Assembly: GCA_035084275.1 (NCBI GenBank)
Contig: CM068748.1
Coordinates: 7,874,001 to 7,938,000, forward strand
From: Hydrolagus colliei
Taxonomy: Eukaryota
DNA: 64,000 nt
Direction of reading: 5' to 3'
Part shown: positions 1 to 64,000 of the stretch, piece after piece
Layout of the letters: every line of letters begins with the position of its first letter
How positions within the stretch are numbered: the stretch's first letter is position 1
Translations under genes and position numbers: made by a program
Notes under the pieces: generated by a model
Databases searched by the model: none
What the model saw: only the letters and a program-made list of their open reading frames with translations
What the model was told of the DNA's origin: nothing

Positions 1-339
1 TTGGACTTTGCACGTGAAACTGGCGTGGTTTACAGTGAAATTGAGTGTATGTCATATTCATTTGCAGTTATCTCTGTCAGGAAATGGAGAGAACATTTAA
101 AATGTGCTGGCTTCAACACATCCAAAAAGACTGCAGGTTTCATCTGACACATTTTGTTAAAATACTGCTGAGACCTAGTATTTGAATTCTTTTTGGGCAG
201 CACTTGCCAGCAATGTAAATAGTTCTAGATCTGTACTAGTCATTCACATCTGCTAATGGAGACACATTCAATGAAGCAATTGGTGAACATGAGCCAAGCA
301 AGACTCCCCTTTTTTATATTAAAGAAAGATACTTTGTAC

Positions 340-478
340 AGGAACAAGTGCCAAGATTATGTTTTGCCCACATACATACTGTATAGTCAATTCACTTTTC
401 AGTATATTCTGTGAAGCACTGGGACGTCTAGAAGATGTGAAAAGCACTATATCAAATGCAAGGATTATTATTATTATT
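340..478 (+). mobile_element. SINE 3' fragment
   Basis: GTCAATTCACTTTTCAGTATATTCTGTGAAGCA...GCAAGGATTATTATT. Confidence 0.75.
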
Positions 479-2289
479 TCCTGTACCATAATTATATGGC
501 TGAATTGGTCAGCTACTGGTAAGAGGTGAAGATCAAGAACAAAATGGAAACGCTAATGTTGTTTGATTTTATTTATTTTAAAATTTGCACTTTTCTTTCA
601 CGCATCATTTCATTGTATCTTTCCCCTTCAATGAATTTTACGTTACATTGAGATTTTCCTCTTTCCTGTGATCTTTTATACTTTTTAATATAAACATAAA
701 GCACTAATCTCTGAATATGCTTCCATTGCCTATATCAATTTTGAGGTATGCATGACTTTAAAGGGCAGATAGGAGTTGTATAATTACAGCAGTTTTTGAG
801 ATATTTATTCTAGCATAATTCTCAACTTGTATTGCCTGAAATTACAAGCTGTGCTGAATGGGAGGAATCTGGGGTGGTCTTAAGAATCTGCTTCCCTGTT
901 ATATGGTCAATGTCTCCCAGTGTTATTTGCCGCTTAGAGAATTTGTCTGTGGTTTGTACATTGGTAGCTTTATCAGCCAATGATTAAACAAGCCTATCTC
1001 TCAGGTTTGAAACCACAAAAACCTTATCCACAGACATGTTACTGCCAAAAGAGTCAATCAACTGGTACCTTTCAAAAAGCATTACAAACAAGGAAAAGCT
1101 TGTCAGCAGCACAGATGAGCTGGAATTTCTGAACCTAATAGAAATGAAATATGGAATGATGTCAAAACAGCAGTTTTCAACATGCCTCCAATTTATTGTG
1201 CAACAAGGCAACTTGGCATATTCTACACCAAAAAAAGCAATGGAAACAAAGAGCACAATGTCATGTAGATTTTCTTACCTTAACTAAGAAATTGGGTTAA
1301 GTTCAAACCTTAGCAGTTAATGTATCAAAGAAAAAAGCATAAAAAACTGGTACTAGAGAAACCCTTTCGGAAAGTTTGTGTTACAAAACTTATAAGTATA
1401 CTATTGATATACGATAGTCAGTTTAACATTGATTCAGGAAAATAATTTATGGCATAGTTATTTTAGGATTTATTTTTGAAAATGTTGAAATGTTTCACAT
1501 AGTAGTGGATAAAACCAGCAAACTTGTTACTCTTACTCCAAGAAATTAATATGTAAACTTTGATTAAAAGAATCATTCATCGCTGCATCAAACTAATATG
1601 CGGTGAACGATTAATCAACTCCCAGCCCTTGGCCCTACTGGGCCAGCCAAGTGCAAGTCTATATCGAAGCAGGTTTGAAAAAAAAGATGAAGAGAGCCAA
1701 GAGAGAACTAGAAACGACATAACAGCAGACGGAAAACATAACAAAAAAATGTGTCCGATATTATAACAGAGAGAATGCAATTCAAAAAAATAACAGTGAA
1801 TGGGAGATAATAAATGCACTAACTGATTACATCACACGCCTTCCAAAACTTTGACATTTGAAGACAGAGGTTCCAGTTAGAGTGAAGCAGCTGAAAACTA
1901 GTTAAGTCCCCTGATGGAAACCACCAGAAAGACAATGGAGGAGATCTGTGAATAACTTAACTAGCACCCATCTTGAAAGAGTCATCACCGATCTCAATAC
2001 TCTTGGAGTCAATAATCAGAAGCAACTATCCTTTTTTGAAAATAATCAAAAATAAAAGCCAAATTTGGTCTTGTCTGCACGTTTTTGAAGAAGTGAGGAT
2101 TGAAAATCATAACATGTTGCATCTAGACTTCCAAAGACAGAAGATGTCCCACATGAAAGACCTCATAATATACTAACATCAGTGCTGGTCACCATGACAC
2201 AAACAGGGCATCTGGGCCAAGAGACATGCAAAGAGGCTGGTCTTCAGTTTTAGAGGGATGAACACATTGCTGCTCAGCTGGCTCTAGCT

Positions 2290-2460
2290 TCTTGTTCCTT
2301 CCTTGGGCCCTCCACTCCACTTCAGCCACTGTACCCTGAAACTCTCCCTCAATCCCTCCGGCTTGCCCCATCCCTCCCCATCTTCAAATCCTGGCTAAAG
2401 ACCTTACTTTTTTTTATCGTGCTTATGATCACCACCCCCCTCCCTCTTCCTTTAGTTTGG
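2290..2460 (+). mobile_element. Degenerate L2 3' fragment
   Basis: AACTCTCCCTCAATCCCTCCG...CTTCAAATCCTGGCTAAAGACC pattern. Confidence 0.55.
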
Positions 2461-3851
2461 CATCAGATTCTGACGCTATTTGGTATTTTTTAAACTATAA
2501 GTGATATAGTTTCCTTGTGTTGTGCCATGTGGCCTTGTGACCAAAATTCTCCCAAGTGCCAAGTTCTTTATCTCACTTATGCCATCAGGGGGAGCCACTG
2601 AACAGAGGGCAGGCAGGAGAATCCAAGAGCAACTTATCCTGGGATGCGCTGTATGTAACAACCGGCTCTGGAGTGATATTGGCAGAGACCTGAGAGCAAG
2701 CGGTTACTTTACCTGAGAATTAAACAATGTTGTGGTGGGGAAAAGAAAAAAGTAAAAAAGAAAAACGTAGAAGACTCAATTGGAGTTCATATGATTTTCA
2801 GTAGGAAAGGGTTATACAATTGCATATTTTACACTTATGTAACTACAGTACTTTCATCTCAGGAGGACATCCCAAAGTGCTTAAAAATTCTGTCTGGGAA
2901 TCGTAGCTGAGGGGGTTGGAATAATGTTACTGATGTAGCACTATACTACCAATAAAAGCAACTCAAACGTCTAGCCAGATATTCCAGCTCTTCTGAAAAA
3001 AAAGGTAGAAATATGCATTCACCTAAAAGAAGCAGATTAAACATAAACTGGAATAAGAATAAATTTGCAGCATGGTCTCCCAAGTTGATGGCGTCCTAGT
3101 GGCCAGCTTTTGTCAGCTTTTAACGCAGAGCCATTCTGCATGCACTCAAATCATTGCATCACCCTCTTTGTTAGGAGCTATTTTAGGCCTATAATTGATT
3201 TGCATATTCTTTATACAAGAATTTTTGCATTTCAGAAAATTACCATTGAATATCAATTAATGAATATTCATGCTTCTAAAATTATCTATTTTCCCTTTTT
3301 TTCTCCTTATTAGGTTTCCCTTCATCACCCAACATGCCCTGACAGAGCGACTCACGGGCGACTTCTGCCAGTGCTCCTCTTTTTTCTGGCCACTGGGAAG
3401 TATGCCGTAAATTGGTTGACTCACCCATTGATTTCTCTTGTCTCCGTGTGGTGAAGCAACCTTTGTTTTGTGTCTCCTCTAATTGTCAAGACATTTGTTG
3501 TGTAATACAAACCCACATTCCATCATTCAATGGAGCAGTGCATGAAAGCATTACATCATACAGATGTCATTACTCCTTTGTATTTTTGTCCATATTTACT
3601 TTAAGCAGGATTTATTCTCCCCCCCCCACCCCCCCACTCCCATCTCCTTTGCTTCCTGTCTCATTCTCAAGGCACCGATTTATGTTTGGTGCCTTTTTTT
3701 TAAAAAAAACACTCCAACTCTGTCTGCCTGGTCCCAGTCAGTCCTTGTATTCTATTTCTTCATTCTATTTGATCTGGAAAAAACCCCCTAAGATTCTGCT
3801 CCCTCCAGGCTGAGTAACGAACCACAACACCATTATACCAGTATACACCGG

Positions 3852-4241
3852 TATAGCGTCTTTCATGTTGGTAGGAAGTCCCAAGGCGCTGGACAGTCAG
3901 TGTTTCAGACCCAAGGTGGGAGTCGGGATCGTGGAGGGTGAAGGGCACAAAGGGTAACCGAGGGCACCGTCGAAGAGGAGGTCTTGGGGCATGACTTGAA
4001 GGAAGCAAGGGTGGAAGTGAGGCATAGGGAATTCGGAATGGAGTTCCAGAGGGTGGAGGTAGAAAAGTTGAAGGACCAACAGGTCAGGGGATATGGAGCA
4101 CGTCAGAGTCTGCTAAGTGAGGGGTCAGGTCGAAGAGATAGGTGGGAGTAAGTCCCTGGGGAGCCTTGAATGTGAGGATAAGGGTTTTTGAACTCAATCC
4201 TCTGAGGAATGGGGAGCCAGTGAAGTCAGGCGAGGGTAATG
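3852..4241 (-). mobile_element. L2 LINE 3' end (ORF2 C-terminus plus 3'UTR)
   Basis: Minus-strand translation LHWLPIPQRIEFK/TLILTFKA...TYLFDL and ...LWNSIP, typical L2 motifs, with frameshifts. Confidence 0.85.
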
Positions 4242-5359
4242 AAATGTACTGACATTAAAAAGGTTGAAATTACTTTTGTAACATAATTTACCTTATCTGT
4301 TAGATCAGTCTTTCATGCGTTTTTTTTAATATGTAAAGAAACCATAAGTTGAACAAGTAAAACCTCTACCTAATATTGAAACTGAGCTACTGATCTGTGG
4401 TGAGTTAGTTGATATCAGTCATGGCAGAAGTCAAATTGCACTTTTATAGTACCTTATTGTGTTGAAATTTTTGAATACTTCAGAGCTAAATGAATAAAGT
4501 GCAGCAACAGTTATTTGATACCTCTCACACCAATAAGGTGCCGCAAACAGCCATTAAATCATTCTGAAGATGGTGTCCACGACACTAGAAGCACCTTTTT
4601 TTCAGATCCACCTTTTGGAAGAGATGCTAAACCAAGGGCCTGTCACAGGGAGTGTTAAAAATCCAATCCTAGTTTCACTCTTGCCAAAAATCCTCCAGAT
4701 AAAATGGATCATTCACTTGATAGTTATTTGTAGGACATTGCTGTATGCAAACTGGCTGCTATGTTCACCTTCAAAAAATTGTCATTACACTTTGCTGTCA
4801 TATCCTGTGAAGTGCTTTGAGTCATCCACCTGATTATCAACTGTAAAGATTATTTTATTTATAAGGTAAATGGTTAGTCAATGATGAAGTGGGTTTACTC
4901 TGAATTCAAACCAGACTGTATCCACTGACAATAACATAGAACTGGACCTCCATGCAGGTATGTGAGAGTAACCAAAGTGAAAGGAAAAAGTTAAATATAG
5001 TAAAACAGACAATTGAGCTGATTCAGCATTCATTAAAAGATCTGTAGCCATCAATTGAATGAACAAAGATCATTGAATCAAAGATCGACTAGGTTCTGAC
5101 TTAGTACTCAAAGAGAATGCGTATCTGTTTTTGCAGTAAAACTTATACAGTGGACTCCTATTGTACTATTTTGGGAGTCATTGAACATCTATGATTTAAA
5201 AGGACTGTTTTATATGGTTTCAGTGTCAGTGAGAAATCCTTAAACGATCCTTATTGTTGTAAACAATGCATGCTGTATTAGAGAGCTTTGTAGATCAGAG
5301 AGGCAAGTAATAGAGATCTACATGATATAGATGCATTTTATTGTACAACATTAATAATC

Positions 5360-5600
5360 TAATAATCCTTGCATTTGATATAGCGCCAAACAACAAATCA
5401 AGATGTCTCAATGCGCTTCACAGAATATACTAAAGAGGGAATTTACTGTATATTTTGTGGGTGAAACATGGCATCCAATTGCATGTAGCAGTGTCTGAAA
5501 TAATAACAACAATTTGGTCACTCCATTCACAACTGTTTCCCCCAGTTTTTTTTTGAAGGGATTATTACCCCCAGAAAAGTGATCCTCCAACTTACTCCTC
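5360..5600 (-). mobile_element. SINE variant (alternative 5' segment also seen at about 10548-10604 and 43058-43118)
   Basis: Same tail and body; different upstream block GGATTATTACCCCC...AAGTGATCC. Confidence 0.65.
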
Positions 5601-8600
5601 AGTAAACAGAGAGGCATGACATACAGCTTCAAACAGGAGAAGTCAGCATGGAAGAAATTGAGAATAGGGCATCGTACAAATATATACTTGGTTCTAACAA
5701 ACGGAAATTAGAAAGAGAGCTATGTACTGCCTCCACTAACTGGATTACAGATAATTTTTCAAAACAAGTTCAGATTGGTATTGCACAACTTCAGTAGTGT
5801 ATAATTTTGATGTCAACACTCACAGCTCATGCATTCTACATATGTGCCAAAGAAAAGAAAAAGGCCAAGTTAGAAAATTAGACTACAACATTTAAACAAG
5901 ATGCACTGGGAAATGAGGACAAAAAACATATTTAAGTAAAACGGCTCAGAAGAGCCAGCTTTATAGCTAAGTGTGGTTAACCCATCAAAGACCACTTCCT
6001 CCTGCTTTCGGGATAGCAAAGCAATGTATGTTGGCAGTTTGGAAGAAGAGATTTATTTATCTCTGGTAACACTTGAAGCACTAATTAACAAAAAAAAATC
6101 ATTTGGATTTCAACATTTCAAAGTTGCTGGTGTTGAGCAGATTTGATCAGTTCTTGTTTGTTGGAGCACAACAATCTCCAACTTCCTGTCAGGATCACAC
6201 AGTGAGGTATTGATAGTGGCCAGAATGAAGTCCACAGTGTGCCCAGATTACCATGTTCTGGTGAGGGAAATGTAGTGGTGGAAAGCCACATATAGATTTC
6301 TGAGCCATAAAAGCCAGCCGGTTACAAAGGAGTTATTGTCTTTTGTACACGGCATGCAGCTGTATAAATAATACAACATACACCTAATATAAACTGGCTG
6401 TACCCTTACCCCTTCACCCTCCTACCTCCCTGCTATTTTCAATCCAAGTTCTGATCCATTGGCTGGGAAACTTCACAATTTTAACAGTATGGAAGTGTCA
6501 ATTAATATCAATATCATATGGTCAACTCCCTTAGTATCTCTTACCTACCTCCCACCATGAGTGTCTAGCTTTCATTGGTTTGAAAGTTTGATGAAATCAT
6601 GATTTAACTACAGTACTTACTATAGACTATCTGCAGGGCAGGTCTCACTTACAATAGATGGCAGAGTGCCACACCAGCATTTCTGCTCATCGTTTGCCTC
6701 CATGGGTATTGGCTGTCAGATCTAGCTAAGTGACTCCATTCCAGTATATACACTGAGTATTCAGCATCACTTTATGCATCACAACAAAATAACAACATGA
6801 AGGATCCTTTAACAGTGGTTTTGGAAATCGAGTCGATCAGCATTTTAAATAAATACTTGAGAAAATATATCTAAGATATAGGAAAAGAAGATCTTAAATG
6901 AGATTCATGAAACTGAGACTATCACAGATACCATGGGTTGAATGGTCATTGTCTGTGTTGTAAACTTTTTGTGTTCCATGATTAGTGACCTGAGGAATTT
7001 CTCACTACAACTTTAAACAAAACTCTTTTAAAAAATATAATAAACAAAAATGATGCTTTCAACGTGCAGCAATTTATTTAAAAGGAGTATCGATTCCAAA
7101 ATACACTTTTTAACCACTTAAGCATTAGCAGCTCCAGGAAATTGTAGTCTCTCTGGACTGAGCCTTTTTCTCAGATTTCAGCTTGTGCACTAAGACACTA
7201 AAACAAATCCTAATGCAGTATCGAAGCAACAACAACTATTCAGATAACAGGAACAGCTTTTTTTTCCTGTAACCTTACACTAACAGAAACACTTGGATAT
7301 AAGTTTTAAAACAATCCATTTCTGCTCTTCCAATTATTTCCTGTTCTTTTTTTTTGTAATGTAGTATTTAACTATTTTAACTTTAACATACAAATTATGT
7401 AGGTAGGCCAACATAAATAATTCATCAGTGATGCAGTAGAATAGATATTCCCAAACAAGTTATCTGTTGGTTGTATACCTATGTGGTGAATACAAATAAA
7501 AACTATTGAAGGAATTGAAATAAATTATTTTGTTTGCTAGAAAATAATGTTCACTTGCACAGAACAAAGATTTTTTTTACCTCATTCATCTTGGACACTT
7601 GTTCAATTTCTGTGTAGATCCCGGATGTATTTTGAGATGGTGACTCATTTTTGTTAGGATACCTGAGCTTATCAAATTACTTCTTCTGAGATGTATTTTG
7701 AAAGACTTCAATTAGTAAACAGTAAAGCTCATTCCAATGCGCTCACTTTCTAACTCCAAGCCAAGTATGGAAACCAAATTGTAGATAATACAGACTGGAA
7801 AAAAACATCTGCTAGAATTTACTAATATTTAGGGATGTGAGTGCAAAAGTTCAAATTGGATTCCAATCCAAATTACAACATGCTGTACATATCCTTTGCT
7901 GCACAATGTAGTACAACTGCCTGTCTTTCTGAAAATGGAAATTTGGACGGTAGTTCAATAGTTTTTAAATAATTGCTTCCATATGTAGACCCATACATAG
8001 TCGACTTCTTTTGTTCCTGCACACAGTCTTGATTATAACATATTTACTACATTTAACTGAAAGCAAATGGATTAGATAGCAAAAGATAGCATTGACATGA
8101 TTTAATTTCCAAAAATTGAGGGTGTGATAAAGTTACACTAATACTATTCCAAGGTTCAATTCGTTGAAGAAAAAGATCCTAAATGTGGCATTAAGATGCA
8201 TGTTACAAAATCTGATTACAAAACAGAAAAGTGCTGCAGAAAACTGATTTCTCTGCTACAAGATGAATTGCAATAGCGTATTGAAGTATTGATGTGTAGG
8301 CCGTAATTAAAATCCCTACAATTTGATACCCATAACCTGCTTAAATGCTTATTTATGTGATTCTGAATGTAAATAGGACAGTTTGAACATAGTCTTGAGC
8401 ACATTCATCTTATCACAACCACTTTGCTTGCTTGGTAGAGCAACCTGCAATCGGTTAAAAAAAAATCAATTAAACTTGTTCCCCAAACTGTAAAGTTTGT
8501 GGAATATATAGTACTGTATATACATTGATATTTTGATAAGAAAACAGCTGATTAATTCATCTATACTTACTATTCAACTGTACAACAATCTGAAAATTTC

Positions 8601-8839
8601 TGGAATTCGAACATTTACATTTGTCTACAGAACCAAAATCTGCAGTGAAAAGAGATGAAACTATTTTCACACTTACCAACATTGAGTATTAGAATATATC
8701 TGAAAGTAATTGGCAGAGGTGGAGAAAAACGGTCCAGGTTAGTGACCGGATGTAGGGTAGGACAACATCTGTGGGGAAGGTGCACCAGTTCGATGAGTCT
8801 GAGAGATACGCCAAGGAAGTTGAGAAGGTCATAGTTGCA

Positions 8840-8860
8840 GTGTGTGTGTGTGTGTGTGTG
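8840..8860. repeat. (TG)n microsatellite
   Basis: Read directly. Confidence 0.9.
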
Positions 8861-9687
8861 AGGGTGATTAAGAGAGAACGTAATTGATTGATTGACAGAG
8901 GAAGAAGGAGAGAGAGCATGAAGGAGAGGGGTAAGAGAAAATCAGTGAGGGAGAAAGAGAAAAGATAGCATTTCATGGGTCGCTATCAGGACAGACAATC
9001 AGAGACTCCTTTGGTCGGCATTTTGCCCCCATACAGCTTGGATCCCCATTCCTGGATTCCCTCCACCTCCCTCCCCTCTATTAAAAAAAAACACGTCAAG
9101 ACTGCACTCTTTGAACACAAAATTGGTTATCTTTTCCCCTCCTCTTTGCTCTCGGCTCTCCCTCCCAGCTCGGGTGCCAGCAGGGCAACAGCTTGGAGAC
9201 GTCCTCCCTATGTGAAAAAAGCACTGTGTATACATTATACAATACTATGTTTCTGGAAAAGATACACAAAAAGAAGCAGACCAAGTGCATTTCTCAAACT
9301 GGGCATCAGAAAGGTTTGACCATCATGGTTAACAATCCAGTTGGGGTGCGCTAATTATTGCACCTGATGTCCTTTATATGAGACTTTAAACCAAGGGTTC
9401 TTTCAACCTCAAAAAGTTTTAAAATAATCCTTGCATCTGATGTAGCTCCTTTCACTTCAGGAAGTCGTCTCAAAGTACTTTATAAGATTTTACTGTAAAA
9501 TGTCCCTTGTAAATAAAGTACTTTTTTTTTTACAAGGGGTAGTAGTGATTGTGTACTTCGTAGGTGAACAAAGCAGCCAATTTGCCACACAGCCATGAAG
9601 TGAATGAGTCTTTTCGACTTTTACATACATTACAAACGTAGACTAAAACTGATAAGGTGCTGCCATGATTTGACAGTGACCAGAGCA

Positions 9688-9955
9688 ATAATAATAATAA
9701 TCCTTGCATTTGATATAGCGCCTTATCACGTCTTCTAGCCATCTCAAAGCGTTTCACAGATAGCACTATAAAGTGAATTGACTATATATTTGTGGGCGAA
9801 ACACAGCAGCTAGCTGCAGTGATCCACAAACAGTCGTGAATTCAAAAATGACCAATTTATTACTGGGTTTTTTGAGGGATTATTATCAGGCATGTGGAGT
9901 AAGGAAACTTGCCCAATGTATCATGCTGCCTGGAATCGAACACAGGTCTCTCGCT
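9688..9955 (-). mobile_element. tRNA-derived SINE (5'-truncated)
   Basis: Reverse complement of the same family with (ATT)n tail. Confidence 0.8.
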
Positions 9956-10230
9956 GCTAAGCAGTAGGCTGTTAAGAAGCAAAAACTACTATAACTTAAC
10001 AGTAACCAAGGACATAGTTATTAATAAGCAAAACACAGCCATCCCGCATCAACATTTACAGGTCAAGTGCTGAAAATTTTGCAGTTTTGTCATTATACTT
10101 CAGACATTACTCGCTATTCACAAGCAGCAACAGGGACATCATCTTTTGGAACATCTGCTATTTCGTCAAAGAGAGAATGTGTTCCTTATGCTTCACAAAT
10201 AATCAAAACAAAGCAATGGAGTACACATTC

Positions 10231-10376
10231 CTTCATCAGAACCCACTTGAGTTCTGACAAAGGGTCGTGTACCCGAAATGTTGACTCACTTTTCCTTTCT
10301 CTACAGATGCTGCCTGACCTGCTGAGTGATTTCTGTTGTTTCAGATTTTCAGCATCTGCAGTATTTTGCATTTTTG
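10231..10376 (+). mobile_element. Short Penelope/retrozyme-like repeat with a decayed minimal hammerhead motif
   Basis: TGAGTT-CTGACAA-AGGGTCGTGTACCC-GAAA-TGTT-GACTCA, then the GATGCTGCCTGACCTGCTGAGT tail. Confidence 0.7.
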
Positions 10377-10750
10377 TTCAGTGAAATACACTGCCGGGTT
10401 TCAAATAAAATAGTCAGTATTCTAGCCATGTAGGGACGTAATGGAATCCTAAAAAATTCTCCTAGATCTCTGTCCTCCACCTGCATGGCAGCCAATTGAG
10501 CACAGTATCCCGCAAACAGTCCAGTCATGGATTGAGTGATAAATGGAGGGATTATACCCCCGTAAAGTGATCCACCAATCTACTAACAACTGGGTTCCTA
10601 CTTACTGAAATACCAATTCAATGACACGCCACCACACTGGGAGCAAGTATGTGACTGTGCAGATTTCCCCAAGGCTGATAATGATGCTTTCTAGTGAGGA
10701 GCAGGAATTCTGGCTGATTTTCTCTCTCTTTCTCAGTGACAATGAGGGCT

Positions 10751-11040
10751 GGTGTAGAGTCCTGTAGCTCAATGGTTAGAGCACTCTCCTTACAAGCGAG
10801 TGAAATGGGTTCAATTCCAGGGGCAAGTTTCCTTACTTCACATGCCTGATAATTATCCCTAAAAAAAAATGGTCATTTCAATCCATGACTGTTTGTGGAA
10901 TACTGCTGTGCTCAATTGGCTGCAACATTTCACTCATATATACAGTTAATTCACTTTACAGTATATTCTGTGAAGCGCTTTGATATATATAGAAGACGCT
11001 AAAAGCGCTATATCAAACGCAAGGATTGTTAATTACTATT
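10751..11040 (+). mobile_element. tRNA-derived SINE
   Basis: TAGCTCAATGG / GGTTCAATTCC boxes, shared body and tail. Confidence 0.85.
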
Positions 11041-11674
11041 ATATTGTTCTGTTCTTGCTAAAATAACTCAACACAATACAGCAATTGAACCTGGAACTTT
11101 CAGAATTTTTGTGATTTAGGATTGCACCCCACAATGCATTTACCTCTGAAACTATAGGGTAAGTTGTGGATTTTTCAAGTTTTTAATATTGTGACTACAG
11201 ACATACATAAAAAAAAGGAGATTGGAATGTTTACCCATGTATAGAGATTATAAACTGCATTATTCTACATTAAATGATGGGAGTTGTTATGCAGGATATT
11301 GAGTGTTATTCTGCTCTGCTCCAGCTAGAGAATTGATTAGTGGGGGGAAGCACAAATTTGCTCCATTAAATTACAAAATGGTGCCCTTGCCTCAAATCAT
11401 GATAATGGAATCTTAACTTAGAAATAACATTGAGTTATGAATGTAAAATTGAATTACATATAAAATCGTATTACTATTAATTCTAAAACAATGGCCATCA
11501 CCTGTATATTTTATCACAGGGACAAATTTGCAAAACTTATCGAATGAAGCAAAATAGCAATTAGCTAAACTTGAACAAGTGGAACAGTATAATCCTGTGT
11601 TAAATCAAGAGTTACTAAATACATATATTATTTTTATAATTGTTTCCCCTTTCTAATTGTTTCCTTATTATCTT

Positions 11675-11805
11675 ACAGAAGTTGCTGGGGAAACTCAGGT
11701 CAGGCAGCATCCATGGAGAAAGGAAAAAGAGTCAACGTTTCGGGTCTACAACCCCTCGTTCTAATGAAGTTTCAGATTCCCAGCATCTTTAGTATTTTGT
11801 GTTTT
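11675..11805. mobile_element. Same hammerhead-bearing repeat, inverted and internally deleted copy
   Basis: Minus strand GGGTTGTAGACCCGAAACGTTGACTC plus tail; plus-strand tail at 11770-11805. Confidence 0.65.
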
Positions 11806-12715
11806 CCTTATGTACCCCAATCTTATATTGGGGTACATTGAATAGATTTTGATTGCCCTGCAGTATTCTGTCCAAGTGGTTATTATTTTATGGATGAACC
11901 TTGAGTGAGTGTCAGCAAAGCACTCAAAAGGACGGCAACAGCAGACTGCAATATGCATACCTGACTGTAATTTGTGTAAACTTTATTTTTATTGAACTAT
12001 GATAAGCTCCAAAACATGTCTTACACATTAAAGCCATTTATTTTCACAAAGTAAAACTTTGGCTCACGTTCTCCTAAGCAGTAACAGGCTTATGGAAGAA
12101 GCTTGCGGCACTTAGGTGCACTGTAGGTGTGTTGTACAGTGGTAAAGATTAGATGTGAGGGCCAATTCTGTTCATCAGTTCACCAAGCATCTAATGCGAC
12201 ATGGCTTATATATTTATCTGTTATGGGGATAATTAATGAATCAACTAGAATAAACTATATTTAAAAAGAGAACATCACTTGGAGAGGGTCTAATGGTTTT
12301 AGGCATCATATTTACCATGGTCTAACTGTAACTCTCTGAAAGATTTGAAACCAGAAGCAGGCAGAAAGGCTAACAATGACTCATCACAACCGTAATAGAA
12401 TTGATTAAGGCAGTGTTCCTGAGGGTTGGCTGTTGTAATCTGTTAATGAATAGATCTGCCAAAAAAAATGCAAACACAATCTACAACAAATATTGGTATG
12501 CATTAGACTTTACTAAAGTAAAAGAAGTGTGTTAGGATACAAACTAGTATTGGATAAAGTACTGTAATACTTTTTTCTTTCAGAGGCACATAGCTATTAC
12601 AAAAAGGCTTAGTTATTTCCGTATCTGATGACAGTTTTCAGTAATTTAGGCTCCCCCCACCCCCACTACTGAATGATGATAAAACTCATAGGCCTTTACT
12701 TCCTTAATTTCTCCT

Positions 12716-12792
12716 CTTGAAAATTGGTACATCTGCTGTCTGTCAATCTTCTGGAACAATTTCTAAATCTGTTGACCTTTGGAAAATAATTA
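12716..12792 (-). mobile_element. Old CR1 ORF2 remnant
   Basis: IIFQRSTDLEIVPED*QTADVPIFK resembles the CR1 'VPEDW..ANV.PIFKKG' motif. Confidence 0.5.
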
Positions 12793-15700
12793 AAACCTGT
12801 ATAATTTCTTCTTATATCAACAAGGACTAATCCAATTAGTTACATAGGTTAAGATTAACTTTTAAGTGTAAATCAGCAGCCCAGTGTGAAGACACTGACA
12901 GTATAAGCAAAGAGAATCAATTGTACATTAAGTCAATACTCCTGCTAGAGGAAGGCAAGGCCATGACAGCATTTCTTCTGCAAAATACTCCTCACATCTC
13001 TTTTTTAAAAACCAATAGCTTACCACAAATCTATCTTGTTGCAATATAGCATCATGGAGACTGTTAATTCTGGGTGATCAGTAGTGATTCTTGTCATGGG
13101 CCTTCAGGGCCTGACAAACTATCAACTTACATGAAAGTAACCTCCCTTGCATCAACAGAGCAGTGCAGTGGCAAACACCTATCTGGTCTCCATAAGTGCA
13201 TGAGAGAAGAGAGAAGATGGATAAGTGAGAAGCCACTGGTACATATTTCCTTCTAAAAGAACATTGTTGGAATTCTTTCATGAATTAAGAGAACTAATTT
13301 AAAAAGTGTGAGAATTAAACAAATAATTAAACAAAATGTTAGAATTAGTACACTATCCAGTAGGATAAGTTAATATATCTAGGGGACAATGAACCTAATT
13401 CAGACAGAATTAATCTTTTATAAATGGCTTTAACCCCCAAAAAACGTTGAGCAATTGAATGTCTAATGGTCATGAGTTAGGATCTTAATATACATTTTCC
13501 ATTCTAACCTTAAGTAGTATTGTAACTTCAATAGACTTATTGTATTTAATTGTTGGAAATCTGCCTTGCTGAGTTTAGGTGCTATTCTTTTATTTAATCT
13601 TGGTTTGTTGTTCCACTTCTTTCATAGGTTTTCTCAAAGCCAGATGAGGTGTTAAGCTTGTTTCTGTTCATCTTGTCATTCACTTTGTGGCAGTATGTGA
13701 GATAGACTTATGCACAAATTGACATTCCCCAATACAATCATTACACTTACAGTAATTACCTGTGAAGTTAATTGGGAATATTTTATAGGTCCTGCATGAA
13801 CTGCAATGGTTATTTTATTTACATCTGTGTATTTTGGGTTCTGCAAGTCTGTAAAACACACTGAACTACCTTAAATTTTAACTGAATACTGTCATGGTTA
13901 TTTGTATTATATTTTCAGGAAATCTGCTGTGCTTTGTATGCAATTTCAGTGACGCATTCGGTGGTACTTGCAGACATTGCACTAAGTGTAACAGCTTCCT
14001 CTTATGACTAAAGTTCCTCCTTTCACAACACCAATGATACTAAAATATCATTGCTCAGCTAACTGACATTGACCCTGTGAAGATTGAATATATATAGCAA
14101 CTAGAAGCAGACATTCCATTTGTCTTGAATGCTAAATATTCTAAAGAAATTGAAAACCGGAAGGTTTAAACAATTTCCTAATCCAAATGTTCAATTCATC
14201 ATACTACACATATGCCATAGGCCTCCGAATCTGAAGTTGGCTGCAGGGCCTGGAGATGTTTGCAAACAAATCCCTCAAACAGCAACAACTTGATCCCAGA
14301 ACAGGAGTTCCCAAGCTTTCTGGGTTCAAGAGACTCCAAGACATTGGGCTTCCCAATTGATGATCCAACAATAAATCCTAAGAAATTGTGCACTTTCCTT
14401 TAATTGCAAACATTTAAAAATTAAAGAAAATAAAATGCACATAATGTTAACGTAGATATCTCACTGAGTTCTGCATGCCTAATGGGATGGGTGTGTCTGG
14501 TAATCTATGCACAAGTCATACTGCGATTTAATTTATCAGTGGCATGTCACACTCCACGTGCAGACATGCTCTAACAATTGTAAGGTTTCCATTAATTTGG
14601 GACTGATTCAATTCAACATTTTTCAAATTAGAGGGGGGAGGGTAGGAAAGAGGAACGAAAATACACATGCGTTGGCCTCTGCAAATTGGCACCTCTCCAT
14701 TATCTAACTCCATTTTCTCCACCCCCACCCTCAAAAAAGCCTAAACTCTGCTGTAATTCTTTGATCACCATCTCCAAGTTTAATTGAAGAAGTCCTTACA
14801 ACACTTGGTCAGGCCACTGAAACTGTTCTCTTTTCAAATTGTATGCCAATTGTATGCTGGTGCTACTATTTCCAAATGCAAGTAAACCTTCTTTCTCCTT
14901 CATGCATCTAATGTTGAGTACTTCAAGTACCAGCTGACCAGGGGAACACCAACTTTACATAAGAGTTGTTCCTGGGAGAAATAGTCAAGACTGCACATTC
15001 AATTTGGCTTTATATCAATTGGTGCACGAGTTTGTATCTACCCTGTGGATCCAGAGTTTTGCAATCCATCTTGCGAGGAAGGCATTATTTGTGTATATGA
15101 AGTTGACTGCTTTGGGTATCCATTTAACGGGTACATTTCAACTGCATCATTTTAAGGTTTTAGATACGTCCTTGTCAATTTCAATGTTCTGAGTCAGAGA
15201 GAAAAAAAGTACGAGGTACGACCACTCTCTTGAGATTAAAAAGGCTCCTCGACAAAGGGCTATATCTTCAGAAACAATAGCACTAATAGACTTATTTCTT
15301 CATCCAATCATCAATATGATTATTTCTACTGAAACACAAAATGTTCTGAGTGTTTATAGACTTCACCCAGTTGCGTGTAACTTTGACTGCTAACGGTCAA
15401 AACTTTAACCATGTTTCACTTGTTTATAGAATATCATTGAGAAAACCAAAGAGTCCCCTCTTGAATGAGGACACTAAAATTCATCCACCCCAATCACTGT
15501 TGAATATCAGTTTGTAATGTTTTCAAAGATTAACACATATCTCAGTGAACTGAATGATACCAACAACTCTTTTCAATTGATGATCCTTTACCAATTTCTA
15601 TGGCCCCAAAAAGTAATATGTGAAGAATTAAAAACTCTTTAATAGGATTCCCACCAGATTTGGTGGAAATTAACACAACAAAGGGATAGCAAGTAAAAAT

Positions 15701-16654
15701 AACTGTGTCAGTCAAGAAACTTGAGATGATAACATTAAGATCAAACAGACCAAGTTGGGACCATAGAACAAATATTTTTTCAAATATCCAAACACTATTC
15801 ACCCCAAAGAAAATCCTTCAAGGAATGGACTTGTAAGAATGCACGTAATAAGCTTTCCAGGCATCCTGATTTAGCTGAAGATATCGAAGATGTGCATCTT
15901 TTTAATTCAAGCATGAAGGATGCAAGCTTCAGACCACAACAAACACTTCAATTACTTATGCTAATCAATGACTGAAAATCTTTTGTTGGTAGAACAAAAA
16001 ATAACATTCCAGAAAGCAAGAATACCAAATAGAACACTACAAAAGAGGCAAAAATTAATCCATAAGATTTTCGTTTAAAAGAAGTGGTTGCTGGACAAAC
16101 TTTAAATGAAAAGAAACGAAATTGCTGACAGGAGGAAAACATGAAGTAGGAATTTCACAGCTGTTGCACAGTCATATGGCCACTTGAAAGAATGATGTCT
16201 TGCTTGCAACACTGTTTGGATAATGGGCTAATTCTATTTTTTGTTGAGTTGATTTTTAAAAACATTTTACAACTGATAAAATTGGGAAGGCTGTGAGAAA
16301 AATACAAAAGGAAACTTATCTCTGATTTATTCCTTAAAACATGTCAAATTACCTGATCTGGAAAAAGGAAATTAAAATAGCCAATCAAATGTAGACTGTC
16401 TTCACCAGAATGGCTCCAAAGAATCTGTTAGCAAAACAGATTGTTCTCAATAATGCCATCAAAGTAAACAAGTGCCTTAAACTTCACCAGAACCTTATTT
16501 TCCCTTCAAAAACACTTATTCACACAACTTTTAATTAGGGTTAGGTTTTTGTTGCCTTTAGTATTACCACACAAATTACATTAATTTAGCAAAATTACAC
16601 ATTTTGAAGAATTATTCAAGACAGAACAACTGAGATCATATGACCAATGCACAG

Positions 16655-19600
16655 TGACAAGAATGAGACTTTAATCAGTTTTATGTGGAGTTTATAACAG
16701 TAAGATAAAGGGTAGTTAAACAACACATACAATAACAATGGAGATCTGATTTTATGAGCAATTACCTGTACAATTCTTACATTTGTTGGTTTACTTTTTG
16801 TGTATTCTCAGTGCATAGCATTACACACAGAGCAAATAGCTGCACAGCACAATAGTATCTTTAACAGGCTGAATTGCAATAAGGCTGTTTTACAGGCTGA
16901 AAATATATTTTGTATACATATTCTATATGAAATGAAATCCAAATCTGACAGGCAGAGCAGCAGGCAGCTTTGTCCTACACTGCAGTGAAGCCCCTTTATA
17001 GTGCACAGTTCCACCCTTTCCATCTGCATGCATGATGACAGAATTTAACAGTATTTTAAGTAAACAAGAGGCACTTTGTGGCAACCACAGGCTTTGTTAA
17101 ACATATTGCACAAATCTGGTATTACTAATGACGTGGACTCTCACACTGGCACCTTATGAATATTTTAAAGCTGAAACTTGGATATTTGATGCTGCCTGTG
17201 AAATCCACTCAGCCTATACCTTGTGCCACAGTGCAGGACCCCTGAGGCTACCCATGCAACTGCCATTTCTGATTTACTGTGGCAAATATATTTCAGTGGG
17301 GCTACAGATGATTAAGGATGGCCAGGTAAAATCTTTTACAGTGATGCCGTCAACAAACAATTTCAGACATTAAGCCGCTGCACATCCAAATAATTTTTAT
17401 TAAGCATATAGTCTGGAAACTCAAGTGATAACCTACAGAATGTATTTTCCGGACTAATTATGAATACTGTCATAAATAAAAAAAAGACCGGACAACTTTT
17501 TCAGTCAAAGTAATGCATGATCTGGCTCGACAGGGATGGTATCAATACAAGAATATGAAAACATACTAATGCCAATTTTTCCACCTTCAGCATGCAAAGC
17601 CTTTGGAAGGTTTGGAAAAGTTGTTTATGGACCCCAATACACCCTCGATTTTTAACAGAAAATGAAAAAAACTCTTACAGTGCAAAAGCCCAGTACAATA
17701 TGCAGCTGCTCTTACCCGGCCCCTTAGCGTTTTACGTGACACTGTGATTTTTATAATCAGTGTTCTAAAGATGAAAGGGCCGTCTCTTTTCCCATTATGT
17801 GAAAGGGAAAATAAAGCTGTATAAATACTTTGCCTGAAGCACAAGCTAAGTATTTCCAAGGCATGTAAGGCAGGAAAGGTTTCCTTCACTTGTTTTTATG
17901 CACCTTTTACAAACTGGCTTTTATTGCCTGCTCCTGGTTCTCAAAATTTCCTTTTTATTATCAATATAAAAATAAGATTTAGTGGTAAACGTCTTTATGA
18001 AAGATGATATACATAAGGAAACTCTTCACAAGTGGCATGTCTCAAACGTTCAGTTGTAATTAACAGAAGTGAATGAATTCTGAAAGGGAGGGGGGAATGA
18101 ATGAAAATTAAAAAAACAAGGTTCCATCAATAAAAGAAAACTGTCAATAGAAGCTTATAATTTCATCTAGGAACCTTTATTTCCTTCCCTCTTGAGCTAC
18201 ATTTGTCCAATCCTCTTTCGCTGCACAACTCATGCTCTGCACATTAGCTTTTGGACAGTTTTGAAGCACCACTACAAAGAAAGATCTAAAAGACTCAGTT
18301 TATAGTAAGAACAGACACCTGAACTGAAACATCTAGACACTAGCCAACACTAAATGTTTTGGGGAATTACTTCCAGGCCTAACTGGACGTAATGTTGGTT
18401 GTCCATCACCAATCGGCCAAGCATATTAATCTCTGTGCTGAAGTAGTGAAACTAACAGATAAAATTTAATGCAATAACCTCCAGCAAAATACCGTTTTCC
18501 AACTAAAACGTTATTATCTCTTGGAAAGAGGACATATTGTGGGCTGTTAAATGGCTCACATCAGACTACCTTTTCTGTAGTCTGGGCAACTCCATTTGGC
18601 TGGCCCCTATGGGAGTATGCAGTTCTATTTTCTTACAATTACAGGAAATGACAACAGCTACCAGTTTAATACATTAACCAACAGAGCACAACAGAATTTC
18701 ATTTCATGCTGCTACTAATGATCAAGGTATACACAGTTTGCTAGAACATGAATACAAGAATCCTCATTTCTAATGTTAAAATCCTGTGTGTATACAATTA
18801 CCTCTTGTTAAAATCTGTTGAAACATCAGTTACAACAGTTTTTCCGGTTTACTCACATGTAACACAAACTACACATGGAACATACGTCACCTAAATATGC
18901 TGCATACTCCCAATCCATATTTTCTCTTACTACATTTCATATGCCCATACTAGATCTGGAGGAAAAAAGGCAACTTGCCAATAGAAATAAGAAATAAAGC
19001 AACTAGTAACTACTCAAAACGTAACAAAGGTTATATAGATACTGACTGACTTAAAGTCCAAAACAGTAATATCTAAAGAATGATCAACTTCGAGCACTGG
19101 CCTTGGTTACACAGGACATAGTGGAGCAGCACCAATTAAAATAACTCTAGCTAACTTATTAAATCATTGTAAAATTCTCCTTTATCCATAAACTGTCATA
19201 ACTTTGAGCTGACATACTGCCACATTTCTAAGGTTGAGTCAATTTTACCAAGGGACTCCAGCTTGCGACACCCCAAGAAAGGAAGGAAAAGCTTGAAAAT
19301 TACCCTATTTGGACTCCACAATGTGTAGATCTGTGGGCCTGCAAGATTTTTATTTTGTCCAAGGTTCAAGCCTCTTCCCAGAAAGAATTGCTCCATGCAG
19401 CTGCCTCTTCTAGCACCACTGTGCTTTGAAAGCACAAAAAGCAAGCAGCAGTAGCAGCCGATTCCACAACCTGCCAGGCTTAACACCTCAGAGAAAGGTG
19501 CAAACATTGTACTTTAGGTGGTACTGCAACCAATCTTGTTCCTTTCTGCGCATCCTTTCTAATCCCTTTACCCCAAACATGCATTTTATGCAAACCTTTT

Positions 19601-20066
19601 CCAAAATCCTCCTAGCCATTAACAGACTGATCTGTTTTTTTTTGTGGGGGGGGCAGGGCATAAACCCTTTGTACAGATAAGTTAGCACCTAATGTTGGCA
19701 ACATAACACAAAAGGAAAAATTTTCCTACATACACACCAGATCTGTCTCCACTTTTTATAAAACTGGAATTAAATGGGAAAGTGCCTCCTTTTTCCTGAT
19801 TGCGCTTTTATATGTCATTTGACACAAAAAAATGTATATACATAACATATCTACGCAATCTTTTCCATTGGACAACAGTGTCAAAACCTCGTGGATGTAT
19901 GTATGGGGCTAAACAACATTGGTCAGGAAAAGATCATTGTTCCTATAGTCGGTGTAGCATTTTACTTGACACATTGTCCTATTGCCATTAAAAAAGGTAC
20001 TTGCTTTCAGTTTCTTCAAGTTTGTTTCCTTTTTCTCTCATAGTTTTAATTTCCCATAAAAATATT
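16655..20066 (-). other. PTEN: PTEN 3'UTR (about 3.4 kb)
   Basis: Many blocks resemble the human PTEN 3'UTR (e.g. TTCCAGTTTTATAAAAAGTGGAGACAGA); ends ...CTGATTAAAGTCTCATTCTTGTCA like the human 3.3-kb isoform. Confidence 0.85.
16670..16675 (-). terminator. PTEN poly(A) signal ATTAAA
   Basis: ATTAAA about 15 nt before a CA cleavage candidate, in a context matching the human site. Confidence 0.75.
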
Positions 20067-20288
<222 letters not shown>

Positions 20289-22201
20289 TTAGGCAGGTTA
20301 CTCATCGATTTTCAATTATTCTCACATTCTGGAGCAACTACTGTAATTTGCATTTCAAAGTTAAAAGGCACTTCCTATGGTTCATAAAACAGACTAATGT
20401 TTCTAGAAAGCACCACTAAAAATACCATATTTATGATAAAAGCTTCTGATAGTATTGCAGTAACATTGACTCTTTCGGTGCAAGAATAAATCATGCATGC
20501 ATAACAAAATAAATTGCTGACTAATTAAACTCTTTACCTACGTGTAAAATAGCACCAAGGCAGCATATCCAGCATTCAATAGTTACACATAAGAATTATG
20601 TAATCACATGCGTCACATACAGGAACACTCCGTAATGAGTATGGTCCTGATTTTTAGGTGAACTTTTAGGTAAGTTCAGCAGAATAATAGACACCCTCAG
20701 AGGTGAAATGAGCTCTAGAATCCGCGCGGATACCAAGCTGGTGTGAAATAGATAACAGACAGCAGACAAACAGACCAATGACTAGAATACTCAATGTTTT
20801 TGTCCAGGTACACCATGACATTTGGTAAAGAATTGTTACTGTTGAAAACTAAATGCCGAATAAGAGATGTGTCACAGGCTTGTAAAGAGGTCAGCAGCAT
20901 CAAAAACAACTAGTGGTTTCTGAGAGAACTGAAACACCTGGTAGCTTGGAAAGCATTAGGTTGGGCATACCGCCACTAGTTCTGAAAATAGTTTCCTTGT
21001 CTTCTAGAATAGGGTCCCAACCAGCCAGCTACCCATGTCTAATAGTCATCAAGAGATACAGCTGGTACCTTAAGAATAGTTTTGAGCTCATGGTTGATGC
21101 TCGAAGACTACAATCCATTCATCTTCCTCTTTAAAGGTTGAATGATTACCCACCTCACTTGGAAAAACCCAATGAAAGAGTGTGGATGACCGCCACCTAC
21201 AAGTTTAGTGTTAGGGACTGAATTGGTGCTGATGTATGCAGAGCCAGTATCATAAATTGGTGCAAAGATTGAAAGAGTAATCATAATTTGGCATTTGTTG
21301 TGAAAAACACTGCTCACTATAATGGATGACTTTGGACTAAATAAATTATTGTCTCTCCGTGACTAACATTTTCTATTTGGAAGAACTGTTTATCCTGAGA
21401 TTAGTTGTATTCGTTTGTTGTGCATCAGGGTCAATCAGGCTTAGAACAAATTGAAGGTGGCTGCTTCAAGGGAGTTACATTCACATTTTTTTTGAGTCTC
21501 TGAAGAACCCAATACCTTCTCCCTAAACATATGAGTTAGTGTGGAATACTGTTTGTGTAGTTCATCTTTTCTGGAATGTTTGAGAATATCATAAATTAGT
21601 ATATTGACTGAAAGAGTAATTGTAATTTGTCATTCTCTGAATTGATTCAACTGTAGGCTGGTGCATTGGGAAAAAACTGAACTTGATCATTCTCATCCAC
21701 ATCATAGTCTACGCAGCATATAGGGAATTAAATCTAAAAATGCTTTCTTTCAGTTTTGAAAGTTTCACTTTTGAAAGTTGTACAACCTTAGAAAAGGATC
21801 CATAACATACAGGTATCCTTAAATATTTACCTTCAGTGATCCTGAAGTTAGGTGCTGGATTAGCTACAATTGACCACCTCAAATAGGCCAAAACTGAATA
21901 AAGCATGAAAATGTAAAAACTAACTTTTTTGGAAGCTCAACAAAATGTTATGGAATTTAAACAAATTGCAAGGATTACAGCACCAATTCACACGGCACAC
22001 AAAACAAATCTACTTACAAATAATCAAGGGAGCAGTTCAGAATGACATTACACATTAGAAATGGAGACAAGAGAAAGACAAGGACCATAATAGCTGCACA
22101 ATGCAGGCAAAATTATTCCTTGTTAATTGATTCCTTCAAAAGACACCAAGATGATAAAATATTCAGCCAGATATCTTGGAGGTATCTACTCCAAGGTACT
22201 T

Positions 22202-22500
22202 TGGAGCTCAGTAGTTAGAGCACTCGCCTTACAAACATGAGACCTGTGTTTCGAATCCAGGTAGGTCAGGCCGAAACCTTGGGCAAGTTTCCTTACGCCT
22301 AATAATAATCCATCCCCCTAAAAACTATAATCAATTGGTCAGTTCAATCCATGACTGTTTGTGGGACACTGCTGTGCGCAATTGGCTGCCCCGTTTCGCC
22401 CACAAATAATGAATTCACTTTACAATATATTTTATGAAACACTTTGAGACATCTACAAGACATGAAAAGAGCTATATCAAATGCAAGGATTATTATTGTT
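22202..22500 (+). mobile_element. tRNA-derived SINE in PTEN intron 8
   Basis: AGCTCAGTAGTTAGAGCACTCGCCTTACAA...TTCGAATCC head; same body and tail. Confidence 0.85.
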
Positions 22501-22620
22501 ACTCAAAAAGACCATTACAAAATGACAATAAAAATGAATAGTGAAGAAACAGTAGAATTAATGAATACAAAAGCACGCAGCAAGGTTTAAGCTTGGCAAA
22601 ATATTAGACTTAAATTTTCA

Positions 22621-22893
<273 letters not shown>

Positions 22894-23714
22894 TTATCAA
22901 TCCTAAATTACATCATTTAATATAGCATGAACGTTATGAATCGCATTTTAAAACCAATGATAGATGTGATGCAAAATAAAGCTCTGGTATTACATCACTG
23001 TGATCTTAACTCCCTTGAGTGTACTTGAAATTTTTATTCTTTAAACCTAAGCAAAATGGCAATTTAATAATTCTCTTGGTCGGTGGTGGACGTTTTGACA
23101 GAAAACCGTGAGATTGTCAACTCCTGAAGCATGATATTGGAACAGAAATATTGTACCACGGTTAGTTATTAACGCTCAACTAATACAATTATAACTTTTG
23201 CTCCTAACAAATCTGGGTAAACAAAAGAATATGGAACTCTTTGAATCTGAAGTGTGGAGCTTTAAGAGTGTAGGTACTTTATATCTTTCAACCATTTGAA
23301 GGTTTCATGTGGAATACAATACAGTACATGTCAAAAAAGTAGGGGACTAATAGTTGATTTGTCTGTTGTGCTGAAGTAGATTACAGCATCTTATTCAAAG
23401 TTTTCTCCAGGGTAGGCCATGCTTCCAGAAGAACGAGATGAAACTTTGAAGCTCATGGTTGTTAAAGCATTTTGTTTTACTGATTCCACAAGTTTGAAGG
23501 ATCCTACATGAGCTTGCTTTAGGAAGAGCGACAAGAGGAAGATATCTATAGCTATTAGAATAAACAACATAATACTGGATAGATTTTCCTGATGTACTCA
23601 CTAAAAATGTTTTAATATTTGAACAAGCAGTAGAAAACTGTGAAAAGATAACTGCAGATGGTACGCATCCTGGAGAAGCACAAGGAGAGGGGAAAGGACA
23701 AAAGTTACAAAGTA

Positions 23715-24085
23715 CAGTAAAAGCTTGGTTATCCAGCACCTAACCAACCGGAACGCTCAACCAAACGGTATTTCCTAATACAATTCACCATTCCAGCAAT
23801 CGGATCTCATATCGGAGCCACCTGGGACACTCGCGGTATGCTCATTTTGCGCATGCGCACTTATTAAAGTTACCGAATGTTGGAATTTCTATTTTACTGA
23901 TTATTTTACCGAGTGTGCTGGAATGCTTTATTGGTAAGTACCCATACAATATTCTGTTATTAGTTAGTCTATTATTAATATGGTATGTTTTAAAATAAAT
24001 AATTTTTTTGTGTAGGATTTTCGGCAACTTGTCGCTCGAATATCCGGTCAGGTCCTGAGGGTACTGGATAACAAAGCTTTTACTG
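23715..24085. mobile_element. Tc1/mariner (Tigger/pogo-like) MITE
   Basis: TIR CAGTAAAAGCTT(G/T)GTTATCCAG(C/T)ACC, flanked by TA. Confidence 0.85.
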
Positions 24086-24517
24086 TAATATTTTTAAACT
24101 GGCTTCTTATGAAATAGCAAAATGGAAAATTGTTATAATGAGAAAAACTTAATCCACTAAAAGTTTATTTTAAATGAGTTTGTCCCAGTGTCCTGCCCCA
24201 AAATCTCCCAAATAAAACAGAGATTTCATTCCACAGCTACTTGTGGGACATTTCTGCAGGCAAATTGGCTGCTGTGTTCATCTATAAAAATCACTACGCT
24301 TTGTAGTAAATCATGTGAAGCACTTTGAAAGGTACTATTTCAAATGCAAAGATTATTATAATAAACATTGTTTGTTTCCCTAATAAATAAGCAAAGGTAG
24401 CTACAATCTTTTTTTAATTACTCCGCAGATCGATAGTTTAATCCATCACTTTCTTTCCCAAAGGCCATATAATTTTGCTTAAACATCACAAAGTAGATTC
24501 CCTGCTTAATTCAGCTA

Positions 24518-24726
24518 CAGTAAAAGCCCGTTTATCCGGCACCCTTGGGACCTGACCAATGCCAGTTAAAGTGCATGCCGGGTATTCGGCCAATAACGCA
24601 AAAATAAATAAATAAATTTCAATTCCCAATTGCCAATTCCGGTTAATCGAATGCAGACTTTTTGGTGTGATTCTGGGTAAACGAAAGTTGCGGTTGATCA
24701 GGTGCTGGATAAATGGGGTTTTACTG
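24518..24726. mobile_element. Tigger-like MITE
   Basis: TIR CAGTAAAAGCCCGTTTATCCGGCACC / GGTGCTGGATAAATGGGGTTTTACTG; TA TSD. Confidence 0.85.
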
Positions 24727-25132
24727 TAGATAGATCACAGAATATTTTAAATTAGAATTGAGTTTAAATTAATACAAAAGTAAAACAATGTTTTCTCTTG
24801 TTAGGACTACCTTTAAACCCTTTCATTAGCTAACTCAAAAGGTTTTGAGTGATCCTCAAAAGGTTTTCATATAATTGATCTGGTCATTATACCTATTTAC
24901 ACCTCCCGACGTGAAAGGTGCTCTATACATGTAATTTTATTATTATTGTTTAAGATTGTTGTTTTCACCAATTAAGCAGCAATATCTTCAATGGCAGTAT
25001 AAAGTGGACATCATTAATAGGTGAAATTTATACTTTTGGGGGGGAAAAAGGGCATGGATATCAAAATTCCCTTAGCACAATTAGAATAAACTTGCTAAAT
25101 GCCTCATTGTATATCAAAGATTTATACTCTCA

Positions 25133-25366
<234 letters not shown>

Positions 25367-25559
25367 TTATCACAAAGGTAAAAGTAAAGCTAGCCATAAG
25401 CAAAAAGCGTATATTAATATATCATTGCTCAGTTTGTAAAGCATCATAGAACAATAAACAAATGGAGTTATCACAAAAATGCCCCCAAGAGCCATTGCCA
25501 GAGGTTTTAGGTAAATATATTGGTTTAGGAAATTATTTTTATAAAACAAACAAGAATAC

Positions 25560-25890
25560 TAATCCTTGCATTTGACATAATACCTTGGTGAAACATCTCA
25601 AATGCTTCACAGGATTTATTTCATAGTGATTACATTTGTTGGAAAACATGGCAACCAATTTGCATGTAGCGATGTCCCACAAACGGCCATGAAGTGAACA
25701 ACCAATTTTTCCTAGGGGTTTGTTGGCCTCACGAGCTACTAGGAGAAACTGCCTCCTGTTTTCAATAGATTTATGGGATCTTTATCATTCACCCTTGAAC
25801 AGATAAACGGAACATTGATTTAACATCGCATTCTAAGCAGCATCTCTGACAATGCAGCGCGCCATAGCATTCTACTGAAGTATTAACTGA
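25560..25890 (-). mobile_element. DeuSINE-like element in PTEN intron 6
   Basis: Reverse complement of the Deu-like core and SINE tail. Confidence 0.55.
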
Positions 25891-26031
25891 AAATGTTTGC
25901 CTTAGTTTTTGCACAATTTAACACTTTTCATTGGAATTTTATATTTTCATTTAATTTCCACAGCATTGACAGCAGCCTTACAGTCTTTTTTTTCCCCCCA
26001 ATACAAGATTATTTATTTTTTAAAAAGGTCA

Positions 26032-26196
<165 letters not shown>

Positions 26197-26897
26197 TTAT
26201 CAAGTGAATACTTTGAAGTTTTTACTATTACTAAGGAGAATTTTCATCCCAAATCTTAAAACCAATCTATTTCTACAGTCCATGTATTACCATGCTCCAT
26301 GCACACTTTAAAACAGATTATGCATAGTTTATCAATTCTTGAAACATTTACACAGAAACATTGTAATACTAGCTCTTCCTTTGCATTCTGTCCAGGAATG
26401 TATAGACGAGGGCTAGATTTATCCCAAGCTAATAGTCAAAAGTTAACGGTGGCATTTTTTAGACCAGTGATAACTTTAGAATTCTAAATTTAAAAAAAAT
26501 TGTTCCTCCCCTAGATATAGTGAATATCTAAACGTAGTGAAAACTCACTATTAAAGGCTCTTGCCCTATTTTACTCTCATTGGGGAGTTTGGATGTGTCA
26601 CCATCAGTTTCAAATGTGTGGGAGTTTCAGATGCTATCAAATGCAATCCATATGGCAGTCCATAAAGAGGCCTCGGAGTGACTTAAAAAAAGCATTCACC
26701 CAGTTGTCAAGAAAGATAATACTTAAAAGCTGGTGCTTTCAGTTGATTTATTCCCTGGGACGGCTGCACATTCTAAAATCCTGGCTCAGAAAAGGTTTTT
26801 TAAAAAAAAGCATCTATATAAGCACTTTTCCTTTAGTAAATGTTAGTAATTATTTTTTCACACATTTTGTAAGCCACTAAAACAAAGACTACTTTCA

Positions 26898-27173
<276 letters not shown>

Positions 27174-27430
27174 CTAAATCTTGTGGTATAGATATGTTAG
27201 CTGATACTGAATAAAGATTTTATTAAAGGCGTCTTCACGATAGGTTAATGTTTGTTCTGCCTTTTCAAAAACTCCTGCTACATATAACGCCAGCATACAA
27301 AACACTAATGCACGATTCATTATTAACGGTTTCAAATGAAAATGCAAGCAGAATAACTTGGTAGTACAGAATTTGGCCCTCTTTCTATGAATTAATCTCA
27401 TAAAGCAAGTTCCCTGAACAGTTAACTCAC

Positions 27431-27474
27431 CTCGGCAATTAAATTTAGTAGCATCATAATGTCTTTCCGCACAT
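27431..27474 (-). CDS. PTEN: PTEN exon 4 (CAERHYDATKFNCR)
   Basis: 44 nt, AG/GTGAGT boundaries; contains the C71 equivalent. Confidence 0.97.
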
Positions 27475-27917
27475 CTAAAAAGAAAGAAAAACAAAAGTTA
27501 ATCCTAATAATTGAATTGTAAATTACCACATAAATATCTTTTTCGTTTTTAAAAAAAAGTTTTTGGGTGGCCCGTGCAAGCAGTTTCTACATATAAAAAA
27601 ATACAAATTAAAGCTTTCAATGTGGGGTTCCCCGATTCAAGGACCTAGAAGTGTCATCCTTCAAAACAGTTCTTAATGATAAATTGGATTTAAACTAATC
27701 TTTTTGAAGATATTTAAAAATACTTCTCAACACCACATTAAACTCGTCCAATAAGTGCCCATCAAGATGAAACCCTTCCTTTTATTATAAACTGCTATTA
27801 AATCTATAATTTATCATAAGAATCAACTATCTAAAATCAACATTTCATTTAAGTAATCAGGAATTAAAGCAGCGTTCCAACATAAAGATCCTTAGCGCAG
27901 TTTGCAAATGTGCAGCG

Positions 27918-27936
27918 ACACACACACACACACACA
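27918..27936. repeat. (CA)n microsatellite
   Basis: Read directly. Confidence 0.9.
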
Positions 27937-28008
27937 GTATCAATACTTTCACTATCTTGGAACATAGAACGATGGCTTGATTCATTTTAAATGTCAAATG
28001 TAAGTTGC

Positions 28009-28898
28009 CCACTGGACAGCTGGATACAGGAAATGCAGAAGTGTATTTATTTTCACAACAGAAGCTGGGAAAATTGATAAATACAGCCCATCAGCTAAAT
28101 CTTCCCAGATGTGCTCAATAACCACATGAATAGAGATCAGGTCTCATTGTGGATAAAAATAAAGTATAGCCCATCACACAAAATCCATTGTACAGCACCA
28201 ACCAAAATATGTTGTCACTCTAGTATCACACCGTACTGGTTTTCTTCACCCACCCACACAATGCCAGCCCTCCTTTCTCTCTCAGTTCTCTTTCACAATC
28301 CCAACTTCACTTTTCACATACGGTGCCTGTCCTTTATCTCTTCAATATCAGCTATTCCCCACAATAGCAATCCTTGGGAGAAGAATTGCCCCAAGGATTG
28401 CTATTGTGCAGTGATAGGGCAGTGATAGCTCTTCGCTTAACAAACGATATTGTACATGTATTAGATTCAGAAAGATGCAAGTAAAAATCTTGCTGTTAAT
28501 TAAAACACAGATGCCCCATAATATTCAGCTGCTAGATATACACATGTATTTGAAACTAAATATTCTCAGTATGATATTTTTGTGTTGCAAATTGTTATTT
28601 GGTACGCAAATTTAGATTTCTTTTATTTGTCTAGTGTATAAACCAAATACCTAAGGTAGACATAATGTTCTAATGACACAATATATTACAAATAAATAGT
28701 TAAAAATGTCTACCCTGATGTTATAGTGTTTTAAGAATTTGAGGGCCCAAGTCAACCCCTGTCTCAGCTATAAACCGAATTTCGCAGTTACTATTAAGCA
28801 CATCTGGAAGAATTTAGCTGATGGGCTATATTACGCATGTCCCAACTTATGTTGTGAAAATAAATTCACTTCCGAGGTTCCTGTATCTTTTCCAGATG
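28009..28898. repeat. Inverted repeat pair (about 110 bp arms, about 670 bp spacer) in PTEN intron 3
   Basis: 28023-28120 aligns by eye with the reverse complement of 28790-28887. Confidence 0.75.
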
Positions 28899-30196
28899 GG
28901 TTCAATGGAAGATACTAGGGCTACATTTAAAGCATGGCCCTGGAGCAAATCATTTTATTTCAAAATGTTTAAGAATTAAGGTTCAATTTGGGGAGGGAGA
29001 AGACGGACAAACTTCCCTCCCTAACACTGCTTCATGACTGAGCTTTTCAAAACATGCCCAAATGAGTAAAGGTGTGCTGTATGGGCTGGTACGGAGCAAA
29101 TAAGGCCTCTGCCAGTAACTATCACTACTTCCCAAATGTGGCAGCTGATCTCTGAAACAGGCTGATCTTGTGTTGTTTTTAAACAAACTCGGGATTTGGT
29201 AGGACACATTTTGCTAAAGATACTCCTTTGACTCCAGAAAAATGTAACCAAAATCCTTTTGATGGTATTCTAGAAGTCCTTTTAGCAGGACAATCAATCA
29301 TGGATCTCCCAATACATTTACATTTGGTGACGCCTACTATACAAATTCTTAATCTATTCACATTCCTGGCCGATGTTGCAGATCTGAATAAGACTTCCAC
29401 ATTTGCTCCAGCACTTAAGTTGCTTTCTAGAAGCCCTGCTTCTACTTTAATAGTTTCATAATTTTTCTTTTGATAACTGTTACCGTGCTATAATGCTCCA
29501 GTCGCTCCAAGACTTAAATACTTAAATCCAAGTTAGATGAGGTTCTATGAAAATTACAGAGGATCCTAGCATCCCCTCTGTGAAAGGCGTTACACAAATG
29601 TAATTTTGTTGTTGTTGTTGCCCTTCAACCTTTTATCAGAACACTTTCTTCTTTTTAGAAATTACTACATTATATGTTTATTGCTTCTCCAAACGTCCCT
29701 ACTTTCCTCTTGTTCAGCTCTAAATATGCATACATAGATTAAGATGAAAACACTGCATTGTTTGTTACTCAAACGTCCAAGACCATGGAACTCCCAACCT
29801 CCCTCAATCAATCCCTTCTCCTCCGGGCATTTCAATGCCAAATTCTGCGTTACCCAACTACCAGCATTTGAACTATTGCTTTTCTCTCCAATTCTATGTA
29901 ATTAATGTTTTGCACCTTGGTTCATGCCATTATGTCTCATTATTACTAGGTTTGGATTCCCAGGTTTAAATTAAGATTTGTATATAGAATAATTCCAGTA
30001 ATTGTTTACAAAAGCAAAACAAATGAAAAAAAATTATTCCAAACAAAGAGTTCACATCAGCCTTAACATTTTCATTGAATGTTAAATATACTTTCACTTT
30101 CAAAAACAGTATATTTTAATTATATCTAACTGTTTTGAGTTGATCTAGTAACATCTTCAAACAAGGGAGGACATAACAATGTAAATAAATACTTAC

Positions 30197-30241
30197 AGGT
30201 TGTATATCTTGTAATGGTTTTTATGTTTTGCATCCAGGAAC
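30197..30241 (-). CDS. PTEN: PTEN exon 3 (FLDAKHKNHYKIYNL)
   Basis: 45 nt, TAG/GTAAGT boundaries. Confidence 0.97.
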
Positions 30242-33200
30242 CTAGGTCCAAACAAAAATAGTTACGGTTTCTAATTCTTTCTAAAGTTTCAAATGAAATA
30301 TTTAGAAATAAACATTGCACCATCATTTGTAAATCATTAGAAAACAATTTATCAACAAGTGATTAATTGTGTCAGAAATGCATTCATGTACATTTTCTTT
30401 CAAATTAAAAACATAATCGTTGTATTCAAAAAACAAATAAATGAAATGCAAATTGGGTAAGCATCGTCTGTGATGGTAAACATTCAATGATTAAGGCAAG
30501 AACAGATAATAGAGCGACTCAACATTGGCCAATATAACCTTACTGAGCAGAGAACTATAAAACTCAAACCATTAGGGTACAGTGGTACTGTTAAGCAAAG
30601 GAGAAACAAATATGGATTCTAACAAAGAGTAATAGTAGTCAAATTGCTTTTAATGGGCTACATAGCCCCATAGCCAGTCCTTCGTCGTTTTGTTACCAGT
30701 TTAATAGTAAATAAGTTAAATTTAGATAACTTCATAAAAAGACAACATGTATGCTTCCTTTTAAAACTAGGGATGTTTGGATTAAACTGAACAGCTGCTG
30801 GTGGCACCATCACTGAAGAGGTTATCCTAATCATAAAACATTCAATGTTTCTTTCTATGAACAATTCACCTCTTGGAATCATGATTTGCTCAGATAACCA
30901 TGGGCCTATTGGGTTGTTTAAGAGCTCAGAGATGCCATTGTGACCATATTTTTCAGTGTGGTCCTAAATATTTTTTAAAAATACACCAATCAAAGTCATA
31001 GTTTCAGGGTACTAGCAAAGAAATGGCATAATGCTTCAGAATTAATGAGAAGTACATTTCAAATGCAATCTCCATATTTGCCATAAACAATTCAAACTGA
31101 GTTATCCCCCAAATGCCATATAAGGAGGTAATCAGTGTGTTATTTAGTAGGATATTAATATTCAAAGCAAATTTTATTATTTTCCTAGGCATAGTTACTG
31201 TTCGTAGATTCAATGATCCTGAGGTCATATGAAACCTGTGGTTTGACCAACATACAGTGCAATTCACAGGGCTGTTATCTACTGCTTCCACCGGCAAGTG
31301 AGGCTCTAAATTGTTAGATTCTATCTCTCCTCCCTCCCAACCCAGATTTTCAGATCAAGATCTCATGAAGTGCCGTGGAAGAAACCAAGTCCACGACCCA
31401 TTTCTTCTCCACTGAAGACCTTTTATCCTGTATAATTAATTCTGGCATTTGATATAGCGGCTTATTCAGTCGCCAAAATGTCTTAAAATTATTCACAGGA
31501 CACGCTGTAAATTGGTGTAACTGTATTACGCAGGTGAATGTGGTAGTCAATTTGCACACAGCAATGTCAAACTATGGATATGCAGATACTGTATTTTCTC
31601 TAATCCTACCTTACAACAGCACTTTGTTCATTCAACAGTGCTATTTGGCACATGCACTTATACCTATAAACTGGGAGGATTATTTTCTAAAATAAGTATG
31701 GCCTGATAGAAGATGTAAACTCTTTCAGAGTATTTCAGAAATCAAAGGTAGTTTATGTTTAGGATTAAGGGAATTATTGACGTTGATCTTATGTTTAAGT
31801 AACACCTGATTTGAATAGTCAGTTTTGTTTTTAAAATATATACACTGTACATTTGCAACAACTTGGGAGAAATCAAAATGCAAGCACTGTTGGTCTCCCC
31901 AAAAATAAGGACAGCTGGAAATCTACCTTGTTGTTACAAATCTAATTCTCGGTTTCAAACAATTTCCAAACTGATGTGTACCAATACACAGGAAAAACTG
32001 TGTTATTCCACAAAAAGGTGCGCAGGTTTCCTGGTCAGATTTGTATAAAATACTCGCACAAAATACATTTTTAATGATACATTTGTTTTCCCTTTAATTT
32101 TTTAGCTTTTCCATTCAAATTAAAAACTTTTTTTCAGCATCTCTAATCTTTTCTGTTAACAGAATCCAGCTAATAACATGGCTGCACCATTGTATGTCTC
32201 TATGACACATGTCCTGTTTGAAAACAGGAGGAAGTTATTTGGACAATGCAACACAAGGGTCAAATCAAGTTCAAATACAGCTAACTCATTTAACCATTCA
32301 AGTCTGTTCATTTGAAAAGCTCGAGCTTAAACTATAAAACAAGTTTCTCAGTTGATCTGTAGAGTTCCCCCTCCCACACAAAAAATTCAAAGAAAGATAG
32401 GTTATGATCTGCATAAAGCAATTCAGATTATTGCTGCAAAATTACTTGCACAACACTGGCAAAAGCACACTGCTGGTGTAAGGTAAGAAGCCCCCAACCT
32501 AAGCTGATTTAGTATTATTTTTGGCTTCATACCATTAGCGGTATAAATTTCACTGGTATAAAAAACCTCTTGCAGGAATTCAAGCTGTAAATCTGAGTTT
32601 AATACCTTTAGAACTAGAAATTAGCAATATAGATGCACCAAAATCTATACACAAGGAGGTTCCAATTAATCGGTGATGTCTGACAGTTACCAATTTTACG
32701 AAAGGCTACTGAAGTATAATCGGACCATTCTAAAGTAAACATCATTGTGCATTAGAATTAAAATGCTGCAACAATTGGAGATGCAGTATAAATCTATTTT
32801 ATGAGGTATGATTCCGCACTGGAGCCCAGCTGCTAATAACACCTGAAGGAGCCGTTTCAGCAACATTTTGGAGTCCAAACATGGTTGGTGAAATGTAATT
32901 CAGGTTCTGCTCCTAATAGTTGCTTAAAAACATTCCAATAACTTCTAAGAAACCATTTTAAAATGCACTGACATGCAACTGCTCTTTGATATGATTGTTA
33001 AAATATTTCCTCCAATTAGTAAGTTAGTGTATAAAATCAGTTAAAGCAGCATCAATTAATTCTTTCTGAAATAAAATCTGGATGAATGCTTTAATAAGGA
33101 TAGAACTAAACCATGGGACTCTGGCAATAAAGAGGATAAATAAGTACCAATAAAGAAAATCAAACGTTCTGTAGAGAACATTAGTGCTTGAGCTACTGGG

Positions 33201-33945
33201 AATGGAAGCTTTTCAAAGCAAGTAGCTAATCAACGGTGAATAAGGTCAAATGGATTACGTTGCAGAAAGTACACACATTGACGAATGTTAGGAGATGTCC
33301 TTTCCAAATCGTGAGACTTCATTTCTTTATGAGGCTGTATAAGTAAATTTAGCACATGCTGGTTGGATGATGTTTTCTGGTGCAGAAACTAAAGCAATTC
33401 AGCAGATGCCAGTAGCATGGACGCACGGTAAAATACGTTACAAGGAAAAGTTAAAAGGTTCCCTCTGAAATTGCTTAAGCAGACAGGTGGCCAGAACACT
33501 GACCCAACTGGACAAGGTACTTCACCTGTGATAAAGGGCAACGAAATTTTGAAAATTGGGTCTTAAAATATGATTATGTAATACGATTCTAAAAGAAGTT
33601 GTGAATATCAAGTCCTACAATTAACTGGCTGATGTCAGAGCAACTCTGCTTCAATGCACCAGGCAGAATAAAGTAAAAATGCAACAATATGTTCAGAAAC
33701 TCCGAAGCAGCAGGATAAAAGGATATAGGTTCAGGGTGGTTAAGAAATTTTAGGATAGAAATCAGGAAATATTTCCTTATACATACAAAGGATTATCAGT
33801 AACTGGAATGGGTTACCAGGAAGGATGGTGGAGCCTACACACACATTGATATTGTTGATATCAAACAAACGCAACAAGAAAAAAAAGACTTCTATCCAGG
33901 CGAATTAGAAAAAAGTTTTAGCTCTCTTGGAAGATATTTGAAATA

Positions 33946-34146
33946 CAGTAAAGGCCTGTTTATCCAGCACCCGATCAACCTTAACTTCTGTATAGTTGGC
34001 ACCTCAAAAAAAGTCTGCATTCGATTAACCGGAATTTATCCAGAAAAATCATTTTTTTGTGTGTGTGTTTTCGGCCGAATATCCGGCACACACTTTAACC
34101 AGCATTGGCCAGGTCCCGAGGGTGCTGGATAAACGGGCTTTTACTG
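33946..34146. mobile_element. Tigger-like MITE (same family as 24518, opposite orientation)
   Basis: Same TIRs, TA TSD, reverse-complemented interior. Confidence 0.85.
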
Positions 34147-35725
34147 TATTTGTTATTAGCTCCACCTCCATACAGCCATGCCATTAAGGTTATCTTATTT
34201 CTTATCTTAGAACGATAAGAAATAAGTGATCATCTTTGTAATAAGCAACTCCATCAGAATTCATTTTCTGGTTCTGAATGTTGATCAAGAAACATTGAAG
34301 AAAGCCAAATTCAATACCAGATGCATACTGTGGTATACACCAAATTTCCTGCACCATTTAATAATTCAACAAAATCAATTCAAAAGTATGATTCAATCCT
34401 GGGGGAGCTCTTTAATTTTAGTTTTCTTCCCCACACCTTTCTACAGGGAGCTGTGCAGTGAGCATAAACAAGAGAAGCATCAATGAGTAGCTTCATAGGG
34501 AATCCTGCAGATTGGAATACTGCCAATGCAGAAATTTAATACTCAGCTCAAACTGAATTATCCCATCAAACCATTTCCTGATTGGCATCCATGGAAACTT
34601 CAGACATTTTACAACAGAGTTTCTTTTTTATATTTCAAATATGGATTGGGCAATACTTTAAAATCCTGATATTCTTTAAAACATACTGCATAAGTGTTTT
34701 TTCCCCCCAGATAAGAGTTATTTCGGTATTGGTAAGCCTAGTCACACTAGTTAAACTCTAACTTATCACTACGGTGTTATCTGCATGATCTTGCTCACAG
34801 AATATACAGGATAACCCACCCCTTTAGAACAGTTGCTTGTTAATAAAATGGGTGCCCTGTGGACCCAAGGCTTCCTGTGCGCTAAATGGCCAACTTCTAG
34901 GCCAATGAGTTGCCACTGTCTTATTGTGAGTACTTTTTACATTGTGAATAAGATCACGTGCTGTTGTGATACAGGTTGGGGTTTTACGAACCATCAAAAG
35001 CGCTTTAGAAACTGTATTTTGACATTTTAAAGAAACTAGGCAGAATATTTATGGTAATTCAATTTGAATGTCTTGTTGATTACAAACTGCTTAAACTTCA
35101 TGAATTACCATCAGAACCACTGCACTCCTAGAAGGCTTTTGCCACTCAGTTTAGAGTAACCTTTCATTGACAAACGTAGTGAACCCAATGCAGAAAAATT
35201 TATATTGTTAATTGTAGAGCACTCCGGGTAGATTGTATTAAATGAAAGGCTGTTTACAAATGCAATTTATTTCAGTTGTTGATAGCTCCAGTGGATAGTT
35301 AATAAAACAAGAGTCCCAAATCTGACTTATTGTTCTGAATGATAAAAGTAGCTCAAAGTTAACTATATCTCAGTTCCTAAATAGGATTCAAACCAGCAAC
35401 TGATTTTAAACTAAATAGGTTGTGATACTAAACCTTTGGGGGTTCTGGGGTAAGATAAAACAGTAAACAGCTAATTGGGATCAAAAACCTTTGCTTTTCC
35501 ATTTTAATCACTTCTGTTTCCTTGTCTCCCTATAACTTTCTACTTCTTCAATATCTCTACTTCTTATCCCTTAGAAACATCACTCAACAGTATTTTTTCT
35601 AGAATTTCGCGGGCACCGTTTCTAATTTTCGTTTTTGTGATTTATGTGGATAAACAAACAGATACATGGTGCATGGATAAAATTAGATTTTAATTATTTT
35701 CTATAGTTCAAGCTATTTAAAAATA

Positions 35726-36654
35726 CAGGTATCCCGCCCCAACCGCGGCCTCGTCAAACACGAAACTCATGCATTCACGGTTTGCTAAATGCGACAACCC
35801 TCACAAACTGCGTTATGCGCATCCGTGATTTAAATCCGCGAAAATTTTCACGTTTCACTCTTCCAAACAAGGGACCGCATTCATCCACATATTGGTGTGT
35901 ATTCATCCACTCCACGTTTCCCGCCTATGAGCATCTTTATTACCCTACGTGGTCTAGCTAGACTCATGGATCTACAGGTACTGTGTGTGTGTGAACAACT
36001 AGCGTATAGCACTAGATATAGCGCTTTACGCTAGGGTATAGTACCCAGTTGCTATGTTGCAATCAACCAGCAACAACGCTTCTCTCTTAGGATTAAGGTA
36101 AATACAGCAACATAAATTTATTGTCGCTTCTCCACAGCCTAGCTGGTAAGTTTGGGAGCATTGGCTGCCAGGATCTTCAGATCTCTCTCCGTGAGTGCAT
36201 CTCGGACTTTAGAAAGGTCTCTCTCTCTCACCTTCTCTCTATTTCACCTTCTCTTCCCCCCACCCCCTCTCTTTCTGTGTCTGTCTGTATCAGTCATTCA
36301 GTCAGTCAGACAGCCCCCACAGCCCTCCATGTCACCCCCTCCCTCCCCTATCCTCCATGTCTCTCTCTCTCTGTATGTAAGTCAGACAGCCTCACAGATT
36401 GCTGCAGATCCCAGAAGCCAATGCGCCCAAACTTACTCCCCCTATCCCCATGTATGTTATAGCTATATGTGTTTTTTTTGTGTTTAGTTTTACTAAATGC
36501 AAACTTACTCCCCCGGCATTTCCCAACCGCGAAAAAGCGAACGTACTCCCCCTAACCCTATGTTTCCCATAGGGCCCTGCATTTTCCAACTGCGGTTTTT
36601 CCAACCGCAAAGGTTTACAGGAACGTATCCCCTGCGGTTGGGGAGGGATACCTG
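35726..36654. mobile_element. Tigger-like non-autonomous DNA transposon (about 930 bp)
   Basis: TIR CAGGTATCCC(G/T)CCCCAACCGC; subterminal GGAACGTATCCCC; CpG-rich interior. Confidence 0.8.
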
Positions 36655-37151
36655 TGTTAATAACCTGTCTACAGCCAACAAAATCCTTTCTGGAAAATAA
36701 AGCAAGCATCAAAGCCTTAGCTGCACCATTAGAAAACTGGCCAACCAAGACATATTAGAATTCTTTCAAAATGCCAAATGTAAAATTTACAACTTCTATT
36801 GGAATTTTTAGACTTCCCACAAACGTTAACTTTTTTTAGTTCAGGTTGATTTTAAGCAGCAATTAATTTTTGTCAATGCGAGCTGTAGGACAGAATTAAT
36901 CTTGGAGAAAGCAGAATCCATAGCTTGGTATAAAGATAAAAATGTGGAAAAGTGATTCAGGTCTCAAAATAACATTTAGCATTGCTCTGAAAGAGGGGCA
37001 TGGGTTGTCCGAAATGATTGCACACATTTTTTGTAACACTTCTATCAACTTCTTGTACTATAATTAGTATCCCAAAAAAAACTTACTTGAATAGACAGTA
37101 GAATGTTCATAGGTTCAAAATAATGAAAATAAAGATAAATAAAAGGACTTA

Positions 37152-37241
<90 letters not shown>

Positions 37242-37250
37242 TTACAAAAG

Positions 37251-37258
37251 GTTAAGAA
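37251..37258 (-). promoter_or_regulatory. U12-type branch point of PTEN intron 1
   Basis: TTCTTAAC (consensus TCCTTAAC) 13 nt before the exon, with no long polypyrimidine tract. Confidence 0.88.
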
Positions 37259-40129
37259 CAACAAAGAATCCTGTACATCAGTATTTCATTAATAGAAACC
37301 AACTGAGTAGTCAAATGCAAGAGATTGCAAATTATACTATCGGTAAACTGTGGAGATTAGTTTCTTCCTAGTTACTCTGTTGTAGTCATCCTATTATCTG
37401 AAGCATATATATTTAACTCCAATGAGGTAGAACTGTTTGCCACCATTCTTTTAGAAACATATTCCTGCAAAATAAATATACAGTCAACAGTTTATTTCCT
37501 GCTCTAGGACTGAAATTTAGTGTTCAGACTCAAAAAGTTCTAGAATTATGTAATATCGGAAAACACCAATATTTCAATCAAGAACAGGAACCAAAAAATT
37601 ACAGCTATATCAATTCTCCTACTTTGTTTGACGTGCTCCTATGCATAAAAAACAATTTTGTACAATAGACATAATGGCTACATCAAATGTATGTAATCCT
37701 ATTCAGTTTTGATTGCTCAATTAAACTGTAGACCAAAAATAGATCTGCATAGTGCTGAATTACCTTTAATGGCGAACCATTTCAAGTGGTTCTGCATTTC
37801 CGTACTAGTAAATCCAGAACTGACATCAGTACTATAGGTCAGTTGTTATTAAAAGGTACATTCCAACTCTTCGGCTAGCTTAGTAGATAAAAGGTATGGC
37901 TTAGTGCAGTATCAAGGCATACATTCCATAATGTTTCATGTTTAATTTCAGTGCTGATAAAACAAATAGTTGGTATCATATTCAAATATATGTGCTTTGT
38001 CAATAGTTCACCTGGATCTAGCAGATGAAGCCTGCTTTGACCAATAACAAGCCTGATGAAGAAAAGTACCACAGCTTAAACCAAGAGCCAGATCCACAGT
38101 CTCCAAGATGACTTATTTAAGAAAAGGTTAAAACAATTTCTACCGCTCTAACCCCAGGTCAAAGTAACTCGAAAGTTTAACTTTGAGGCACATTTGCAAT
38201 TTATCATTATAATGGTCATTATTTCTCTCTGAAATACTAATACTTTATATGCAACAGACAGCAAAATGTATTCCACTGCACAATCAACAGAACCAATCAA
38301 ATGTATTTACTGTTACAAATGTTTTACTTTACTGTGTATTTAAAACAAGTTGCTAGTCAAAAGTGAAATCAATCACTATCTGAATTCTACTAATGCACAA
38401 TTCTATAATAAAAATAATTAAAGAGAAACCTAACAACATGCACAGTAGAAAATATGGGATCGTTCCACCTGTTTTATATAGTATCCAATGTTTTAATATA
38501 TAAACAGTACTGTACAGATGTACACATGATTACCCTTTATAATATTAAGGAAATATAGAATTATTCTAGTCAAGATGACCTTCGTAACTCAAGGGTAATT
38601 TGATCGTGAGCTGCCCAATTATAAATTCTGTGTAATACTCTTAATAGAAATGTCAACAGAGTACCTCTCCAAATAAATATGCCCCACCCATTTCAGCTTG
38701 AAGGATTGAGCTTCATGTTTTATTGATTAATGCCAGCACTATTCTAGATGTGTTTTATACAGGTATGTGCATTAATTGCAGGCAGCCATGCAGATATACA
38801 ATTTCTTCTGATAAACTGAATTATCAGAATATATTGTATATATTTATTGCATTAAACAGTAAAGGCAGTAAATAATAACAATCCTTGCATTTGATATATA
38901 ATATTACAAAGGCTTACAGTGTTGCATGCATTACCTACAGGGTAATATACAGACTCAAGACAACCATGCCTTAGTCAGTACAGTATATACAAAAAGGTAT
39001 GCACAGTGTTAAAGTATTTCTATACAAAGCTCATCTACAGTATACTTGTTTGTTTTTCTGCTCCCTTTTGTTATTATTTTACCATATTTGCTCATGTTGT
39101 CCATGTCTGCTTGACCATTTCTTGCTTACACCATTGGAAAAAAACTAAATTATCTAAAATATTTAAATTATCTAACATGTACATTTTACAGAACATTGAT
39201 TCATTGATTATTTGTTGATTGCAATGTGCAACAGTTAAAACATAGACCGGTTTTAGAGACCAAGTACACTACTCAAAACTACAATCCATACTTCTGGTTG
39301 CACACGATAAGACTTGCTTCCTGTTATAAATCACTGTGACAGCTGCAATCTAAAAAGAAAACCCCTCATCTGAAGGCTATACTGTGAAGCATAAATAGGA
39401 TTTACCACAGTTGCCACCTCAACCATAAAGCAAGCATTTACATAACAGGCATTAAGACTTTTCTTAAACCCACATATACCAGGAAATGAGCCATACATTG
39501 CACTGCTACAAAATCTTCATTGTTTATGCAACTACATTGAGAGGAAAGATGTTGACTTTTTGAATTGATAAGCAAAACATTAAATAAAGGAATGTTAATC
39601 TGTTATTTGATATTCTAACTTTAAAAAAAACTATTTCACAGCATCATTGAAGTATTGCTTTTGAAAAGCTAGCCATATAATTAACTACACTTTCTAAATT
39701 TTGGTACTTATTTTAAAAAATCTAGTCAGTATCACTGACATTAATTGATTCCGTTATCAGACTTGTACCTGCTCAAACAATTCATATAATCTAATACAAG
39801 CATTGCAAAAAAAAAAGTCGTATTTAATTTGGGGGCATAATCATTCCCTTGGTGTTGCAGATATGCACTTGCATTCCACATTCTTGAAACCATATTAGGC
39901 ACACTCATACTGAGACCATCTTAATTGGCAAAATCAGTTTCATAAAGATTCATGAACTACAATTTTCCCACACATGGTTAAATGTTCAGTAAGCCACAAT
40001 TGGTACTAGTACTAGAAATAATACTTTGTAAATGTTAGAAGGAAAATAATAAACTTCTGGTTTCCTGATAATTAAAAATCATTGCTTTAGTGTAACAACG
40101 ACAACGAGCATTTATCTAGCGTTTCAGAA

Positions 40130-40320
40130 AACTTAACTGATGCGGAGCTAGGGGGAGGGAAGATGACCGTAGGCACGTTCGAAGAGGGAGATCTTCAAGT
40201 ACTCCACGGAGAGAACGGGGCATTGAGAATGGTTTGAGGGAGTGCTTCACAGCTTCGGAGAGTAGTGGCTGAAACCACAGCCACTGATGGTGAGGAAGAT
40301 CCAGGGTATAGAACGCAGAA
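40130..40320 (-). mobile_element. Degenerate L2 3' fragment
   Basis: Similar to the other L2 3' fragments. Confidence 0.5.
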
Positions 40321-42166
40321 AAAAAAAATCTCTGAACATGCAAACCCAAAATTCAATTCAACAACCAGATCACGAACAATAGCCACCCCGACGCACAACT
40401 CCACTTGTAACCCTTTTCCTGAAAGCTGCTTTTATTCAAGCAATGAAAACTGAAGCAAACAAATTTGCAAAAAGTAAACAAATAACCAATGGCTGAGCAC
40501 AACAAGTAATTCTTGAGTAGGGCTGACAGCAGATTAGGAAAGAATACTCCCCAAAAAACCAGAAAATTGGGATTCATTACAAGATGGAACCCAACTAATT
40601 AGACGCAAATTGCTTTGATAAAATAAAACTGTACATTATACTCTCAATGTTAGGAAATTCCTATTTTTACATGAATTTTGATCTTAATTATCTTGCTTTT
40701 TCTTAAAATTTCCAGAATACAAAATGTACTTTATACTCAATTGACAACAGTAAAATATAAAGTTTAAGCTGCTAATCAACTGCTGACCATATAAAAGCAA
40801 TGTATCTGTGATCAATGTACCAGAAAGAAACAAATGAATGAGATGATCAGTTCAAGCCTAAATAAGAATGATAACAACTGAATGGTAGACAAGTTCCTCT
40901 TTCTGTATAAATATTATCTGTATCTTTGTTAATCGGGATGGTATTCTCAATTGGACTCAAAGTGTGGGCAACCACCTCAGTGCTCAAGATATGTACTGAA
41001 GGTAGTGTTACAACATGCGCAGTCAAATGTTTTAGTTCACATTTGAATTTATAATGTGGGTTGGTAACCAAGTTGAAAAGCCTTTTGACTGTTTTAAATA
41101 TGGAGCTGCAAAAGGTAGTTCAGATGTAATGCGATGCAAACAAACTTTTACTCCATACAATATAAAGAATGCATTCTTTTTAGGCTGGACCTACCCTAAT
41201 ACATTTTCGACTTGCAAGTAGTAAGCTCTTGAGCAAAAAATTAAAAGAAACAATTTGCTCTTTTTAAAAAAAATTCAGATACTAGCAAAGGAATCTGTGG
41301 TATTCCACATAGGTCTTGCAATATAGGCAACAACTACTAACATTATTTTTTGTAGCCTCGATATGTTGGTACAGAAATATCAATTACACTATCTAAACCT
41401 CACTGAAACCTGGGAGAATTTGTTTTATCCTGTGTATATGTGTATATATATTTTTATCAGAAATACTGAGATTGCAACATCATACAGGCAGGGGTAAGAT
41501 CTGAAGCGAGCGTAGATAAGCTCCGAAAATAAACCTGACGTTGCCAGCCCAAACAAAATGGCAGAAATTTCTAAAAAGGGAAATATACTGCCACAAGTAA
41601 ACATTTCTAGGGGAAAGAATCACCTCGGAGTAATGTGCTTTCAAAATTCATCACCATCTTGGTGATTATCATTTACTGTATGATGTATACGAGCATCATT
41701 TTGGAGGAAATAGCAGCAGTACACCAAGACTTCCCCTCAGTACACCAAGAAGTCAGAAATGTTCTAACCTGTGGAATGAAAAGTTCCAGTGGGAATTAAA
41801 CACAGACAGACATCATCTGCCCACCTCTGTATTGTAAATAGCTTATCTGGATCAGATCTGTACAGATAACTAAATAACTAAATTAAATAACTAAATTACT
41901 ACGTCACATACAAAGATGAATTATAGTCAAGCCATTGCCAGTAAGATGACTCAAAATAATAACTTACGCACATTTAAGTTACAGCAATATAGTCTCAATT
42001 TTGACAGAAGCACCACAAAGTAAATATGATTGCAGCAATTAGGAACATAAAACCAGTCTTTAAAATAGAACAGTTTACAATTAAATAAGTATTGAAACAC
42101 GAATGTAAAAGAATTATAAAATGCATCACAAAATTTATGTGGGCTCATCTTACATATGTAGAGTTA

Positions 42167-42731
42167 CAGTTGGCCCTTGCCGAAAGCCGGGGGTACGTTC
42201 CTGGAAAACAGCGCATTCAGTAAAATCGTGTTCGGTAAGCTTAATAAGTAATGGGAAAAAGGGGGTTAGCGGAATCTATCCACAGGCTATCCAACCTCAA
42301 GCCTCCAGGCACACCCACACCTGACCAACGCAAGGTACATAATAAGGCGGCTACAGCCGGCTGGCCCGCTCGTCACTCTCCCCGCCTTCACTGACGACAA
42401 TAAAACAGCACCTTACACTACCACAGCTTAGCTAAATTATTTTACCTTTGGTCCTGGAAGTGATAGGAGACTCTCTCTCTCTCTGTCTCTTCTATTTACC
42501 ATGCAATGCCATCAGTTTGCTCTGAGGCCGAAGAATCATTGGACTAAGGCGAGAGCTGGTGGTATCCTCCCAAGTGTGCATTGCGCGTGCCAGCGATCTC
42601 CCATGGGTGCCGGGCCAGCCAACGCATATACACAAATTTTACTCGTGTATACACAAAAAAGTGCCACATTTATTTATTCGCGTATATGCGAATCTGTACT
42701 CAAGAAAGTCACGTTCGGCAAGGGTTGACTA
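42167..42731. mobile_element. Tigger-like non-autonomous DNA transposon
   Basis: TIR CAGTTGGCCCTTGCCGAA / TTCGGCAAGGGTTGACTA; GGGGGTACGTTCC subterminal motif; TA flanks. Confidence 0.75.
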
Positions 42732-43044
42732 TATTTCTATATACCACTTCCGGGATTTTACATATCTAATCACGATGCATCAAAAACAGTGCAGGTCATA
42801 ATTCAAACAGTGATGTAACTTCCAGGTGTGCTGAGAAAACTCTCAAACTAATTAGTCCCAAATGGTGAAGCTGAAAAGATCGGACGACAGATGGAAAACA
42901 CAAGCATTAGTCCAATGCTCTAAGGTTAGTTTATGATTCTCCAATTAGAACTACGTGCTTGTATTCATTCTGTTCTAACATACACGTAAAGCGCAAACAT
43001 AACAGGGTGAAACGTTGGGTACATTTCCTTATTCCACATGCCAC

Positions 43045-43540
43045 GGTTTAGATAGCCGTAAGTAGGAACCCAGTTGTTAGTGGATTTGTGGATCGCTTTT
43101 CTAGTGTTAATAATCCCTTAAAAAAATTATTTAAGAAAAATATGGTCACTCAATTCATGACTGTTTGTGGGAGACTGCTGTGTACAATTAGCTGCCGAGT
43201 TTAGCCCACAAAGTATACAGTCAATTCACTTCACAATATCAAAAACACAAAATACTGCAGATGCTGTAAATCTGAAACAAAAACAGAAGTCCCTGGGAAC
43301 ACTCAGCAGGTCAGGCAGCATCTATGCAGAAAGGAAAAGTAAGTAAACGTTTCGGATCCATGACCCTTCGTCAGAACACAAACAGTTTTGACGAAGGGTC
43401 ATGGATCCGAAATGTTGACTTACTTTTCCTTTCTCCATAGATGCTGCCTGACCTGCTGAGTGTTCCCAGGGACTTCTGTTTTTGTTTCACTTTACAATAT
43501 ATTCTGTGAAGCGCTTTGAGATGTCTCCAAGACATGATAA
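43045..43540 (+). mobile_element. SINE variant interrupted by the palindromic insertion
   Basis: Body stops at 43239 and resumes at about 43490 with ATTCTGTGAAGCGCTTTGAGATG. Confidence 0.75.
43240..43489. mobile_element. Palindromic hammerhead-bearing repeat inserted in a SINE
   Basis: Arms 43273-43377 and 43385-43489; flanking near-duplication TTCACTTYACAATAT. Confidence 0.8.
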
Positions 43541-43692
43541 GGAGGACGTCCCAAGGTGCCCAAGAACACACAAATTACACAAATGATGTGGGAAGAAACA
43601 TGCTAGTGTAATGTGTGTTTATTCAGTGCCTTGGGACATCGTCCTGACGTGAAAGGCGTTATATACAGAAGTGTAATTTTGTTGTTGTTGTT
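43540..43692 (+). mobile_element. Self-complementary short element with L2 tail
   Basis: Arms 43540-43580 and 43606-43645; (GTT)n tail. Confidence 0.7.
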
Positions 43693-44438
43693 ATTAGACT
43701 GCAGAGTTAATTTCTTTTATAAGCAGACTGAAAATAGGCACAGAGAATGACAATTTTTACTTCTGTAAGTTTACGAGTAATGTCACAGATTGATTGAGTA
43801 ATGTCATCCATTAAAAAAATTATTTCCAACTGAAACAACAGTACAACTCTTAAGTGAAATGTAATGAGCATCCAATCTTGTTTCACCTGAAACAGATCAT
43901 TGCTTGCTCAATATATCATCGGATTCTGGTTTAAACAGCAGCCTTACATTATGTTTCCTCTATAAAATTGGAACTCACACTGCAGCTCCCAGACACTGGC
44001 AGACATTTATTGAGCTCTTTTTGACACTAATGAATCAAGCCCTCAAGTTCATCTCATTTTTGTTACACCAGATTTGTGAAAAAGTGATAACGAACATGAC
44101 AAAGATCGTGCTAAAAAAAAATTTAAACCAGGTATTTCAATTATAAAAAATTGAAAGACAAGGAAAACTAACTGATGGTCAACTAATTTTACATATCTGG
44201 AGAAACGATCTCAAGAGACAATAAATGTAATGCTGCAGAAGAAAATTGCATTTATCCAGCATATTTCACATCTGGGCTGTGCCATATTATCCTTCATTAT
44301 GCACCTGCCTCGCTCTTTGTTTAATATCTATAAAGTACATTAACAACTCTAGTTAAGATTGGCTTTCATAAATAAAATACAAGTCAAAGGGTTCCTAGTT
44401 TAGACATTGTGTTGCAATCATAATTATCAACTATGTCT

Positions 44439-44600
44439 AACAACAACAACAAAATTACACTTGTTTTGCGCCTTTCACATCAGGATGATGTCCCAAGGCA
44501 CTGAATAACACACAAATTACACTAGCATGTTTCTTCCCACAGCCTGTGTGTAATATGTGTGTTATTGAGCACCTTGGGGGGGGGAGGGTCCTCCTGACAT
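44439..44600 (-). mobile_element. Second copy of the self-complementary L2-tailed element
   Basis: Same loop TGTGGGAAGAAACATGCTA and same arms. Confidence 0.7.
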
Positions 44601-46232
44601 GTTTATTAATAAAGTAAAAAGTTAAATTTGAAGAAAAAAGCACTCCCGGAAGCACATGGTCAAAATAAGCAATTTTACCATTGTGTTTTCTTGAGATGTT
44701 GTCATCCATCTTATTCCAAAAAGATGCATTCACCAGCTACACTTATACTAATCATCTTAATGCCAGTCAATCCTGTTAAAGACAACTTAAATTTTGGAAT
44801 ACATTTACTCATCAGAAGTTTATGGTTACAAATTGAAAGCATGCTTACGGTAGCGATTGGCTTTTGAGCCAACTGTGAAACACTACAATAAAACCAAACT
44901 ACATAAGAAACAACCTAGGCATAACTATGATTGAAGCTGGCAGACCATTTTCCTGTTCGGCAAATCTCTGAATGCTTTATCAATACATAATTTAATTGGA
45001 TTAACTAAAGAACAGAGGTGAAATGTCATATAAAGATACACTGCTGCAGAACAGAATCCAATGAAACCATTATAGCTTGCTGATTTGAAGCTCCATCATT
45101 GATTATTACTGAACATGAAAAGATCAAATCTTTAAGCCAGTTTAAGGCCCTTTTATGCTGTATAGCCTCACATGAAATACAGCCAAAGCAGTGACATAAC
45201 AGCACTGACAAAACAATTCCACAATACAGGCCCCAGTAGAACATACACTGTGAATTGGATATTAATTTTTGAGGGATACATTATAAAATAAATGTATTGA
45301 AATTAGGAACCCATCTTCTCACTGCTCCAAGCCCATTCCTGCACTCTGAAAATTACACATTAGATCACAAAAGTAACCAGGCTTCATATCTCCTGCCAAA
45401 TTGCTTCTCCTCTCCTTAAGACACCAGAGATCAGAATTCAGCGATACGAGAATTACAAGTCAAAGTCTGCATCCCACCACTCTGCAGCAACTCACAACCC
45501 ACTTCAACAGCACAGCAGGATCTCGATGTCAAGATAAAAAATTCTTATAACTGTGGTATCATTTTGATTTCCAATGTATGATATTTCCCAAACACAGAAT
45601 GATTCTTAATTGGTGTCACTCACTTGTGCATTGCTCATTGCAGTTCCAGCTTCACCTTACAAAAAATTACATTTTATATATGCTTGAAAACTGCACGTGA
45701 TACTTGATTTCCTGACTAGTGCCAACCATAGTAACTATTAGCAAAAGTAAGCATCAAATAAATGTATACATCATATGAAAGAATGTCTATATGTGTGACA
45801 TTATTGTATTTATAAACAAAGAGAAAATTGAAAAAATGGGCAATGGTAGAAGTAGCATCTGTCGAGAGTAAAATGGTTCTGCTGAAAATGTCTCAAAGCA
45901 AGTTGCATCAATTTTGTTTTTAATGGGGTGTTTTGGACATCAGCTCTGGCTGCTTTGGGACTGTTTTGCAGATAGCAAGGATGTCCAAAGTAAAATGCTC
46001 CATTTTCCAGGCAGCACAAAATTTCAAGTGATGACATTTTGTTCTAAAAATATTTCTGATTCTGCATCTGTACATAATATTAAGGCAATTTCAACTTTTT
46101 TGTGCACTTGTGTATACATCTATTATAGTATATTAGGGGTACATGACTGAAAGTAAAGTCAGAGCTACAATTCTTGTGTTGGGGCCTCTCAGCCAACATT
46201 CCTGAATCATTTCAAACCCTACCCAGCGGGTT

Positions 46233-46530
46233 GTGGAGTCCCGTAGCTCAGTGGTTAGAGCATTTGCCTCGCAAATGATCTGGGTTTGATTTCCAGCAGG
46301 GCAAAACCTTGCACAAATTTTCTTAAATTGCCTGATAATAATCCCTCAAAAAATACCAACAATAAATTGATCACTTTAATTTGCGACTGTTTGTGGAACA
46401 CTACAGTGCGGAATTGGCTGCCATGCTTCTCCCACAAATATACAGTCATTTCACTTTTCACTGAAGCTCTTTGAGATGCCGAGAAGACGTGTAAAGCACT
46501 ATATTATATGCAAGAATTATTATTATTATT
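46233..46530 (+). mobile_element. tRNA-derived SINE, near full length
   Basis: A box TAGCTCAGTGG, B-box-like GGTTTGATTTCC, body TTTGTGG...AATTGGCTGCC, (ATT)n tail. Confidence 0.85.
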
Positions 46531-48029
46531 TATTGAGAGGAAAAAATACATGAAAATTGCATTTAGTATATTCTTTGCTCGCTTTCTTCATTAGATTTCT
46601 AAAAGAACTGCCTGGCTGTTCATTGTATAGTTTCACTAGATACTTTTTTTAAAAAAAAATCTGTTTTGAAATGTCCCTTTCAGCTGAAGTTAACACTTTA
46701 GAATGTTTCAAACACTCACCAAAATGAAACCCGTTAGTGAACTAAATACTTTCTCCTTCCTGGCATTATTTAGAAATGAATGGCCATTAATACCCACAAT
46801 ATAAAGAAATATCAAGCATACACAGTACTGCATAGTGCTGCATTTATAAATCAGCAAGCAAAAAAGTGGCAAGAGTACTACTTCTAGAGGCACCGACCAC
46901 CTATTCATGGGCGTGTTTTCTTCCTGCCAAACAAGACTAATTGCCATTCAATGTTGTTGGACAAGCCATTGTTTTGTTTCTGGCTATGGGCAGTGAATGC
47001 CCATTCAAGTTGGTATTACAGTTTTTACTTCACTGGTCTCGACAGGGTCAATAACCATAAAATTGTTTAATTTAGGAGTTTGAAATATGGAATTTGCTTG
47101 CTGCCATTTGATGTAAATCTGGTCTGCAATTTAAATGATAGAGTCCCACATATATAGCAGCCACTGATGCAACAAATATTTATATTTGAAGCAAATAAAT
47201 CACTGTAATATAGTTAAACACCTGACGGTTTGCACCACCCTTAAACGTTTGTTCTCCAAAGGCCAGTTATTACTTCATTTATATCCGTATGCCATTCCTG
47301 TTGCTGTGGAAAACACCCATTTATATTACAGGGCAATTTCTATCACAGCTGGATCCACTTTTCAACCTTGCACATGCACATTTTTTTTAAAAAGTCACAA
47401 ACAGAAGTTTCATTGGGCAATACCTTCCACAATGGAGGCCAATAAACCACTTCACATGCTGGTACAGCAAGGCTGGTATTGCTTCAACAACTCAAGACTC
47501 CCTTCAGCATTTAAAAAAAACACATGCCTTTGCCTCCAGCAGCAGCATATTTATGGGCACACATTTCAGGTGGTGATGCCATGGAAGGTGCTAAAAACTG
47601 TCATTCTTGATATTGCTCATTTGACTCTGGAGATTGCCTTGATGGTAATCACCAATAATAAAATGTGCTACCACAGCAAGATTGATGTTCTAATTCATCC
47701 CGTTAAACGGCAACATTCTCAAAAAAATCATATTACTATTCTTCTTTTCTACAAGAATTGGAGTGTCATAATTCCACAGTAAACCTGCTGGTTCGAATTC
47801 TTTATCATTAATCAATAACCTCAAAAGCCTGGGCTATAATTCCCCAACTACCGGACTACACCTTCACAAGTGTCAGAAAACCTCTTCATATGGTTTTAGG
47901 AATAGCAATGGCAACGAACAAGTTGATATGTAAAACATCAAGAGTGAAGTGCAATTCTGTTCTAACACAAACATCTTTAAATTTGATGTAGATCCTGAAA
48001 TGTTGCAATGTCTCATTACGCTTCACGAT

Positions 48030-48480
48030 AATCACTTATAAAGCGAAGTGACTGCATATTTGTCAACAAACGTGACAGGCATTTTTCACATAAGCAACCA
48101 TGAAGTGAATGATCAATTCATCTAGAGGATTGTTGGCCAGAATAGCAAAACTACCTTTTATTTTTGAATAGCATTATAGATACTTAATGGCCACTGGAAA
48201 GGCAGACAGGACCTCTGATTGACATATTTTACCCACAAATATAGTCAATTCATTTTACAGGATATTCTGTGAAACGCTTTGATACGTCTAGAAGACGTGA
48301 AAAGTGCTATATCAAATGCAAGGATCATTATTATTTATCTATTATCTCATCTAACGTTTCTGTCAATGCAATACTCCCAAGTACTCCACTGGAGGAATCG
48401 ACTGGGAGCTCAAGGTCACAAAGTGGGTGCTTGACCCATAATTTTCTGACCCTGAAGCAAGAAGCTTGTACTAAGCCAAG
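48030..48480 (-). mobile_element. DeuSINE-like element with a nested plus-strand SINE tail (about 48235-48335)
   Basis: Degenerate head near 48430-48478, core near 48130-48225. Confidence 0.5.
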
Positions 48481-51400
48481 ATCACATTACCAACTGATAC
48501 CAATTAAGAAAAGGATCGCCATCTGAATCTTGACAATTGTACCCTGAAATCAGTTATGAAATTGCTACAAGCCACGCACTTAAACCCATCTAGCTAGACG
48601 AATGGTGGCAAGAAATCCAGTCTGGCAAGCCAGAATTTCCCGCTTGGTGTTTAATTGTTTGAGGCCTGCAAGCAGAAGACAGTGAATAAGCTATTTTCTG
48701 TTCATAAGATTTAAACAATCTGAGTCAACATATCTGGCCTCCGTGAAGACAAACAACGAACTAAAAGAGGCCTATATATAAAATTCTTGGGGTTTTGGGA
48801 CGTTCTGGCTGTTTGAATTCTGGAAACCTGTTGTCCAGTAAGCTGAGGCTTTATTGTATCCTCAAACCTCAAATATTGAGTTCATTCTAACTACAGAAGG
48901 CAGCAACCCATTGCAGTGGCAGACAGACCGACCTCCACCCACACTATAAGGGGTGAATCATCATGAAAAACAGCCCAATCTAAAACAATACAGCAGGAGT
49001 CATATATCAATCCATCGAACCAAAAAAAATCTCAAAACAGTAAAAAGTTAGCCAAAATAAAGTCATTGTATTTGATATGCTGTCTTTCACACTGGGAATA
49101 TGTCTCAAAGTATTTCACAGGATTCGGCGACTCTATATTTTTGTAGTTGAATACGACAGCAATGTCCCACAAACAGACACAAAATTAATGACCTATCTTA
49201 TCTGGGAAATTGTTAGCCTGGACAGGAAGATACTTTCTTCTTTCAATTTGTGGTGTGTAACTTTAACATCAGCAATGTCCAGTATAATTATATAATTACT
49301 ATAAAATGCAAACTTTACAATGTATGTACTACAGCAACTAAAGAACTTACCTAAAATTAAAATACTCTAAATATGAAAATTTTCAATTTCAGACTGGTAA
49401 TGCTTAAATTACCCAGTAATATTTTTACTTTAATTAAAAACAACCATGCACAGATTGCAACATATACTTGTAATATTATTCGGTATATTTATGGATTAGC
49501 AATCTGGAGCACATTCCAAAACAGTAACATATCTCAGTTTAGAAGATGTTGAGAAGACTGCATAAGCTTTGTTTGGTTTGCAATATTTAACTTTTTAAAC
49601 CCCTTCTGTTATTACCTTCCAAAATATCCACATACCATAGAACGAATATTATACACAAATACATCCACTATATTATACGGTTTGTGCAGAACATACAGAT
49701 TGGAGTAATATGACAGAAAAAGAGACTAAAACAAAAACAAATCACCATAAACATAGCTGAACCCCTCAACATATCAGTCTACAAAACAAAAAGATAACGT
49801 ATTTTATTCCTTCATTTACAGGTGGATTTTGTGAGTTTATTCTATTTCTACAGTATTGAGTTCCACAATGCTCCTCAAAGAGGGACCTGATCTACAACTG
49901 AAATGCTGCTACACTGCAGTTTAAATGAGGCAAGTGTTTTAGTTTACAGTATATTAATAAAATATAGCTAAGTCTGTATATAAATATATATATACACACA
50001 CACAGAGACAAACCTAGTATATCTACAGGGCATTCCTACTTATAAACATTTATGAGACAAGTTAATCCCTTGGCATTTGCAATGCTTTCTACACAACTCA
50101 TTGCTGTTCCCACAGTCAATCTGAATCATCAACACTACCAATTTCCAGATCACTTTTAACCCAGACACTACTATTTTTAATCCAATCATAATGTCAAATA
50201 CCATGAAGAACAAGTCATACAAAGCAACATGCTGAAATATAATTAGGAATTAATATTCAAAAGCTTTGATCATAAAACATGTAAAAATCTGTATTGCTGA
50301 ACAGTACTCACAACATTGAACAACAAAATGCCTTACAACCAGCCCAAAGATCTATCTTATTGCCAGTTACTACTGGGAACAATCTTAAAAGATTAACCAA
50401 AACAATGCACAATGAAAACCGAGCAGTCACAAAACACGATAAGCATTGCACTGAAGGCAAACTAAGATGCCTTGTCTAATATGGTGTTAAATTTTATGCT
50501 AGCCATACAGAAAGTATAAAAACCATGTTACAACAACAACAAAATTACACTAGTAAAGCGCCTTTCATGTCAGATGGATGTCCCAAGGCGCTGGAGTCTG
50601 TTTCACACATTGTTTCAAAATGTTACATTGTGTGATCCTCAAACCATGCATTACCATTCAGAAATTAAAAAGCTCCACATTGTCACACTTACTTCATTTA
50701 GAGAATTCAAGTTAGCATTTCACAATACTGTATCTAAATTTAGTCAGGCAAAATGTGAACCTGGAACATTTAAGTTATAAAACTGATAAAACTCTGCAAA
50801 AAATACAAGTCTATATTAATCAAATATGTACCTACACAAATGAACCTACCTACCTCTTGTCACAATTGAATAATTAAATAAAAGTACTAATTTGAATGAT
50901 GTACTGAGTCTGGACCAAAAAAGTGCAATTCAACACGATTGGGTATACCCAACGTTTGCTTACATGCATAGCAAGCATTCAAGCATGCACAGTTATTACT
51001 TTGACCCTTGACAGGTTTCCATTTTTTAAAATAACCCATTTCCAAGGATTCCTAAAACAGAATACAGTAACCCAATGTGAAATGTAGCTATTTCTAATAA
51101 GATGGACTTTTTTTGTGACTAATAACGCACACAGGGTTAAAAAATTACAGTAACATGAACAAGTTTACACAGCAGGGTTTGTAAATGTCAACTGGTGGTC
51201 ATGGCACCACTTCCATAACCTGCTTATTGCAGTATTTTTCTTGATATTTCCCTACTGTCAAACACTGAACGTGAAACAAACTTCAAAGGCTCAATAGTTT
51301 CCAAAGCAGGCAAAGACCGACACGATATATTTTTTCACCCTTGAAATTAGAGCAGAATATTAAATTGCTGTAATGTGAAAAGCAATTCCTAAAGTCAGAG

Positions 51401-52157
51401 CATTAGCTATCTACTAGTGATTATGATCTGTGGTCTGACCTGTGCTGTACCAGTTACGATCCACACACCATTTCATCATGCAGAACAATCACGAATTGAA
51501 AATAAAAACATTTGTCCATCACTAGGTGATAACAACACTGAATACAATTAAAATTACTTTTGCAACATTGTTTTAAAAAAAACTAAAATAAGACCTCGAT
51601 CTCCCACTAAAGTAGTAAATACCTTAAAGAAAGAAATCCTCACATGAAAAAATAAGAGAAATATCTTGAGAGGTCCAGAAGATGTGAAAAGCGGTACATC
51701 AAATGGAAGAATTATTATTAATAATAATTACAAATGAAACACTGTCACTTAAGTTCCTCCAAACACCATTTCACGTCATGACTATCTCCAAATATTTGAC
51801 ATCTAACCTCATCCTTTCCCATCTAGGCCAATACCTAATCACACATTAAGTATATTCGACCACTGCAGAGACAACGCAAGGCATGTCAAGATCTGCACAA
51901 TCGTTGTTTCAGTACAACAATGCAATGCATAATGACATTACAAATATAATTTACAAAACCAAGTTAAATTCCTACGCCACATTTCTAATTTGGGTTTCTA
52001 TTAAAAAAAATTCAAGTCAATCTCAGATGTTCTTCTGCAGCCCTAATGACCAAGTCAAAAAAATGTTAATATAATAACCTTGAAATTGTGCAAATCCCAG
52101 TTTTTAAAAAGGGAGGAACCACATCTTATTTCACCCTCCACTCCCCTCCCACCGCTA

Positions 52158-52478
<321 letters not shown>

Positions 52479-52544
52479 TCACACCTCCTTCAGTCAGCTC
52501 CGTCAATAATCTCTGCGGCGGTGGGGGATGCTTTTTGGAGGCCT

Positions 52545-52610
52545 TTATATACGTGTGTGTGTGTGTATGTGTATATATATATGTAAAATATATATAAATA
52601 AAATCACCAT
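52545..52610 (-). promoter_or_regulatory. 21-aa uORF (MVILFIYILHIYIHIHTHTRI*) spanning a TA/CA microsatellite
   Basis: ATG at 52610, TAA at 52545-52547. Confidence 0.55.
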
Positions 52611-53237
52611 GGGAGAACAGTAGGTGAGAATGATCCAAATTGCGTGGTGAGGCCGCCACAATCACAGGCTCCGTCTCCGATTCCTCGTCCTCCGCCACCG
52701 CTGCCGCCGGGTCGGGGGAGGAGGAGGAAGGGGAAGAGAGAGGGTGGTGTTGGGGGTGGGGGGAAGGAAAGGGGAAAAAGGAAAAAAAAGGGGGAAAAAA
52801 ATCTTCGTCCGTGATTCAAACAGGTATAAAACTGAGACTTTTTTTATATTTATCTATAAAAAGTTTATTTTTCGGGGGGGAGGGGATAAAAAAAAACCCG
52901 GCTCCGGGGCTCCCTTTTCTCACCGAGTCAGTGAGTGAGTGAGTCTTCGTTCGTGCAGCAAACACAGAATTAATCCACGCTCCCGAATCCAGGCTCTTCT
53001 TCCTCTTTACAGCCAAATAATAAAAAGGGGGACTAGATGGAGCTCTTTCTGGGGGTTGGAAGAGCAGAAAGGGGGTGTGTGAGGGGGGGGATAGATGATG
53101 CTTGTTCGCTCGCTCCCTCACCCGCCTTCCTGCCTGCCCACCCGCTCCCTCACTCGCTCTGGGTCTGGATCCGGCTCCAGCTCCAGCTGCGGCCCGGGTC
53201 CCGACTCCAGCCCCGGCTCCGGCCGCCGCTCCGATTC

Positions 53238-53252
53238 TCAAACTTCCATCAT
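53238..53252 (-). promoter_or_regulatory. uORF ATG ATG GAA GTT TGA (MMEV*)
   Basis: Read directly; GCC-ATG context; 918 nt upstream of the PTEN ATG. Confidence 0.8.
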
Positions 53253-53459
53253 GGCTTCCCGGGAAAAGACAGCGCAGCGCTGGGGCACCGTAACCTTCCG
53301 CCAGTGCAAGAAAGCGCTCTCCCCCTCTCAACAAACCTCCTTCCCCTCAGATTAAGTCCACACAGCCGCCGCTCTCTTGCTTTTGAAGCAAGTTTTCTGT
53401 CTCGGCGAAGGTGTTTCTTTTAAGTGTGTTGTTAAAAAATGAGATATTACAACACTGGT

Positions 53460-53540
53460 TGCAGTGGTTATCCGGCGGCGGAGTGACGCGCTGCTGACAG
53501 TGCGGCGCTACTTTTGGATCCCGGGCGGGTCACGTGATAT
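53460..53540. promoter_or_regulatory. PTEN promoter candidate: GC box, E-box GTCACGTGA, CRE-like half site
   Basis: GGGCGG 53523-53528, CACGTG 53531-53536, TGACGC near 53484; CpG-rich. Confidence 0.6.
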
Positions 53541-54275
53541 CCAGCTCAGCCCAGACTCAAAATCCTAACCCTAACCTCATCCCAGAGCCCAGCTCACCTC
53601 CATCCCAGAGCCCGGCTCACTGCAGCCCAAAACCAGGCTCACCTCCAGCCCAGGCTCAAACCCAGCTCACCACAACCCGCCTCACCTCATCCCAGAGCCC
53701 GGCTCACCACCATCCCAGAGCCCGGCTCACCACCATCCCAGAGCCCGGTTCAAACTCGAACCTCATCTGGGCTCACCTCATATAAGAGCCTGGCTCAAAC
53801 TCGGCTCACCTCCTCCCAGAGGCTAGCTCATCCTATCTCGGCTCACCTCATCCCAGAGTCCAGCTCACCTCAGCACAGAGTCCGGCTCACCTCAGCTCTG
53901 AGGCAGACTGAAACCCTGTTCATCTCAGCCCTGTGCCCGGCTCAAACCCCATTCATCTCAGCCGAGGCAGGCTCCAACCCTACTAACCTCAGCCCCGAAC
54001 GAGGCTCAAACCTGACTCACTTCAGCCTTTAGCCAAGTTCAGATGCGAGCCCACCTTGCCAGAGCCCAGCTCAGCCCAGACTCACCTCAGCCTAGAACCC
54101 AGCTCCGTCCAGAGGCAGGCTCAAACGCTTCCCACCTTAGCAAATGAGCCAGGCTCAAACCAGATTCGTCTCAGGCCAGAGTCCAGCTCAGACCCGGCTA
54201 ACCTCAGCCCATACTCATCTCAACTCAGGCTCACCTCAGACCTCAGCTCAATCCCCAGCTCATCCCAACCCAAAC
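53540..54275. repeat. Degenerate minisatellite, about 22-23 bp unit CCCAGAGCCCGGCTCACC(T/AC)CAT
   Basis: Exact 23-mer repeated at 53691-53713 and 53714-53736; degenerate copies across about 730 bp. Confidence 0.85.
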
Positions 54276-56029
54276 AGTGATGTTGGGATCAAACTGGGAT
54301 CCTGATATGTGGGGCATCTCCAGTCACAGGCCTGGGTTTTAAAACATGTGGAACTATTTGGGGGAATGTACCTGCGCTAGTATGTGTACACTTAGTGCCG
54401 ATAAACCTCTGGCCAATTGCGCCCCCGTCCTCTGCTTTGAAGAACTGGACAGGGGAAATTGACTGGCTCAAAAGTGCATGTTGGAAAAACCCTACTGTAG
54501 TCACACATTTTTATATAAAATGCGGTTACCTCCTGTTAAACCAAGTAATTTTGTTAAGGAAAATCTAAATATTCAGATGCAAATTTGCAATCTGAACCCT
54601 TTGTGCAATACTTCAGGTGTTCATTCAATAAATCTTATATATTATGCAGACAATTAAAACATTGATAAAATACAATAAATACGCAAAATAGATACTTTCC
54701 TCCTTTTGATGCAGAGGTGATAATATAATGGAAAATTGAAGATTATCCTGCATATTAACAAATACAACATCCTCTATTTGATGCTTAGCTGTTTTCAATA
54801 TTTAATGTGCATTTTAGGCTCTTGCCGCTTACTTTGAAAGGTACAGTGAACTCATAAAAATATTTCAGTCAGCCTTCCCGACTTACATCTAAGGTACCAG
54901 AGAAATAACTAAATCGAAAGAAGCTCTTTCAATTCAACCAGCCATATCTTATGGGAAAATTCTAGGATAAAAGGTAAAATAACCCCAAGACCTATATTGC
55001 AGTATCATTACTTGGATTAGTCCAAATATTAAACATTTCTGAAGGTGATGCACATTTTCAATGCTGGAAATCAATGCTGGAGATTTGTAAGTACCTGTAC
55101 AGCTTTAATTGAAACTTTAATAAGATAATAATAATGTTGGAATTGAGGAGTAACCCACAGGTTTGAGTGATATGTATAATTTGTACTAGGCTCCATGAAG
55201 ATTTTCACCTGTGATTTTTATGACTTTATCAGATCATACATCAAATGGGTTGTTACTGTTGTGCCTCCAAAGAAGTTTATTATGAGTCATCAGTGGTGAA
55301 AATTAAAGCATTATTAACCAAATACACGTAGGATTCATGGGGAGGGGGAAGGAAATAAATGTACATATACAAGTAGAAGGTATATAATTTAATTGTGTCA
55401 TTGCTAAAAGTATGAAACGATGGCCATACATCCTTAGATACAAAAGAAAGAGGAAAGATTCAACATTAACTTAAGAACTACCAAAACTTGAAGCTCCCTT
55501 CAATCAGGAAGGTGCAGAAAGGGTTAACAAAGTGGTACATGGTCAGACATGAGTGTTAAATGCTATGCTGAAATACATTTTGATTAGATACTGAATTGTT
55601 CAATTCTATGGAGATTTGGTTGAACACTATTGATACCTATCCTGATCAGTTCTAGAAAATATAACTGTTTGGTTTGGTGAGATCAAATGAATTGCGAATA
55701 TGCAATTAAGACCGTTTCTCTTGTTTATTTAGTTTTTAGAAATATAATGCCATGCATTAGAATATTGTTTACTGATGTTAAATCCAATTGTTGAGGAGAG
55801 AGATGGAAGTGTATACATGAGCAAACATGTCAGACTTTTATGTGCAAAACATTTAAATGCAGTTGCTCCTCAGGCAGTTAGTTTCAGATATTACAGTACA
55901 AGAGACTACTGAACAAACCTACATTTGCATTATCTAAAATATAATACTGTATTACCAACCTCCTGCTTTTTAAAAAGATTATAGAAGTACAGTCTTGGAG
56001 TACTTGTACCGTGCTTTTGATAAGTTCTT

Positions 56030-56140
56030 CTCCCCCTGCCCTCCCACAAGCCTGGGTCCGAAATACTGTCTGTCCGGCGCCTTGAGATATTCACTCGACA
56101 TGAAAGGCGCTAGACAAATGTAATTTTCTGTTATTGTTGG
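56030..56140 (+). mobile_element. L2 3' tail fragment
   Basis: GGGTCCGAAATACTGTCTGTCCGGCGCCTTG...TGAAAGGCGC...TGTAATTTT(CTG/TTG)n. Confidence 0.65.
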
Positions 56141-56804
56141 GAGTCAGGTCAGTTTTAGCATGTAAACTTCCCTATCTAAATCAAGTCTGACTGCAACTCT
56201 CATACCTATAAATGCTGTTTAGCAATTGCCTAACTTGACGCATTTATTTATCTGGAGCTCCTCCAATCTCATAACCTGTATTCACTTCTCACAGGGTAGT
56301 TTCTCTAAATTAGTTAAATTTGCCTCACTCCATTTGATCTCACTGTGCCTTGACATTTCAATTCCCACGATTCATTCTGCGCTTGCTACCTTTGCCTCCC
56401 GTAATACCGCATTAAACATCAAAGCAAACTTCAGAAGCAATTTTTTTTTCTTCTGAATCTTCATCCGGCAGATCTTCACATTGTCTTTAACATCTTCAAA
56501 CCTTAGCTGCCTCATCCATTTCAAACCCAACCCCAGGTAAATACATCCACCCAGTCACTGCACAATACAATATATTCCGTGAAACACTTTTAGATATCTC
56601 AAAGATGTGATAAGGTATATACCAAATGCAGTCTGATTTTTTTCAAATTTGTTCTGCATTTTACCTTTTCCTATAGCTGTCTCGTCTTTATCCTGCAAAT
56701 TAATATCTTTCTATGATTATGTTTCTCTAGAGTGCAATATTTTAACTCGCCTGCATTTCATAATCTGTTAATGACCCATTAGCTGCCTCTTTTGTGCATC
56801 TACA

Positions 56805-56955
56805 ACTGTTTGTGGGGACACTGCTGTGCGCAATTGGCTGCCACGTTTGGCACACAAATATACAATCAATTCACTTTACAGTATATTCTGTGAAGTGCTT
56901 TGAGACGTCGATAAGATGTGAAAAGCGCTTTATCAAATTCAAGGATTATTATTAT
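56805..56955 (+). mobile_element. SINE 3' half
   Basis: TTTGTGGGGACACTGCTGTGCGCAATTGGCTGCC...AAGGATTATTATT. Confidence 0.8.
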
Positions 56956-57421
56956 CTAGTATAGATTATAACCTCTTTCTAATGACAATTTCCTTGTCTG
57001 GACTTCCCCTTCTCAATCCTATAAGGGGTTTCTGAGCACAACTTTACCATTCCCGATGAATCATACTTGAAAAGTAATCATTTTCCGTCAGGTGCTGTAT
57101 GACCTGTGCATTTCCACTTTTTTTATGCAATATGTCTGGGGTTTCCTATTGCCAAAGTTCCAGAAGTTGTTAGTTTACCCAGCTGCAGACTTCATTACTT
57201 TAACAGGAAGGGATAATTCTCAATGAATATCAGGTGATTTGACTGACTAAATGCAAATAAGTAGAGGTGCAAGGAGTGAGTGTTATTTCCTCATCAGCTT
57301 GTGAAAGTAAGAAAAGTGAAAGCTGGGCACTATTGATATTACAATGCCATTTTCAGAAACAGCATTTGATCCTTGCTGATTCTTACTGCTGCTTTTTGGC
57401 CAAAACATACAGTGAATTAAA

Positions 57422-57726
57422 AATCCCTGCATTTGATATAGCACTTTTCACGTCTTTTAGACATCTCAAAGCGCTTCAAAGAATATACTGTAAGGTGAAT
57501 TAACTGTATATACGTGGGCAAAATGTGGCAGCCAATTGCGCACAGCAGTTGTGTCCCACAAACAGTCGTGGATTTAAATGACCAATTTATTATTGGTTTT
57601 TTTGTCGGATTATTATCAGGCGAGTGGAGTAAGGAAACTTGCCCAAGGTTACACCCTGCCTGGAATTGAACCCAGGTCTCTCGTTTGTAAGGAAAGTACT
57701 TTAATCACTGAGCTACAGGACTCCAC
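57422..57726 (-). mobile_element. tRNA-derived SINE, near full length
   Basis: Minus strand GTGGAGTCCTGTAGCTCAGTGA...GGTTCAATTCC. Confidence 0.85.
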
Positions 57727-58199
57727 GTTAAACACACGTTTATAGAGAGGAAAATTAAATCAAAAATAATCTGGAGGATTGGAAAACATTGGTGAGACAA
57801 AAAACCTATTTCTAGAACGGATCACAGAACATCAAGAACTCGCATTTACATAGCGCCTCTCACCCAGGGCTAGTGCCAGTGGCTCAAGCTCCTATTGAAG
57901 CAGGAGTAAGCACTTCACAGTATTCTGTGAAGCGCTTTGAGGCGCCTCGAAGACGTGATAAGGCGCTTTATCCAATAAAATGATTAATACAATTATTAGT
58001 ATAATTTCCCCCTCCCCCAACTCCCACTTGCGCAACTGAACAAGACACTAACGCTGTACTACGAACGGGTTTTTATTTATTATTTCTCTAGATTTACCTT
58101 TGAAAGACAGCTCCAGTGCGTTTCTATAATACACATATAATATAACAATGATTATTTTTTAAAAATCAAGAAAGAATTTGCTGGTTCAGGGTAAACTCC

Positions 58200-58345
58200 A
58201 ACGGAATGAAGGAGGAGCGCGCAACACCGCCGCTGGTAGGACGGGCCGGGCCTGTCAGCGCGGCATCCTGCGCACGCGCGCCGGTGTCACGTGTGCTGAA
58301 CGGGGTCAGAGGTCGAAGCGCCGCCTTTCGGTTTCCTTTTTGGCG
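58200..58345 (+). promoter_or_regulatory. ATAD1 CpG-island promoter: NRF1-like site, E-box, DR1
   Basis: TGCGCACGCGC 58269-58279; CACGTG 58288-58293; GGGTCA-G-AGGTCG 58303-58315. Confidence 0.65.
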
Positions 58346-58363
58346 CTCGCTGGCTGACGGCAG
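58325..58363 (+). other. ATAD1: Probable non-coding exon 1 of ATAD1 (start approximate)
   Basis: Consensus donor CAG|GTGAGT at 58363/58364 inside the CpG island; the next exon has an acceptor 14 nt before its ATG. Confidence 0.6.
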
Positions 58364-59138
58364 GTGAGTTTCTCTGCGGCTTCGGTTGGTCGACTCCCCC
58401 CCTCCGCGGGGAGACAGGAGGTGAAATAAAATGTTACTGATATTAATCTAATTGCCATGAGGGTGAAGCGTTAGACGTTCGAGAAGAAGAAAACGGCGGC
58501 GGTTGGGAGAGTCGCCGGGGGAAGGTCAGGGCCGGTATCAAGGAGGAAAGGTGGTGATGGGGGGGTTGTGTCATCGTTATATTGCGACACATTGTCGCTG
58601 TCGCGTAATAACGGGGGCGGTGGTTGAGGGGGGTTAAACAGTTTTCCCGTACTGCTGAATTCAGATGCCATCCCCGAGCAGAGCAAGGTTTCCGGGGTAA
58701 TTTGACACAATACAATACTCGTTTAACCTTGAGTTTAAATCCTGGTTGGGAAGTTTGAAATTGTGATTAATTTGAAATAAATTAAATATGTATATATATA
58801 TTAGGATTTTTAGTTAATCGTTCCAGTGAACGGGAAACGAAGTCGATTCAAAGAGGTGAAAATTAAGAGGTTTCAAGTGCAGTGAAGCAGCAGCTTCACT
58901 GTGAAGGTGCCCCCTGAAGAGTCCATTACAAACATTGGGTTCTAGATGTGTCCCACTCCTGTACCGAAAAAAAACATCCTATGAATCCTACAAACTAAAA
59001 TACAGGCACAATAAGATGGAGGCAAACAAATTGATCAACATATCCTTCTCCCCCCCCTTCCCTTGGGCTTCCATTCAGTCTTTCTAAAGTGCTTTGAGGT
59101 GTTCTGAAGTTCCCTCAATAAGTGCAGTAAAAATCAGA

Positions 59139-59930
59139 CTGGCTCAGTTGAAAGCTTTTTTGCCTGTGAGTTAGAAGGTTCATACCCCACATTGAGGCTT
59201 TAAACAAACATAATCTAGGATGACCCACCAAAATATTGCTGTGATTGCATTGTTAGAGGTGCCATCTTTTGTATGAGACATTAGATTGTGTGCCTGTGTA
59301 GGTGGAATTTGAGGATCCAATGGATCTGTTCAAAAGGATGTGGGAATTTATCCTGGTGTCCTGGCGAATAATTCCGCAGATATATCAGCCTGGCTCAGTT
59401 CGTAGCACTCTCGCCCATGAGGCAGAAGATCGTGGGCTTCAACCCCACGTTGAACTCGTATACCGGTAGTCTTAAAATGACACTGCAATGCAGTACAGTG
59501 CATTGTTGCAGTTGCCATCCTTTGGAAGAGATATTAAAACCGAGGCCCAGTCTGCATTTTCAGGTAGACGTTAAATATCCCATGGCATTATTTGAAAAGA
59601 GAATGGAGTATTTACCATTGTCCTGGCCAACAATTCCCCAAATAAACTTGGTCATTTAAGCCATGGTGGTTTGTGGGATATTCCTGTGCACAAATTGACA
59701 GTCATGTCACCCACAAAATATAGACCAAACTTTACAGTATATCATATGAAGTACCTTGGGATGTCCTCCCAATGTGAAATGCGCTATACCAAATGCAAAG
59801 AATATTATTTGTGCAACATTGCTATGTGCAAATTGGCTGCTCTATTCATCATAATGTACACAGTTACTGCAGTTTACAGTAAAATCCTGTGAAGTGCTGT
59901 GACATTCTCCCAGTATGAAATATGCTATAT
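59139..59930 (+). mobile_element. Two tandem DeuSINE-like (SacSINE1/AmnSINE1-type) elements
   Basis: tRNA heads GGCTCAGTT... at about 59141 and 59392; Deu-like core TGCCATC(C)TTT...GAGA(C/T)ATTA...CCGAGGCCC...TCCCATGGCA...TGTCCTGGC. Confidence 0.7.
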
Positions 59931-59962
59931 CATCATTATTATCAAATAGGATTATTGTTGTA

Positions 59963-60293
59963 CAGTAAAATTGTGATAATCCCGACATTCCTAAAGTCGG
60001 CAACTCCCTAAAACTGGCAAGATTTCAAAATACATACTGTATTAGATTTTTTTCCGATGTCGGCAAATCTCCCGAAGTTCAGAACAGTTGCTTGCAGTTC
60101 CTGACGTGGCCGCTCTTATCCAGCATTGTGGGTGGAACTTGGGCATTTTTTCAGTTCAGTGCGGTGTTTATAGCAGTGGTATAGGGCAGAACTTCCCCAG
60201 TCATTTCTAGGTAGGTTTCTAAATACTATACTGGCAAACTGAAATGCGGGTGGTGAGTGGGCCCAACCATGACAGATTATCAAGGTTTCACTG
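59963..60293. mobile_element. Tigger-like MITE
   Basis: TIR CAGTAAAATTGTGATAATC / GATTATCAAGGTTTCACTG; TA TSD. Confidence 0.7.
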
Positions 60294-60999
60294 TAGTAAA
60301 CAAAATTTAACTTTTGTGAAGGAAGCGTATTTTAAACTCCAGTGTTGTATGTTTTGGGTTTGGAACTTCATCCTCTCAGTACATTATAATTCTCTGAATG
60401 TACAATGTGTTCAAAATCATTTGAGTTGCTCTGTCAGATTCCAGTCTCCTGTTTTCTCCTATTTTTGAAACTCAGTTATGGTGTGTTGATTAAAACCAGA
60501 AAATATTTTAAAAAACTGATCAGTGAATGAGAGGCAAAGATCAGTATTTCTGGTATAACCTGGTGTTGCCCTTCAATTAATAAAAATGCAGTAGATTTCC
60601 AGAAATAACTTTTTATTTCAGATTTTCAACACGTATTTTTTCATGACTCATGTGAATTGTTCTATAAGTGAAACATTTTTATTGTAATACTTGTGTGAAC
60701 TATAACTAAATTCTAATAATGTTTGGCTTATTGTAATGCCTGTTGCACTTTGAATTGGCTGAATCAACATTAATTCAAGAAGCAGAAATGTATTTCCCCA
60801 TTGTAACTATTTTCTCACACAATGGTCGATTAGCAGAAGATACAATGGAAATGATAATTTCAATTTAGACATTGGTTCAGTGCAGGAGACTACAAGGGGA
60901 AGTTTTTTTGTTTCCACTTTTCTCTACAACTTCCTGTAGCTTAAAATAGACAGCACAAAAGTTATCCTCTATGGCACCTGCCAGTATCTGTTCAACTCC

Positions 61000-61830
61000 A
61001 GCTCCAACATCCCTGGCCTCCCTCTCAAATTCATTGAATCAGGGCTTAACCTTGGCATCTAATTTGAACCCTACTTTGCCTTCCGTAGTCACATTTGGTC
61101 CCTGATCGAAGACTGCTTCTCTTCATGTCTGATACATTTTCCCTATCTCATGCCAAATGCCGCAGAAAACCTTATCCACTCTTTTGTCATCTCCTGTTTG
61201 GATAAGGGTTTCCGCGGCATTTGCCACGAGATAGCATAATGAAGTGAAGCAGTCTTGACTTTTCCAATGCACTGCTCGCTGGTTTTCCTAATTCCAACAT
61301 CCATAAGATCAAGCTAATGCAGAACACTAAATTCCGTATGCCAAGATACCAAATCCTCGCCAGACTCAAATGCAAGGATTATTATGTTTGTGAATGACAC
61401 CCATCTGTGCCTCTGCCTCCACCCTTGACTTCGTCCAGCAGTTCTTCTTGCCCCCTCCCTTGCCTCCTTCAAGTTCCATCTTAAGACCCTCCTCTTTCGA
61501 CTGTATTTTCGATCACCCTCCTTCCACCTCCGCCCTCCCCAATCCCGATAGCCATCTCAGGTCCGAAACACTGACGATTGTTGTTTCCATTGGATCAATT
61601 TCAACATCCTCGCTTTCACGTATAGATAGTGTCTCCATATCTCTGATCTTGTGCGCCAGTCTTCCGCTTTCCACCTCCATTCAGCTAACATGCGGCTGTT
61701 GCATGTCCTTTGCCCATCATCAGTGGCTGAGTCTTCAGTCCCCACTCTCCAGAATGCCTTCCATCACTCTCCTCTCTATGTGTTTTAAAATCTTACCATA
61801 AAACGTACCTATTTGGCCGCACCTATGGTC
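61000..61830 (+). mobile_element. Cluster of degenerate L2 fragments in ATAD1 intron 1
   Basis: AACCTTGGCATC, GGTCCGAAACACTGAC tail shared with 3852-4241. Confidence 0.55.
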
Positions 61831-61981
61831 CTCTGACTTGGTGTCTGACCAGTCACTGATATGCTTTAAGTTGTTCTGCAAGTGCATTACATAAATACTG
61901 AATTGTTAGTGAAGTTGCTGATACCACACCTCACGTTCCAAATGTTTAACATTTGTTTTGCTTTTAGATCTGGAAATAAAG

Positions 61982-62155
61982 ATGGTGCTAAAAGAGATCC
62001 CAACAGAATCCTTGTCTCGACCTCTCTCACGCAATGAAATAGTTGGTTTGATATTTCGTTTGACAATATTTGGGGCAGTAACATACTATACCATCAAATG
62101 GATGGTGGATGCCATTGATCCAACAAGAAAGCAAAAGATGGAAGCACAAAAGCAG
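61982..62155 (+). CDS. ATAD1: ATAD1 (Msp1/Thorase AAA+ dislocase), first coding exon with N-terminal membrane anchor
   Basis: MVLKEIPTESLSRPLSRNEIVGLIFRLTIFGAVTYYTIKWMVDAIDPTRKQKMEAQKQ; exon starts at 61968 after TTTTAG; donor CAG|GTTAG. Confidence 0.96.
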
Positions 62156-62282
62156 GTTAGATTTTGATACATTTTCTACTTTAAACTTTACACCATTGCT
62201 AATAGAGCAACCTGGAAAAAGATTTTAGCACCTTATAGTTACACGTTGCATACATGCCCAGATTCACACATTTATTTTGGTT

Positions 62283-62385
62283 GTCAGAATTGTTTTGATG
62301 AAGGGTTGTGAACCCAAAATGTTAACTCACTTTCCTTTCTCCATACATACTGCCTGAGTGTTCCCAGAGACTTCTGTTTTGATTT
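62283..62385 (+). mobile_element. Decayed copy of the hammerhead-bearing repeat
   Basis: GTTTTGATGAAGGGTTGTGAACCCAAAATGTTAACTCACTTTCCTTTCTCCAT... Confidence 0.6.
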
Positions 62386-62844
62386 AAGACCTATGTAATG
62401 GCTACCATCCCTTTTGAAACAGAGTTGTTCAAATTGAATGTTATGTAACTTTAGCAGCAATATTTTAAAATATGGAAAGGATAGCAAAACCTTTCTAATC
62501 CATAGTATTGCATCAAGTGAATTTTATAGTTATTGTTCAAAAATATGTTTGACTAATTGTTACTTCTCTTGAGGTAAAGTTCCGCATTTGCTTTTTGTTA
62601 AAATGTTCTTTCTATGGCATATTTAATGTATAGTTATCTTATCTACAAAGGTATTTGTACATCTTGATCGGTAATACAACAACTACATTAAATAAATTTA
62701 TTTTCCACAAAACTGCAAATCAGCTAACAGTTGTTAATACTGAATAGTATCAGAGTGCTAGAAATTAGATTAAGATTAAGGCATAGCTATGGGAATGCTC
62801 CTGCTTTGTGATCTATTTGAGATGAATTATTAATTGACTTGCAG

Positions 62845-62943
62845 GCAGAAAAACTCATGAAGCAGATTGGTGTAAAAAATGTCAAGCTCTCAGAATACGA
62901 GATGAGCATTGCAGCCCATCTCGTCGACCCCCTGAGTATGCAG
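62845..62943 (+). CDS. ATAD1: ATAD1 second coding exon (AEKLMKQIGVKNVKLSEYEMSIAAHLVDPLSMQ); gene continues beyond the window
   Basis: 99 nt, phase 0, CAG/GTAAGA. Confidence 0.96.
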
Positions 62944-64000
62944 GTAAGAAACACTTTAATTTTAGTTGGTATAAAATTATAATTTTAGTCACATCGAAGA
63001 CATGATAAGGAGCTATCATCAAATGCCAGGACTGTTAATAATACTCTTGCAGTCAGAAAGTGAATATAAATAGAGGCGAGTGACTTATCCTTGTATTAGT
63101 TGTGACCATTTGCAGTTACAACACAGCAGAGATCTCATTACAGTCAAATTGCCTAAACTAAAATTCCATTTTGTGTTTGGAATTTAAATAATAAAGGAAA
63201 AAACAATTGAGGAAATAAAGAAAAGAGAGGACTGAAAAGATGAGCCTTAGCCCTCACAGTAAATGTAGATAGTGAGGTGAAGGGGGGGGTGGGGTGGGGA
63301 GAGAGAGTAACAATTTTGGGAAGTAAATTGATACAAAGTAATGGTGGAAGGAAATATTGGCATTGTGTTTCTATTTGTAATTTAAAAAACTTGCATCCAG
63401 CAGAGAAAGCAAGCGAATGACCGTTATGTACATCTGCCAATGCAACCACATAAATGTGGGTGGTCTTGAGTTAGCAGGAAATTCAAAATGAGTTTCATTC
63501 TCTGCCAGGGTGAAGGAACGAGGCAATACTTCTTGTCCAGCACCCAATTGGGCCAACATCTGGCACTCACTGAGCCAGGGTTCATGGGTATGAATCTACT
63601 CTAGAAGCCCACTTTTTTGTGCGGGTAGATTAGCTTCCTGAACATGTGCACTGCATGCATTAAGTTGGAAGCTGGCCAATCCATGACGTAAGTGTACTAC
63701 ATTCCAGAGTCTCCAGAGCACCTGTGTTTTCAGCAGATTCACGCTCCAGCAAAGTGCCTTATAGTGACACTTCCCTGCCTGTGGATACGTATTTCTACTT
63801 ATTGTTTGAGGAAATGCACATCACCTGTTCTGATGGCGTAGCTTGCTATTTAGGGGAGTTGAGCAGGTTGACTCCTTTACCTAGAGACTGTACTGAGGTC
63901 ACGGCTTTTGGAGCTGTCGAGTCGTTATTCAAGAGCTGTGCAGGAGCCATACTGGTCCTGACTGTAATCTGCAGGTCAACCGATTGGTATCTAAATACAG

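Follow-up and report, generated by a model that had tools for sequence, protein, structure and literature searches.

The repeated hammerhead-like segments of the analysed window, a stretch of 64,000 nucleotides from the Hydrolagus colliei genome (contig CM068748.1, positions 7,874,001 to 7,938,000), are very probably 5'-truncated and partly inverted pLTR insertions of an EN+ Penelope-like element, likely Neptune, and the hammerhead in these decayed copies is predicted to be inactive. In our numbering, C3 of the hammerhead core is 0 and the predicted cut lies between +28 and +29; loci in the window are named by their approximate position. An earlier note had claimed five related segments, and BLAST together with a profile built from five arms has found exactly five in the window. 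Over the aligned bases their identity to the family majority is 86-98%, with profile E-values of 4e-27 to 5e-37 that rest on a profile built from the same five arms. The features identified are as follows:

10230..10242, minus strand: 13-nt inverted piece of the motif 5' end (-3 to +9), read from the sequence
10250..10376, plus strand: pLTR arm of the older subfamily A, -4 to +134, tailed, with a 12-nt internal deletion
10250..10286, plus strand: decayed minimal type-I hammerhead motif, as defined in PMC4209133
11675..11759, minus strand: pLTR arm of the younger subfamily B, +3 to +90, untailed, core start missing
11758..11803, plus strand: opposite arm, about -3 to +7 fused directly to the tail (+95 to +129)
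43225..43239, plus strand: target-site duplication of 15 bp with one mismatch, left copy
43240..43377, minus strand: tailed arm, -3 to +134, core intact
43383..43489, plus strand: untailed arm, -5 to +101, with C3>T and C15.2>T
43486..43500, plus strand: target-site duplication, right copy
62292..62389, plus strand: untailed arm, the most decayed of the window, -3 to +103

Every arm was found to carry at least one motif lesion, and many of these are CpG transitions, as had been claimed; the motif in these decayed copies is predicted to be inactive. The 10k motif has G8>A at 10259, G>T in outer stem II at 10270 and C15.2>T at 10279, with its predicted cut between 10282 and 10283. In the 43240..43377 arm the closing pair of helix I is broken by G1.1>T at 43345, and the 62k arm has seven motif changes, C3>T and G12>A included. 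The 11.7k segment, which had been counted as a copy of the motif, lacks the first core bases, since its minus arm starts at +3. The claim of a partial inversion at all four loci is clearly upheld at 43k and 11.7k, where the inverted arms are evident, and at 10k by a short piece connected to the arm through a 7-nt linker; at 62k the inversion is only 7-8 nt, which taken alone is at chance level. The 43k locus is composed of two 105-nt arms forming a 96% complementary palindrome, and its left duplication copy (43225..43239) sits within another dispersed repeat. No target-site duplication was found at the 10k insertion.

On its minus strand the window contains PTEN (E 2e-38 for an exon match), with the first exon near 52310 and the stop codon near 20060. 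The 43k insertion is intronic because PTEN spans 20060-52310 (minus), and its stop codon is followed by the 10k and 11.7k copies at a distance of 8-10 kb. The exon preceding the 62k copy (61982 onward, plus strand), divergent from PTEN, presumably belongs to ATAD1. Further, tRNA-like heads of a dispersed SINE-type repeat were observed at 10758-10826, 46237-46304 and 57651-57722; this repeat recurs about ten times in the window, and the 43k insertion lies inside one copy. A G+C-rich tandem repeat with 22-33-nt units (53559-54255) adjoins the PTEN first exon region.

Minimal hammerhead ribozymes (min-HHRs) occur in the pLTRs of metazoan Penelope-like elements (Cervera and De la Pena 2014, PMC4209133), and the mapping onto a hammerhead has held, as the majorities of both subfamilies agree with the minimal type-I consensus published there. 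Both majorities read AGUU CUGACGA A GGGUY GUR GACCC GAAA CG UU GACU, with the CUGANGAH and GAAAN boxes, the extra base after A9, the G10.1-C11.1 pair, a GUU site, a 4-bp helix I (AGUU/GACU) and a 5-bp helix II; the palindromic CG at 15.2/16.2 is present in 39 of 53 arms. The GAGUU formerly proposed as the 5' strand of helix I is peculiar to the 10k junction, both majorities having CCCC-AGUU at this place. By our criteria, the motif is intact in 20 of the 53 arms spanning it. The family shares with the published min-HHRs the CUGANGA core, the extra base before G10.1, the G10.1-C11.1 pair, GAAA, the palindromic CG, the NUH site and the short helix I, and a GUU site occurs in several of the published motifs. 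It also shares their occurrence as mostly single motifs from truncated elements and as opposite-strand pairs, and differs in having a helix II of 5 bp with a 3-nt loop (PMC4209133). Cartilaginous fish are absent from the examined part of the alignment in that paper.

The resemblance to a hammerhead may be incidental or vestigial, the motif never cleaving even in the source element, and we consider this unlikely after weighing the following results. Stem II had been described as staying paired while its sequence varies; this does not amount to covariation, as the score of 0.170 compares with 0.138 in shuffles and 123 of 500 shuffles scored as high, so that the five window arms are only at shuffle level. 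Across 53 arms, one two-sided change was seen among the pairs of stem II and helix I, and a by-eye count of stem II variants found 3 compensated among 100 listed of 177. A vestigial motif would fit this absence of two-sided covariation, and it would equally fit the Rfam scan of the window with its damaged arms, whose 12 matches at E<=10 did not include a hammerhead family. Predicted monomer folds retain stem II and pair the core UGAC with the GUU site, giving a modelled hammerhead probability below 0.01; these folds would suit a ribozyme that depends on a dimer or a protein, and equally the absence of a ribozyme. The motif is only slightly better kept between the subfamilies (37/39 identical) than the rest of the pLTR (83/98), and 8 of 9 Xenopus dimers did not cleave (bioRxiv 10.64898/2026.07.22.740005). 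Against a vestigial origin, all published consensus features are present together, and within a pLTR, where such motifs are known. Moreover, the motif descriptor is specific to this family, with 74 matches in 1.5 Mb of family-enriched loci and 0 in the reversed sequence. Two lineage-level, one-sided stem changes also preserve pairing: C-G to U-G in stem II and, in a sub-lineage of subfamily B (10 of 53 arms; among L215-L304), the closing U-G of helix I to C-G.

Selection on the inserted copies was considered and rejected. In 34 copies (from 38 picked by UTR or ORF regardless of the motif, 4 not spanning the region), non-CpG core changes numbered 8/299 against 97/2330 in the flanks (p 0.27), and stem changes, 46/529, were above the flank rate. 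The 53-arm set gave 14/476 core changes against 125/1634 in the flanks (p 1e-4), but inclusion in this set required the core to align, which is a caveat on its better-kept core. We read this as neutral decay of the inserted copies.

The link to Penelope is confirmed by longer copies, which continue into an ORF with GIY-YIG and RT. Upstream of the pLTR lies a pyrimidine-rich UTR of about 280 nt and, farther upstream, the ORF, and in 30 loci picked by the 3' UTR the coverage declines gradually upstream, as graded 5' truncation. Among another 30 loci, picked by the ORF start, the terminal piece joins the ORF start directly in 21. Since this piece both follows the 3' UTR and precedes the ORF start, it is a pLTR. 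The order of the unit is pLTR, ORF, 3' UTR, pLTR, over about 3.2 kb, with an ORF of about 920 codons (by the coordinates of L167 and L156) and about 135 nt of pLTR from the core to the ORF start. Translations of natural copies show DKG, the RT core, YIDD, a C-x4-C-x2-C linker and a GIY-YIG region, together with YIGET, cysteine and histidine motifs, in the order RT, cysteine linker and C-terminal GIY-YIG. Pfam matches to RVT_1 (E 1e-4) and GIY-YIG (E 4e-4), both under the curated cut-offs, came from longer or EN-complete fragments; a Pfam scan of seven short fragments gave no RT or GIY-YIG match. The Atlas gave GIY-YIG clusters at 0.96, and a PDB sequence search with a 517-aa RT fragment returned nothing relevant. 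There was no intact ORF among 150 scored of 903 candidates, in which the longest open frames are 517 and 513 aa, and autonomy is thus judged from decayed copies. L299, taken at one stage for a full-length element, consists of two separate insertions, and a divergent-looking family at C30 (L169) showed a frameshifted RT fragment, as other loci do.

A CX2-5CxxC linker ahead of the GIY-YIG and CCHH motif, a feature of the Neptune clade, is present in the translations. Such a linker belongs to Neptune/Nematis (PMC8557442); the linker here points to Neptune or Nematis, and Neptune is the likely clade on this one sequence motif. The partial tandem pLTR-ORF arrangement, the inverted truncated pLTR at the 5' end with a short target-site duplication, and the optional 30-40-nt tail on one end are as in other EN+ Penelope-like elements (PMC3846280, PMC8557442), for which the inverted pLTR, tail and duplication are typical (PMC3846280). 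Unlike those elements, most insertions here are pLTR-only stubs, and the duplication length peaks at 13-14 bp whereas it is 8-10 bp in the rotifer examples (PMC3846280, PMC8557442).

The family is abundant. Exact genomic matches to a 28-nt tag from downstream of the motif number 5,536, the perfect 35-nt motif has 719 copies, and each reversed control gave 0. Forty evenly chosen 10-kb stretches, 34 of them on four large contigs, contained 5 loci, from which about 12,000 loci can be extrapolated for the genome (1.0 Gb, 532 contigs), with a Poisson range of roughly 4,000-29,000. The copies fall in two subfamilies with a within-group likeness of about 78% (A) and 90% (B). Six motif matches about 18.9 kb apart at G000:C3:71,071,417-71,164,338 suggest a tandem segmental array. 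A GUC site recurring in 12-kb arrays looked like a third family and was found to be one decayed copy within the histone gene repeat. This copy, of the 3' end of the element, lies about 360 nt upstream of a histone H3 start codon and has a stem II mismatch besides the GUC site; it has multiplied together with the 12-13-kb histone gene repeat, with more than 30 matches listed:

G000:C45 (about 114-996 kb), C304, C40 and C1:155.35-155.43 Mb: histone-linked copies, loci L354-L356 and L365-L368

The ends of the insertions were surveyed in the first 100 of the 5,536 tag matches, all in the first 9.8 Mb of contig C1. At the 5' side, 14 arms extend more than 20 nt upstream, 10 end at -15..-7 and 38 at -6..+1, a hot spot at helix I; the other 38 are spread over +2..+45. 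The ribozyme cut was rejected as the 5' end of the copies, only 2 of the 100 arms starting at +29/+30. At the 3' side, 49 arms end at +89..+103, 3 lie between and 48 reach +121 or beyond, the outer peak being limited by references that ended at +129 (B) and +134 (A); the insertions hence have two alternative end points, separated by about 33 nt. A second set, of 118 arms and in part the same as the first, includes 34 that run on into the UTR and 84 that stop; among these 84, 70 break off 3-6 nt before C3. The pLTRs joined to an ORF start at -7..-2 in 6 of 21 cases. Loose ends at -5..-3 and +124..+133 recur in runs X1-X4, among contigs and reads alike. RNA reads of another organism (X3 and X4, one sample) map to both strands, and 73% continue into unlike sequence; their starts and ends do not pile up, which is compatible with cleavage all the same. 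Such a pattern is what passive read-through would give.

An inverted piece was present upstream in 60 of the 100 arms. Seven arms were dropped (piece ending before +85, or more than 70 nt off) and one double-counted locus was merged, giving a set of 40 two-armed loci. One arm is tailed in 37 of these, none in 3 and both in 0; by our own arithmetic, such a one-tail rule has a probability of about 1e-8 under independence. Where present, the tail of about 33 nt is on exactly one arm. A duplication of at least 9 nt, with up to one mismatch permitted, was found in 37 of the 40 loci as against 25 of 300 mismatched flank pairs, and 19 of the 37 fall at the length mode of 13-14 bp.

For the formation of these insertions, we propose that the RT-endonuclease would make a staggered cut in the target and that both strands of the cut would prime reverse transcription, with two internal start sites. 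Such twin priming has been shown in vitro for green anole Poseidon PAc (Frangieh et al. 2024, PMC11167929), whose protein cuts and extends both strands and whose two internal RT start sites bound the tail. Both cDNAs would stop at or before the RNA 5' end, likely at helix I (near -4), and would be joined head to head to give the 100-140-nt arms. The ribozyme would act, if at all, only in the RNA of the source element, as a dimer or protein-assisted, and its cut would not set the ends of the inserted copies. In PAc, too, insertion does not require the protein-assisted ribozyme, and the ribozyme's cut does not coincide with an RNA end; there, the ribozyme extends over the start of the ORF, within which RT begins, whereas the motif here precedes the ORF by about 135 nt and both ends are in the 5' UTR. 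In contrast to the one-tail rule of the present family, start-site use by PAc in vitro had no strand difference (PMC11167929). An alternative that has been put forward is self-priming on an antisense template (PMC3846280).

The RNA 5' end may lie at helix I, a placement drawn from the clustering of copy ends. The CCAGTTC near -4 fits YYANWYY, which we take to be the initiator consensus, and if RNA starts at this CCAGTTC, the ribozyme would therefore be the first 37 nt of the transcript. It can be suggested tentatively, at somewhat less than even chances, that RNA starts at the initiator-like CCAGTTC, that each strand has its own start site, one tailed and one untailed, and that thousands of stubs record it. 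A splice acceptor at the same CAG is an alternative to an RNA start for the hot spot. A spliced template of the D. virilis kind, whose intron would end at the CAG that precedes helix I, was rejected, 0 of 84 short arms being joined to upstream UTR in a search that covered only about 290 nt of UTR. At the proposed RNA start there was no excess of a cap-derived extra G (G 8, A 8, T 3).

The earlier note had favoured a non-autonomous, retrozyme-like family. One form of such a reading is a short element, SINE-like, whose pLTR units are self-promoted and re-copied in trans by the Penelope protein. The predominance of short units, 84 of 118 arms stopping near helix I, could be explained by a separate short RNA; the internal promoter of the Drosophila Penelope pLTR (PMC2377424) would fit transcribed short units, and pLTRs act in trans (PMC3846280). 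At two loci separated by 194 kb, L279 and L283 (G000:C1:7.63 and 7.83 Mb), an entire two-armed unit with a complex junction of 23 nt is common to both (86% identity), although the flanks are unrelated. This sharing reflects either re-copying of the whole palindrome or gene conversion, and it leaves room for occasional re-copying of short units. As a general account, however, the short element is quite improbable: the short units pass without a break into the 3' UTR and ORF of the coding element, junctions are unique in 38 of the 40 two-armed loci, the ORF-bearing copies have the same 5' hot spot, and the short arms fall in the same two subfamily majorities as those copies.

The other form, a non-LTR retrozyme in which tandem ribozyme repeats would self-cleave as dimers, circularise and spread as monomers, is in our judgement exceedingly improbable. 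The copies do share with retrozymes the type-I hammerhead, the pLTR ancestry and the short non-coding unit (PMC7229834); the palindromic minimal helix III suits dimers, one X1 contig has a head-to-tail join of a 137-nt unit, and retrozymes, which derive from pLTRs, are reported in one chondrichthyan (bioRxiv 10.64898/2026.07.22.740005). Retrozymes, however, are head-to-tail arrays (PMC7229834, bioRxiv 10.64898/2026.07.22.740005), whereas the copies here are solo or head to head. Neighbours within 700 nt at 160 loci are head to head in 62 cases, a count that includes overlapping loci more than once, and on the same strand in 4; no adjacent pair of whole units in a head-to-tail tandem array was found among these loci. 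The rarity of arms starting at the cut also argues against a retrozyme. Truncated, partly inverted pLTR insertions of a coding Penelope-like element remain the preferred explanation.

The presence of minimal hammerheads in fish Neptune and Poseidon pLTRs is already published. A published description of this family was not found in titles, the beginnings of abstracts or PMC6155905, a search that had closed journals and repeat databases outside its scope. For annotation, our study adds a high-copy family from a cartilaginous-fish genome to the known range of the Penelope minimal hammerhead. For specialists, the family provides a large natural data set on Penelope insertion, in which the ends shun the ribozyme cut and cluster at helix I and each insertion has one tail. 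This end pattern bears on the purpose of the ribozyme and on the origin of the inverted ends and, if the one-tail rule holds in vivo, it would be a rule unseen in the in vitro anole system as described in PMC11167929.

Follow-up and report, generated by a model that had tools for sequence, protein, structure and literature searches.

PTEN is a dose-sensitive tumour suppressor, and the split between chimaeras and mammals is about 450 million years old. What keeps an upstream open reading frame (uORF) of only four codons in the PTEN leader on both sides of that split, and is it selected as a translated frame, as a peptide or as DNA? We addressed this in a 64,000-nt stretch of the chimaera Hydrolagus colliei genome (GCA_035084275.1, contig CM068748.1, positions 7,874,001 to 7,938,000, forward strand; hereafter the window), in which a sequence-only reading had pointed out the frame.

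The chimaera PTEN gene and its leader

Nine exons with AG/GT ends encode a stop-free PTEN of 404 aa, the only PTEN match in the genome. The protein is identical to Callorhinchus milii PTEN at 393 of 404 residues (97%), pairs with it in a 39-row tree (support 100/99) and shares 81-88% identity with the bony-vertebrate rows. The nine exons, the single match and the Callorhinchus pairing place the uORF upstream of the orthologous PTEN; no second PTEN paralogue for leader comparison was found in the genome. A plus-strand exon at 61922-62167, which we take to be the N-terminus of ATAD1, points away from PTEN, the arrangement found in other vertebrates; the neighbour exon 61991-62158 was not identified in a PDB search. 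A GC-rich stretch lies near 58150-58450. The leader is described by the following features.

52256..52334, minus strand: coding part of PTEN exon 1 (79 nt, GT donor; exon model)
52479..52481, minus strand: first in-frame stop above the main ATG (frame scan)
52545..52610, minus strand: the one further AUG uORF in the leader, with 21 codons and C at -3, lying in TA/CA repeats and not seen in the mammal-type leader L002 described below
53238..53252, minus strand: PTEN uORF1 with tandem AUGs, MMEV*, very likely the counterpart of the human four-codon uORF1 (PMC4892431)

Read directly, positions 53252-53238 of the minus strand are ATG ATG GAA GTT TGA, a four-codon frame (MMEV*) with GTT as its last sense codon. 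The first AUG has G at -3 and A at +4, the second A at -3 and G at +4. With the first uORF ATG at 53252, the end of the stop at 53238 and the main PTEN ATG at 52334, the spacing is 918 nt, and the letters confirm the tandem AUGs in good contexts that the sequence-only reading had described at this distance. The longer string GAAGCC ATG ATG GAA GTT TGA GA, which that reading had placed at 53235..53256, is present but spans 53258-53236, slightly wider than given.

From 53560 down to the main start the minus strand has just three ATGs, namely the tandem pair and one at 52610. In the 956 nt above the main start these three compare with 12.2 expected (P = 0.002), while the controls gave 24 vs 21.5 expected in intron 1 and 18 vs 16.5 expected in upstream DNA. 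As far as the letters go, this depletion has the appearance of a scanned leader. Past the uORF1 stop, 640 nt are free of AUGs, and the only other AUG stands at -276 in a weak context; no equivalent of the 45-codon human uORF2 lies behind the chimaera uORF1. Because of the stop at 52479..52481 an N-terminal extension can have at most 48 codons, so that no proteoform of PTEN-L/M length is possible. The uORF is in frame with PTEN in the chimaera and out of frame in L002. Thirteen near-cognate codons in strong context occur in the ~900-nt leader.

Contigs from a cartilaginous relative (organism A; four runs from two studies, presumed to be RNA) were compared with the window. In all four runs a contig departs from the genome at 52252 and from there on matches exon 2 (compared by eye), so these runs contain spliced PTEN. 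The uORF is spanned by contigs in two of the four, X1 (53280 down to 52943) and X4 (53344 down to 53211); the X2 contig ends at 53254, X3 stops short of the uORF, and no contig joins the uORF to exon 2. The X1 contig shows 0/20 substitutions within 53180-53280 (scan-corrected P = 0.013 with any position allowed; substitutions only). There is no contig cover upstream or in intron 1. Placing the start site by this lack of cover or by the contig ends at 53254, 53280 and 53344 was considered and rejected, since the ends vary between runs and contigs cannot show ends.

Identity to a mammalian leader and a predicted bird-like variant

The stretch compared with other vertebrates extends slightly beyond the frame.

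53236..53255, minus strand: 20 nt shared without mismatch with a mammal-type PTEN leader (L002 591-610); single-copy in the genome

The window has a single copy of this 20-mer, as does the whole 1.0-Gb genome. Scanning a metagenome collection with it gave two matches, L002 and L003. The first is identical at 20/20 positions and belongs to a mammal-type processed PTEN pseudogene with joined exons and in-frame stops, and the 3' part of its leader tracks the mammalian rows of the Tzani alignment. In L002 the MMEV* frame stands at -818, near the beginning of the PTEN-like sequence, and a 49-codon second uORF is found at -760. Since the retrocopy has MMEV* near its PTEN-like start, the element is part of the mammalian mRNA. 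The pseudogene (L002 560-1933) retains the entire leader from ~30 nt above uORF1, and retrocopies can mark ancestral start sites.

The second match, L003, is unrelated and is not PTEN. A 20-mer alone can thus match by chance in a very large collection, and it is the context that carries the case. That unrelated match is the one point in favour of chance similarity; against it stand the same gene, the same leader position, the evidence from intermediate lineages and the length of the match. When the window leader (1011 nt) was compared with that of L002 (852 nt), no exact match was longer than the 20-mer and the next was 15 nt; only these two exact islands stand out between the chimaera and mammal leaders. 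In 500 simulated leaders the longest match was 15, reached once and never exceeded. On these comparisons we regard chance as effectively refuted already. A human PTEN bisulfite primer (PMC5916733) fits 19/20 positions with C/T ambiguity, and a human pseudogene primer in the same source has GTG in place of the first AUG. This was the sole paper found with the 16-letter core, and the human identity was checked only via the primer. The chimaera-mammal identity of about 20 nt claimed at the outset is borne out in full by L002, and for human itself it stands at the 19 C/T-ambiguous positions of the primer. Start, stop and context account for ~13/20 identical bases. The other seven match with P ~0.024 at the four-fold-site identity of window PTEN and L002 (20/34, L002 being a pseudogene), and additional constraint on these seven bases is possible. 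Taken as sequence, the chimaera frame very likely corresponds to human PTEN uORF1.

Other vertebrates were assessed through gene models that wrongly run through the PTEN leader in shifted frames. Among 282 stored proteins, 42 have more than 150 residues ahead of the PTEN start motif; eight of these were informative and 34 were not. HDG, which is how the uORF reads in the -1 frame (HDGSLR in the window), is present in five informative models, and the other three begin with WES. Five of the eight group with pigeon and tinamou PTEN, one of them being identical to pigeon over the trimmed sequence. When two frames were intersected, four of six pairs permitted one DNA reading only after the second AUG, GGA GTC TAG. 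In the register check the best pair had 17 compatible residues, where the 269 control offsets reached at most 7; the remaining pairs had 12, 8 and 8, and those with P0166 (8) are barely above the controls (7). The two pairs with P0047 were compatible over at most 3 residues, and P0047 alone allows TAA at the same codon in one third of its back-translations. For P0004, the clade of which we take to be marsupial, a stop at codon 5 is impossible and a stop at codon 6 is allowed in 1 of 6 back-translations. The first bird AUG follows if an in-frame stop lies immediately before the start of the partial models, which is the case in five mammalian models.

Back-translation, in which no DNA letters are read, suggests that birds likely have MMGV* encoded by ATG ATG GGA GTC TAG, with the starts, the +4 G, the Val codon and the stop position kept and four letters changed. 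Such a pattern, in which starts and stop position are kept and letters and peptide change, points to selection on translation more than to an invariant DNA motif or a peptide. It also speaks against the invariance of synonymous sites across vertebrates that had been supposed, since the bird-like models imply GGA GTC TAG vs GAA GTT TGA and P0004 has no stop at codon 5. No new read-through model from a fish or amphibian emerged from the 26 matches of a search for PTEN models longer than 711 aa, and a region search with P0053 returned only itself. P0022, P0248 and related mammalian models show an apparent splice from within uORF1 to a site ~110 nt downstream, which is probably an annotation device to avoid stops.

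The same models bear on whether the MMEV tetrapeptide, or a stalling effect of it, is the selected function. The peptide is the same in chimaera and mammal, and Val is the last sense codon in the predicted bird frame too. However, the bird peptide obtained by back-translation is MMGV, with Gly for Glu, and a conserved peptide would show the opposite pattern, residues kept with synonymous sites varying. Four residues also remain within the ribosome exit tunnel, which counts against a function of the peptide. In human reporters, loss of the AUGs had an effect of less than 10% (PMC4892431). We consider a selected MMEV peptide very improbable.

Published work on uORF1 and a proposed re-initiation mechanism

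Tzani et al. (2016; PMC4892431) described two conserved AUG uORFs near the PTEN cap in a 52-mammal alignment. Their human uORF1 is a four-codon frame that opens with tandem AUGs in good context and is covered by many ribosome footprints. Mutation of its AUGs lowered reporter output by less than 10%, and conversion of its stop to a sense codon severely reduced it. Where uORF2 was already absent, removal of uORF1 as well raised the L proteoform from ~2.5- to 5.3-fold and the main ORF from 1.5- to 1.6-fold. Arsenite treatment hardly changed the human PTEN reporters, and the major human start site lies 187 nt below the RefSeq end. The uORF1 element was thus already published and most of the tests proposed in the sequence-only reading had been done in human cells, including mutation of AUGs and stop, inspection of Ribo-seq and arsenite treatment; its remark that the element had received far less attention than PTEN-L or MP31 is not supported. 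The main text of Tzani et al. makes no statement on conservation in fish or other non-mammals, and its supplementary alignment begins downstream of uORF1, without the uORF1 letters. Pten is named among hyperconserved vertebrate 5' UTRs (Byeon et al., 10.1101/2020.06.29.165878), and a mouse CRISPR screen was aimed at the longer Pten uORFs, not the four-codon one. A chimaera counterpart, a bird variant or a uORF1 without uORF2 and long extensions was not found in print, although genome-wide supplementary tables may list them; the main text of PMC7889888 mentions PTEN 0 times. The new part is that uORF1 extends to a chimaera whose leader is without uORF2 and any long in-frame extension; its likely age is that of jawed vertebrates.

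Our preferred reading, to which we give a probability of roughly two in three, is that the chimaera uORF is the counterpart of human uORF1, likely lies near the cap and catches most scanning ribosomes, leading to far-downstream re-initiation in which near-cognate codons are skipped and the main AUG is favoured. The uORF would lie a few tens of bases from the cap, where two successive AUGs would capture most scanning subunits. After four codons the small subunit would scan on without initiator tRNA and bypass nearby starts, and within the 900-nt leader it would regain competence and initiate at the main PTEN AUG. What was established here is the sequence, its uniqueness, its identity to the mammalian leader, the AUG depletion and the lack of both uORF2 and a long extension. 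Translation of uORF1, the stop requirement and the damping of non-AUG proteoforms are taken from the human work (PMC4892431). Cap proximity and translation in the chimaera, like the bird codons, are predicted, as is the transfer of the human mechanism.

Several known systems can be set beside this one. Human PTEN uORF1 (PMC4892431) resembles the chimaera frame in its four codons, tandem AUGs, good context and location in the 5' part of a long leader; the chimaera differs in having neither the 45-codon uORF2 nor an open frame for PTEN-L/M/N/O, and the alignment of Tzani et al. covers mammals only. The short re-initiation uORFs compiled in PMC10742948 (ATF4 uORF1, C/EBP-alpha/beta, SCL and POLG), where start redistribution is listed for these genes and for PTEN, are likewise very short and precede several starts, of which the downstream one is expected to be favoured. 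MP31 (PMC11106035) is also a uORF of the PTEN locus, but it is the peptide of a specific isoform with its own function and not the four-codon frame. For DENR-MCTS1-dependent uORFs the last sense codons named in PMC7494916 are GCG, CTG and ATG, and GTT of the chimaera falls outside that named class. Studies of hyperconserved 5' UTRs that include Pten (10.1101/2020.06.29.165878) deal with structure and with IRES-like or promoter activity rather than uORF1.

An ATF4-like stress switch, in which uORF1 would delay re-initiation past an inhibitory uORF under eIF2-alpha phosphorylation, would agree with mammals having uORF1 plus an inhibitory uORF2 (PMC4892431) and with the second uORF of L002. In contrast to ATF4-type uORFs, no eIF2-alpha response was found for human PTEN, where arsenite had little effect (PMC4892431), and in the chimaera no overlapping inhibitory uORF lies in range: the leader is AUG-free between the uORF and -276, where the next uORF has a weak context. 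We therefore find such a switch improbable, and the stress-responsive role suggested in the sequence-only reading is likewise not supported. The selected translational control element with re-initiation that was proposed alongside fares better, being supported by the starts and stop position kept in the bird-like models and by the human reporters.

Under the re-initiation reading the selected benefit is putative, since loss of human uORF1 hardly alters main-ORF output (PMC4892431). Retention of uORF1 in a chimaera without uORF2 or long proteoforms suggests that the human assay probably missed the condition under which selection acts. In the history of the leader, uORF1 likely came first, and uORF2 and the extensions later. 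A bolder and tentative version holds that no other part of the PTEN leader is as old as uORF1 and the start-site block next to it, and that jawed vertebrates have retained the two as a gate close to the cap, by which almost all PTEN synthesis has to pass through re-initiation. If this were true, PTEN dose would hinge on some re-initiation pathway that does not act by eIF2-alpha phosphorylation, and variants that abolish the stop of the 15-nt frame would form an overlooked class of PTEN loss-of-function alleles. The surprise is modest, since earlier work had already described both the element and its basic mechanism; the chimaera leader offers a simpler natural test system, and 15 nt is a compact target for variant interpretation.

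The promoter-like flank and smaller elements

Conservation does not end at the first AUG, and the following features lie outside the frame.

53255..53279, minus strand: conserved block with a GC/pyrimidine stretch and a GGAAG core (53259); alignment with L002, RCAVF match at 53279
53530..53537, no strand assigned: E-box TCACGTGA, ~285 nt upstream of the uORF and 1.2 kb above the main ATG; a GC box adjoins (53528)
52385..52399, minus strand: second conserved island CCAGAGCCATTTCCA with ATT in the PTEN frame; 45 occurrences in the 52-mammal alignment (PMC4892431 supplement)

The alternative that concerns us most is that the block has been conserved chiefly as DNA, namely as a core-promoter and ETS-like (GGAAG) cassette around the start site in which the uORF is tolerated as a passenger; the block presumably resembles ETS/YY1 sites. 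Consistent with this alternative, conservation continues upstream of the AUGs: the block at 53279 reads RCAVF in one frame, as in the bird-like model P0166, and GGAAGC, coding GSC, is present in L002 and 5/5 read-through models. The clinical definition of the human PTEN promoter, -1344 to -745, covers the uORF/GGAAG region, and many hyperconserved leaders, Pten being among such leaders, are explained by promoter overlap (PMC9456764). By analogy with the human data (PMC4892431), 53255..53279 is likely a transcription-start region. Against a pure DNA cassette, the predicted bird letters alter the inner GGAAG core and two letters of the stop while the stop codon position is retained, and the human stop mutation acts strongly in plasmid-driven reporters (PMC4892431). 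We judge this alternative unlikely, yet more deserving of attention than the stress switch. Conservation of the GGAAG block upstream of the AUGs is unexplained by translation, and probably both layers act, with the flank serving the promoter and the core serving translation. The overlapping DNA motif raised in the sequence-only reading is accordingly weakened for the uORF core, where the bird letters differ, and may still apply to the flanking block.

The CCAGAGCCATTTCCA island could possibly mark a short AUU-started PTEN extension. Its ATT is in the PTEN frame, at -57 in the window and -84 in mammals, and with +30 or +36 nt in organism A. The position is Val in three turtle-like models vs Ile in 25 mammal-type models, so that the AUU-start reading is weak although the frame is kept in the window, mammals and organism A. 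Alternatively, we take the island to be a possible YY1-like GCCAT site. A further island shared with mammals (52413-52422, minus strand) has 52 occurrences in the 52-mammal alignment (PMC4892431 supplement). An Rfam scan gave 10 matches, all far below gathering scores.

Immediately before the uORF lies the palindromic TTCCCGGGAA (53256-53265, minus strand), which is absent from L002 and the spacing of which we assume to be STAT-like. The E-box TCACGTGA may be compared with human PTEN, where a USF-bound E-box is reported upstream at about -2180 (10.1101/2021.04.23.441162). Directly upstream of the chimaera E-box, at 53574-54262, there is a degenerate tandem array with periods of 22-37 nt, GC-rich and CpG-poor.
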